A DNA stretch of 63,837 nt, filler included, from Reticulomyxa filosa (taxonomy: Eukaryota > Protista > Foraminifera): NCBI GenBank assembly GCA_000512085.1. It is 25 parts of 25 records of this genome, joined end to end, with 100 filler letters (N's around TTAATTAATTAA, not from the genome) between each part and the next. Parts side by side here need not be neighbours in the genome. Positions count along the whole stretch, not along the records: positions 8,697 to 11,548 come from ASPP01024748.1; 24 more parts are not named here. One strand, 5' to 3'. Positions within the stretch are counted from its first letter, which is position 1. Each line of letters starts with the position of its first letter. The position numbers were made by a program, and so were the translations under genes. The notes below the pieces were generated by a model. That model did not search any database. It was not told where the DNA came from and saw nothing but the letters and a program-made list of their open reading frames with translations. Positions 1 through 63,837 of the stretch are shown one piece after another.

Positions 1-706
1 TAAGATATGTTTTAGGCGTTCAGTTTTTTTGCAACCTACTGTAGAACAATATTTTTGAGTGTCTTTTGGCTTACTTTTTTCGTGTTTATAATTGGTGTTG
101 AAGGTTTTTCTCAAAAGTACATTTATTTTAATGTGTTCAACAGGACGAAGCATTTTTGATTTACTTGGCCTTACAAAGTTTTGAAACATATTTGGGCGTG
201 TCTACGCGGCTAAAAACAAAAGGATTTACAGAAAATTGATGGCAATATATTGTTCGCCACGATCGTGCAAAAATTTTCATGTCACTATCGATTATTTCTT
301 CAGTTTCATTATTATTAACTTTTTTTTTTCTACTGAAAATTTTCTTTGGGATTAGTATTTCCTATTTTAAAAATACAAAGATATCTCTTTGAAAGAGACA
401 AATCAGCCCTAGTATCGTTTTCTCATTTGATGACACAAAATATACAATTTTTTATTGTTTTTTAAAATGAAAAGTTTATTGGTATTTGAAGAAAATTGGA
501 CATAATAAGTGATGTCTTGATGTTGAACAGAAATCCGTCATAATTTTGAACATAGTTCCATTACAATACATTATCAACAATAAACATTATGTAAATTTAT
601 TTTTTTGTGGATTTTTCTTTTGATTTGCTGGCTCTGTTTTTCGACTAACACCTGAGCCAAAAAAAAGGCTCCTAAAAAATAAAGTTCAATAGATTTTTAA
701 ACAAAT

Positions 707-1493
707 ATGGATCCACAAAAAAAAAAGTCAAACTTGGAAGCCGAAAACAAAGAAAAAGAGAATGTAGAAAACAAGGAAGATTTGAATTTTTTGGACTCCT
801 GTTATAATACGCAATGGATACTGCAACTGAACAAACAAAAAGAAGTGAAGGGCATGCTTTGCTTGTTATGTCAGCAAATTGCAAAGAATGCAATGGAGCT
901 GACTTGTGATGAACATGAGAATAGCAATGCTGCACTAATCGTTGGAGAGGATTGTCTGGTTCGCTATCTGCAGCAAAACAGTAACAAATGTCCAGTGGAA
1001 CAGCATGACAATTGCAAGCAATCAAAAAACAAATTGGTACGACAATACGTGGATGATATAGTGGTGATGTGTCCCCGACAATACCAATTGGACTTGAAAC
1101 AAGATAGTGACACAACCAATGGCAACGAGCAAACAAACCCGGAAGCCGCAAGCGAAAATGCGCTGACTCGCATTTGCAATTTCCAAGGAAAAATAAAAGA
1201 TGTCAAAGAGCATTTGCAGGGTTCGTGTCAATTGATGACATTGAGTTGTTCGTTCAAACCATTTGGTTGTCAAGCTCTATTGTTCAAATACAATTATGAT
1301 GACCACGTGCGATTACAAGTAGAAAGTCATTTGGCTTTGGTGATGAATCAATTCAATTTGCTTCAGCAAAAAGTACAAGGAAGCGAAAATAATCAGTCAA
1401 ACTTGCAAATGCAAAAAGATGATTGTCAAGTGTGTATATATTAATATTAATAAATAAATATTATTTATATATAATAAATAATTAATATATTTA

Positions 1494-1525
<32 letters not shown>

Positions 1526-1693
1526 GTACATATATGTGTATATTAATTACTTAAGGAAAAACAAAAACAAGATCAAAGCTTGACAGTATTCGGGACTAGT
1601 TCAACAATTCAGGAGCTTCAAACGGAGAAGACTCATTTGCAAGAGATGCTTGCTCAATCTAAAGAGCAGAACCATCAAGCCATAATTCACAAT
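707..1693 (+). CDS. RING-like/TRAF-type zinc-finger coiled-coil protein; exons 707-1429 and 1556-~1693, 3' partial
   Basis: CLLCQQI..ELTCDEH..GEDCL..CPVEQH (RING-like), then CPRQY..CNFQGKIKDVKEHLQGSC and CSFKPFGC..YDDH (TRAF-type Zn fingers). Phase-0 GT-AG intron 1430-1555 rich in (TA)n joins the two ORFs in frame. Confidence 0.75.
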
Positions 1694-1737
1694 GTCTTTT
1701 TTTTTTTTTGGTGTCTCTTGGAGAGGAGGGGGGGAGG

Positions 1738-1771
<34 letters not shown>

Positions 1772-1871
1772 NNNNNNNNNNNNNNNNNNNNNNNNNNNNN
1801 NNNNNNNNNNNNNNNTTAATTAATTAANNNNNNNNNNNNNNNNNNNNNNNNNNNNNNNNNNNNNNNNNNNN
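1772..1871. other. Artificial contig linker N-TTAATTAATTAA-N (first of 24; others near 3258, 4887, 8641, 11593, 15889, 20556, 23148, 25525, 28388, 29855, 31999, 33495, 35883, 37775, 39763, 43744, 45572, 47466, 51926, 53026, 56122, 61382, 62782)
   Basis: Identical 12-mer with six-frame stops inside N-runs; composition changes abruptly across some linkers. Confidence 0.98.
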
Positions 1872-1946
1872 CTCTTTCCATGAATAAAAATTTTTGAATC
1901 GTTTTTTTTTTTTTTTGGTTCATTTAAAAAAAAAAAAAATGGAAGT

Positions 1947-3190
1947 TTGTGCGGACATTGTGAGGGATTGACTGTGATTGATATAGGTGGACAATATTTG
2001 TACAAATACCAAATTCCATGCCACCACGCCGGTGGTTTATTTTTGTGGCATGCACATCACCACGGGAGTGTGTATACTCAAGTCGGTGGCGGGGTGTACG
2101 GAGCTTTAGTCATGGAGGAAGACCAAGAACAAGAAGGCTTGCCTGACTGGTTGGTGAACATGAACCAACTTGTGTTGGCCATTCATGAAGTCAAACTGAC
2201 CTTTTTGTCTGAGTACATGTGCAATGCCACTGGCACGTGTTGGGATAACGTGGTCAAAGTTGACAGCACTGGCCCAGATTCATTTTATTTAGTCAACGGA
2301 AAGTACCAACCCACGATTTGTATGAACTCTGGAGAATGGCTTCGGTTGAGGTTTATTAGTGTCATTATGACAAGAGAAATTAGTTTCAATGTCACCAAAG
2401 GCACTAGTGGAGACAAGTGCACTTTACAACTTCTTGCAAAAGACGGAATATGGCTGAATGGCAAAAGTGGCACTTCTCCTAGAACAGTTGGAGGTATTTA
2501 CTTGCCAAGCGCTGGCAGAGCTGATGTTGCATTTTACTGTCCGGGGGCTAAAAGTGGAAAAAATACTTATCAGTTCCATTTTCACTTTTTTTTTTTTTTT
2601 GTCTCCCCTCAAAAATCGTTTCTTTTTAATTTACGTTTTATATTTTATTTATATTATTTAACCCTTTTTTTTTTCCGTTTGTTTAGAATTCGAGACCCGG
2701 CTAATACAGTAGTTGCAACTATTGTGGTAAGTGGAACGCCGACTCAGCCCAACCCAGCGACACTCACACCGTTTCGAGCAATTCGTCCTTCGTACATCCG
2801 AACAGATTTGTTGAACTACACAGGGAGCTTTCAACAATACAACGGACTAAATTACTGGAATATAGCTGTCGGGTTCAATAGTATTAACAGTATCTCTTTC
2901 GTAAATGAAACAGACTACTTGGCAACGATTTCTGTCGATACAGTCAACGAGTGGGTGATCACCAATGTTCCCGGTACTTTACGAGTTTAGAGCAAAAAAA
3001 TACGCATACATAGCAAAAGACGAAAACAAAAAAAAAAAAATCGACAAATATTTTCAAAAACTGTGCTTTTTTTTTTTCTAAAAAAAAAAAAAAATACGGG
3101 TACACTTATAAATAGCATCCCTTACATACACATCTGTTTCCAATGTTTATGGTGCAAGCCGATAGTGTTGGAACCGAAAGGGTTTGAATT
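1947..3190 (+). CDS. Multicopper oxidase (cupredoxin domains), intron-containing, partial
   Basis: YQIPCHHAGGLFLWHAHHHGSVYTQVGGGVYGALVM (copper-binding HxH motif), YLVNGKYQP, GEWLRLRF, AGRADV, VNEWVITN; after a probable intron, HPLHTHLFPMFMV from 3116. Confidence 0.8.
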
Positions 3191-3313
3191 CCGGGTTTTT
3201 AAAAAACCCGGAANNNNNNNNNNNNNNNNNNNNNNNNNNNNNNNNNNNNNNNNNNNNTTAATTAATTAANNNNNNNNNNNNNNNNNNNNNNNNNNNNNNN
3301 NNNNNNNNNNNNN

Positions 3314-3474
3314 TTGCGTCCGGTGGCGTTGGCAACCTGCAGCATCTGGTGGAAGGCGTCACGCTGGGCAAGGCCGACGCGGTACTGGCGGCCAGCATTT
3401 TCCACTTTGGCGAATACACGGTGCGCCAGGCGAAAGAAGCCATGCGTGCCGCCGGTATTGAAGTCCGTCTGTGA
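3314..3474 (+). CDS. hisF: Imidazole glycerol phosphate synthase cyclase subunit, 3' end (bacterial)
   Basis: Frame from 3316 reads [52 protein letters not shown]. Confidence 0.95.
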
Positions 3475-3484
3475 GGTTGGCCGC

Positions 3485-3880
3485 ATGACACCCCCGAATT
3501 GGCTGGATGAAGTGAAATGGGACGACAAGGGCCTGGTAGTCGCCATTGCCCAGGACGCCCACAGTGGCCGCGTGCTGATGGTGGCCTACATGAACCGCGA
3601 GTCGCTGCAGCTGACCGCGGAAACCGGCATCGCCCATTACTGGACCCGCTCGCGCCAGAAACTGTGGAAAAAGGGTGAGGAGTCCGGCCACACCCAGACC
3701 GTAAAAGAGCTGCGTCTGGATTGTGACGGCGACGTCATCACCATGCAGATTGAACAGGCAGGCGGCATTGCCTGTCATACCGGGCGCGAAAGCTGCTTTT
3801 TCCGCGTCTGGCGCGATGGCCAGTGGGTTGTCACCGACGAGGTGCTGAAAGACCCGGACGCCATCTACCACTCACACTGA
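3485..3880 (+). CDS. hisI: Phosphoribosyl-AMP cyclohydrolase
   Basis: [51 protein letters not shown]; GAGG upstream of ATG 3485. Confidence 0.95.
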
Positions 3881-3978
3881 ATTTGATCTGCGGCAAGGGT
3901 TAACGCCAGTACCACCTGTTACAAGGATGTCACATTATCGACATATACTGGCGGGGCGCCGGTAGCCGGGAGACGCAT

Positions 3979-4305
3979 ATGAACGCGACCGAAATTTTCA
4001 AGAATATTGGTGATACGCTGGAGGCCCGCAAGGAAGCCAGCCCAGCTTCTTCCTACGTGGCCTCGCTGCTGCACAAGGGTGAAGATGCCATCCTGAAAAA
4101 GGTGGCCGAAGAGGCCGCCGAAGTGCTGATGGCCTCCAAAGACAAGGACCGCCTGCACCTGGTGCGCGAAGTGGCCGACCTGTGGTTCCATTCCATGGTG
4201 CTGCTGGCGCACCACGGCCTGCGTGCCGAAGATGTGGTGATGGAGCTGAAACGCCGCGAAGGCATTTCCGGCATTGATGAAAAAGCGTCGCGTACGCAAG
4301 GCTGA
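3979..4305 (+). CDS. hisE: Phosphoribosyl-ATP pyrophosphatase
   Basis: SSYVASLLHKGEDAILKKVAEEAAE..EVADLWFH; GGAG RBS; operon position. Confidence 0.95.
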   Translation: MNATEIFKNIGDTLEARKEASPASSYVASLLHKGEDAILKKVAEEAAEVLMASKDKDRLHLVREVADLWFHSMVLLAHHGLRAEDVVMELKRREGISGIDEKASRTQG

Positions 4306-4317
4306 ACGGAATCCGAC

Positions 4318-4638
4318 ATGAGTGACTGTATTTTTTGCAAGATTGCCAAGGGCGAGATTCCGGCCAAGAAAGCCTACGAAGACGACGACGTGGTGGTATT
4401 CCACGATATCAACCCCAAGGCGGACGTGCACTTGTTGCTGATCCCCAAACTGCATGTAGAATCGCTGGCGCAGTGTGACATCCGCCACCAGCAGATACTG
4501 GGCAAGCTGTTGCTGCTGGCGCCGGTACTGGCGGCCGAGCACGGCCTGGCGCAAGGTTTCAAGACGGCCATCAACACCGGTGTCGGTGGTGGCCAGGAAG
4601 TTTTCCACCTGCACGTACACGTGTACGGCAATCGATAA
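4318..4638 (+). CDS. Histidine triad (HIT) nucleotide-binding protein
   Basis: MSDCIFCKI..FHDINP..GGQEVFHLHVHV. Confidence 0.95.
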   Translation: MSDCIFCKIAKGEIPAKKAYEDDDVVVFHDINPKADVHLLLIPKLHVESLAQCDIRHQQILGKLLLLAPVLAAEHGLAQGFKTAINTGVGGGQEVFHLHVHVYGNR

Positions 4639-4673
4639 ATCCGGGTAGACATACCCGCCTTGTTTAGAGGTAG

Positions 4674-4842
<169 letters not shown>

Positions 4843-4942
4843 NNNNNNNNNNNNNNNNNNNNNNNNNNNNNNNNNNNNNNNNNNNNTTAATTAATTAANN
4901 NNNNNNNNNNNNNNNNNNNNNNNNNNNNNNNNNNNNNNNNNN

Positions 4943-7900
4943 TATGTGTGTATGTGTGTATGTGGACAAAGTAACAGACCTTCCAATTGTCATAGCGAAT
5001 GGTAACACTATGTAAAAACAATTGATTTGCTCCTTGTTGATCGTACAGAGTTTGCTGGTACAGACTTGCCTTCATCCGCAACAGCTCACTTCGATAAGGA
5101 GCATTGGCATACAAAGGATCCAACAAATGACAATTGCTTAATTTTTGAGCGGCGCAATTGAGATTGTCCAAAGCCAGCGTTTCCATTTTGCCCAGAAAAG
5201 CCAGCATTTGCGACGACGCTGGTGGCAAGTGGTCGCCGGACAAGCAATTGTCTCGTCGAATGGCAGAGGTGTCCATGTCGATCAAAAACTGGGTCGACGA
5301 CTTTGTGGCTGTGTTTGTCTTCAATTCATTTTTTTTTGACAAGAGATAGGAAATATTTCATCTCGCGAATGCGCAACAAATTGGAATCACCGCCGTCGAA
5401 TTGGTAGTCTTTTATCAAACAGGAATTTTCGACAACATCATGAAAGATATTGGACGCGTTTGTCCCCTGAGCTTTGTTGATCAGTTTCGAAACGTCATCC
5501 AAAAGCATCATCCGGCTTTCGGTGTGGTAGTACTTCCTGGCGATTTGGGCCATGCGCAACGTATACCACATCTTGTCGTCCATCGACTGCGCCAAGATTC
5601 GGTCCACAGTGTCTTGCGACGAAGCTGACTGTGACGACACGTCGATGCTCTTGTCTCTCAGCACATGACGCATCAGCGACAAGATGTTCAATCGAAACGA
5701 TATCAAGTCACTCCAATCATGTAATTCCTCCCAATGTGCTGGCAATGACGCCCTCCATTCATTGCTTTTGTGAAAAGTAAGGAAAAAAGAGAGAGAGAGA
5801 GAGAAGGGAGAAGGGAGAAAAAAATATTTATATTTCATTTAAAAAAAAAAAAAATAATAATGCAAAAAAAAAAGTACCGAAAATGGACATTTTGATAATA
5901 CAAATCGGACAGAAAATTGGAGTCCAAAGGAGCACGCCTGATAAGCAATGCCCCGGCCAAGATGGAAGAAGCTCTTTCCATGTCTTTCAAGGCGTGAACT
6001 CTTCGCAGCAAGGGGATATGCATGGGACTTAAATAGCCATTGGTACGTGCGTAGGACCAATCGATAAACTCGCCGGCGTTGGAAGGGGGGAAGGAAGTGG
6101 ACGTTTCCACCTTGCACAAGGACTTGGCCAGCTGCAAGCGATACTCTCGCCAAACCCAGTTCAAATCTTCGCACAGGTCGGTCATGACCTTTTCTCGGAT
6201 TTGAGCAGATAGCTTTGCACCCGGATGGACTCGACTGTATAGGTCCTCCACTTTTTGCTGTAACTGCGACGCCACCGCGGCGAGTTTGAAGGACGAATGG
6301 AAATGCGTTACGGCTTCGTTCATAAACATCCAACACCAATCCTGGCTGCTTATCTGGGGATAAATGATGTCGTTGTTTTTGACTTCGTCCAAGTGCCAGT
6401 CTTTCCATTCCTCATCTCGAGAAGAAGAAGAAGAAGAAGAAGAAGAAGAAGAAGAAGAAGGGAGGGGGGGGAGGTAATGACTGCTGTTGTTGTTCTCCGT
6501 TTTTTGATATCTTCGATTCGTCCTTTTCATCTTGACTTTGCCAATACGACTGCAACGAGGATTGATCGCTTTGCGTCAGATGTCTAAGCAAGTGAGAGCA
6601 CCCGTTTTCTTATGCGACTGCACCACGTAGAAACGCAGGTCATCGTATGCATTATGATTCTTAAAGAACAATGCAAACTCTTTCAAATGTCCGCATGCAT
6701 CCTCATCTTCGCCATTGCCATTGTCATTGTCATTGTGTCATTGTTTGATTGATGACATTGGGACTCCAAAAACAACTCCGGGATCAATTGCTCACGTGAA
6801 AAGTCGTCCAACCAATCCCATTGATTGAGCTTTCGGCAACACTCCACGTAATGTCTTTGCCACAACGTTACCTCGCTTTCCGCAATGATTTCCGTGTTTT
6901 GCGATTTGAAATACTTGGCTTGCAATTTGTCATAGCACTTTTGGGCTTTGCCATATTGTCCGTACTGCTCGTATGTCAACGCCGACATGGTACCCAGGTT
7001 GGTGCAACGCTTCTTCCAAAATGCATAGGCCAGGTCATGACATCCCGTTTGCTGATACAAGTCCACCAACAAGTCTCCGCCGCGCGTAAATTCCCCAATC
7101 TCCACCTGCGCTCGTCTGTCTTTCAAAACATGCTTGCGGGCTTTCGGGTTGTCCCTTGGATGCAGCATCACTTCGTAATGAATCCATTTGTTGATCAAAT
7201 CTATCCCTTCAAACACACACCCAAACTCTTCTGCAAATCGAATCACAATGTCGTACTGATCCAACTTCAACACGCCGTCGTGACAAATCCCAAATCCTCG
7301 CATCAAGTCACGACATGCCAATTGAAACCACTGTCGAACATTGTGCTTGTTGCTATTCACAAGGGAAGGCAACATTATCGGGGGTGTCGTGGTTGTCGCG
7401 GCCGTGCCAATCCCAGTCCCAGTGCCAGTTGAAGTGGGTCCATGCTTGTTACTCAAAGAGGCATTTTTATTGCCATTTCCAAAAAAAATGGCCAACCAAG
7501 ACGGATCCAAACTCAAGTTGTGAAATGTCTCGGCAATATTTCGAAAAGGTTTGGAACGATTAACTCGGTCCTGTTCATTAACTGTCCCCCCGTATTTTTT
7601 TTCGTTTTCTTGCGACTGCTGTCTTTGTTGGTATTCGTTTTCCCAACTGTCCATTACATTCTTGTACTTATAGTACAAAGGCTTCACTATTTGATACCAT
7701 ACATTACGCGCCACTGCCGGGGATAAATAACACCACGCGACCAAAGGCTTCATTATGTCGTTTACTGTCAGTTTTGATTGCTGCGTTAACATGTGTCGTT
7801 CCATCGCTACAATCTCTTCCAATTCCTTCACTTTTTCCAAGTCCATTTTTTTCCAATCTTCTGTGGTTCATTTTATATATTTTGTGGTTATATAAAAGTG

Positions 7901-8575
7901 TGTGTGTGTGAAGATATCAACCAATCAATATACATATATTTTTTTTTTTGAAAGGTATTGAGGCGTGATACCCCACCGGCAAAGGCAATGGGCTGCACTT
8001 GCGCTGCATGTGTCGCACTGAATCGCAATGGCGAGTGTGTATCCAACAAATCGAGCAACAGATCTACGCTGCATGAAAGAAAGTAAACCTCTTCATTGCA
8101 ATGTTGGGTGGCCAGCCAATTTATGTCTCCAAACACTGCACAAAAGCGTTTCGTTAATGTTTCCATGGTCCTTTGTTCCGAAGACCCCTGTGTCTTTTCA
8201 TTCGTATCCCACTTTTTCTCATATTGCCCTTATTAACAACAACAACAACAACAACAACAAAAAAGAGTCCCAACTGTGGTGAGTGAGTCTTTCAAGGCAC
8301 GGGTAAAGTGCGCTCGCACTGCAGGATTGCGATGCAGCAACAACTGGAAGAACATGTGCGTACTGGTGAATGAACTCTTTTGTAGGTTGGTCGAATAACA
8401 CGACGGATAGTGAATTTTGGAGGCCATTTGAACCACAAAAGCACTGCCATCCTCGCTTTGATTTTCTTTCATCATCAACTCCAAAGTGGCATCCAACACC
8501 TCACTCCATTCTCGACCGAACAAATTTGGCACACTTTGTAACAAATTAATGCGATCCTCCTGACTCCAATTTGTC
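4943..8575 (-). CDS. TRRAP: TRRAP/Tra1-like PIKK-family protein, HEAT/FAT region, multi-exon internal fragment
   Basis: AYAFWKKRC..SALTYEQYGQYGKAQKCY..EVTLWQRHYVECCRKLNQWD and WRASLPAHWEELHDWSDLISFR resemble Tra1/TRRAP FAT-domain segments. Several introns and apparent frameshifts. Confidence 0.75.
6421..6459. repeat. (GAA)13 microsatellite, poly-Ser on the minus strand
   Basis: Direct reading. Confidence 0.9.
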
Positions 8576-8696
8576 TATATTTACGTATACATATATNNNN
8601 NNNNNNNNNNNNNNNNNNNNNNNNNNNNNNNNNNNNNNNNTTAATTAATTAANNNNNNNNNNNNNNNNNNNNNNNNNNNNNNNNNNNNNNNNNNNN

Positions 8697-9372
8697 ATTC
8701 CTCTCTCATGTAATATACTCGAAGCAATGATAATGATGCACTCATGTTCTTTTCTAAAAATCTTTTCCATAGTTTACTTATTTTATTCATCTTTTCAATA
8801 TATCTTTGATGTATTGGTGCTTCATCAATCAAATCATTCGCAGCAATTCGCAATTGATCTGGAGAGAATGGATATACGTGGACATTGTTTTGGGTGTAAT
8901 GAAATTGACAATATTGTCTTTTCGAAAAAGTCCAAGCTACTACAATATGATATTCCAATCCCTTCCAATTGATTTTCAATGACCACTTCGAATGTCGTTG
9001 TATTTTTATTTTATCTGTACAAAGTTCTTTTCTTATTTTGTCGATAACTTGCTTAATCCATTCGAGAATATCATTGTGTTTTTTTTGGAGTGAATCAATA
9101 TTATTATACTCCAAATGTCTTTCCTTTAAATGATATAAGAATACCAAATATCCACAAGATACATTAGGAATGACAAGTTGTTTTTGTACACACCCAGATA
9201 ATGTCACTCCATAAACACACCAAAATGGGCATTTTTTATCGTAATGAGCCGCTTCTTTGTGTTTGTCCAGTAAACTGTTCACAAGGTCGTTGGCAAGCTC
9301 ATAGTAAGTAGGAACTGTTATATCTTTAAGCTTACTTTCTAATGACTCCTGACATATCCGATTATCCGTCAT
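8697..9372 (-). CDS. OAS/cGAS-DncV-like nucleotidyltransferase-fold protein lacking catalytic Asp residues, 3' truncated by contig end
   Basis: ATG 9372, ~225 open codons. SGCVQKQLVIPNVSCGYLVFL aligns without gaps to OAS [40 protein letters not shown] to RALSF..VEFDVLPAF; MSASLSLLRVYYMR to FSTCFTELQRDFLK. Confidence 0.6.
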
Positions 9373-9579
9373 GTTTAAAAGATATGGAATTCTCAATAGA
9401 GTTTTTTGTTCATTGTTGTGGATTTATGCGTTTAGCATTCAAAGTAATTGATAGTATTCTATTTGATCTTGCACAATGTACTTAATTTTTTTTGCTGCTA
9501 CTATTCTCTTATAAAACGAAATTTAATTTAATCAAAGAAAAGATGTGTAATTGCTTAAGTCTACAGTAAACAAGAATTA

Positions 9580-11548
9580 ATGGTTAATTGTCCTAATTTG
9601 ATGTCTGCATGTAATGTAAATACAGCACCATACACCAATTTATGTGGACTTCGGTTTGGTGTAATATTGTGTGAACAAGATCGCTGGTAGAAAAATATGA
9701 CATGAGTCACCATTATCCAATTCCAAATTCTTATCAATTACTAAGATCACCAATCTTTCTTTTAAATATCTTTGAAACCTCTTTAACATGCAATTAGTTA
9801 TGGACGGTAAGTCGACTTGAATAATTGTTTCAGCACTAAAACTTCTGCTGTCAAACTTACAATATTTTCTCGAAATTGTACTAAATTATATGACAACACT
9901 GTTTCCGGGCACTATGTTTGAATATATATTCATTTACAAGTTTAAGTGATATGTCTTTGGCTGCTTGACTTTTCAGAGGAATTACTTCAACATATCTCGT
10001 GAAGCATCCATTATCGTCATAACGAACAGATAACAATCATCTGTTTCATGTAATGTGCCAACTATGTCAATAGCCACAATTTGGAATGGTCTTATTGCTG
10101 AGAAATGTTGAATTATACAGTCTTTGGACTGACTCTTTCTTTGTCACTTGGCAGGTGAAACATTATTCGCAAAATTTTTTTACATTTATGGACAATCTTT
10201 ATATAATTAAGGTTATTATTCTTTTTGAACATAGAGACTGTGATAACGCATGTGAGTGAAAATAAGCAAGTACGTCATACTTCGACACAACAGGTACTAC
10301 CACTTTGCTTGTACGTGTTAATAAATTTTGTTTATATATTGACATCTACTTTCTTATAAATAATGAATGCCAACTCGAAGAAATGTATATAGTGCGTTTT
10401 TTACTTATGTCAGTTTCCTTTTTATGTTTTTTATTTCGTTGTCATGTCCCTGAGCTTAGAAAGCTTTTTAAGTCGAATAATTAGTCGAAATATCTTATTT
10501 CGATTTTGCATTGAATATCGTTAAGATGACTTTCTTTGTATTTGTGCTTTGTTATTTGATTTTGATAACGATTATGTATAAATAAACGAATATAACTCCT
10601 TTTCTGATTTATGTCAGTTCAACTGATAATTGTCAAATTTCTTTGATTGGAACAAGTTTTCCTTCTTGTATTTGTAGTATTTGTCAGAAGCATCACATTA
10701 AACTATAAATAACTCATTTTGTATTGGATGTAGCAGCTTTGCATTTCAATTGTCTTTTTAATTGTCCAAATATTTCTTCATGTATTATAGCCATTTTCAA
10801 GTCATATCCTTTTGCCGTAGCTGTGATAATTTTGCAGTTAATTCCGCAATATTAAGTATGAAACGTACAATCCATTGAACCATTCCGAGAAATTGTCCAA
10901 ATTTCTTTTCGCTTTGATGCTTAGATATTTTTAATGTTTTGTTTCTGTTGCAATCAGTATGTCGTCTATGTAAATGTCTACATTTTCTAAATCTCTAAAT
11001 ATAGACACAACAATACGTTGAAATGTTGCTAGTGCGTTTAATAATCCAAATCCCATAAGATTTCATTCGTATAACCCATTTGGAGTGATAAATGCAGTGT
11101 TATGTTGGTCTATCTCGCGTATTTGAACATGTAGATATCATGACTTGATATCTAATTTGGAAAATATTTTCTTTTCATTCAGTCATTTATCCTTTTTCTT
11201 GACTAATACTACTGGTTCCGCAAATTGAGAAAAGTTTTTCGTTATTATTCATACTAGTTCTAATTCTTTTACCTGTTTCTTCACTTCATATTGATGTTCG
11301 TGGTTTATAAAGTATAGCTTATTTTTTATTAGTAGAGTTCCAGGTTTCAAATCAATTTTCATTTCTGCATCTCTAAGTTTCACTATGTTGAAACTATTTG
11401 TTGCTAGCAATTGTCGATTTTGTGCATTATGTATTGTACGTATTTGGATGCTTTTTTATTTATGATTGCTATGGCTTTGGTATATATTGGCTTTTTGACT
11501 GGCCATGCACTTTTACTGTTTGGAGTCAATTTCGTGTTAATTGCCTTT
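9580..11548 (-). mobile_element. Degenerate Ty3/gypsy-type LTR retrotransposon pol (RT then integrase) with stops, frameshifts and deletions
   Basis: RT: IDLKPG..FAEPVVLVKKKDK; FSKLDIKS*YLHV..TAFITPNGLYE*NLMGFGLLNALATFQR..IYIDDILIAT (YIDD at 10961-10972). Integrase: CFTCQ, RPFQIVAIDIVG, FTRYVEVIPLK, PETVLS, SPHKLVYG. RT-before-IN order is gypsy-type. Confidence 0.9.
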
Positions 11549-12253
11549 NNNNNNNNNNNNNNNNNNNNNNNNNNNNNNNNNNNNNNNNNNNNTTAATTAA
11601 TTAANNNNNNNNNNNNNNNNNNNNNNNNNNNNNNNNNNNNNNNNNNNNATTTTTTATCAAAACTGTAATTACTTTTATGAAATTCACCTTTTAAAACCGA
11701 TAATTTTTAGTATTTATTTTTGTTACTCTTTTGTAAACAAATTTAAATATTAAATAATTTGTTGTGTCACTTTGTGCTGAAAAATAAGTTCAGTTAAAAG
11801 ATCAGCAATATGTTAAAAAAAGTAAAAAACAATATTAAAATTTATAACTTTTTTTTGGAGATAGTGATCTCGCACAAACATGGTTAGCCCAACTAAAAAA
11901 ACGCAACAAAATGTTAAACAAATTCAACATTTGCTTTTCTCTTTAGATCTACCAAAAATTTTGCTAGTCTTGCAAAGGTCTCGAATGCTAGTGCACAGAT
12001 ACTATTTTAACGAAATTTCAATCAAATAGTTACAAATTCAAAAACTGAACGAACAAGTTAAAGCTGCTCCTTTTTTTTTCCTTTAACGACTTGGTACAAG
12101 ATATATGCGAATTAGATAATCTTAAATTGATTTAATAAAAATTGACTGTGTTGTCAACAGCTTGAAAAAGTAAGTTTTTTTGCATTTTTTAATTAACTTA
12201 TATAACTGCTTGTATAAAACTATCAAGAAAACTTCCAAAAAAATAATATTGAT

Positions 12254-14582
<2,329 letters not shown>

Positions 14583-14789
14583 TATAGTAACGTTAACTTT
14601 GTTGAGCTTCTTTTTTTAGGCAAACCTCTCTTTGTTAAAAACGTTAAATTTTTTTGTTTTTGCTTTTCAAAAAAGATTTAAGTTATTGATACGTCTTGGA
14701 AAGGTATATGCGATATTGTATATTAAAGAATTTATATTTTATTCTGCACTTTTAAATTATACATTGTGCGAGAATCGCAGATTCTGTGT

Positions 14790-15180
14790 ACTGTGCGAAA
14801 TTTTCACGATACCATTATTATAACAATCGCCGTAATGTCATTTGTTCTTCATCAAATGACAAAACCATTCATTTTTGGGATATTAAAGAAAATAAACAAT
14901 TACAGATATTCAATGGGCACACAAAAGGTGTTTGCAGCATTGAATTTTCGTCATTTAATGGTGCTCGATATTTGTGTTCTGGATCTCGTGACAAAACCAT
15001 TCGTTTATGGGATATTGAAACATCCAAATCATTACATGTGTTCAATGGGCATATAGACATAATGGTTGTGTGAATAGTGTAAAATATGAATCAAATGAAT
15101 TAGGAATTAATGGTGCAAATACAATATTATCTGGATCAGAAGATAAAAGTGTTCGCTTGTGGGATATTCGATGTATTGGA
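14790..15180 (+). pseudogene. WD40-repeat family fragment
   Basis: CSSSNDKTIHFWDI..FNGHTKGVCSIEFS..CSGSRDKTIRLWDIE..ILSGSEDKSVRLWDIR with a frameshift and no clean start. Confidence 0.75.
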
Positions 15181-15944
15181 CATATATGTCATTGTTTACA
15201 AAGAACTAAAAATAAAAAAATAGTTAAATAGCACATTTCCTCAAAACAGTATCGTGTCGATGACAGCGTGAACGCCTCTTTATCGTTCTGTTCAAACAGA
15301 TGGCACAAACAAAGTCATGCATAAATGAAAAAAACAAATTTCAACGATTTGCATTAATTAAACAAAAAAAAGATAGTTACTTCAATGGATTTGTTGTGAC
15401 CTAATAAGTTTATTCCAACTGTCTTTGGTGTGTGGTGATATCACAACAACACTCATCTTTCGAAAGCTTCCACCATTGATTAATGTCATCGGCTATCAAA
15501 GGGTGTTCAAATGCAATTTGTAAGAGGTTGCTATCTTTACCTTGTCTCGACTGAATCCACTGAAAAATTGGACAGCATATAGGAATCCAATTGCAATATT
15601 ACTTTATCGTCTCCAGTAATCCTTCGATTACAATGCATGTTATTATTTAAAAAATTGCATGCAAAGATTAAGCAAATCAGCTATCATGGCTTTAGATGGC
15701 TTGGCCATTTTATCTTTCAAGTCGCTCAGACTCTTGCTGGTGATCATGGACACTGCTTTATCGCCGAAATTGATCATTTTGACATAGTGGCTTTGTGATA
15801 GAAGGATGCCTCCATTGTTGTCGTCATTGTTGTTCAAATTCAGCNNNNNNNNNNNNNNNNNNNNNNNNNNNNNNNNNNNNNNNNNNNNTTAATTAATTAA
15901 NNNNNNNNNNNNNNNNNNNNNNNNNNNNNNNNNNNNNNNNNNNN

Positions 15945-18295
15945 ATGATTTGTCTATGTATGTATGTGCTCTCTTTCTTACATGTTGTGCCGTCACTGAA
16001 TTGAGAGCGTCCAATTTTGGAGCGATTTTATCGAATATCGCTTTAATGCCTGCTGACTCCAATTCAAGCGACTTCAAATCTTTGACAATGTCAATTGCGG
16101 CGCAAAACGACTTTTCATCCATAATTTCGCTTATCAGATGATCCATGATGACCGCAGTATAGTTTTTCGATTTAAACAGAGTCTTTTCTTCAATGATGGC
16201 AGCCTTGTCGAATGTAAGGATATTTTTCTCCGCTGTATTTCGGTCGTGAGAATAGATTCTGCAAAATGCGTTGCTGACCGGCACTTGGAAATCGCCCCAG
16301 TATAGCCAAGGAATATCTGCTCTTACTAATTGCAACGGAAAGCTTGTATCTGATTTTTTTTGTTGTTTGTTGTATATTTTTTTCTGTTATTTATTTTTGA
16401 GGCACTCCATTTTTCATACTATATACATACATATATATATATATGTATATGTATACGTTAGATAAGAGAGAATGGATTGAAGAGAAAATTACAAATAACC
16501 TTCAACAGTGTTTGGAAAAGAGACAGTACGAGTACTTGCTTTGGTACACCCTGGACAACAGAGATAGATGCGTAAACGCTTGATTTTAAGAGCGTTTTGT
16601 TGCAACACAACGTAATGAAGGTTATTGAAAGAGTCTGATCTGGTTGATGGCGGAACCATCACGATTAGTCTCAATTCGGATTGCAACAGCTCCCAATCTT
16701 CATCCTCCTCGCTTTTTTCATGAAAGCGCTTAGTGAAATCCTGCAGTATGCTGATGATGTGGAGGGTATTTTGAACATTTTCATGAGTGACGGATGACGA
16801 CATGGCGTCGGTATTGGCGAAGCTGGTGGCTACCCGATCGATAAGTGCCGATGATACCTTACACTTTTCGAGAATGCACTCGTAGATTACACACTTAATT
16901 ACTTTCAATATGATCTGCAGCTTCAGCCATCTCAGTTTGTTTTTGTTTTCACTATCTTGGGAGTACTCGACGCAGCGATTGGCCAAGTTGGATATGTCTT
17001 CATCTCTCCATTTTGCCCAATCCATATTCTCTGTTATCGTCACACAAAACACACATATTTTGCAATGTTTGTTTCGACGAAAAAAAGACAAATCAACAGT
17101 CTTTTTTTTTTTTTTTTTAAATCCACGATCCAAACCTTTGGAAGGATTATGGAGCCAATCCAGAATTTGAAATGCTTCTTTTTCTTTATTCTGCACTGAA
17201 GTGGTAGGTTCGATCTCTCCAATTTTTTTTCTGTATGTTTTTGTTTGTTGTTAAAAAAAAAAAAGAACATTAGGGATTAGCGTACAGTTATCGCAATTTC
17301 AAAGCTCATATATTTATATTCATTTGTTTTGTTAACAAAAAAAGAAAGACAGAACGAAGGAGCTCTCTCAATGACTTTTATATCGACGGCTTTCCACTCA
17401 TCATTCACAAACTTGCAGCGAAACTCGAGCTTGTCCCCCACTCTCAGTTTTTCCTTTTTTTCGTCATCGAGAAGGATCAGTTTAGTGGGTTGTTGCTTTT
17501 CATCATACACACATACATATATATGGATACAAATATGATACTACAAAAATATATGTGCCATTGCCTTGTACTTTTTTTTTAAAAAAAAAAAAAGTGTGCA
17601 AAGTACGCGTACTTGTTTTGAATAGTGCAATTGTACCAACAAAAATCGAACGCGGGATTGATCCTCTTGACACACTTCACTTTGATAAAGCAAAGGAAAT
17701 TTGATTTCACTGATAATTAAATCGGATTTGCTTGCATTTGCTTCATATACCCAATAGATTTCATCTCCACCTCTTAAATTTAATTTCTTCCATCTTTCAT
17801 CACTCACGTCAATGGCCACTGCCATTTTGCCCTTTTTTTTTTTTTTTGCAATTAGCTACGATGTTTGGCTCTTTTTTTTTTTTTTAAGGCAGCATACCAC
17901 CAAAACCGTAGCTTCGTTACCTTCGACACTTAAAATCTTTGTGTATTCATGTCTGTGCCAATAATATCAGTCAGCGATATACAAAACAAAAACAAGACAA
18001 AAAAAATTGACAGATACATTTGATTTGGGCATGTGGAAGGGATATTCGATGTGTTTTTACGCATTTCTTCTATCTTTTTCAACACTTTCGATTTTGAAAT
18101 TGGAGCCACCTTTACATGCTCAAATAACTCTGTCCACTGTTCTGACTCCATGTATATCATATCATCGCGCTCAGTTACACCTAATTGATATAAGTAAGCA
18201 GCAATGTTCAAAGCGTCTTCAGATTTTATTTTGAGAACATCTTTCAAATGTGCATAAAGTTCTTGTTTGGGGTCTTGGTCTTTACTTTCAGCCAT
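15945..18295 (-). CDS. Multi-exon hypothetical protein with N-terminal SAM-like domain and OB/cold-shock-like segments, 3' partial
   Basis: ATG 18295; IAAYLYQLGVTERDDMIYMESEQWTELFEHVKVAPISKSKVLKKIEE (SAM-like); LRGGDEIYWVY and LRVGDKLEFRC..WKAVDIKVI (CSD-like). Confidence 0.55.
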
Positions 18296-18749
18296 GATTA
18301 CGGTTAGCGAAGAATTAGTTCAGACAAAAGAGCAAGGCGCACCTTGAAATTTGTTGTAATGTTATACCATTTAAACACCGAGTGAAGTTGCAAGGTTTCA
18401 AAAGTAAAGATTTGTTTTTTTTAGCTTTGTTGCAAAAAGAGTATCTGAAAATGTTTGGTGATTTAAGAAAGTCACAATATTATGATTGAATACCAATAAA
18501 ATTGGCACCTAAATATTGATTTTTTCCCATGAAAAATCACATTTAATTAAATGTTTTAAAAATATCTACAAATCATGAACGATAAGAGTGGTCCAAAGAT
18601 TAATTGTATTGTTATGCTGCGTTTGGTTATAGAACAGGTTACCAAATGTGAAGCGTTCCTTCATTCATTTGATTTTGCTTTAATATGAGTTGATTTTACG
18701 CTTTTCTCTTTTTTCCATTAATGATATGGATATGCTTGTTGTCTTCATT

Positions 18750-19260
18750 TGATATTCCAAAACAATCATACAATGGAATAGGCCAAGAATGCTCAAATGT
18801 AATCCATAAATTATTTTCATTGAATATTTGTGCCAATAATTAAGAAGGACGATTTAAATATTACCATTACATCCACCAAAGAACAAGATGGCATCATTGA
18901 TACATATATATGCATAATGATATAAAGTTGCAATATGGTATTCATGAAATTGAAAAGCGTTGTTATTTTCACCATACCCAATTGATCCTATATTTTTATA
19001 AGATAAGTGATAAATAACAAATGATTGTTACTCCCACTAATCACTGCACACACTCTACAATAAGGGTGGTTATTTTTTGTAATAACAATGCTGTTATTGC
19101 CTGTAAAAGGGACCCATTGATTACAATTGTTTGACTTTTTGGATTCATTGATTTCTTTGATTTTTTTGTTAATTTACTCATTTCATTATCATTACTCCAG
19201 ACACTTACATATTTTATCATCAATGTATGTGCATATTCTTCACCAAAAGATAATAAAGTA
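18750..19260 (-). pseudogene. Kelch-like repeat family relic
   Basis: MMIKYVSVWSNDNEM..; LYHYAYICINDAILFFGGCNGN; broken frames. Confidence 0.5.
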
Positions 19261-19696
19261 ATTTCATTACTGTCTTTTTTGTTATTATCACCAGTTTCAC
19301 TACACAGCGCCTATCTAATTTCACATTATACAGACGCTTGTAGATAAACCTGTACTCTTTTGAGTGTATACAAGAACAATAAGCTCTTTAAAAAAAACCT
19401 CCACAAATGACGATTGTGTAGCATACATTGTGTTCGGAAAGTGGAACGAGCAATTCATTCAAACTCTGAGAGATCATATCAAAAGTGACTAAGTACCTAA
19501 AAGGCAATTAAAATAAACTTGCGATCGCTTTTAAAAAAGGACTTTTGTTGTGACGGTAAAACTGTGCAAGCAAGAAACTTAAAATTGTTGCTTTAGATCC
19601 TCTAGACGATCACAGAAACATTTTAAACAAATCTTTAAGTTGACCTACCGGAGTCAAGTTTTTCTTTCTACGTCCCTCTAATCCTAAAATTCAATA

Positions 19697-20414
19697 ATGT
19701 CTACAGAAGAGAAAAAAGAAGAATTAGAATCCACCGAAACAAAAGCAGAAGAAGAGAAAGTGCTTGATAATGATGATGATGATAATGACGGTGGAGATGA
19801 CGAGATTGTACTGAAAGGAATGGAACAAGACAACAAAGAGGGAAAGTCTTTCCCGATAAAAAAAAAATATTGCGTGCTTTCCACCTTTGTGATGACTTTT
19901 TTGAAAGGTAACACAGGAGAGAGAGAGAGAGAGAGAAAAAAAAAAAAAAAAAGGAAAATGTAGCCATAAAGGAAATGTCCACAAAGAAAATGATTGCCAA
20001 GGATAAAACAAAAAGTAAACATTATAACGTGTGCCGCGAACGTATAGATGACCCAGCTGCAAAGGAAATTGAAGTGCGTGAAATTGGTAGTGATACCTTA
20101 GAAAACATTGTCAAATATTTAAACGAGCACAAAGGTGAGGAACCCCCTCCGTTGCCTTGTCCAGTTCGATCAACAGAAATGTCACAAGTCGTGTCAGTAA
20201 AATGGGATGCCGATTTCATAGATGCTTTTGATAAAAAAGCCGTTTTTGAAATTATTCTTGTAATATTTGTTTGTTTGTTTTTATCTGTACATTGCAATTG
20301 TTGAAATCTGACTCCATTTTTGTTATTATTGTTGTACATGTAATTGGGTTGAATGGCGGCGATGGTGTAAATGATGCATGTGAACTGGCTCCATTAAGGG
20401 CGCGAAGTACATGG
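19697..20414 (+). CDS. SKP1: SKP1-like SCF adaptor; exons 19697-19907, 20048-20259, ~20399-20414; 3' partial
   Basis: EIEVREIGSDTLENIVKYLNEHKG..PCPVRS..WDADFIDAFDKKAVFEIIL then GAKYM (cf. AANYL); in-phase GT-AG introns. Confidence 0.85.
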
Positions 20415-20611
20415 GTATTTTTTCTTTCTTTCTTTCTTTCTTTCTAAATAGGCAATCATACATGCCATTTTTTTTTTTTTTTTTTTCTTAAAAAAAAAAA
20501 AAAAAAAAAAANNNNNNNNNNNNNNNNNNNNNNNNNNNNNNNNNNNNNNNNNNNNTTAATTAATTAANNNNNNNNNNNNNNNNNNNNNNNNNNNNNNNNN
20601 NNNNNNNNNNN

Positions 20612-21530
20612 TTGTTTCATCTGACTATCTCAGAAAACGAGGAAGTAGCATTACATGAGTTACATGCTAGCTTTTCACTCGCTCAAAGACTTGCTTGTGT
20701 CGTAATGGAGACAGGGGAAATCGGAAAACCCGTGCATGCCAAAAAAGACTTGTAGGAGTTTAAATGAGGAGACCCAAATCAAAGATAGGGCTTCATATGG
20801 AGAGTATTTTGATTGGATTAATGAAAAGACCTGGCACTCATTTCATTCCATTTATCACTCCACAAACACGTACCGACACTTTGAAGCATCTATCGTGGAG
20901 CTGAACTACCAGATTCAAAGCAACAACATTCCCAGCGGAATGACCTGTTTAGTTTTCACTGACTGAAGAGAGATTTTTTGTTTTTTGATTGGGTGACATA
21001 AATGTGTGATGTCAGAAATGAGGTTACATCTCAAAGAAATTATTTTGTTATTAACTTTAATAATTTTTGTATGTGATATCAAATAGCAGATCAGTGGTGG
21101 AGCACATGTGTCGAAATAAAGATCTGACACACTTCACGACGACGACAATAATGATGAAATCTAGAGACGATCCAGTGTTGGTCCTCCGTTGTCTGCGTGG
21201 TCTGGGATACAGCTTGAACACTTGGTCGTGGCTTCGCGTGTTGTATTCGAACGGCAAGGTGAAGTGGATCAAGAACAATATCTTCCCTTTGTTCCCGTTT
21301 TCAAAAGAGGAAGGACAATGCAATCTCGACAAGGAGGATGATGGCCAACAAACGTATGATGATTACATTTAATCTGGCACTTCTGCATCCTTTGTATTTC
21401 GGTAATGAGATCGTGGTTGTTTTGCTCTTGTTGTACATCCACATATCAAAGATCCCAACTCTGTTCGATGTACATCCATTTCTTGGATATAACAAGCAAA
21501 GTTGGAGTCAGTTGTCACATTGTTGATCAG
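20612..21530 (+). repeat. Copy of an unidentified multicopy gene/element family, disrupted; homologous to 62838-63590
   Basis: Shared TWHSFHSIYHST.TYRHFEAS..NYQIQSNNIPSGM.CLVF and VLVLRCLR.LGY.LNTWSWL.VLY.NGKVKWIKNNIFPLFPFSKEEGQC with high nucleotide similarity. Confidence 0.85.
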
Positions 21531-22209
21531 TCATTGAGATAATTCCAATTGCGAGAAATCAAGTCATTGGCTCTACTGGTTGCAAATAATATTTATGTCT
21601 CATATCACTTTTTCTCCTATTGTGTGTTTGATGCAAGCGAGCTTGCTTTGATACAGTAGCAACGACAAAAAGTTTCAAAACCCTTTTTTTTATCTTCAGT
21701 GAAAAGCGTAATATATTACTAATAAATAGAAAAAACAAAAGAAAAATGTTAAAGTTGCAATTTTCGAATATGTTGACTTTTTGAATGATAACTCGAAAAA
21801 AAGTGAACGATTTTTGGTAATTAACAGTATTTCTCTATTGGATTTCAAAAATTTTTAGACAACTCACTTACTTTGGCTATTTTTTTTGTGAAATAAAATG
21901 TAATGCATTGACAGTTGATCAAGATATTACAATTCCTTGAATAAAATTAGATACGTTGCTTGGTTTTTAAGGGGAACCTTTGAGTAGTGTCAAAAAAAAA
22001 GGAAAAAAATGGAATATTTTCCAGGCCAAGTAGTCAAGTGCCATTCTTCAGGTAGAATCTTTTTCTTCCTTTTTTTTTTATTCTTCTTTTTTACTTTCCA
22101 CAGATGGAATCTTGCATTAAAGTTAGGAGAGACAAAAAAAAAAAAACAGATATATAACATATTTACGTAGCAAATTGGTTTTTTTTTTTGTATGTGTTAA
22201 AAAAAAAAA

Positions 22210-23103
22210 AGGAATAGGAATAATCCAAGATAAGGGAGAAGAAGATGGTGAATCAGTATATATGGCCGATATTTTGGACATGAACAATCTGACAATAAGA
22301 CAGGATCACTTGACAATGGAAAACATCCAACATGTGTTATTGAACAAAGAGCTGTGGACTTACCTGCTCTATCTACTCCACAAGTTGCAACACTATCAAG
22401 CAAAGTATCTATCATTAAAAGAATACGTCCAGCATTGTTCAGCACATTATATCTCCCCTCAATTTCCAATTCCGCCGGTATCCGCATACAATGACAATGG
22501 CAATGACAATGGCAATAATAACAATAATAATAACAATAACAATACGTATTTATCATCTCATTTGAATCAAGTGATAGGAACAAGAATAAAGTTGAAGAAT
22601 AATCCAAGTAATGAAACATTGGCAACAGCGCACACAGTAGTGATGGACTTACCATCGAATCGACAAGGTCGACCACGAATAACAGAAGCAACAGCAGCAA
22701 CAACGGCAACAACGGCAACAACAACAACAACAATGACAGCGACGACGGTAGCAACGACTCCAGGCTTGCAAAACAAGCAGAGCAATAACACAGCGACAAG
22801 CCAAAGTGCATCCATCGCAAACCGCCATGGCGAAATTGTCCATACCCCGAGTGGTATGCGTCCTCCTTTTTTTACCTCAAGTTGGAGCATTACTCCGCAC
22901 ACTCCCATTTCTCTTCTCACGCAAGACGAACAACACAATCGAAACCAGCGTTTGTATGCTCGACAGCAATCCTCTCCCACGGCCTTGTCGCAGCCACAGC
23001 CGACTTCCTCGTTTGTGTTGCCATTGCCTCTGTCGTCACGACAAAAGCAGAGAAAGACAACCACTGCAATCACAACTGCAACTACCAATACAATTGCAAC
23101 TGT
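22210..23103 (+). CDS. Hypothetical protein with Asn/Thr low-complexity tracts, partial
   Basis: Long open frame after poly-T/A intron-like sequence; possible small upstream exons from an ATG near 22009. Confidence 0.6.
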
Positions 23104-23281
23104 NNNNNNNNNNNNNNNNNNNNNNNNNNNNNNNNNNNNNNNNNNNNTTAATTAATTAANNNNNNNNNNNNNNNNNNNNNNNNNNNNNNNNNNNNNNNNN
23201 NNNTTTTTTTTTTTTTGAATTTTTTTTATTATTATTTAAAAAAAAAAAAAATGGTTGTTCTTTGCGCTGCGGGGATAATAG

Positions 23282-24217
23282 ACGAGTGATAAAGAGGACG
23301 AAAGCTCTAGCGCACGACGAGATGATGCCTTGAAAAAAGGCCAGGATTTGAAAAAATATATGCAAGCAGAAAATGTGAGGAAATATATTAATCTTTTTTT
23401 TTTGCTACGTATTGAGTCTTGTGAACATAATTTTTTTGTTTATTTTGGGGTACATAGATATGGGACGTTGATTTGTTCATTGAATTGGTTGAAGTTGGTG
23501 TGACTGATGAAAGTGGCATTGCTTCTCTTGGTCAGAACGATTTTGATGAAGTTTGGTACTTGTTTTGTTTTTCTTTTTTTGGAAGGAGGATCTTCACACA
23601 TATTATTTATTGACAGAGCTAGAACATAAAGCATCGTTTTATTTACTTATTTATTTTTTTTTGAAAAAAGGTATGTCGCAAGACAAGAGTTATACGTCAG
23701 GCACACAACAACTCAGTATCCTACAATGCCAACTTGGAGAAACTCTTGACCAAATTTGAAAAGATATGGAGGACAGCAACTGGAATCAAAGTCACCAACA
23801 TTAAACCAGGCTCGAAAGCGGTAATTTTTGTTTTTGTTTTTTATGAGGTGGCATACTGTCAATTACTTGCTTCATCTTTTCCATTGGTTCCAACAGGCAC
23901 ATAGTCCTAGATCGGATGACGAAGCGAGCCCAACAACTGGCAGTGCGACTAATAACTTTAAAAAATGGATGCAAAAAGAAAATATCTTTGAAAAAGAGCT
24001 GTTTGATGAGCTTGTCAAACAAGGTATTACAAAAGAAGAAGACTTAAAGTCAGTCACTCAGACACAATTTGATGAAATTGTTCGCAAAGTGCGAGTTGAA
24101 AAATGGGCTGAATTGAAAGATGACACCGCACGTACAAGATTAGACAAAAAACTTGTTGACTTTGAAAAGATTTGGAGAAAACTGTCTGGCATCAAACAAA
24201 CTGCTCAAAGGCATTGA
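23282..24217 (+). CDS. Tandem SAM-like repeat protein; exons 23282-23374, 23458-23550, 23671-23820, 23897-24217; 5' partial
   Basis: Phase-0 GT-AG introns give two ~90-aa repeats: LKKYMQAENIWDVDLFIELVEVGVTDESGIASLGQNDFDEVCRKTRV..LEKLLTKFEKIWRTATGIK and FKKWMQKENIFEKELFDELVKQGITKEEDLKSVTQTQFDEIVRKVRV..LDKKLVDFEKIWRKLSGIK. Confidence 0.75.
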
Positions 24218-24535
24218 GGAAATTTTCTTGTTAGTAATGTTTTCATAAGTTGGCTGCCAATATGCATTGTAAAGAGTCGTGTGTTTCTTTTTTATGTTTT
24301 TTCCCTTTATCTTTCACGTTGTGAATCAGACAGGGTCAGTTGCAATTTTTTTAAAACAAGAATGCTTTTGGTGAACAAATTTGCCATAATTTTTTTAGCT
24401 TGCAATTGGTTGAAATAATATCGTGTACAAAAGAGATATTAAAAAACAAATATAATGATTAAAATGGAACTGGAGTAATATAAAAAAACACAAAGGAATT
24501 TACAATAATATTACACCAAATCGATTTACACGTAA

Positions 24536-25420
24536 CTACGTCAACTCTTTGGCAACTAGATGAGGGTATTTCAAGCGACGCGCCATTTCAAGGGGAGTTT
24601 CTTTCACCTTTGATGTTGACACACCAAAACCATAAATGGTGAAAGTGTCCTTGTCAAAAACAGCAGAGAAAGGTAGTGACATACCAGCATTTCGTTTTTC
24701 ATACGCAACAGTTGGCCCCACAGATCTTCTCCCATATGTTCCCGTAAGCATTTTAAACGATTCAATATGTTATATTGTTTGTTCATGACAGTCAAATGTA
24801 CGACATTGCAGCCCTTTGTCCTATTTGTATTTTGCTATCCAAGCACAAGTTGTGTGCGTAATAGAAATAAAGCAGTCATCAAATAAATAAAAAATGAGAC
24901 AAAACATCAGCAGTCATTTTCCAAAAGTTTTCATCGACTTGTTTTGGGATTAGCAAAGAAATAACATTGTCGTCGAGTTCCGAATAATAAGTTGCACTCA
25001 TGAGAGGGGTATATCCAAACTGTCAAAAAACATACATATCTGAAAAAAAACATATAAAAAAGTATAACGAAAAATTAACTGCATCAGTGGTCGTAAGCAT
25101 TTTTTCCCATGACTCGGTGGGTATATATTCATTCAATAACTTTAATCGTTGCCATACGTTTGGTAAGGCACGATAAAACACCAAATGCAAGAGTGTGCCT
25201 TGTCTCTTTATTGTGTGATAGCATCAACAATTTTTATCACAAAAAAAAAAAAACAAAAAAGAAGCAAAGTGAGTATTACAAAACGTTGTTCGAATTGCAT
25301 TTCATTTCCCAAAACGTGGAATTTTTTTGATGATTTTCAGGAATGAGCAATTCCAGCATGTTTTTGTTCAAATTTGAATGATTTGAAACAGCACTCATTA
25401 AAGGTGTCATTCCGCTCTAG
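24536..25420 (-). CDS. Ankyrin-like repeat protein C-terminal exons, paralogous to the array at 56200-58200
   Basis: GMTPLMSAVSNHSNLNKNMLELLIPE..FW; GTLLHLVFYRALPNVWQRLKLL; GYTPLMSATYYSELDDNVISLLIPK..FWK; GCNVVHLTVMNKQYNILNRLKCL; ETPLEMARRLKYPHLVAKELT*. Confidence 0.7.
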
Positions 25421-26192
25421 TGGCCACACACCATATACATATATACATACATGTACATATATACACATATGTACATATATNNNNNNNNNNNNNNNNNNNN
25501 NNNNNNNNNNNNNNNNNNNNNNNNTTAATTAATTAANNNNNNNNNNNNNNNNNNNNNNNNNNNNNNNNNNNNNNNNNNNNTCACATTTAACTCATTCAAA
25601 TTGGAAGTTGTACAAATCCCTTCTTGATGATATTTTGTATATTAAAAAGGAGAAAATAAAATACATAGAGATTTATGTGACGTGTTGTCTGTTAGCCAAA
25701 TTAAGACGTCCTTTGTCATTTCAACATTTTGCCGAAACCAGTTCAATGTATCTGAAATAATCTCTTCATTTATCTTGGGGAACGTTTGCTGAAGTTGTGC
25801 GAGCATGATAATGAATTTAACTGCAAAACAAACCCTTTTTTTTTTTGCAGATTCAGAAACTTGGCTTAGAAACCTTACAATAAAAAAATAATTATGCTAT
25901 TTAATCCTACAACAACATTAGCAAGGAAATTAGCAATTATTTATTTTCAATTGTCAGATATATGATAATACTTACTTGAAAAAAATAATTTTTATCAAAA
26001 CACTGTTCAAAGTCTAAGTTTTCCTTTCTATTATTCTTTGTCTTGGAATAATTGACATTACCTTTTACTTTGTTTGCTTTGATTACTATGTTTTTGTTTA
26101 AAGAAAAAAGGAAACTCAACAAAATCAAAGTTCAATTTTACAGAAACTCGATATCAAGTTATCTTTCTTTTAAAAACTAAAAAGGTGAAGAA

Positions 26193-27379
26193 ATGAAAAC
26201 CACAACCAAAGAAAGAAAGAAACAACTAGTACAATTGGTAAGTATTACAACACATATCAACATTTCATAAAGACATTTTCTTTGTTATCAGAAATGTTTT
26301 ATTAACAGTCAGAAGATATAGTGAAAAGAATAATTAAAAATTGGATTCGAATTTTGAATATTAAATTAGGATGGATTGATGATTTTGATAAGATGGTCGT
26401 TAAATATGTTAAGTAAAAAAAAAAAGAAAAATTATATATTTTAAATCTATTATTAATTATTGATTGTATACATATAATATATACATATATATAGACTAAA
26501 TATTTTCAATTATCAAATATTTTAGAAGGACATAGTGCTGTCATAAATAGTGTAAAATTTTCATTAGATGATCATAAAATTGTATCAACATCAAGTGATG
26601 ATACTGTTAGAATATGGGATGTTATATCAGGAAAACAAATTAAAATTTTAGAAGGACATTCAAATTTAGTTTATGCGGCAGTATTTTCACCAAATGGATA
26701 TAATGTTTTATCTTGTTCATCTGATAGAACAATTCGATTATGGGATATTAAATTAGGAACTATATTAAAGACATTAGAAAATCATACAAATTCTGTATGG
26801 GATATAAATTTTTCTTCAGATGGTACATATGTAATATCTGGTTCATTTGATAATACAATTAGATTATGGGATATAAATTCTGGACAAGAAATTAAAAGAT
26901 TAATTGGTCATTCTGGTGGTGTACGAAATGTACAATTTTCACCAGATTGTAAATTAATTGTATCATCATCTAGTGATACAACAATTTGTTTATGGGATAT
27001 AAAATTAGGTAAAATATTAAAACAATTTAAAGGGCATTCTGATTATGTTATGCATGCAAAATTTTCTCCAGATGGTAAATATATTGTATCATGTTCTTTA
27101 GATAAAACTATTCGAATATGGGATATATTCACAGGAAAAGAAATTAAATTATTACAAGGACATTCAAGAGGTGTTAGAGATGTACAATATTTTCCAGATG
27201 GTCAAACCATTTTATCATGTTCAAATGATTGTACTATTCGTTTATGGAATGTTAGATCAGGAACTGAAATACAAAGATTAGAAGGACATTCTGACCTTGT
27301 TACAGGAATAGATATTTCATCTGATGGTAATACAATAGTATCATCATCTAATGATTTTACAATTCGAATTTGGGAATAA
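26193..27379 (+). CDS. Seven-bladed WD40-repeat protein; exons 26193-26237, 26309-26407, 26495-27379
   Basis: Three in-phase exons; seven GH..V..v.FS.DG..ivS.S.D.TIRlWD repeats; N-terminal IIKNWIRILNIKLGWIDDFDKMVVKY. Confidence 0.9.
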
Positions 27380-28443
27380 ATAAATGCATTTTTTAAAAAA
27401 AAGAAATGAAATTGAAGTTGTTGTATATTATTTCGTAATATTTGAAAGACTTTTTTTTTTTACTTTTGAAATAGCCTTGACATTATATATTTGATTTCTG
27501 ATATTGTCATAATTATAGTTTTATTTTATTTTATCTATTGCATGCAAAAGGGAGAGTTGTAATTTACGTTAGTATTGTTATAATCAAAACAAAAGAAAAC
27601 AATGAAAAAAATAATATTTGTAACAAATGAGATTATTCAAGGTGAATTTAAAAAAACATTTCATCAAAAGCACAATTGTATTATTGCTCAATTCAATCAG
27701 TCTTTAATTGTGTATTTGTTGAGGGACAATCTCAAATATTTTAATCTGGATAAGTTTTTGTATGATACTTGATAAAAAAAAGATATTAAAAAATAAAATT
27801 ATTTTAACAGATCACAATATCTTCAAAGCGATACGAACATTTAAATAAAAAAGTTTTGAACTTACCAGACTAATATGAAGTTTGGAACAACAGCACAAAA
27901 CTGACAAAGTTAAGAAAAATTACAAGGAACATTGGAAAAAACAATATCACTTCCACAGTCATGTCATGAACAATTGTTGATTAAACAAATGACAATCATC
28001 AATGACATTATTCAGTCACTTCGTAATACTCCTTCTCAAAATACAAGTGCTTATGCTGTTACAGTCAAAAGATGTCCTGAATTAAAATAGTCAAATGCAT
28101 TTCATTCGATATATTATTTTCGATTATTGGTTAATTATACATTATGTTGCAAAGAAAACTGAACGCATAAACGATATCCTATGATGATAATTGATTTTCT
28201 TCATGAAAAATCAACATTTAGACATAATTTTTTTTTATTTTTAAAAAAATATCTACAAATCTTGTAGTTTTTAAATATGAAATTGGTTTTTTAATAACTT
28301 TTTTTTTTGTTGGATGAAATCACCATTCTTTTAAAAATCATTTNNNNNNNNNNNNNNNNNNNNNNNNNNNNNNNNNNNNNNNNNNNNTTAATTAATTAAN
28401 NNNNNNNNNNNNNNNNNNNNNNNNNNNNNNNNNNNNNNNNNNN

Positions 28444-29520
28444 GTTTGGATCGTGCATATGCCGATAGAAGAAGTGAATGCGCCCAATAATGAAAAAAAA
28501 ATAATGAAAATGATACCAAATCACTAGTCAAATCGTCAATTGCAACGTTGGATATACTGGAAAATCCGCTCAAATCATGTCTCTCATTGCAAGAGCGATG
28601 ATATCATCAAGCACAAAGTCCATAAGCTCTAATGGATAAGATATTCCCATTTCAATCCGCTCTTGGCCGCCAAACGACGAAAGCAAGCTTACCAAGAAGA
28701 AAAAAAAGAAAGAAGATAATACGCGCAAAGTAGAAGTGATGCCGACATTGTGGTGGGAGAGAAAAAGTAGAATCAAGTAAGAAAAAAGTGGAAAGCGATG
28801 AAGTTGCTAAAAAATATCCACTCATCACGATCGAGAAAATCACCACATCGGGAGAATCGCTCCATGTGAGAGTGGTTCAATTTAGTGGTGCGAAAGTCCG
28901 TCAACACATAGACAAGCAAGAAGAAAAGATGATTAGTGGGATTTGATGAAGAACATTGAAATAATCGAGCTGGACCTTAAAAAAAAAAGTTTACCAGATT
29001 TGCTGAGTTCGGTTATTGGTCCTTCACGCCGCAAGTGGCGATTTTACGTTTCCAGACATGCATCGAACTGGAATCTATCGGCTCCAACGAACAAAGTTGT
29101 TGTAAAAAAAAAACTATTCGTGTCTAGACTGGTTGTGTACGTGCGCATATCCGCAGATTTTGGTTTCGAATCGTGTGTGCTGCTGATGGAAGGAATGATG
29201 ATCTCACGAATGGCATAAGTATTGATGATCAAAGAAAAGGTAGAGAGATGGCTGTTCGCATTTTCTGACTCCATCACCGTAAGAGTCTCGTGCCTTGCAT
29301 TATTCGGCGAAAGATAATCAGCGCTTGTCCGGCAGTCTTTGGAATCGAATATGGACTACGAATAACGTGTTGAATGCGATAATACTTCGTATTCGTTGAA
29401 TTTTTCCAGTATTTGGAGAAAATGAGCAAAGATCGCCAATTTTTATTTTCTTAGTTGGATTCGAGTCAACGTGAGTTTTAAATCATGAATCGCGTAGTAA
29501 TCAAAAGTCGTTGAACCATG
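28444..29520 (+). mobile_element. Possible highly decayed non-LTR retrotransposon (post-RT region and RNase H-like remnants)
   Basis: Intronless, higher-GC, stop-ridden. SLIARAMISSSTKSI..DIPISIR (cf. lR.itGA..stp..al...Pl..R), FAFSDSITV (cf. IFSDS), LSWIRVNV (cf. WIPSHVG). Confidence 0.3.
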
Positions 29521-30010
29521 GCATTCAATAACGGCAAGGAACGAATACAGCCAATAATGAAGAAGAACACGAATTGTAACTTCCCTCCATCATTGAATCG
29601 CCAAGCCAAATGTTATCGAATTGATACGTATGATGATGGATGCAGAAATTTCAAAAAATGATCATTATCAGACGTATCCCTCATCACAGGGGAGATGATG
29701 ATGGCATTGGAATAGTTGAAAGAAATTGTCTCAGTTCAATCAAGGACAATCTCTATTATTGGTAAGCTTGCTTCGTTCGTAGTCAGGCAGTATCAACATC
29801 CAGAAAGAAANNNNNNNNNNNNNNNNNNNNNNNNNNNNNNNNNNNNNNNNNNNNTTAATTAATTAANNNNNNNNNNNNNNNNNNNNNNNNNNNNNNNNNN
29901 NNNNNNNNNNTCTATGTCTACTCCAGTCGGCCATCAGGTATTTCCGAAAAACACAATCAAAGAAAGATAGCAGGTCTTATTGCTCTCCAAACTTAAAAAT
30001 CAAATACATA

Positions 30011-30410
30011 GACTGAAGAGGAAATCAGAACAAAATTGAAAGAACAACTGGCCAACGAATTGAAAAAAGAATTGGAAAAAACACTTTACAATCAAATTAA
30101 AAATAAAATTGAAGACGAAGTTAGCAAGCGATATGAAGAGAGACTACGCAGGGAGGAGGATGAATTCAAAAATGAAACTTTGCGATTGGAAGATCATATC
30201 AAAGAATTGAAACAGGTTTTTATTCTTTTCATTTTTTATTTTGTAAACAAATAAAAATAAATATTTGAAATAAATAGGATCTAAACAAAGCCGAAGCACA
30301 AAATAAAACATTGAAAGAATCAAAAGTGGAGCTGATCACAGCAACATGTGCTGAAATCAACACGTTGCGTGAAATGATTCGGAAAATGGGAAGCCCTCAT
30401 TACACTCGTG
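30011..30410 (+). CDS. Coiled-coil exons of a hypothetical protein, possibly the same gene as the downstream ankyrin/TPR region
   Basis: Glu/Lys-rich heptad pattern; GT-AG intron near 30215-30278. Confidence 0.5.
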
Positions 30411-30952
30411 TGTAAATATCTTTTCTTTTTTTTTTTTCGTCTTGTGCAAACCTATGCATTGGATTGGCTTGTTCCTATTATCACCTTTTTTTTTGCTGTT
30501 TGTAATTCGTCCAATCCCTTTTGTTCTTGTAATTGTCTTGCCTATTCGTTTGTTTTGTTTGGTTGTTTTTTTGTTGGTGTTATGACGATGGTTTGTGCGT
30601 ACCATCAACTGCACTTCTCTTTTTTGTTGTTTGTAAACACACAACCACAATAATAAAGTTGGTTTGAGGTTTTTTTTGTGTTTTTGTGTTTGGAAAAAAT
30701 ACAATTTAACCTTGCCTGTTCAAAAAAAAAAAAAAATGAAATAAATATAAAATATCATCTTGGTATAAAAAGAAATGATTTGACGAGTCAACATTTCAGC
30801 TAACGTCTCCGACTGCTAAAACAAGATTTAGTGTTTTCCCTTTGTCGTATTAGAATTCAAACAAATCATCCATTTGGAGGTTAACAAAAATCGAATGGCT
30901 GTTGCAATGTTTTGTGCTAATGTTTTTTGTTTTGTCATCCAAAAAAAATAGA

Positions 30953-31954
30953 GTGACAATGAAAACAAAAGCAGACCAACGGGTTCGTCGTCAATGCTGC
31001 ACACAGCAGTAACAAAAAATGAGCCGTTGGAAACAATGAAATTTTTGGTGGAGATAATAACAGACATAAATCAATTAGATAATACAGGAAAAACTGCATT
31101 GGACTACGCAACAAAGGATAGTGAAGTGTACTACTTCTTAAAGCGTGTAGGGTGTCTGTCTTCGCCGCAACTACGATTAATCAATAGCATGAAAACAGAA
31201 ATGGACGAGGAAAAAATAAGAAAGGTGTTGAAAGACTATGAGAATGAAGGAGAAGATCTAGATTTTCTTGATAGACATGGGAACAATTTGTTGCACATGG
31301 CCACAAGCGCGTGTGCAATAAAAGCGCTGATTGAAAGAATAAGAACAAGCCCGAGATACAAAAAAATGTTGAATCAAGTCAATCATGACAAAGAAACACC
31401 ATTAAAATCGGCCATTCAAAATGGAGTGGAAATTAAGAAATCATGCAATATCTGGTGCAAGCCGGTGGCGGTGTGCCTCCTCAGGAGGACTCTGTTGACG
31501 ATTACGCCGCAAGACATTCTTCGTCCGTCTCCATCAATATCGAACAATCATGCAATAATATTCAGGATAATGTGGTCATGAACATAGAAGACAAAGAAGA
31601 AGACGAAGAAGAAGAAAAGAAAGACAATAGTAATCATAACAATAATAATGATAATGATAATAATAATGATAATGATAGTGGTAATGACAATGATAATGAT
31701 AATAATAATAATGGTAATGATAATGATAATGACAATGATGACGAAAAGCAATTTCCAAGAGAAGGAGAAATAAATGCAAATGAGGAAGCAGAGCCTGGGG
31801 AGAATAAATTGGAACTGGGTAAGGTGTATTTTGAAAAAGATGAAATTGACAATGCGATAAAGCACTTGAAAAGCTATTTGAGAGCGGAGGAAAGAAAGGA
31901 AAGAGACGACGAGTTCCACAGACAAAATATTGTCGAATGCTATTATACATTAGG
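30953..31954 (+). CDS. Ankyrin-repeat + Asn/Asp tract + TPR protein, partial, apparent 1-nt frameshift near 31435
   Basis: GSSSMLHTAV, GKTALDYA, GNNLLHMA, ETPLKSAI; then LELGKVYFEKDEIDNAIKHLKSYL (TPR). Confidence 0.75.
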
Positions 31955-32099
31955 NNNNNNNNNNNNNNNNNNNNNNNNNNNNNNNNNNNNNNNNNNNNTT
32001 AATTAATTAANNNNNNNNNNNNNNNNNNNNNNNNNNNNNNNNNNNNNNNNNNNNCCATTATCTCTTTATTGACTTGTCTCATTTGCAAAATTTGAGAAT

Positions 32100-32500
32100 G
32101 ATTTAATTTATTATAACATTTTAGTAATAAGATAAAAATAATTAAATTAATTGTTGACAACTAAAAGATGTATTATTTGAAATGAGTGTAATATTACTAA
32201 ATCCAATATTCACACACAATGATAACTTAATCTTTGATACCAAACAGATTTTATTGCTGCAATGCCCTTGTAGATTGAGTCCTCCAATTTCTACTTTTTT
32301 CATTTCCTTTTGTACAATCTTGTTACTGTCATTAGTTTTATTCAATGTATTTTCTTGTTCTTGTTTATATTCATTATTTCAAACAAAGAGATACAAAATA
32401 TGTATCAATATAATGACTTTGTATTTTTCAATTCATTGATTTTGATTTTTGGTTTTAATTTGTTACATAATCATGTGTGTTATCAATATAAAAAATAATT
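32100..32500 (-). pseudogene. Relic of a Cys-containing repetitive family
   Basis: GLNLQGHCSNKICLVSKIKLSLCVNIGF..SFSC fragment flanked by stops. Confidence 0.35.
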
Positions 32501-33134
32501 CAAGTGGCATTACTGTGCATAATCACCATTTGTCATTATCTATCAAAAAAAAATACAGAGTATTGAAAAATATTTAGAACAATTGTTGTATCTGATAAAA
32601 CTATTCAATTATGAATGTAAACAATAATAATAGTAAAAAAGTGTAACAAGAACGAACATTTTTTTTTAATAACATTAGACTTCAATAAATAATACAAACA
32701 TTGCATTTTTTTGAATTACTGATCATTCATATCTTGTTTCAATAAAAAATGTTGTCTTTGATAATGCAACCTGTTGTCCTTTTTACTTTATCTTATTTTG
32801 AGTGTTCGATACTATACAAAAGATAATAGCAAATAGAATAATTTTAAAAAAGTAGTAATTTGCAATAAAAAACCCCCAACACTTGAAATATCTAGCAATT
32901 TATTTTGATATTTAGATAAAATTTTTATTAATTATGCTTTTGAATTCATTAAACAATATTAAATGCAGCTTTTTCAAATTTTTTTAAACAACAAAGTAAG
33001 ATAAAACACATCCTTCAATGCTTGCATTCAATCAAATCAAATAAGTTTAATATCAACTTACTTTTCTTTTAATCAAACTTTTCAAACCAAAAAATACTTT
33101 CATTTTTTATTCGACAAAACAGTACATTATCCCC

Positions 33135-33450
33135 AAATACGAATGGGACCTTTGAATGAACCATAACATAAATTCAAATAATATAACATTCTTTGTCTTC
33201 TCTTTCTTTTTCAATCCAATAAATTTAAGCACCATATTCCACCGTCTTCTCCTTTGATCATATACAATTCATTCTTATTTGATCGAATATCCCAAAATCG
33301 AATTGTACTATCACTTGATCCAGAACATATCACATTCGAATTATCAATACTATTTTTTATTACAAATGGTGAATATTCAACAACACTCACCCAATTTTGA
33401 TGTCCCTTGAACACTTGAATCTGTTCACCAGATCGAATATCCCACAAACA
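33135..33450 (-). pseudogene. WD40 family 3' fragment
   Basis: LWDIRSGEQIQVFKGHQNWVSVVEYSPF..ICSGSSDSTIRFWDIR; premature stop at 33211 before the final CYGSFKGPIRIWG-type segment. Confidence 0.75.
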
Positions 33451-33738
33451 NNNNNNNNNNNNNNNNNNNNNNNNNNNNNNNNNNNNNNNNNNNNTTAATT
33501 AATTAANNNNNNNNNNNNNNNNNNNNNNNNNNNNNNNNNNNNNNNNNNNNTTTTTAAAATGCAAAAAAAAAAGGGGCTAAAGCAAAGTTCACAGCTGGAA
33601 CACTCAATGGAAAGCAAAATAGTAGTGAACAGTGTGTGATTGACCGACCTTTTCATCTCTTCTTCTCTCTCTTTCTCTTTCTCTCACAACCCAATAAAAA
33701 AACCAAGACAGAGAAAAAAATAAAAATGATAACAATAG

Positions 33739-35838
33739 TGCAAATTGCTGGAAGCAGAGTTGGCACGTGCTCGATCAGAACTCGAGCAATCTCAAATTGA
33801 AGTTGATGTGTTAATTAAACACCACGACTACACAAGTTTCTTGCAAAGACTTGCACATCGTACAACAACAACGACAAGCCCTTCATCCATAGCTACCTCT
33901 ACATCTATGTCTACACCTGCGTCTACATCAACATCAACATCAACATCAACATCAACATCAACATCAACGTCAACGTCAACGTCAATATCCACGTCCATTT
34001 CTTCTACGAGTACTAGCAGCAGTAACAGTGCAAATGCAGGTGCAAGTGCGAGTGTAGGCCCAGTTGCGATGGGCAATGGAAGTGCTATGCACGATGGAAA
34101 TCATGCGATGAATTTGAGCATAACGACCAACAACACGGTCAATGAAATGATAGAACGTGTCTCCACTCCCGGCAGTCCGACCAGTAGCATTGCCATTCAA
34201 AATCTCCCTGCGCCTCGCGTCAAACAGACGGTGACCAGCAGTAAAGACTTGCCACTATTTCAACAACAACAACAAAGGGAAAAGGAATTGAAAGAAAAAA
34301 AGCAGATGGAAGAGGGACACGATACCAAAGATAAGAAAGGAGGTGTCCCAATCATCGCTGCCGCCACCGCCGCCGCCGCTGTCACATCGATAACAACAAA
34401 AGCAACGACAGACAAAAAAAATGCAAAGCAACCATCACGTCCTGCAAATGTACCAAAAGGCAAATCGAGTCATTTGAAAACAGGGACAGAAGAGCACGAC
34501 ATTGACACATTTGAGGCGGGAAGCTTGGATGACGACTTTTTCAATGGTTTGCTTTCATTTTCAACTTGTTTTGTTTTTGTCTACGGTTTTTCTTGACAGC
34601 CATTCAACCAATGCGACTGCATTACAAATACATTTCAAAAGACGGCACAAAGGGGTTTGGAGAAAAAGCGTTGGAAGAAGAGGAGCAAGAAATAGATAGA
34701 GAAGAAGAAGAAGAGAAAGAGAAGGAGATGGACGATAAAAAAACTGAAAAAGATAATAAAATCAAAATGAGACCAATCAAACCAAAGATAGAAGAAGAAG
34801 ATGAAGATGAAGATGACGATGATAATAATCACAATGACAATGACAATGACAATGACAATGACAAACATAAGCAAATCGGCACAGGTGTGAACAAAGAAGT
34901 ACTGCTTGACAAAAATAACAAATCAAAAGTTGAAATCAATCCAAGTGTGGAAATTAGTTCAAAACAACCCAATCGTTTGGACACTGTTCCACAACGTGTG
35001 CCCAATGAAATCATTCCGAACAAGTCGATTGACCAAGTTCTCGTTTTCACTTTGTTTTTTTTTTTGAAAAGTTGATGAGCGTAGTATTATGTATTATTTG
35101 ATGGGGGGGGGGGGAAAAAAGGTGCAAGAGCTGTCCCCTTCGGAAGGTGACATTGGTTTTGATATTGACCCCAATGAGCCATTGGACCAAATAGTGGCCA
35201 ATGACGACTTGAACGACGAAACGATAATCTCTGCAGCGTCCGCCAATGTTGTGGACACACAGCCTCCAAAAGAGCCAAACGCAATGGAGAAGACATCTTC
35301 TGGAGGCTCCGGAGTACTGTTGCAAGAAAGTGGTAGATGAACCGAGTGACGAAAATAACGAGGACAGCGACGATGAGTTTAAGGCTATGCCGGATATGGA
35401 AATCAACGAAGAGACAATTAAAAAAGGACAAAAGCAACAAATAGACCGACGCAGGAAACACAAATTGATGGCTGTCAAGGATTTGTCCGATGAGAGTGTC
35501 AGCGAAGCTCACACGTCTTCCGAAGATGACGAGCCACTTGTTGCAGCCAATTCTTATAGCAAGATCAAACCTTTGTCCAATAAATCCAGTCAAGATAGCG
35601 CCTCATCACCCCAACAACAACAACAACAACAACAACAGCAAAGCCAAGCAAAAATAGAGCCTTTACTACGCAATCAAAACCTGGACGACCTTATCAACGT
35701 ACACGCAAATAACATGAATCAAATCCACGAGAACGAAAAAGCCAATAACACGGAACTTATCAATACACAAATCGCGGCAGATGCACTCACGCAAATGACA
35801 ACAACAGCAGCAACAGCAGCAACAACAGCAACAGCAGC
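33739..35838 (+). CDS. Low-complexity/coiled-coil hypothetical protein, multi-exon, partial
   Basis: Consecutive ORFs linked by short GT-AG introns (~34548-34599, ~35036-35140); (ST)n, poly-Q, (ND)n and acidic tracts. Confidence 0.6.
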
Positions 35839-35938
35839 NNNNNNNNNNNNNNNNNNNNNNNNNNNNNNNNNNNNNNNNNNNNTTAATTAATTAANNNNNN
35901 NNNNNNNNNNNNNNNNNNNNNNNNNNNNNNNNNNNNNN

Positions 35939-36545
35939 TTGATTGATCGATTATCCGATGAACAGGAAGATGAAGATAATCGTAAAAAATGCGCAATTAC
36001 TTGGAGAATTCTTAATAAAATGGAATGATAAACAATTGAATGATGATTTCAATTCTTTAAAAGACATGCTCAATAAAGATGATGATTGTGCGTATCTTTC
36101 CATTCACAAATAAAATAATTTAAAGCATTATCGAATTGTTTCCCAGACAATTTCAGTGTAACTGTCCCAAGTACTTCTCTATGCTTCCAATCTACTTAAA
36201 ATGATTATATTGAATTGTATGCAATATCTATTGGATATCTTTCAACAAAATTAAATAAAAAGCAATTGAATAACGTTTTTGAATGTTTGAATGGATTAAA
36301 AAAGATGAAAATGAATGTACTCGTGCATTATGTAAATAATCACTTGAAACAATTTCAACAAAATTGAATGCTAAATAATTGGATAGAGTTTTCAGTGCTT
36401 TTATTCATAGGCTAAAAGATTTAGATAAATGGGTTCATATATCATGTGCAGAATTACTTGAAGTAATTTCAGAGAAATTGAATGAGAAATAACTGGAAAA
36501 CACAATTAATACTTTGATCGATGGATTGAAAGATAGTGATAGCCA
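35939..36545 (+). pseudogene. HEAT-repeat family relic
   Basis: Repeated LNEKQL..VF..LI.GLKD.D..V..SCAE.L..IS.K pattern with many stops. Confidence 0.65.
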
Positions 36546-36554
36546 TAGAGTGTG

Positions 36555-36800
36555 CTGCACTTGTATTGTAGTGATAATAACAATCCCCCCTCGTGAAGAA
36601 AATGTATCATCAATTGTGAAAGGTTGGTCATATCATTCAATTCAAACGAATGCACAAAATTGTTATTTGAGAAGTCATAATGTTGGATATCGAATTTGTC
36701 TAGGTAATGTAAATTATGAATGGTTTAAAGATTAAGAATACAAGGGCCTTGTGTTCAAAAAAAGAAATTATAATACAATGTTCAAAGAAAACACAATGAA
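36555..36800 (+). repeat. Fragment homologous to 46298-46560
   Basis: Shared ttgtattgtagtgataataa..cctcgtga..tgcacaaaattgttatttgagaagtc..tgtgttcaaaaaaagaaatta. Confidence 0.85.
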
Positions 36801-36898
36801 AAATGGAAATAATGTGTACTATCACCAGTTAAAACTCTCAATCACACAGAATTGATAAAATTCCTTTCAAAGCAATTGAAAGTTAGATTTATAATGAA

Positions 36899-37730
36899 AT
36901 GGCAGTAAAACAAGCTCTTATTGCAAAAGCAAAGATTTATGCCATTCAAAATGGAGCATTTTGTCGTTGTGACGAATCAACCAACCAAGCCTATTTGCAA
37001 TTGTACCTTAATTCAACTGAACAAATCCAATTCCATAAGTTTTATCAATCTAACTTTCCCAAATTTATTCAAAGTGTTAAAGAGATTGATCATAAATGGG
37101 TCCAATTTTATTTTGATTTTCATGTGTTTCATTGTCAAGTGATTCCTTCCTTGTCTTCTCTTTTTTAAACAATAAATCTTTTTTTGTGTAAATTTGTTTA
37201 AATTCCTTGAACATATTTTCTTTGTTTGAACTATTAAATGAAAAAGCATTTCATGTATGTTACAAATCTAAAAGGTGTCAAAAAATTTTAATATTTGACA
37301 GTGGAGAAAAATTAGGACCAATTCTCAGAACATAACTCAAACATACGTGTGAAAAATTAAATTGGTACAATTGACAGCTAAGATTCTTAGTCCCTTCTAA
37401 TCCGTAATCATTGGTAGCGTTGTCTCCCAACTTATCTAAAGTAACAAATAATCCCAGCAGCAATAAGGACATGGTTGCACACAATGAGACAAGACAATGC
37501 TCATATGTTTGGAATTGTTTTTTTCCAGGAACGTCACCACCGTGTCAATTTGACGGTAATTATTCGAGCTCATAAGACACAATTTGATGGATACGAAATG
37601 CAATTTATTAATGAGCAAGCAAGTATCCATCGTGTAATAACAGTATTTTTAGCTCCACATTATTGCGATGTTTATACAAATAAAGCTTGAAATTTCATGA
37701 CGAATTGTTAAATATTCGACCATTTGTTAG
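36899..37730 (+). pseudogene. Hypothetical gene, disrupted
   Basis: Exon-like 36899-37138 ending in a GT donor, then fragmented frames (IVFFQERHHRVNLTVII..FLAPHYCDVY). Confidence 0.4.
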
Positions 37731-39064
37731 NNNNNNNNNNNNNNNNNNNNNNNNNNNNNNNNNNNNNNNNNNNNTTAATTAATTAANNNNNNNNNNNNNN
37801 NNNNNNNNNNNNNNNNNNNNNNNNNNNNNNATCAAAGTATTACATGTCCCAAAGAATCTTTAGTTGAGAATAATTAAGTGAAGAAAGAAAAAATCAGCTT
37901 CAAATGTAAGCAGTCGCTGATCAATATCAATCTTCATTTGGGTCTTTGTTATTGCTGTTTGCAGAATAATCAAAGTTTGAGATTTGATGTTAAGTAATGT
38001 GTGTTAATATATACATATATATATTATTTCTCTTTATCTTTGTTATGCTAATATAAGAAGATAAATCATATTTGATGAATATGAAACAAAATAGAATCAA
38101 AAAGTGAATGAGTCTTTGTTTCTTCTTCTTCTTCAACACAAAATTGATGAGAAACAAGATGCATTCCTCCAAGCACGCGCAGAAAGAGAGAATCAGAATT
38201 TATTGTCAAGCTATTGCGATGGTCCTTTGTTTAGGATTCCATTGGCGCACACACATACACGCATTAATCAATTGCTGCAAAAAGAACTTACGCGTACCAG
38301 TTAGAGATAATATTTCCAAAAAAATTGAAGACATTGTTCAAGAATGTGGAAAAAGTATGTTGGCAGGTGCATGAACTTAAAGAAATGGTTATTACACTTT
38401 GTGTCAAAACATTTCTTTGGCCAACACGTGTGCGCAGGAATTTTAAGTTGAAAGATTACTTCACTGTGCGAGACAGTTCGTGTGTGCTACGTGTGTGTGA
38501 AGGTAGTCAAATTGAATCAACAGACATTTTACGAGATTAAGTGTTGTTGATTAACTTTTAGAAAAAATCTATACAAAAAAAACTTTGTCGAAGTTGAAAA
38601 TGTGTTTTCCTTTTTTTGTCATTTAGTTTACAATTTCATTAGTTCTCCAATTGTTAATTCCTTTTCAAATCTTCTTCTATTTTGGCGAAATAGTGCAAAA
38701 TTCAAAAGGGCTGATGTTTGTAATATTCATCATTTTTAATTTCTCAGTAAACTATTGTCACGCTAATTCAACCCCGGTCTGCAATCTAAAAAAAAAATGA
38801 AGAAAATTGTAATAGATTAAATAAGCAAAATTTCTATAGAGAAATTGATGGGATAACTTAAAAAAATGCATAATCTAATTTTTGCACAGGGACGGTTATC
38901 CAACACTCTACAACTTTTTTTTGGTTCAAAAAGGAAGGGGAGCAAAGAAAAGAAAGTCTCCCTTAACTGGACAGGCGTTATCGTGTTTAAAAATTGTTCG
39001 GCAATATTGAATATAGTGTTTAAAAAACAAACTCCAAGTCAAACTGGACCGAAAATTAGGAGAG

Positions 39065-39718
39065 ATGAAATCTCAAGAGGAAAATTCGTCACAAATTCCA
39101 GACGACCTATGTAGTGTGCGTTCGGACCGAACAGAGGAAAACGTGGCCCAAGTGTCTCAAGAGAGAGTGAAAGAAGAGAAGACCGGCCGTGGTAAGTTCA
39201 AGCCAATGGGTTGGATAATAATACAAAAAAAATCAATTGGAGAGCCAATTGTGCCCAGTTATTCAACGGGGAGACTAATTGACGTTTTCACAAAAGCAGG
39301 CTTTGAAATGGAACTTGTTAGCGCATCCAACGTGGATGTGTATTTAACCGAGTTTTGCAAACCTACGAACAATTGCATTTTAACAAAACAAAATAAAAAA
39401 TAAAATGAAATGAAAATAAAATAAAATAAAAACTAACAAAAAAATAAATAATAATTTAATTATCAAAAAAAAAAAAAAAAGTGATGATCGCAAATCGGTG
39501 TTGGTAGACGGCAAAGTGCGCAGATTACCAACATTTGTGTTAGCACGAACAGGTGCAAAAACTGACTTTTATACTTTGGCAGTGTATCGTCATTTGGAAA
39601 AATTGGATGTCCCTGTCATCAACTCTTCCCAAAGCATTGAAGATGTCAAAGATAAACTTTTTCCTTGCAAATACTTGCACAAAATAATATTGCTGTGCCA
39701 AAGACTATTTTACTTAAA
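39065..39718 (+). CDS. RimK-family ATP-grasp alpha-L-glutamate ligase; exons 39065-39351 and 39482-39718; 3' partial
   Basis: SYSTGRL..DRKSVLVDGKVRRLPTFVLARTGAKTDFYTLAVYRHLEKLDVPVINSSQSIEDVKDKLF; after a homopolymer frameshift LQILAQNNIAVPKTILL. Confidence 0.85.
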
Positions 39719-39818
39719 NNNNNNNNNNNNNNNNNNNNNNNNNNNNNNNNNNNNNNNNNNNNTTAATTAATTAANNNNNNNNNNNNNNNNNNNNNNNNNN
39801 NNNNNNNNNNNNNNNNNN

Positions 39819-39853
<35 letters not shown>

Positions 39854-39989
39854 AACCACCCCCATACACACATACGCACATCAAAGTATACGTATTGCTT
39901 TGTTAAAAGATTGTTATTTGTCCATATTACTGTTTCTTGCGGTTAAAAAAAAAAAAAAAAAAAAAAAGATAAAAGGAAATAATAATACC

Positions 39990-40328
39990 TAGTCTTTGAA
40001 TCCAAAATAAAACGTTGGTACAATAAAAAGTCACTGGCGCAAGCCATGCGATAAACTGCATTAATGGACAATAGCCGGTCCATGTCATGGATACATTGGT
40101 TGCACGGCCTGGACCGAACGCAATAAACCCCTCAAATATGTATATCCACACCGTTATATGATAAAATGCGGCGGTGTAAAATAAAAGGGGAGATATATTG
40201 CTTTTCAGTTTTTGCAACTGGTAGCACACATAAGCACACGTGAAGGACTGTAACGGTAATAACAGTGTTTGGATCACAAAAACTGTTCCCACCAGTGTTG
40301 GTGAATCTTTTTTCGAACATTCGGGCAT
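39990..40328 (-). CDS. Multi-pass membrane protein (possibly 7TM-like), first exon
   Basis: Three hydrophobic helices, Cys at start of the third, ending FWIQRL before a GT donor. Confidence 0.55.
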
Positions 40329-41827
40329 GTTTCCAAATCCTTCTTTGGATTTAGGAATAAAAAATTCAAAATTAAAAAAACCTACTCTTACACTGTAAAC
40401 ACTCTTTCCTAAGGGCAAGGGTAAGCTCTACTGAAAGCATGGCCTTTTTGAGAAAGAATGCCAATTTATATTGTTGACAAGATTAATACAAATTCAATAA
40501 AATGAACATCTTGCAATGTGCGGAAATTGACATTGAGTGATAAGTATACTGATGAGTTTTCACATACTTTGTTAGGCATTATTTTCTCGTTATTTAAAAA
40601 ATTTCGTTTTTATTGAAAGTTTGCTCAGGAGAATTAATTAACCTTTAGTATCACACTTTGCGCAGACATTTCACAACATAGTTAGCAAATGTATTTGACA
40701 GGGCTTTTGGAGTAACTTGCTGAGAGAAAGCTACTTTGTAAAAACTCAGTTTAGTATTAACACTTTGCTTGTTATAACCAAACTTGAAGAGAGATTCCCG
40801 GCACAAAGACTATTACAAAAATACATGTTGCAAAACATATTGCTACAATAGTTTTTTTCAAAGCTCAGCAAAAGAATTTTTTAATTTACAGACAAAATCT
40901 TGAACTTTTTTTTTGAAAAGTAAAAATTTTAAAAATACAGTGCGACAGGTGTTGTCATGGGGGATCCAACATCAACGCCGATATTTCATAGTTTGTTGGC
41001 ATTTTCGAAACAATTGATCATTTGACATCAAACGAAATGTGTTAACACATCGGTCGCAAAATAAATCCAACTTTTTCCACACGTCGAAAAGAGTCCACAT
41101 ATAATGCATTCATTTGTCGTGTACAAAATGACTTGAACAATGTATGGAAATCCAAAAAGCCATATTTAATCTGGCAAAATCCATGGAGTTGCTGGGCGCT
41201 GTTGTCTAAGTCGACGTTGTTTGGATTTTGTTGCGTCATGATAGCACTGCCAACATGAGACAGCTAACCATTCGATATACTTTCTTCCAAGTATTGGATA
41301 AAAGCTGGATATTTATTGTTGCGCGTTCAAATGCTGAGCAAAGTTCCTTTTGGTACTGCTTTCGTCATAGGATCTGCCCACGCGCAATCCTAATCGATCC
41401 GAATATGCCAACGACTTGTTCATGTTGGACTATTAACTATATCAAAAATACGTTGATCTCTCCCATTCAACATCAAATACAATGTTTGGTCAATCACCAC
41501 AAGGCACTTACTGTGTTCTATTTACCACTACTTTCATTCGTCGTTTTATTGCTATTGTGTGCAAAAAAAACAAAAAAAAAAACAAAGTTTATGAGGTTTC
41601 TTAAACTTGTGCAAACAAAGAAGATGTAAACATGATTAGTAACTGTGACAGTAACGTACGCATAAAAAAAAATCCCGAACGTATCCACATGGAAAAAAAA
41701 GAAGAACCACAAAAAAAATATCCCCAAAAAAAGAGCCACAGGAACACGCGCAGGAACACGAAGCAGGAACACGAAGCGAGGAGGACGAGCCGCAGAGAAG
41801 AGTCGCAGTGAAGAGTCGCAGGAACAA

Positions 41828-41942
41828 GCCACAGGAAGATCAACAGGACGATCCGCATGAAGAACAACAGGACGATCCGCATGAAGAGCAACAGGACGAT
41901 CTGCATGAATAGTCACAGGACGAGCCGCATGAAGAACAACAC
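41828..41942. repeat. 24-bp tandem minisatellite (ACAGGACGATCCGCATGAAGAACA), ~4.5 imperfect copies
   Basis: Direct reading. Confidence 0.85.
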
Positions 41943-43253
41943 CATAGCATCGTGGAGCAAATACGTGTCAAATTGATAACGCCAGAACTGTTAATATTTT
42001 ATTTCAATATTCATTCTTTTTTGAACACACACAAACACTTTCTCTTTTTTTACCTTTATCGAATTTTTTGATAGTAGGACAAATACCATTTTCGTTTTGA
42101 GGAAAAAGAGAAAGAGAAGAGCAAGAAATAATAATTAGATAACAAATAACAGAGTTTGCGATTACAAAAAAAAATCATTCATAAGAGGTTTCCTTTTTGT
42201 TTTTTAACAACTTCAAATTTATGTTTTAATTTGTTTTGTGTCATTCAAAAATCAAAATATCTTCACAATTGATATGCCAAAAAGAATAAATGGAAACAAT
42301 CTTTTTCCAATTTTTGCAATGTACAGAGTTAATATTTTTTTTTTAAAGTTAAAGTTCAAGTTTTTTGGGTTTAAAATATAAACTTCTCCTAATTTGAGAA
42401 CGACGAGCAAAAAAAATGAACTAAACAACGAAAAACTTTTTTAATGTTTATCAAAGCTAAAGACTATTACTAAATCGATAAGGTTTTGATAGAGAAAGAT
42501 GTTTCTTTTTTTTGTTTGACTTAACATTCTAATTTTTCAAAATAATTATTATCAGAAATCCAAATGAATCTCATAACTCCCTTTCTTCTGGTTCACTCAG
42601 TCGTATTTTAGTCAGAAATTCTATTCAAATGAAAGGTTCCTATGGCTATGTTTCAACTCAAGAAATTAAAACTATGCACACGACAAATAAAAAAGTTTTT
42701 TTTAACATTTCACAAAAAAAGCACGAAATTTCATGGACAAATACTCGATAACAGAAATAGCTTGTTTTTTTGTTGCTGCGAATACTTATTAAAAATTGAT
42801 ATTTGCAATTTTGAGAAAATAATTTGAAAATATGTACGCGATTATAGTATTAGTGCGTTTCATGTTTTTGAAATAAAACAAAAATGATCACTAAAAGGAA
42901 GCGGTGTACTGCTGAGGACAAACTGTGACAACAAAAAGTGCAAGTTAAAAAACAAAAAATCCAACAAACTCGTCAGCCTCACTTGGAGCATCGGCTTCGA
43001 AATTCTTTTCTTGGGTCGTTTTGAACAGTTATGTTTATTGTGTGGTTTTTCAGAGTCATGTCTCAATGAATTTTTCTTGTCTTGTAAACAAAACAACAAG
43101 AGCTTTTTTGTGTTGTTTCTTTCAAAAAAAAAAAAAAATGTTTCAATTTAAAAAAGATAAGCAAAACGAAACAAGGATAACATTTTTTTTTGTTCATTAA
43201 AAAATGGTTTGATTAGAAATAAAACAATGGATTGGCAACACTGTTGTACAATA

Positions 43254-43592
43254 GGAAACACGAATCTAAAAGATGAGTCATGTTTCATTGGATCATTTCC
43301 AATTGTCGACAAACCGCTTGGCATTGGCGCTTCCACAAAAAAGCAAAAAGTCATCCAAAAAAAGACAAGTTTCAAACGATCCCAAAAAAAATGGCCAAAG
43401 CAGTCGCAGCTCCAGCAAGAAAGAATCAAAGAAAGGTTATGACAGTATCAAAAAGCAAAAGAAACGTCATGAACTTTCTTATCAAAAAAAGGCTCTTTCC
43501 AGTAAAGTTTGTGCTGTTTGTTTGGACAAGAAATCTTTGGATTTGATGTTGCTCCCATGTGCACATGTGTTTCATGGCGAATGCATTAGCAA
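43254..43592 (+). CDS. RING-H2 finger protein exon, partial
   Basis: CAVCLD..LLPCAHVFHGECISK followed by a GT donor; basic NLS-like tract upstream. Confidence 0.8.
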
Positions 43593-44199
43593 GTGAAGTA
43601 TATGTATACTTTTTATTTGTAAGATGATGAAGGAAGGAATGAAGTAGTATGCGTATTTTTTTTTTTTTGATTTTGAAAAATGTCCGTTATTTTTCCCCTN
43701 NNNNNNNNNNNNNNNNNNNNNNNNNNNNNNNNNNNNNNNNNNNTTAATTAATTAANNNNNNNNNNNNNNNNNNNNNNNNNNNNNNNNNNNNNNNNNNNNA
43801 ACAAACAACGCATTGATTTGTCCTTATTTTATTATTTTTATGTAACTTAGTCTCGCTGTGTAATATGTATGCAAGTGTGTTATTGTAATTGTTGTCTTCC
43901 AAATAGATTAAATTAATCATTTCTTGTGTTCCTGCAGTTGAAAAAATCTTTAATCTCCAAGTGTTTCCTCCTTGAAGAGTTCGCTTGTGCATTCATTTTT
44001 CTGTATCAACAAACTTTTGCAGTGAATAATATTACTTGAAAAAAAAGATAGCATCCTTTTCTTTTTTTTTTTTTTTGAAAATAACAAAAGTAAAAAGATT
44101 TAAAGAAACATCATCTCTTCTTCAATACAATCAAATTAAATTCAAACACATATTTCAAGCAACATCTATAAAAATATAAAAGATCATTGCACATAAAAA

Positions 44200-45465
44200 A
44201 AAATTATTAATCTCCTAAGAACACGTACGTATACAAAATTGTAGTTCATTCTCCGTGTGGTGAGTACTCTAAGTGATATAGTCGTCTTCTCTTTGTCAAT
44301 GCATTGACGCAGTAGATCTTCGAAATTACGTTGATCTACGTATACTTGCCAATCGGAGGAAGTGTTTAGGCCATTTGAAAATGCATGACCGGAATGAAGC
44401 CTTGCGAAAATCCAAACAACTTGATTGTGTTCGAATATAATGTATCTTTTGCAGTTTGGCCTGTTCTTGAGCATGTTGCATTTTCTTTTGTTCCTCACGC
44501 GTTTTTTCGGCGAGGACAAGTTGTTGCTCTCTGGTTTTGCCCCATAGCACTTGCTTCATCTTTTCGTCCATGCAAACATCCACACACATATTATTCTCAT
44601 TATCCTTTATCGTCAAATCTAGGCATCCCAAGTCGGCATATTTCAACAGCTCTTCCACCATTTTCCTACTCAAAAAAAAAAAAAAAATAATAATAAAGCA
44701 TGTTATCTTCTTCCAACATGCGTATATTAATACACAGCAAACATTTACATGTATACATACACACACATATATACATAAATACGTATACATATATACGTAT
44801 ATAAGTATAATATTAAAAAACCATTGCTTATTTCGAACAGCCCAATGCATACACGTTTGTCCGGATTTTGGTGGTTGTATTTAACAGACGTCGAATATCA
44901 TGAAGAGCGTCGCTATTTGCATGTTTGTGGTGAAGTATCAGAACTGTCAGTAGCAATGGTAGTGGTCGGTACTTTGGTTTCAGTATCGTCGTCATTGCTG
45001 TTGATATGTGTCGAAGCTGTAGCAACAGTAGTAGCACTAGTAGTAGTAGTAGTTGTTGTTGTTGTTATTGTTGCTATTGTTGTGTTAATATTTTGCGTTG
45101 TCTGTAACAACAGAATATGCTTTTCGGTGATGCATTGCAAGACCGTTTGCAAAATGTGAACCAAGCAGTGATGAGCGACCCAATGCAATGGCGTGCGTCC
45201 AAAGCCATCGGAAATGTCAAAATCAATGTTGTTGCGCATTATATATTTATTGTCGCACACAATGACATAACGCCCTTCTTTTTGCCCAGCACCACGTTGC
45301 TGTTCGGGTCAGACAGCACGCAATGCAACGCCGTTTGGCCTTGTCCGTCGCTAATGTTCACGTCGCAATACTTCTCTAACATCTTCTCGATCAGCTTCGT
45401 CTCGTCGTTTAGTACCATGTAGTGCAAGGCGGTTCTTCCACTGTGATCTTGCTCATTCAGTACTT
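44200..45465 (-). CDS. Ankyrin-repeat protein, multi-exon, partial
   Basis: GRTALHYMV, GQTALHCVL, GRTPLHWVA, GQTCMHWAV. Confidence 0.85.
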
Positions 45466-45628
45466 TTTCATTTATGCATATACTTTTTTTTTTTTTTATT
45501 TGCACATATATGCATATATATTGCGCTNNNNNNNNNNNNNNNNNNNNNNNNNNNNNNNNNNNNNNNNNNNNTTAATTAATTAANNNNNNNNNNNNNNNNN
45601 NNNNNNNNNNNNNNNNNNNNNNNNNNNA

Positions 45629-46620
45629 GACAATTTGAATTAATTTGCTGTTTGTTGTTTTTGTTTTTACAGCGACTAAAATATATTAAATCGACGAGCG
45701 GTGCAGGTGGTGGAACTGCAAATGAAAAAGAAGGCACGTATAAAAATGTGAAGCAAATACTACTGTCTCGGAGAGAACGTTACAAAAAACTGCAAAAAAA
45801 AAAAAAAGTCGATATGCAAATGATATCCAGAAAATTAATGTAGTGGCTATTCCATGATGAATCAAATCAACAACAGCGAATAGCTTCAATGTGAAAGATA
45901 CATGAAAAAGTTGGACCGGGGAACAATATCGATCCGTCTACAATATTGGGAGTACAATCTCCAATCAAACAAATTGGCGAACTTTTTCAAGGCGAGATGT
46001 AAGTCAAGAAAATAATGAGTGCAAACTCGTGTTGATCAAAGATGATTAGAACCAAACAAAACAATTGAATAAATAATTTGAATAATCTGTCTTTTGAAAA
46101 TTGATTGAATGCTATTGTAACACGATTATGCCAATCTTTAAATACACTTCATCCAAAGAATGAGTATGGATTCAACTCTATTTAGTTGCTTATTTCAAAC
46201 TAGGTGATTCAAGTATTGATAAGAGCAAAGAATGGTTGAAAGAATATATTAAAAATGCAACTAAGTTGAGAAATAGTGAAAGCAATGAGAGTATGACACA
46301 TTTGTATTGTAGTGATAATAATACATTGTCATCTGTTCCTCCTCGTGAGAGTAATGTATTATCAATTGTTAAAAAATTGACCACATTGTCCAATTCAAAC
46401 GCATGCACAAAATTGTTATTTGAGAAGTCGCAATGTGGAATATCAAATTCGTTTGGGTGGTGTTATTTATGAATGGTTTAGGGATCAGGGAGGCAGGAAT
46501 TTTGTGTTCAAAAAAAGAAATTACAATGCGGCCATTAATGAAGAAAAGAGTAACAATGAGAACATGGTGAGTGTAAGTGCAAACAAAGTGAAAGGTGGAA
46601 ACACATTAAATAAACATGGG
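45629..46620 (+). pseudogene. Disrupted copy of an unidentified multicopy family; 5' part matches 55859-56077, 3' part matches 36555-36800
   Basis: Shared intron 3' end plus exon start (gtttttacag|c.act..aatat.t.aa.tc.ac..g.ggtgcaggtggtggaa); stops and frameshifts. Confidence 0.7.
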
Positions 46621-47579
46621 TGAGTTACTTTTGTCTTATTTAAATCAAAGCATTTTAAAAAAATGTGATTCTCGGAACGCAATTAAAGAATGATCAAATC
46701 TATATTTTTGTCATTATTTCTTTTTTTAACATTGAATTTTTTGTTAAGTTATTGTTTTGTAGCTAATTTTTGACAATCGGTCTAATTTCCTTTCGAAAAA
46801 AGAACATTGGTTTGCAGAAGTGAAGGAACAATACATTGTTTTGGTATCACTTGCAAGAGTAATATTATGCAATAAATTTACTAACAAAAACAAATTGTTT
46901 TGATATATTGTCCTATGAGATATCTGCGAGAATATTTTTACAAAAATAAATTAAGAATGTGACAATAGACATATAATCTATACTTCAAATCAAAGGAATC
47001 AACAATGTATTAATCTATTAGTAAAACTGAGTTTTGATGATTTGTGATTTGAAAATTTTGTCTTTTAGCATGTACGTGTCATACACAAAACCTTACAGCT
47101 CCAACAAAATATTACATTAATATAAAAGAATTAAAGGGAATAATTTGAACAAATTAAATTTATTTCGTCAAAAAAAGAGAAGATCAATTAACAGTCAACA
47201 CAAAGTATCAAAATAAAAAAATCCATTTCTGACAATTTCTTTGATGCTTTGAATAAGTTTGGGAAATTTATATTGACAAAATTGGCGAAATTATGTTGTT
47301 GTCTTCTGTACAGAGGAATTCACAACTCACACATTGACAATGAAATATGTAAATAAGTGGAAGCAATCATCATTTGCCATTTATCACTTCTCCAATTAGA
47401 TTAATTTCAATTTATTAAACANNNNNNNNNNNNNNNNNNNNNNNNNNNNNNNNNNNNNNNNNNNNTTAATTAATTAANNNNNNNNNNNNNNNNNNNNNNN
47501 NNNNNNNNNNNNNNNNNNNNNACTATATCCACAAAAAAAACTTGAAACTTTTTTTTTGGGGGGGGAATGAAAAAAAAAG

Positions 47580-48417
47580 TGAACTACGTATAGCCCCCGA
47601 AGAACACCCTTTACTAATGACGGAAGTAGCGTTAAACCCCGATGCGAATCGAGAAAAGGCAACACAGATAATGTTTGAGACTTTCAACGTGCCGGCATTT
47701 TACCTTGCCCCACAGGCGCTGTTGACATTGTTTTCAACAGGACGTCCAACAGGTCTGGCGGTGGAGACTGGTGATGGTGTGACGACAATAGTGCCGGTGA
47801 ATGACGGAACTTGTTTGCTACGTGCGTCGTCCAAGATAGACATCGGCGGACGAGACTTGACAGAATCCCTGGTAAGGCTACTTGAAAAAAAAGGGCACTC
47901 GCTCACTACCTCGGCGGAGAGAGACATTGTGAGAGACATCAAAGAAAAGCTATGCTTGATTTCGTCGCAGTATGATGAGGAAATGAAAACGATTAAAGAA
48001 TCATCGTATGAATTGCCCGATGGAAACGTAATCGCTATTAGTAATGAGAAGTTGAGCTGTCCCGAAGCCATGTTCCAACCCAGCTTGATTGGGAGAGACC
48101 AGGTAGGATTGCATCAGATTATTGCGGGCTGTATTCAAAATTGCGACATAAATCTTCGCAAAGACTTGTATAGCAACATTGTGGTTGGAGGCGGGAATTC
48201 TATGTTCCCTGGCTTTGGTCAGCGTCTTGCAAAAGAACTCACTTTGACCGCACCTAATGAACTTCCTGTCAAAGTCTCCGCGAAAGAAGATCGCAAACAC
48301 TCGGCTTTCATTGGTGGCAGCATCCTCTCTTCCTTGACTCCTTTCCAAGAAATGTGGTTTTTGAAGGAGCAATATGATGAACATGGCCCTACTTTGGTTC
48401 ATAAGAAATGCAATTAA
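47580..48417 (+). CDS. Divergent actin / actin-related protein, last exon (5' partial)
   Basis: ELRIAPEEHPLLMTE..NREKATQIMFETFNVPAFY..GDGVT..GGRDLT..AERDIVRDIKEKLC..YELPDG..RKDLYSNIV..FIGGSILSSL..EQYDEHGPTLVHKKC. Confidence 0.93.
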
Positions 48418-50808
48418 TAACACTTGTCATTCGACTACCACTATGGTCGAACGTGCCCCACTTTAATAATTTCCACAAAAAATGTTGTAGTTGACACTTT
48501 TGTAATCAACTGTTTGCGTTTTATAAGTGTTAGATAAGTCGATCTTTTGTCTTACCTTGTTTCCTTTCTGAAACATATTCGATCATTCGACAAAACTATG
48601 TCTTTCTTGTAAATTTTATACAATTTCTTCAAATATTGCTCGATGGCTCAATATCAGAACGGACTATTTTCTCAATGCTTTAATTTTTTAGAACAGTAAA
48701 ATCACGGAACACAAGACAAAAATGAGAACAAAGAAACAGTGAAAAGACTGCTGGTGAATTGAAAAGGAAAAGTTTTTGTCATAAAAATATTCAAGTACTA
48801 CGTTTAAGTAGTCGTCCTACGTTTAGCACACTGTTGTTGAACGAAACACAGACATGTCGTTAACTAAGACAAGTTCAGAACGATTTAACAATCGATATTT
48901 TAATTGAAACTACAAATCGTGACTATATGTTGGAGGAAACCTCAACTACATGATAGTCTTTGTATTATTACCACAATTCATAACAAGTATAAACGAATGT
49001 AAACATGATATTTTGTTGCGTTGGATATAAGCTAACTTCGCGTTAAAACTTGAATTGGATTACACAATGTATCACATTCAGAAACAAATCAAGATAAAAT
49101 ATACAAAATGAAGCTGACATTGCATTAATCAAATGTGACAAGATCTTGAATTGTTCATTGATCCCAATATAACTTATTACAACCATATTGATTACTTGTA
49201 TAACAAGACAGCTAGTAAATTATACATTTAACATACTTATGATCATACAAAGATATCAAACTAAGTCTTGATCATGCATCAATTGCTGCAATTAAACTAT
49301 TTCAAAGAGCAAATTTTTAAGATAGTTTTATTAGTATGAATGTTGAATTTATAGACATTCTAAAAAATAGATTTAAATGTTTATTCTTATAGAGAAAATC
49401 GATTCTCTATCTGAGTTTTTCTACTACGTCTCCAGGTATTTGAAGACCATCTTGAAACAGTTGATTAGTATTTGTTAAGAACACAAATTTCCAACTTTTG
49501 AACCGTTTTACTTATTTATGACTGTACTGTAAGACTGCTCAAAGCATAATACGAAATATTACTTACAAAAATTTTATAATATTCTGTAGTACAAGGTTAG
49601 GGAACCTTCTCAAATTTAATTATTTGCTTTTTTTAAAATTGTTTGAAACGATTTTCTTTACAAGTATTGTTTGCTATTGCACCACAATCTTTGATTTCAT
49701 CGTTCTATAGTAATATTTTATTTCTTACACAAATTATTCTTTTCATATTTTTCACAATTTAGTTTGATTCGCAAATTCGACAGCCACTTTTAAAAATTTT
49801 AGATATTTTACTGGACTCAAGTGTTCACGTGAAATTTGTAAATACTTAAAATACACGATTTATTTTAAACCAACAAAACGAAAGCCCCTTTATTCTTCAA
49901 AATCTTCACAAGTACTGTTGAAAAAACAAGAAAATTCAATGTGAATTTTTTATTTGTGAAGATATTATCACTTTGTCAGGCGAAATTACCTATTATTTCA
50001 AAACAAACAAAATTTCGGTTTTTTTTTTCTTTAGCTATTTCTGCCAGATCATGTTGAAGAATCTCAGAGTGGTGCATAAGATTCATCAAAAATATTCTGC
50101 ACAGGTCTGTAATTTTCTCATCATTAAAAAAAAGACATTGCTTTTTTTCTTACCAGAAATTTTCTGTCGCAATGTCGCAGGGGTGGGCTATTTCGTTACA
50201 AAAAGATTAAACATTAAAGCGCTGACGTTTGAAATTTTTTTAGATAATAAAGCGCAACATGAACAAAAAAGAAAACAAAAACCTTTAAACTACAAGGAAT
50301 TTTTAAAAAGGACCCCAAAGCGTAAGAACCGTTCACAAATCAACTTCCTGTTGTTCAAACCAAAAAGGATTTAATAATTATTGTATGGCTGTATTTGTTT
50401 GATTCAAAAGTGAAAAGAATTTTTTTTGAAGTAGTATTGCATCACAACGTCTCTATCAAGCAATCAAACCTGTTCTTGAATAGTATGCTCCAATCACTAC
50501 TTAAGTACGTGTTACTACATTATTGTGAGCATAATGTAATAAAAAGCATAAAAAATATTCTTTAAACGGGAACGGTTTGGCTGGATTCTTTATATTGTAG
50601 TGTTACAAAAGTGCAAAAAAGTTTGACAGATCATTTTAAGTAAGATCGTTACATTTTAGGTAAAAACTACATCTTTATCATTAAATGGATTAAATGTTTT
50701 CTTTACATTTATGAAGCCATTGAAAATAGTATTTTCCACATAATAGTATATAGATTGCAAAATCCAACAGCTCATAGTGGGAGGAAATAGAAAGAACTAC
50801 GAAAGAGC

Positions 50809-51837
50809 CTAGGAAGTTGCAAGACTCAAATCAACCGAACGCAAAGTAGAGTGTTCGGTTTGAAATTGAATATTTAAAGGTAAAGTGAAGGTCACATATT
50901 GATACGACCGTTTGTTATGAAACACAGCGCCGTGATTTAACCGAGTGGTTGTATAAATACTGCCATAATAGAAATCCATTAGCATTTGTTTGTCGCAACA
51001 GACGCACATTACTCCAAACTTGTGATCACTGGTCATGTCCAAATTAAAGGGTTGTTCCTCTTGAAAAAACTTTTCAAGAAGTTCGAGACAAACATTGTGT
51101 TTGAACTCGATCTTCGAATTGCCGTCAGATTCAAACAAGTGAGAAACAAACTGACAAAATAGATGTTGTTTCAACATATTGACCAACTTCCATTCGATTA
51201 CGGCCCAATGAGAAGCAAAGTGTTGCAGATTTAGTGCGTTTAAAGCGACGGGATGCTCGGTGTCTTCCAAAACAGCGCCACAAATCTCGACCATTTGCAA
51301 TGTCTTGCTATCCGTGTCAACGGCATTTGCATCCGTTTCGCTTCCATTGAAAATGGGCAAATGACAAGACACAATGACAGCAGTGAACCATTGATGAGTC
51401 TGAAGATTGACACAAGTGATTAAAGAGCCGATGCGTAGCATATTGGTTAAATACAAGTCTTTTTTGAAATCGTTGTGATTTTCTAAAACTCCGTATTTTA
51501 ATAAAAATTGAACGCTTGTTTCCACGTGCAGCACGTCTGTGGAGGAGAGATCATTTCTCAGCGCGATCCACAGATTCGGGAGATGCCAATGACCGTCCTT
51601 CTCATCATTGGCAATGTTGCTCTTTGGACTTTCAATAGAAACGACGCGAAGTCGAGTCGACCCAAACACGGGAATGTGCCAAATGTCACCCAATCGAAAT
51701 ACTTCCAAGAATTCGGATAACGATATTGTCGACTCGATTAGTCTGTTCTTCTATTCGAATACGTATACACAAAACAAAACAAAACAGATCAACACGCAGT
51801 GTTCCCCATTTCCGAATGTTGCAAAAGTCGAATCGGA

Positions 51838-51840
<3 letters not shown>
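50809..51840 (-). CDS. Hypothetical protein, 3' exons, possible Tudor/SH3-like segment
   Basis: ~310-codon open frame; LRIGSLITCVNLQTHQWFTAVIVSC. Confidence 0.55.
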
Positions 51841-51877
<37 letters not shown>

Positions 51878-51981
51878 TTTTNNNNNNNNNNNNNNNNNNN
51901 NNNNNNNNNNNNNNNNNNNNNNNNNTTAATTAATTAANNNNNNNNNNNNNNNNNNNNNNNNNNNNNNNNNNNNNNNNNNNN

Positions 51982-52981
51982 GTCGTCACGTATCCGAAAG
52001 TACCGCTGCCACTGGATTGCGGGCTGATCGGACCCGTTCCTCCGTTTGGCGGTGATAACAGTGGCAATGGCTTTGTCTGATCGTCTTCGTTGTCCATGGC
52101 CTTGTTTTCATATTGCAATTTTCTTTCTTCTTCTCTTTGTTGTTGTTCTTTTTGTCTCTCTCTTTCTCTTTCCCGCTCTTGTTGCTGCTCCTGCTCTCTT
52201 TCCTTTTGTCGCTCGATCTGTAACAACGAGTGATGCAGTCCACTACCCATTGTCCTAGACGAACGGATATCGAGGGACTCTGGGTCGAGCACTATTTTTT
52301 GGATAGTTAGGCAGTCGTCATCTGTCGTCGGTTTCGTAACTGCTGCTACTGTCTCGTGTTCTTCATGTTCTTTATGTTTTTCATGTTCTTCATGTTCTTT
52401 TTGTTCCTCATGTTGTTCATGCTGCTCATATTGTTCATGCTGCTCAGATTGTTCATGTTGCTCATGTTGTTCATGCTGTTCATATTGTTCATGTTGCTCA
52501 TGTTGCTCATGTTGCTCATGCTGTTCATATTGTTCATGTTGCTCATGTTGCTCATGTTGCTCATGTTTGTGCTCTGCCTCTGTGTGTGTCTTTGCATCGG
52601 CATCTGTATTGATATCTGTATTGATATCTGCATTGATATCTGCATTGATATCTGCATTGATATCTGTATTGATATCTACATTGATATCTACATTGATATC
52701 TACATTGATATCTGCATTTGCGTCTATATTGGTGATGGCGATGGCGACATCGTGCGGATCCTTTGCATGATCTCCGCTCTCCATTCCAAAGTCTTCTTCA
52801 TTTGTCATGTGCGCACGCGTATTTCCCGGCTCCTCCACAAATGTGGCGTCTGTGACTACGTGCTCATTCTTTTCACTATTTTTCCTTTGGCTTTTGCTCT
52901 TACTTTTACTTTTACTTTTACTTTTGCTTTTGCTTTTGCTTTGACTTCTACTCCTGTTTTCAGTAAGCTGTGGAATGGCTA
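51982..52981 (-). CDS. Low-complexity repeat protein fragment
   Basis: Open frame across the contig with (AK/VK)n, (DINx)n, (EQH)n and Glu/Arg/Gln coiled coil. Confidence 0.6.
52355..52716. repeat. Adjacent coding tandem repeats: 9-bp unit (EQH/EQY, ~52355-52566) and 12-bp unit GATATCAAT(G/A)(C/T)A (DINx, ~52602-52716)
   Basis: Direct reading. Confidence 0.9.
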
Positions 52982-54499
52982 NNNNNNNNNNNNNNNNNNN
53001 NNNNNNNNNNNNNNNNNNNNNNNNNTTAATTAATTAANNNNNNNNNNNNNNNNNNNNNNNNNNNNNNNNNNNNNNNNNNNNGCTACTTCGCCAAGGCATG
53101 GTCTACAAATGCGCTTATGCTCCAACAAACACTCTGGCATTCTAACAATCGCCTCAATCAACACATGATCCAGCACCTGCTCCAACACTTATATACACAA
53201 TGCAATGTTTTGTAGTTTTGATGATAACATCCAAAATTTTCATTACAGCATCTACATCAAAATGTGGACTATATGGTCTTGTCAAGTAATTTTGTATTTT
53301 ATTTTTTGTTGTTGTGATAATAATATAAATTATTTGTTTGTGTGTTACTTGCATAGATTGAATGAATAAGGAGCTAGGTGATTGTACAAGTGATTGATTG
53401 ATGGAATGGAAAATTTCAAAGCATCAAGAGAATGTAATATCTTTTGTGTTTTGTTTATGCGACTTATATCTATATTATGTGTATTGTGTACAATAGGACA
53501 CAACAACGTGACACAAAGAAAAAGAATACGGGGTAGAAACCACCCCGTCTCCGAAAGGAGAAATAAAGGTTTGTTCTATATATTTATATATTTTTAAATA
53601 TGTTCAAATAGTTGTTTGTTGTTTTAACATAGGTTCCTCCGTCCACCGATGATTGTTAAAATATTTGGTCCCTCCCTTCACACAAAAGAAAAAAAAAAGA
53701 ATAAGGGGTTGAAACTACCCCCATATCCTCAAAGAGGACGAACTGTATGTGATATTTATATTTATTTATGTATATATGTATATTATCTTGTTATATAATG
53801 TTGTGTTTGTGTTTGTGGTTTAATAGGTTCCCCCTTCAAGAAAAAAAACATATATATGTACGTATTTGTCTATTTATTTGTCCACACACTACATAAAACA
53901 AAAAAATTTGTAAGTGTTTGAACAGGAAAAAAGAAATTGAAATTGGAGATTGCATCAACTTCTAACAGTTATAAATATGTTTTGTCTTATAAAAAATTAT
54001 AAAATATAACTTTATTTGTCTGTGTGGATATAGGTCCGGCGCACAAAATGGATAGGTATTTATTTTTTCAAGGGGGGTTGGAGAAAAAGAGGGTGCAATT
54101 GAATAATAGTGGAAAAAAAAAGATTGAAGAAAAAAAAAAGGTAGTAATAAGAAAAAACGGAATAATAAAAAAAAATGGGATATTAAAAAAGAAAAATGGA
54201 AAAAAGAAAAAAAGGGATATTGTGAAAAAGAAAAAAGGAAAAAAGTAGATAATAAAAAGAAAAAGGAAAGATGTGAAAAAAAATGGAAAAAAAGAAAAAA
54301 ATGGAAAAAAAGAGAAAAAGAAAAATAAAAAAAATTAACATCTTTGATAATGAAAAAATAAAGAAAAAGAAAATAATAATGAAAGAAAAATTACGTTTTA
54401 AATTTTATTTTTTTATTAATATTGATGATATCCCGCGCGGGATAGTTAAGTAAATTTTTTTTTCTTTGTGTGTATTTGTTAAAAAAAAATCAAATATAA

Positions 54500-56077
54500 T
54501 ATTATAGAAATGAAATCAGACAGCAGCAACAAATCACGAGAACATGCAGAACCAATTAGAAAATGAACATCATTGATTGTGAAAAATTATCCAAATCGTA
54601 TTGCTGCCGACTGTCAAATATTGAACATGGTCAATCAACTTATTCACAAGGACCAGCAAACAATTGAATCGAGATCATGTTTAGCAATGTATCGGCTCTA
54701 CGAATTGTCAATTTGCATCCAAGAAGCATTCACAATTAAATCGCTAATCTTAAAATTAGCTAGTATCACGAGTTATAATCAATAACAAAGACATTGGCAG
54801 AATGCAGCGTAATTGTATCGTTGCCCCAACTTTTGATGTTTTCTTGGTCTGTCACAACCAAAGCTCAAAAGTGGATTGTTTGTGTAATTTCACAAACCAA
54901 TTAATAAACATATGTAATCGAAGAAAGGAGATGTATTAGAGTTGTGTGATGAGTATTTATGCAAAGACCAAGAATAGAAGTAAATGTATATTCTATGGAG
55001 AATTCCATCATGGCATGCAATCCTGCCATTACTCAAATTCGAAACAGAGAATGCATATCACCAACATCAAAACGACGGAAAAAAAAAATATTCAAAATAA
55101 CAAGCTCAACCAAACACAAAGAAAAAACAACTTTATTTGAAGGTATGTAATATTTTTATCATATTTTCAGCTGTTGTGATGTGTTTTAACCAAAACAATG
55201 TGGATATGGATTATTTCATTGTAGATTGATTTACCTTATGTTTGGAATGAAAGAAATAGGAACAGGAAGAGAAAAAAGAACAAGAAAGAGTAAATTAAGG
55301 GAAGAGGAAAAGAAAGAAAAAATATTGTTAGTGAATTATTTTTTAAAATATGACATCAGTAATGAATCGTGCAAGAAAGATGAACATACCAAGAGAAGGG
55401 AGGAGATAATGTGAATGAAAGAGAGCCGACACAATAAATCCATTAAAAGTGTTAATATTCGTTTTATGGAAACTATGAGTTGTTATGAATGATATTTATA
55501 AAGCAAAACACAAGTGGCAATGAATTATCATGCACTCGCAATACTTTCATTCAATATACTCTAACTCATCAATGCACCTAATTTGATCAAATGTCCGTCA
55601 CCGCCTTTCATGATTATGCTTTATGTGATTTCCCGATACCGACACACCAAAAGTACATGGAAACATTTTCAAAATAAAATTGTTATGACTTTTCGTGTTT
55701 GATTTGGTGGAAAATATTATTGCAATTTGATTGCTTTTTTTCAATGTAAAAAAAAATTATGATTATCGTCGTTAAGTAAGATTGGCAGGAAATGGTTTGC
55801 CTTCAAAAGAAGATTAAAGTTAAAAGAACATTGATTATTTTTTGTCTTTTTTTTTAAACAATTTGAATTAATTTATCGTTTGTCGTTTTTGTTTTTACAG
55901 CAACTAGAATATGTAAATTCCACAGGTGGTGCAGGTGGTGGAATCTGCAAATGAAAAAGAACAAAAACAAGACACATATAAAAATGTTAATACCGCTATC
56001 TCGACGTGCAAATAATATCCAGAAAATTGATGAATAAATCTTTCATGATAAATTACAGCAACAACAGCGAAAGTGCA
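54500..56077 (+). pseudogene. Mosaic of decayed multicopy-family fragments
   Basis: Short broken ORFs (NRIAADCQILNMVNQLIHKDQQTIE..); 55859-56077 is homologous to 45630-45890. Confidence 0.45.
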
Positions 56078-56177
56078 NNNNNNNNNNNNNNNNNNNNNNN
56101 NNNNNNNNNNNNNNNNNNNNNTTAATTAATTAANNNNNNNNNNNNNNNNNNNNNNNNNNNNNNNNNNNNNNNNNNNN

Positions 56178-56214
<37 letters not shown>

Positions 56215-56216
<2 letters not shown>

Positions 56217-59200
56217 TTGTTGTTTAATCAATTGACAAACAACACAAAAAGATTTTTTCAAAGAGGAACGAAGGGAGATGTAACTATATCTCGCATGTCC
56301 CAAGACAACAAAGTGCCGTTGTCTCCTTGCGGAAATAGCATCTCAAGTAGTCCTTCTCCTAGTGGTTCCGATACCACAGAGCAGGCGCACATTAATGGGG
56401 TTTGAAGGTTCTAAGCAATTTTATTATTATTGTTTATAGCAAAAATACTCTTTCTTTTTTTTTTTTTTGTTGTTTTTTTTTTTTTTTACCAAAAAGAACT
56501 TTGTTAGTTGATTCAATAAGTTCTTTAAAACACTTTTCCGGCATTGCTTTTTTCAACGCTTGTAATCTTTGGAGACAATTGGGATTGCTGTTTTGAACTG
56601 CCAAATGCAAAAGACAGTTTCCCGTTTTAGGATGTTTGCTCAACCAAAATTCTGGGCTATTTTCCAATTGCTTTGGTACCAACAACTTGATTATATTGTC
56701 ATCCAAATCATCTCGATATTGGCATGCATACATCAAAGGGAGGAACTTTGACTTTTTTTTTTTTTTTTTTTTTTTAAAAAAAATAATACATAAGATAATA
56801 TTTGAAATGTTTGATTCAATGACTTTGTAACGACTTTTTGTTTAGAAATAGATCATTTCTCCCTCTTTTCGCATACCTTCATATTGAGAAGTGATTTCGA
56901 CGGAACGTATTGATTCAAAGTCTGCAAACGTGAAACACAATGTGGTTTCGGATTTTTGACTGCCAATGCCAAAATCGAGTCACTGTGCTGTGTTAATATT
57001 GTTGGTTAAGCACATGTGCCTGTTTGGCAATTGAACAAGCAATGGATGAAAAGCCAACACACGAGCACCACCTTACCTTATCAGTAGTACTCCAAAAGTC
57101 TTCGTCGTTCTGAAGCTCCGTTGGCAATAGCAAACTCATTATAAAGAAACCGATTTGACGTTGGTTTTCAAAAGCGTCCATTAAAGGGGTGCAATTATTC
57201 TATGTGTTATTTGTTTGTCTTATTTGTAAGCTGAGAGAAGAGAGAAAATAGGATTAGTAAAATAAACTGTAGCGACCAATACATAAACCTACCTTATTTT
57301 TTTTTACAAGCATCTTTTGATAGCAATCGGGAGGAATGAACGACTGTAATGTCCGCAATCGAGAAAGGCAATTGGGATTTTGATTTTGAATTGCCAAATG
57401 CAACATTGTATTACCATTCTATGCGAGCAATGTTTCATAACACAAGCACATATAAAAATAAAAATAAACAAAAGCAAACAAAAAAACAAAACGAAATCTG
57501 TTTGTTGGAAAATGTCTAATTTTTCATCGTCTTCTTTTGTTTCTGGCGGTATCAGCAGATGCAATACGTCCATTTCAATATGTTCTTGTACAAGACACGC
57601 GTACAGCAACGGCGTTTGTCCCATCTTTGTATGCATGTGGATATAGAGAGAGAGAGAAAAAGGAAGGGGGGGGGGGGGGGGAGGATTTTGTCAACAAAAT
57701 AGAACGAAGAGATGCCACGCAACATTACACACACAAATATTGTAATGATAGAGCATATGCATTCGCACACCTTATTTTGAGATCGTAATAAATTGACAAA
57801 CATGTCGTTACTTTGAATTACTTTCCGCAGGAGTTTCAGACGTACCATACCATCAGAAACCGGATTATGTAGTGCCAAATGTAATATCGAATTGAAGTTC
57901 TGGAAAAAAAAAGGATAAATATAAATATAAATATAAATATAAATATATTTATAATTTTTTTTTTTTTTCAAAACAAAACAAAACAAAACATAACTGTTGG
58001 TTCAGACATTTCCCAATAACTGACATCCGTGTGTTTTGGTGCGAACAAGCGTATAATTTTACAATCTTGTTGAAAGATGAAGGCGTTCATCAAAGCGGTA
58101 AGGCCCAGATTATTGACTTCGTCTCGCAACTGTCGTTCGACGGCCTCGAAGGGGATCAAATTCATGATGGACTTGACGCAGTCGTGGTGAAGTGATGGGG
58201 TCAATACTTTGGAGAGCGAAGAGTGGTCCGCCTTGTATCGTTTGACTTTGAATCTGGGGTCCTCCCATTTCCTTCGGTTCGCCGAGTCGTCATTTCCCAG
58301 ATTGAGTAAGTTGGACTCTTTGGAATGGGCAGAGTTTTCTTTTGGTGGAGTGACTTTCTTCGCCGTGTATGGAAACGGGTACACATTACCACTGCCGCAA
58401 CATTTGGCCATTCGCATCATAAAGTTGTTGCCATTCAAATCCTTTTGGTACAGCACAAAATACGAACTTTGAAAGTAAAACGGATAGCGGACTATTAATG
58501 GCGTTATTATTTTGCTATGAAATATCGACGAAGACAATGTTGTCAATTGCAATTTCTTATCGAAATACGAATAGATCGGATGATTTAGACTCAAGCATAT
58601 GTGTGTATTTTGGTTGGCCAATAAGGATCGGCTACTCAATATGGAATACCTTCCCTGTGTGGTTGTTGCACCCCCTTTTTTTTTACATTTTTTTGTTTGT
58701 GTAATAGTATGGTATATGCATCGTAATAAGGGCTTGTGTCAAGTCATATTTAAAAAAAAAAAAAAAAAAAAAAAATAAATATATATATATATGTTTTGAG
58801 AGAGAGAGAGAGATAGAAAGAGAGACAGAGAGAAAGAAAGAGGCTTTTTATCTTACCGCTCACTTGGTTGCTATCTGCACTAATCAAAGGAAGGTTTGGA
58901 GTTTCTTGGGGCTGTGTACTGTGCTGATTGTCACTGTCTCGATTCACAAGCTCATTGTTGTTGTCATTGCTTGGATGGGTTTTCAAGAATTGAAGGCCGC
59001 GATTAGTGGTGGAGTTTTGGTTGTCTATTTCATTGATCCGTTTAGGAAGCTTTTTGCTTTTTGTCTCTGACCTTTTTAACGCCAAGCTATACATATACAT
59101 ATATATATATATATCACATAAGCAAATAAATGTAAATAAATGTAAATATATATGTACATATATAATATATGTACACATATATTTACATTTATTTATTTCT

Positions 59201-59895
59201 ATAAGTATGTTATATAATATATTCATATACAAGAAAATAACCTATGTGCAGCAATGAAGGAAAGATTATTGAAAATGGGATTGTGTGAGTTTGCATTAGA
59301 GCTATCATTACTATTATTGGCTCGCAGTTTGGCATGGTTGATTCCCAAGCCATAGGTCAGGTAATGAAAGGCCCCTTTGATTAGCGGATGGTAATGGTTT
59401 TTGATGATGGAGAATTGTCTCGTTTGCTGGCGGAATTCCAGCATGCATTTGAGGATCAATTGGATTTCGCAAATCATTGCACGTTGACTATGCTTAATGC
59501 ACACATAGAATTTGATGCATTGGTACTCGTTGATTTTGGGCAGTTTGTCTCTGTGTTGAGAGAGGGACGTCCTGGCGGCTTCTTGGATCACTTTTTTTTT
59601 CGACTTTTCCGTTTTTTTCTCTTTTTTAGTGGGAAATAAGGAAGACATGGACGGCATTCGTTTGCGTGAAGCATGTCTTTCCGACTCTTTGTTAATGGGA
59701 GAGGTCTGATCATCGCCGATTAATTCGCGAGGAAGATCATGAAGATCCAATTGATCATTGTCTTTGATATCGTCATCATTGTCATTGCCATTGCCATTAT
59801 CATTATCATCTTCACTGTCTTCATATTTTTTTTCATTGTCGATCGTGGTAGCATTATTATCGTTATTATTATTATTATTATTTTTGTTATTATTA

Positions 59896-59939
<44 letters not shown>

Positions 59940-61085
59940 GATTTCTTGCAATGATTTCATCAATTGTTTGTATTGGGAAAATGGATTGTCAACTCCAATC
60001 AATTCCAACAACTCTTTATGATCTCGACAATAAATGAGCAACAAAATCATCCCTTGATGCAGTGTCTCCATATTTTCAAAGATCACACTCCCGTGGATAC
60101 AGTTCAACAAATGTGCAGTTTGCGGATATTTATTCACGCCATTGTCAAAGTGATCTTCCTTACTGTTCCCAATCGTTTGGTTCGTTTGATTGCTATTGTT
60201 CTTTTCATGTTCACTTCCATATTGTCCCTCTTGCATGACCTCCTTTTTTTTGGTTACGTTTTCTGAATCCGTCTTTTTTTCATTTTGTATGTGCAAGTAC
60301 TTAGTTTGGCTATACGGATTTGGAGTGACTCGGTCTTGCGGAGTGTTATTATTATTGCTGTTGGTGGTGGTGGTGGTGGTGTTGTTATTGTTATTGTTAT
60401 TATTATTGTTATTATTGTTATTATTATTGTTATTATTATTATTGTTATTATTATTGTTATTGTTATTGTTATTATTATTATTATTATTGGCATTGGTATC
60501 GCTTGGCTCCAAACCATTTTTTTTACTCCAATTTCGCCAATGGTTCCATTCGTCAACACGACTTCGTCTTGGCAGTAATTCATACGTTGAACTTGGAATT
60601 GATAGTATTTCTTGTGCTGAATATCTCCGGGCTTGTAAAACATGCCTTCGGACTTGTCAAACAGCTGCCGCATCAAATTGTGGAAATGGTCATTCAAAAT
60701 GTGAGCCCGAGTAAGCAGCCCATCCAAATACACGTCGTAATCATAGACATAGGTGGCATCCATATCGCCATAGATGGATATGTCGCGCAACGTGTTGATT
60801 TCTCCCGATCTCGGCAGGCCAAATTGGATACCGTCTTGTCGCCATTGTTTGCGGTCATAAAATTTTTTGTCGACGATTTTGATATCTTCAATCAGCTGTT
60901 TCATGTCCAAGTCCACGATCTCTTTGAAGATTTCGTCGTTTTTCATTATCTCTTCGTACATTACCTGTTCTAACAATTCTTTGCGTTTCTGCAACTGCGC
61001 ATTTACAATTCGCATTAGTATGTCATCCCATAGCAATGACGATTGACTTTGAGGTTTGACAGGTGCTTTGTAATTATAAATATAA

Positions 61086-61119
<34 letters not shown>

Positions 61120-61337
61120 TAGACAAAATGTAACATACAAGAAGGGGCATGATTGACATCAGCAGACGCTTCTTCTGATTTCTGTGAGTGAACAACTAAT
61201 GGCTCCGGCAAAGGAGGTGGGGTTCCTTGTTTTTCTTGCCCTGCCATGGACGGCGAAACGGCAGCCTCATTGTGTTCAGCGTCCACGCCTTTGGGAGATA
61301 ACGAAGGTTGGAGCAAGGAATATTTGACAGGCTTGTC
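56215..61337 (-). CDS. Large multi-exon protein: degenerate RelA/SpoT-synthetase-like domain with poly-Asn inserts plus C-terminal ankyrin-like array; partial
   Basis: YDYDVYLDGLLTRAHILNDHF..YKPGDIQHKK; YPQTAHLLNCIHGSVIF; EYQCIKFYV; MICEIQLIL. Then GNNFMMRMA, GLTALMNA, NSILHLAL, GQTPLLYA, GNTMLHLAI, GNCLLHLAV. Apparent 1-nt frameshift near 60555. Confidence 0.65.
60362..60492. repeat. (AAT/AAC)n poly-Asn tract; second tract ~59850-59940
   Basis: Direct reading. Confidence 0.9.
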
Positions 61338-61437
61338 NNNNNNNNNNNNNNNNNNNNNNNNNNNNNNNNNNNNNNNNNNNNTTAATTAATTAANNNNNNN
61401 NNNNNNNNNNNNNNNNNNNNNNNNNNNNNNNNNNNNN

Positions 61438-61581
61438 GTGCTGGCGGAGCATCTGGCAAGCGACCCGGTGCCGACCCAGATCTACGGTTTCACCCGGCTC
61501 GGCCTGTTCGAGTTGACCCGCGCCCGGCGCGGCCCGACCCTGGCGGCTCAGCTCGAAGCGCTGGAAAAGAGCGATGACTGA
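61438..61581 (+). CDS. rng: Ribonuclease E/G family protein, 3' end (bacterial)
   Basis: LASDPVPTQIYGFTRLGLFELTRARRGPTL..*; overlaps the yacG start. Confidence 0.8.
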   Translation: MLAEHLASDPVPTQIYGFTRLGLFELTRARRGPTLAAQLEALEKSDD

Positions 61582-61798
61582 CCGAACCCCGCCGCTGCGC
61601 GCCGTGCGCATCGAACCGAAATGCCCGACCTGCGGAAAGCCCGCTGATCCCAAATACAGGCCGTTCTGCCGCAAGCGCTGCGCCGACATCGATCTCGGCC
61701 GCTGGCTGAAGGAAGGCTATCGCGTGCCGACCGACGAGGCGCCCGGCGAGGAAGACCTCGACGAGAGGGGCGGCGGCCTGTCTGGACAGCGGGGCTAG
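61574..61798 (+). CDS. yacG: DNA gyrase inhibitor YacG
   Basis: CPTCGK..YRPFCRKRCADIDLGRWLKEGYRVP. Confidence 0.93.
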   Translation: MTDRTPPLRAVRIEPKCPTCGKPADPKYRPFCRKRCADIDLGRWLKEGYRVPTDEAPGEEDLDERGGGLSGQRG

Positions 61799-61811
61799 CC
61801 CGTCCTATAAG
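61783..61811 (+). promoter_or_regulatory. Sigma70-type promoter for tRNA-Phe
   Basis: TGGACA (61783-61788), 17-bp spacer, TATAAG (61806-61811), GC-rich discriminator, 22 bp before the tRNA. Confidence 0.65.
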
Positions 61812-61833
61812 CCCGGCCGCCAACGAACGATGT

Positions 61834-61909
61834 GCCCAGGTAGCTCAGTTGGTAGAGCATGCGACTGAAAATCGCAGTGTCGGTGGTTCGACTCCGCCCC
61901 TGGGCACCA
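61834..61909 (+). tRNA. tRNA-Phe (GAA)
   Basis: GCCCAGG/CCTGGGC acceptor stem, TAGCTCAGTTGGTAGAGC D-arm, TGCGA-CTGAAAA-TCGCA anticodon arm, TTCGA T-loop, encoded CCA; 76 nt. Confidence 0.98.
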
Positions 61910-61981
61910 TTCGTTTTTAGCTACTAAATCAAGCACTTAAGAATGTTCTTGAGCCGCCCACGAGTTGGGCGATTTGTTGTT

Positions 61982-62626
61982 TTAGACACCTGCGTTCGCA
62001 GTTTTAGATATCGGCCTCGTTCTGTTCACGTTCTGCTTTGCTCTTACGATCACGGGGCGCCTTCGCTTCTGAAAGCTAGGCGGGTCGTCCAGGTCGACTA
62101 CAGCGAGAAGCATCTGGTTCATCCGTCCACCGAGGCGTTTGAACTCTTCGATTTGTTTCACTAGTTCGACCTCGCTGAACTGATGCTTGTTGACGCGAGA
62201 CAGGCCAACCGGCCCGTATGTGAATCTTCCGTTCTCAATCTCCCAAGACCTGTCGTAGTAGGCGTGGGCGAACTTGTTGCGCCATGCACTGAGGGTATCA
62301 GTTTCGTCAGCCATCTTTTTGAGGGCGCTCACGATGTCTGGCTTGGCCTTCAGAGCGACGCGGGCTAGATCGACGACCATTCGCCTTTGATTTCGGCTGC
62401 TAGGAACACTGAAGAAGACAGCAGCCGCGCGACTATGCTTTTCGACCCAATGCGGATCGTCTACGGCACCGGGCTCGGCGCCAGCCTGGAGCGGTTCAGC
62501 GATGCCTTCATAGACCAAATTGAAAAAGATGTGAGCCCAGGTCGCTTCGATCTGACTCCAGGTGACGATCGCTTCCCCGATCAGCTTCGGGAGTCGGTCT
62601 TCTTTCTTTGCGAGATTTTCGTTCAC
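61982..62626 (-). CDS. Hypothetical helical protein with HEPN-like RxxxxH motif, probable island cargo
   Basis: 214-aa ORF; LIGEAIVTWSQIE helix and LSAWRNKFAHAYY; lower GC than rng/yacG; directly downstream of the tRNA. Confidence 0.65.
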   Translation of the reverse strand: MNENLAKKEDRLPKLIGEAIVTWSQIEATWAHIFFNLVYEGIAEPLQAGAEPGAVDDPHWVEKHSRAAAVFFSVPSSRNQRRMVVDLARVALKAKPDIVSALKKMADETDTLSAWRNKFAHAYYDRSWEIENGRFTYGPVGLSRVNKHQFSEVELVKQIEEFKRLGGRMNQMLLAVVDLDDPPSFQKRRRPVIVRAKQNVNRTRPISKTANAGV

Positions 62627-62837
62627 TTGGTGGATTTCCGGTGCTTACGATTGATGGCCCAAGTGGCCTTGTCGACCTGCCGGCTGCGGTTTCCTCCCTG
62701 CTCGTAGATTCGGCTGGCGGCGTCGCTCTCGAGGGCCNNNNNNNNNNNNNNNNNNNNNNNNNNNNNNNNNNNNNNNNNNNNTTAATTAATTAANNNNNNN
62801 NNNNNNNNNNNNNNNNNNNNNNNNNNNNNNNNNNNNN

Positions 62838-63590
62838 AAAAGGGTCATCAAGAGCATGTAGAACAATTGAAATCTCTGTCGGAGAGACTCCAAGAAAGTA
62901 TTTGGAAGCAAGACTCGAAGCCCTTCTTTGTTGACATGGTGATACAAATAAAGAGAACTTGGCATTCATTTCATTCCATTTATCACTCCACAAGCACATA
63001 CCGACACTTTGAAGCATCACTCATGGATCCAAACTACCAGATCCAAAGCAACAATATTCCCAGCGGAATGATCTGTTTAGTTTTTCACTCACTCACTGAA
63101 GAGATATTTTTTTTGTTTTTTGATTGGGTGACATACATGTGTGTGATGTTAGAAATGAGGTTACATCTTAAAAAAAAATAAAAAATAACTTTACTAAACT
63201 CTAATTTTTTTTTTTTTTTAAAAAGCAATCGAAGTAATTCGAAGATATTACCGCAGCTGTTGGAAGTCGTTGCTGTATGGGATATCAGATAACAGATCAG
63301 TGGCGGAGCACATGTGCCGAATAAAGACCTAATACACTTCACAATGACGATGATGGAATCCAGAGAGGATCTTGTGTTGGTCCTTCGTTGTCTTCGTAGT
63401 CTGGGATACAACTTGAACACTTGGTCGTGGCTTTGCGTGTTGTATTTGAACGGCAAAGTGAAGTGGATCAAGAACAATATCTTTCCTTTGTTCCCGTTTT
63501 CGAAAGAGGAAGGACAATGTGATTTCGACAAGAAGGGTGGTGTTTCTTGTCGGACCCAAACCACAACATGTGGTAGTGGCTGTTGCTAGG
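62838..63590 (+). repeat. Second copy of the family at 20612-21530
   Basis: 62958-63168 aligns with 20830-21031 and 63277-63533 with 21070-21335. Confidence 0.85.
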
Positions 63591-63837
63591 CACTAGTTAA
63601 GGACAAAGAGGAGAGAATAAGAGAAAGTAAACAAAAAACCACGAAGCAGCGTCAAGTTTGAACAAACAGACATATCAACAAACTGAAACTGAAGTATGGC
63701 ATTTTACCTATGCGCAATAATGGTGAACTGTGTATTGTAGAAATTGTTACTATTTTTACAAAGCTCGTTGACAATGTTTATTTTAATTGGAGTGTTGGTA
63801 ATCGAGGGGATAAGGCCAATCTACTATTGCCTTTATA

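Follow-up and report, generated by a model that had tools for sequence, protein, structure and literature searches.

What does an OAS-like protein do in a protist once the residues that its relatives use for catalysis have been replaced? The question is raised by an open reading frame (ORF) of Reticulomyxa filosa, a freshwater foraminifer (Rhizaria), and to our knowledge almost nothing is known of the role of OAS-like proteins outside animals. The ORF lies in a window of 63,837 nucleotides, filler included, in which 25 parts of 25 records of the R. filosa genome (GCA_000512085.1) are joined end to end. A preliminary description made from the DNA had read it as a catalytically dead member of the OAS/cGAS-like nucleotidyltransferase (NTase) family. 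Our analyses place it in a clade of pseudo-OAS proteins that is probably maintained by selection as a non-catalytic relative of an innate-immune sensor, with its pocket repurposed. OAS-like genes in protists, R. filosa included, and pseudo-OAS domains in vertebrates have been described before; the new element is the clade, with its fixed Cys/Tyr/His pattern, its copy number of at least 21, and an extra C-terminal module.

Gene structure

The part of the window at positions 8697 to 11548 is the whole of one contig of 2852 bp (ASPP01024748.1). On its minus strand, an ORF runs from the first in-frame ATG, at 9372, through 225 open codons to the contig edge at 8697 (Table 1), encoding the N-terminal spine helices, the NTase core, and the first C-lobe helices. 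The four segments singled out in the preliminary description were all recovered, at residues 60 to 77, 94 to 108, 131 to 147, and 210 to 223, and in the AlphaFold2 (AF2) model they fall on beta1-loop-beta2, the long helix, beta3-5, and the first C-lobe helices, respectively. That description had also called the ORF uninterrupted and intronless; all of the codons are open, but the absence of introns is true of this exon only, as the ORFs of paralogs end at a GT donor with conserved exons beyond it.

Table 1. Features on contig ASPP01024748.1, in coordinates of the window
Feature	Position	Strand	Evidence
OAS-like NTase-fold gene, first coding exon, truncated by contig end	8697..9372	-	ORF reading; paralogs; fold model (pLDDT 87.7)
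Residues 210-223, first helix of OAS1_C-like lobe	8704..8745	-	HMMER alignments to 9h1z, 1px5, and 4rwn
Strand beta5 (residues 139-148), His142 at the position of the third catalytic Asp	8929..8958	-	Alignment, HMM register, motif table, model
Cys73-Gly74-Tyr75 at the start of beta2, position of the OAS Asp-x-Asp metal ligands	9148..9156	-	Family alignment, HMM register, motif table
Strand beta1 and GS-loop equivalent (residues 54-61), final Ser-Gly-Cys versus Gly-Gly-Ser in OAS	9190..9213	-	HMM register, motif table, model strand 53-60
5' flank, about 45 bases, alignable to L002, the closest full paralog locus	9373..9417	-	Locus comparison
Decayed Ty3/gypsy-type pol remnant, upstream of the ORF	9564..11455	-	Reverse transcriptase match; many stops and frame changes

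At the paralog loci, the ORF ends in Ile-Ile-Arg-stop, and the stop lies inside the GT donor. In locus L001 (ASPP01004733.1), a GT...AG interval follows the end of the paralog ORF, and exons that correspond to the C-terminal ends of the long gene models P0020, P0034, and P0035 lie downstream at 3797-3901 and 4081-4380; exons matching the same parts lie at 3393-4088 and 4243-4338 in L002. Full-length gene models of close paralogs have 327 to 364 amino acids, and some have 553 to 830. Because conserved exons follow the GT donor in both loci, the short models (327 to 364 amino acids, around 345) are probably truncated, the annotation having read the GT donor as Arg-stop, and the complete proteins probably carry a conserved C-terminal extension of a few hundred residues that has no recognizable family. 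For the extension of the long paralogs, neither a Pfam family nor, in a word-index search, any relative was found, and comparison with the Atlas gave weak leads only, below noise level. Four divergent, longer proteins (P0023, P0026, P0030, and P0031) have a common C-terminal extension of their own, with a conserved Ile-Glu-His-Cys-Phe after the OAS-like core, and the stretches between their core and extension resemble translated introns. P0020 and P0035 also have a Val-Glu-His-Cys motif in their extension, and the extension may therefore be older than the split between the two R. filosa branches.

Genomic setting

Three family members lie within 9.6 kb and in mixed orientation in L001, at 651-1448, 2672-3712, and 6547-7534. 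For the third, tblastn gave two pieces that overlap, suggesting either a short intron or a change of frame, and at the second the annotated model P0007 (2517-3583, with an intron) conflicts with an uninterrupted match. Among five paralog loci compared, similarity was confined to the coding region and, in the closest locus (L002), to the short 5' flank given in Table 1; at the other loci, similarity to the window begins inside the coding region. Neighboring genes also differ between loci, with a short-chain dehydrogenase in L004 and uncharacterized genes elsewhere, and are unrelated to one another. Carriage of the gene by a transposon is rejected on this comparison.

The retroelement remnant upstream of the ORF lies outside the gene and outside the duplicated unit. 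One reverse transcriptase (RT) piece with a YIDD box, at 10934-11062, matches the Ty3 RT 4ol8 with an E value of 2.9e-7, and a second RT piece lies at 11252-11455. Integrase-like pieces were read from motifs only, at about 10070-10345 (H..H and CxxC), 9985-10143, and 9564-9737, and had no Pfam match. All of the pieces, those of the RT included, are broken by stops and frame changes.

The window contig (at 8697), L003 (at 3068), and L004 (at 5562) all end at nearly one position of the gene, just after a Ser-Leu-Ser-Leu-Leu-Arg segment. The assembly seems to have broken here because the copies are too alike in this stretch, and the copy number is therefore probably underestimated.

Relatives and probable placement in the OAS branch

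In searches of 5.8 billion and 1.84 billion proteins, the relatives recovered for the window ORF were about 35 R. filosa proteins with 22 to 83% identity, named "hypothetical proteins," as had been anticipated for such a gene in a protist. The sole match outside Reticulomyxa, P0032 (952 amino acids, from an ENA metagenome), aligned over four short stretches (E 9.6e-5) and may be spurious or a very distant relative; it also has a sub-threshold match to Tox-MPTase5. Run against the 5.8 billion proteins, a profile of the whole family (A3) likewise matched R. filosa proteins only and gave no link to another species. One further protein, P0037 (504 amino acids, annotated as a casein kinase II regulatory subunit), combines, on a contig of 2290 bp, a family fragment with a casein kinase II beta annotation; it is probably a gene-model fusion and had no Pfam match at an E value of 0.01.

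The window clade by itself did not reach OAS in sequence searches. Pfam scans of the window ORF and 20 paralogs gave only unrelated sub-threshold matches, with OAS1_C and NTP_transf_2 in none; phmmer with the window ORF against PDB sequences had no match; and an HMM of the window clade alone found no OAS or NTase chain in the PDB. In phmmer, the window ORF matched two divergent R. filosa paralogs, P0024 (RFI_14454, EukProt P025644; E 2.7e-24) and P0025 (RFI_15844, EukProt P024262; E 5.3e-22), and P0024 alone matched OAS2 in the PDB (E 0.004). The A3 profile matched human OAS2 (E 3e-6) and OAS1 (E about 0.1), and the only other PDB chain listed was an unrelated one of 91 residues (E 0.53). This match extends into the Leu-Val-Lys-His-Trp and ALELL helices of OAS1_C, and in OAS2 its best local match by HMMER is the inactive domain I. 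Since the clade-only profile misses OAS and no Pfam threshold is passed, the link between the window clade and OAS is made through divergent paralogs and predicted structure, and as far as sequence is concerned it is a transitive one.

An 18-residue ungapped match to OAS1 had been noted in the preliminary description. The family HMM gives the same register, but with only 5 identities the match is at chance level when taken alone. The OAS register as a whole did hold: HMMER places the family profile on OAS1 and OAS2 alike for the GS/DxD segment, the strand of the third Asp, and the fourth segment, in which residues 210 to 223 align to the part of OAS1/OAS2 just before the Leu-Val-Lys-His-Trp helix. 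In the full-length paralogs, FLKxWQ and SLEII-type motifs align to the C-lobe helices of OAS1/OAS2, so that the OAS1_C-like helices expected of complete copies are present in both motifs and model; the window copy has the first OAS1_C-like helices only, its contig ending there.

Structure prediction revealed the Pol-beta NTase fold in the window fragment as well as in a full-length paralog. The AF2 model of the fragment (225 residues; pLDDT 87.7, pTM 0.85) has the topology beta1-loop-beta2-helix-beta3-beta4-beta5 behind two long N-terminal helices, and all 50 of the 50 matches listed for it have an NTase fold. For paralog P0009, which is 63% identical to the window ORF (pLDDT 76.8, pTM 0.75), the top Foldseek matches were CdnC (6u7b, E 3.1e-6), OAS2, and OAS1, with E values from 3e-6 to 1.5e-5, and all further matches were NTase-fold proteins as well. 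In VIA structural alignments, porcine and human OAS1 came first (Z 16.2 and 16.0, up to 273 residues), and the P0009 model aligned to OAS1 through residue 345.

These scores leave room for a different ancestry, namely a Pol-beta NTase fold of another lineage, poly(A) polymerase (PAP)/TUTase-like or DZF-like, with no kinship to OAS. For P0009, PAP (Z 16.0) and NF90/NF45 (Z 15.3) tie with OAS1 (Z 16.2) within error, and for the window fragment ILF2/ILF3 (NF45/NF90; Z 11.0) and PAP score marginally above OAS1 (Z 10.5 to 10.6). The OAS1 alignments are, however, the longest for both models (181 to 182 residues for the fragment) and include the N-terminal helices, which the shorter PAP alignments skip. 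The family profile, too, matches OAS chains only, bar the 91-residue chain already mentioned, with motifs agreeing in both lobes; no PAP or TUTase chain was matched by it in the PDB, and no DZF family was matched in the Pfam scans, the likeness to DZF proteins being structural only. Close paralogs, moreover, sit in the OAS superfamily of a published phylogeny (PMC10732462). Descent from another lineage is highly improbable on this evidence, and model, profile, and published phylogeny, three independent lines, agree in pointing to the OAS branch of the cGAS/DncV-like Pol-beta nucleotidyltransferases.

The same study defines a eukaryotic OAS superfamily nested in bacterial clade C and describes OAS-like proteins as the most widespread CD-NTases in eukaryotes (Culbertson and Levin 2023; PMC10732462). 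RFI_14454 and RFI_15844 are two of five R. filosa sequences in its CD-NTase trees and alignments, whereas none of six EukProt identifiers of the window clade appears in its supplementary files, which were partly incomplete as consulted.

Replacement of the catalytic residues

The preliminary reading of the catalytic motifs as GC and C/Y/H was borne out across the clade. In the family alignment, all members with the region present have Ser-Gly-Cys, Cys-Gly-Tyr, and His, with single deviations in P0010, P0021, and P0022; Cys61 replaces the serine of the GS motif, and Cys73, Tyr75, and His142 replace the three metal-binding Asp. Paralogs with an intact GS/DxD/D set, which had been proposed as a search target, exist in the same genome: RFI_14454 and RFI_15844 have Gly-Gly-Ser, Asp-Gly-Asp, and Asp, and P0026 is nearly intact (Gly-Gly-Ser, Glu-Ser-Asp, and Asp). 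The remaining divergent members have degenerated to varying degrees, and the other R. filosa branch varies freely at the catalytic positions (E/S, N/A/N, and E/R/A). The two intact R. filosa proteins have core motifs and OAS1_C-like helices in common with the window clade, but the latter has lost GS/DGD/D and stands apart from them on a long stem. In a maximum-likelihood tree of R. filosa sequences only, which joins the window clade to P0024 and P0025, 21 clade members including the window copy group together with 100/100 support, their stem measuring 1.06 changes per site, and the window copy falls in a young subclade of seven (support 100/99). One replacement event followed by expansion is the simplest reading. 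With the carboxylate triad absent, members of the clade are predicted from their sequences to be incapable of two-metal nucleotidyl transfer and would make neither 2'-5' oligoadenylate nor a cyclic nucleotide.

The predicted loss of catalysis has not been accompanied by loss of constraint. Pairwise NG86 dN/dS, an estimate that had been suggested for this ORF, was 0.14 to 0.38 in all 21 pairs formed by the window ORF and six paralog coding sequences, values that are rough given the pairwise method, an AT-rich genome, and some dS above 1. The clade is under purifying selection. Within it, conservation is highest in the two blocks of the former active site, with a mean entropy of 0.52 bit for residues 54 to 80 and 0.40 bit for residues 136 to 157, compared with 1.16 bit overall. 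Cys61, Cys73, and Tyr75 are nearly invariant and His142 and Cys155 invariant, and the C-lobe Lys aligned to that of the OAS Leu-Val-Lys-His-Trp helix, which in OAS1 presumably contacts the ATP triphosphate, is retained. Because the replaced residues are near-invariant and the active-site strands are the most conserved, the pattern argues for a pocket that has been repurposed rather than merely dead: a merely dead pocket should drift, as in the other R. filosa branch, whereas the pocket of this clade is frozen in a new state.

Selection on the clade could still leave the window copy itself as a dead gene fragment or a passenger of a repeat-rich genome, without a function of its own. The gene is cut off by the end of its contig and has a decayed Ty3/gypsy pol some 190 bases upstream, in the same orientation; the family is also highly multicopy, with several contigs broken at the same point of the gene. 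Against this, the reading frame is open over all 225 codons, comparison with the nearest copies gives a dN/dS of 0.20 to 0.38, every clade-invariant residue is kept, and similarity among the five compared loci stops short of the retroelement; a dead copy is accordingly very unlikely.

Possible functions of the clade

If the clade has been kept as a non-catalytic pseudo-OAS, as we think probable, it would have retained the two-lobed OAS scaffold, with the cleft as the most conserved part and the C-lobe Lys in place. The protein would then most likely bind a nucleotide, a nucleic acid, or a metal as its ligand, within or next to the former active site and without turnover, and the signal would be relayed through protein contacts, probably via the C-terminal extension contributed by the downstream exons. 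Mammalian pseudo-OAS units provide the precedent: OASL, domain I of OAS2, and domains I and II of OAS3 act as non-catalytic ligand-binding modules whose output is by protein contacts. Like the R. filosa clade, these vertebrate units have the OAS two-lobe fold, have lost the carboxylates, and are retained under selection, and the family's matches in structure and profile searches include OASL (4xq7, Z 14.9), domain I of OAS3 (4s3n, Z 14.2), and OAS2 (9h1z). Unlike them, the clade represents an independent loss in a rhizarian protist, with a fixed Cys/Tyr/His set in at least 21 copies, and its C-terminal addition is a conserved module instead of ubiquitin-like domains or further OAS repeats.

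Comparison with active relatives sets further bounds on the likeness. Mammalian OAS1 has the same order of secondary structure, and its fourth segment and Lys-x-Trp helix align to the family, but identity is 12 to 14%, and the triad and the GS serine are replaced here; we also know of no interferon system in R. filosa, unlike in mammals with OAS1. CdnC, a clade C CD-NTase, resembles the family in structure; it is an active prokaryotic enzyme encoded in an operon with HORMA/Trip13, whereas the R. filosa genes have introns and an AT-rich eukaryotic context, and no HORMA/Trip13-like partners were found on the paralog contigs examined. The many tandem copies fit a fast-duplicating, defense-type family, but a role in immunity would be no more than an analogy.

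The frozen pocket could also mean new chemistry. Cys61, Cys73, and His142, perhaps together with Cys155 and Tyr75, might form a new metal site (e.g., for zinc) or a thiol/imidazole catalytic site, so that the old NTase cleft would carry out another reaction or serve as a redox or metal switch. Invariance or near-invariance of these residues across at least 21 paralogs points this way, as does constraint on the active-site blocks (0.40 to 0.52 bit against the 1.16-bit mean) where plain loss predicts relaxation, at the very positions that vary freely in the other R. filosa branch. The strands may, however, be conserved only as part of the folding core, and we know of no precedent for a Cys/His active site in an NTase fold; we regard such a neo-enzyme or metalloprotein as unlikely. 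Were the near-invariant Cys/Tyr/His residues a new catalytic or metal site, "pseudoenzyme" would be the wrong word for these proteins. In its broadest form, which we hold as a speculative proposal with the odds against it, the fixed Cys/Tyr/His cleft with Cys155 would be a new functional site on the OAS scaffold, either a metal- or ligand-gated switch or a catalytic center, coupled to the C-terminal module.

Inactive copies might instead act on intact ones, pairing as regulatory partners with paralogs of the RFI_14454/RFI_15844 type or, as decoys, competing with them for an activating ligand. This would resemble NF45/NF90 heterodimers, or inactive OAS2 and OAS3 domains that serve an active one. 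NF45 and NF90 are catalytically dead, still bind nucleotides, and act by dimerization; these DZF proteins (ILF2/ILF3) are alike in structure to the family but have no profile similarity to it. Intact and substituted paralogs do occur in one genome, and the best matches in structure include DZF heterodimers and OAS2, yet at least 21 inactive copies face a handful of intact ones, and the clade's own conserved C-terminal extension suggests an independent output. We consider a partner or decoy role doubtful and favor the ligand-binding pseudo-OAS set out above.

Significance

The practical value of these observations is modest for the present. Surveys of homology that depend on profile thresholds miss clades such as this one: none of the six clade members checked was found in the consulted part of the PMC10732462 data set. 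If the fixed cleft does prove to be a new functional site, the family of at least 21 copies would amount to a sensor system expanded in one lineage, that of a giant multinucleate foraminifer, and to an independent protist counterpart of vertebrate OASL/OAS3-type signaling. With a few intact copies beside a large, selected clade of substituted ones, the single genome of R. filosa offers a clean test case for the way in which nucleotidyltransferase immune sensors turn into non-catalytic signaling modules.

Follow-up and report, generated by a model that had tools for sequence, protein, structure and literature searches.

The window, which is the whole stretch of DNA that was analysed (63,837 nucleotides), includes at 8697-11548 one whole contig of the foraminifer Reticulomyxa filosa, 2,852 bp long and with a GC content of 31%. 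On the minus strand of this contig, and in the direction of that strand, lie a decayed pol of the Ty3/gypsy type (11548 to 9588), a spacer of 215 bp and an OAS-like open reading frame (ORF) with its ATG at 9372 (Table 1). A reading made from the sequence alone had placed reverse transcriptase (RT), integrase and ORF in the same orientation on one contig, and this holds, with pol ending at 9588. The spacer that it described is also present, only its length of ~230 bp has to be corrected to the 215 bp between 9587 and 9373. The strand that bears pol and the ORF is strongly asymmetric in base composition (A 40% vs T 29%).

The pol is, as the same reading stated, riddled with stops and deletions: its 653 codons contain 32-51 stops per frame, and the longest open run is 81 codons. 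The putative calls of RNase H and integrase, as well as the order RT, RNase H, integrase, come from reading motifs in the translation. In the RT remnant, a 43-residue piece bearing YIDD (10972-10961) matches Pfam RVT_1 with an E-value of 8.6e-5, under the gathering score, and about 27 codons are missing after the motif VLVKKKD. The following RT-thumb and RNase H remnant is 85-90% identical to positions 935-1319 of another R. filosa contig, L005. In the integrase remnant, motif reading places an HHCC zinc-finger region at ~10258-10148 and the core from ~10110 to ~9590, with the first core Asp at ~10068 in VAIDIVG, a "PxTNG..ER.N" stretch at ~9850-9790 that reads "P.ITN...R..R.LK", and a tail "W....F.Y......T..SP..L.YG" that ends at ~9590; the C-terminal domain is absent. 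The ESM Atlas gave a lead to Integrase_H2C2/rve clusters (0.91/0.88), and Pfam, PDB sequence and word searches with the integrase pieces gave no match.

No direct repeat of at least 40 bp, and so no LTR pair, is present in the window contig, in L005 or in a third pol-bearing contig, L006, and no LTR or PPT was found around these three units. The empty direct-repeat search agrees with the earlier remark that no LTR separates pol from the ORF; as the contigs are short, LTRs might lie beyond their ends. The window pol is a dead, 3'-truncated fragment of an ordinary gypsy element and borders on the 5' flank that belongs to the gene. This attribution of the spacer comes from its alignment, end to end, with the 5' flank of the pol-less copy in L004 (-216 to -5, z 9.1) and with that of the pol-less copy in L007 (z 4.7). 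The homology begins at 9588, the very point at which homology to the pol of L006 gives out, and upstream of it L004 and L007 show no pol. Since pol-less paralogues have it in common, the spacer belongs to the gene and not to the element, and it is probably a 5' UTR or proximal promoter. A match of 20 residues to integrase upstream of the L004 spacer, obtained with tblastn, was rejected because the DNA similarity there is at chance (z ~1). Also rejected was a fixed 5' end of the gene unit near -215 in all pairs, as the limits fall at -43, -78, -101, -216 and -232.

Table 1. Features of the window contig and of related loci on other contigs (positions with an L number refer to that contig).
Feature	Position	Strand	Basis or remark
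Predicted OAS-fold pseudoenzyme gene, first 225 codons	8698..9372	(-)	ATG 9372, cut by contig end
5' flank of the gene, 215 bp	9373..9587	(-)	full-length alignment with flanks of pol-less paralogues
Decayed integrase remnant	9588..10300	(-)	motif reading, ESM-Atlas lead, homology to L006 2660-3231 and L005 1675-1938
Remnant of RT thumb, RNase H (putative) and linker, decayed	10301..10930	(-)	motif reading; internal deletions, stops
Decayed reverse transcriptase remnant	10931..11548	(-)	Pfam RVT_1 match 10934-11062, motifs; cut by contig end
ORF C	L013:1623-2354	(-)	
ORF C	L004:3378-4082		
ORF C	L012:6126-6704		
ORF C	L001:3725-3943		
ORF C	L005:3641-3820		
ORF B	L013:1078-1551	(-)	
ORF B	L001:3997-4443		
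ORF B	L006:18-428		
ORF B	L004:4273-4338		
Family gene, clustered/head-to-head	L013:2342-3445	(-)	
Family gene, clustered/head-to-head	L013:3670-4608	(+)	
Family gene, clustered/head-to-head	L001:27-1493	(-)	
Family gene, clustered/head-to-head	L001:2517-3583	(+)	
Family gene, clustered/head-to-head	L001:6323-7543	(-)	
P0036, relative outside R. filosa	L010:9241-11268		also L011

The OAS-like family, its predicted fold and its active site

The ORF is open, as had been stated, for about 225 codons from its ATG to the contig edge at 8698, a length expected by chance at 31% GC with a probability of ~3e-9. In full-length paralogues, the OAS-like domain spans ~330-365 residues and is encoded by a single exon in the intact copies; for several other family members the protein is truncated or the gene model odd. 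All 18 matches of a word search are hypothetical proteins of R. filosa, 46-82% identical to the ORF. A profile of nine members, run against 1.8 billion representative proteins, matched 26, and of 20 family proteins that were looked up, 16 belong to R. filosa. The other four are metagenome proteins: three are fragments from JGI, and one, of 675 residues, is encoded on a Tara Oceans scaffold in ENA. The family is thus restricted almost entirely to R. filosa. The Tara Oceans protein, P0036, is the only full-length relative outside this species and carries the motifs GGS/NGD/FD; its scaffold (18,962 bp, GC 23%) contains many small ORFs, and a Pfam search of its neighbours there gave a weak SPRY match and otherwise none.

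At least five loci have a second conserved ORF, named C, behind the OAS-like ORF and in the same orientation. As the gene model P0020 (553 residues) joins both ORFs in one protein, the true gene may extend beyond the OAS-like domain. Some models (P0020, P0015) add to it this C-terminal region and a hydrophobic tail, which are present in gene models only. A further ORF, B, of ~150 residues and ending in ...CFPIQQCQVCN, lies 3' of C in L001, L013 and L004, with 74-77% amino acid identity; in L006 it precedes the integrase remnant by ~2.2 kb. Pfam searches assigned no family to B or C.

Sequence comparison hardly connects the family to known proteins. In Pfam, the window ORF and 18 family members matched no family and, at E <= 1-10, gave no match to OAS1_C (PF10421), NTP_transf_2 or Mab-21, single-sequence Pfam and PDB searches of the window ORF returned nothing relevant, and the nine-sequence family profile had no Pfam or PDB match either. 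The best sequence match of a family profile in the PDB is OAS2, with a weak E-value of 0.02, and there the DGD column of the family falls on the DAD of OAS2. Structure prediction was carried out on the paralogue P0009, which is 63% identical to the window ORF, and not on the cut-off window protein itself. A first AlphaFold2 model built from nine close paralogues (pLDDT 57.6) was superseded by one from an alignment of 27 sequences, which reaches a pLDDT of 90 and a pTM of 0.89. In an exhaustive structural comparison, this model matches porcine OAS1 best (Z 20.2, rmsd 3.6 Å, 281 residues), followed by human OAS2 (Z 17.6), CdnC (16.6) and PAP (16.4), with TUTases, other CD-NTases and cGAS-like receptors at lower ranks. 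Foldseek gives OAS1 as the top hit by TM (0.59/0.59), and the top clusters in the ESM Atlas are OAS1_C (TM 0.68). The predicted family fold is a Pol-beta NTase alpha/beta lobe joined to a helical lobe of the PAP/OAS1_C type, and the P0009 model thereby upholds the description of the ORF as OAS-like, though the likeness is invisible to Pfam.

Compared with OAS1 and OAS2 (PDB 4rwn, 9h1z), the modelled two-lobed fold is alike over 281 of 345 residues, and so is the layout of the motifs, which runs from GS over a DxD strand and a D strand to an "LxKxW...LELL" helix. In contrast, the family is only 13-14% identical to them and without a Pfam OAS1_C match, and the subfamily of the window ORF has all three carboxylates replaced. 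At the triad columns this subfamily has the near-invariant pattern LSGC ... SCGY ... YHI(A/V)(I/V)AW, seen in the window ORF as LSGC, SCGY and YHIVVAW, in which the catalytic residues are changed from D to C, D to Y and D to H, and the GS motif is replaced as well. The catalytic signature G[GS] ... [DE]x[DE] ... [DE] is accordingly absent from the window ORF and present in two divergent R. filosa proteins, P0023 (RFI_14454, EukProt entry EP00480_P025644) and P0027 (RFI_15844, EP00480_P024262). These keep GGS ... DGD ... (F/Y)D(L/I)LVAF, a classical NTase triad in OAS layout, and are reached by the window-family profile at E-values of 1e-51 and 4e-40. With all three carboxylates gone, polymerase activity has presumably been lost, and the motifs suggest that the window subfamily is unable to polymerise nucleotides. 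Of the earlier description as a dead sensor, the replaced triad speaks for the first part.

OAS-like proteins are reported from 8 of 12 eukaryotic supergroups (Culbertson & Levin, 2023; PMC10732462). Among the five R. filosa identifiers shown in the supplement to that work are P0023 and P0027, which appear in its CD-NTase alignments and trees, so the active-type relatives are already part of the literature's data. No main-text literature was found that links Reticulomyxa with oligoadenylate or CD-NTase.

Upstream flanks and selection

Eleven further R. filosa contigs were compared with the window contig, which gave 15 family genes with a readable 5' flank, tandem and head-to-head copies included, and pol was looked for in these ~70 kb of contigs by DNA and translated searches with the window pol. 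It is found upstream of three of the genes, each time on the same strand: in the window contig, where it ends at -216 from the ATG, in L006, where only integrase is present and ends 262 bp before the ATG, and in L005, where it extends from RT to mid-integrase and the homology stops ~624 bp short of the ATG. The remaining 12 have unrelated sequence upstream, either host genes or another family member. A Yippee-type gene lies 260 bp upstream in L002, together with Snf7; genes for an RRM protein (L009), a short-chain dehydrogenase (SDR; L003) and an EF-hand protein (L012) flank other copies, and in L001 and L013 another family gene stands head-to-head. The proposal that the ORF occupies the extra-ORF position of a gypsy element as its cargo is therefore not borne out. 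Nor does pol lie at the same distance from the copies, and unrelated flanks upstream of other copies, which the sequence-only reading itself had named as evidence against its proposal, are what 12 of the 15 genes show.

The pol family occurs at three places only, all of them just upstream of a co-oriented family gene, and the adjacency of pol and gene is commoner than chance. Between the window contig and L006, colinearity runs from integrase into the ORF. In two independent pairs, homology to the pol-less relative breaks off at the 3' end of pol or no more than ~50 bp from it, namely in window/L004 at -216 and in L006/L003 at about -213 to -232. Over aligned non-gap columns, window and L005 are 15% diverged in pol and 31% in the ORF (pS 0.51, dS 0.86), and window and L006 are 29% diverged in pol and 15% in the ORF. 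The ORF tree groups the window copy with L006, L003, L004 and L007 (support 95/98) and places L005 in a distant clade; in a three-way alignment of integrase, the sequence closest to the window copy is that of L005, not that of L006. The comparison of pol and ORF trees that had been suggested thus yields incongruent histories.

Large deletions in RT and a TGA stop at the site NYQLN*HKSEKE are found both in the pol remnant of the window contig and in that of L005. Such common lesions indicate that the pol of their common ancestor was already dead and was copied as DNA, not by its own retrotransposition. A codon-phase test on pol gave no signal of past selection, with low power even on the ORF as control. 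What comes after the ORF in L005 is no LTR but the conserved ORF C that pol-less copies also have there. The loci in L013 and L001, which lack pol, are segmental duplicates of each other whose identity changes from 90% to 72% between adjoining segments, a mosaic that suggests recombination or gene conversion. Taken as a whole, a retrotransposon-borne immune mimic is not supported.

Among ten family copies, pairwise dN/dS ranges from 0.14 to 0.47. On the branch leading to the window copy, 16.5 synonymous and 16.5 non-synonymous changes are counted over 91 and 398 sites, respectively, which gives an omega of 0.23; this is a ratio of 1:1 where neutrality would give ~4.4 non-synonymous changes per synonymous change. 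The window copy is kept as a protein by purifying selection, and these values make it a selected pseudoenzyme. In the earlier suggestion that selection kept the cargo after its carrier decayed, the persistence of the ORF beside a decaying pol stands, at an omega of 0.23, and its status as cargo of the element is not supported.

Origin of the arrangement

The ORF is probably a chromosomal R. filosa gene for an OAS-fold pseudoenzyme, which is under selection and lies beside a dead gypsy fragment without being carried by it. A locus already holding the dead pol fragment would have been duplicated at the DNA level within gene clusters, and the flanks would then have been reshuffled as the clustered paralogues recombined ectopically or underwent gene conversion; segmental duplication and recombination of this kind most likely account for the recurrence of pol upstream of three copies. 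Two observations fit less well: the adjacency is non-random, with pol at only three places in ~70 kb, and homology is lost at the 3' end of pol in two pairs, which simple duplication does not predict and template switching on an mRNA would. Such switching, in which the RT of an LTR element passed from the 5' end of a family mRNA into integrase, so that a chimeric element with the ORF as cargo seeded at least the lineage of the window copy and L006 and the cargo was kept by selection while its carrier decayed, would account for the co-oriented order from pol over 215 bp to the ORF and for the colinearity of window and L006. It would also explain the loss of homology in pol-less copies at the end of pol, as expected for a junction at an mRNA 5' end, and agrees with the single-exon OAS-like domain and with the association above chance. 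We nevertheless consider it very improbable, given the 12 of 15 copies without upstream pol, a different junction in L005 (624 bp before the ATG), the inactivating lesions common to pol remnants, the failure to find an LTR, PPT or direct repeat, and the ORF C that follows the L005 ORF as it does in pol-less copies. Moreover, the window and L005 copies belong to different ORF clades, with 15% divergence in pol against 31% in the ORF and a dS of 0.86.

The three occurrences of pol, at -216, -262 and ~-624 from the ATG and with differing junctions, could also be read as independent insertions by a gypsy family that prefers the promoters of these genes, each insert being truncated later. Preferential integration into promoters is a property of Tf1 in fission yeast, and the incongruent histories of pol and ORF would be expected from it. 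All three remnants, however, are co-oriented and lack both the 3' LTR and the C-terminus of integrase, and internal deletions and a stop are common to those of the window contig and of L005; same orientation, missing 3' parts and shared lesions mark them as copies of one dead fragment and not as separate live insertions, which leaves this the least probable of the explanations. Somewhat less remote, and still improbable, is that a duplication in a repeat-rich region recently produced the window copy as a pseudogene, which has remained open for lack of time. With the contig ending after codon 225, later lesions would be invisible, the nearest paralogue is only ~10% diverged in DNA, and several family members are truncated or oddly modelled. 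Decay of this kind is at odds with the omega of the window branch and its equal numbers of changes, and also with the near-invariant motifs of the subfamily, all of which are intact in the window copy. The chromosomal gene under selection remains the preferred reading, and its product would act without catalysis, as a partner of the active paralogues that binds nucleic acid or has a regulatory role, or as their decoy.

Comparison with known systems

Extra ORFs after pol are known from LTR elements, for example, the env-like ORF3 of Drosophila gypsy and those of plant Athila/Tat, and so is the capture of genes by such elements, as in maize Bs1 and the chimeric retrogenes of yeast Ty1. The window locus resembles the elements with an extra ORF in that pol is followed by an ORF on one strand. 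It differs from them in that no LTR is seen after the ORF, the 5' flank is shared with pol-less copies, most copies of the ORF are pol-less, and pol and ORF show no co-phylogeny. We know of no pairing of OAS with an LTR element. If the capture of an mRNA had taken place after all, a retrotransposon would have acquired and spread an immune-type pseudoenzyme that was later kept by the host.

Nucleotidyltransferases of the OAS type are regarded as immune proteins of ancient eukaryotic origin, and outside animals, to our knowledge, hardly anything is known of them. In mammals, human OASL and mouse Oas1b are catalytically inactive OAS paralogues that have been kept by selection and act in a non-catalytic way, a parallel that suggests a possible role of the window protein as a non-catalytic nucleic-acid-binding sensor, regulator or decoy, working with or against the active paralogues. 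Like these two, the window subfamily has the predicted fold of an OAS together with an inactivated catalytic site and is kept beside active paralogues in an expanded family, and, as in Oas1b, some gene models of the family (P0020 and P0015, in the gene models only) end in a hydrophobic tail. Unlike in OASL and Oas1b, the loss is independent and specific to a protist, and, unlike OASL, the family is without a ubiquitin-like domain. The window ORF is a new, highly diverged OAS-type member in a selected pseudoenzyme clade of a foraminifer, whose family has expanded in clusters that mix members with an intact site and a selected clade without any catalytic carboxylate. It thereby gives OASL and Oas1b a counterpart in a protist and provides a case in which partnership between enzyme and pseudoenzyme can be tested.
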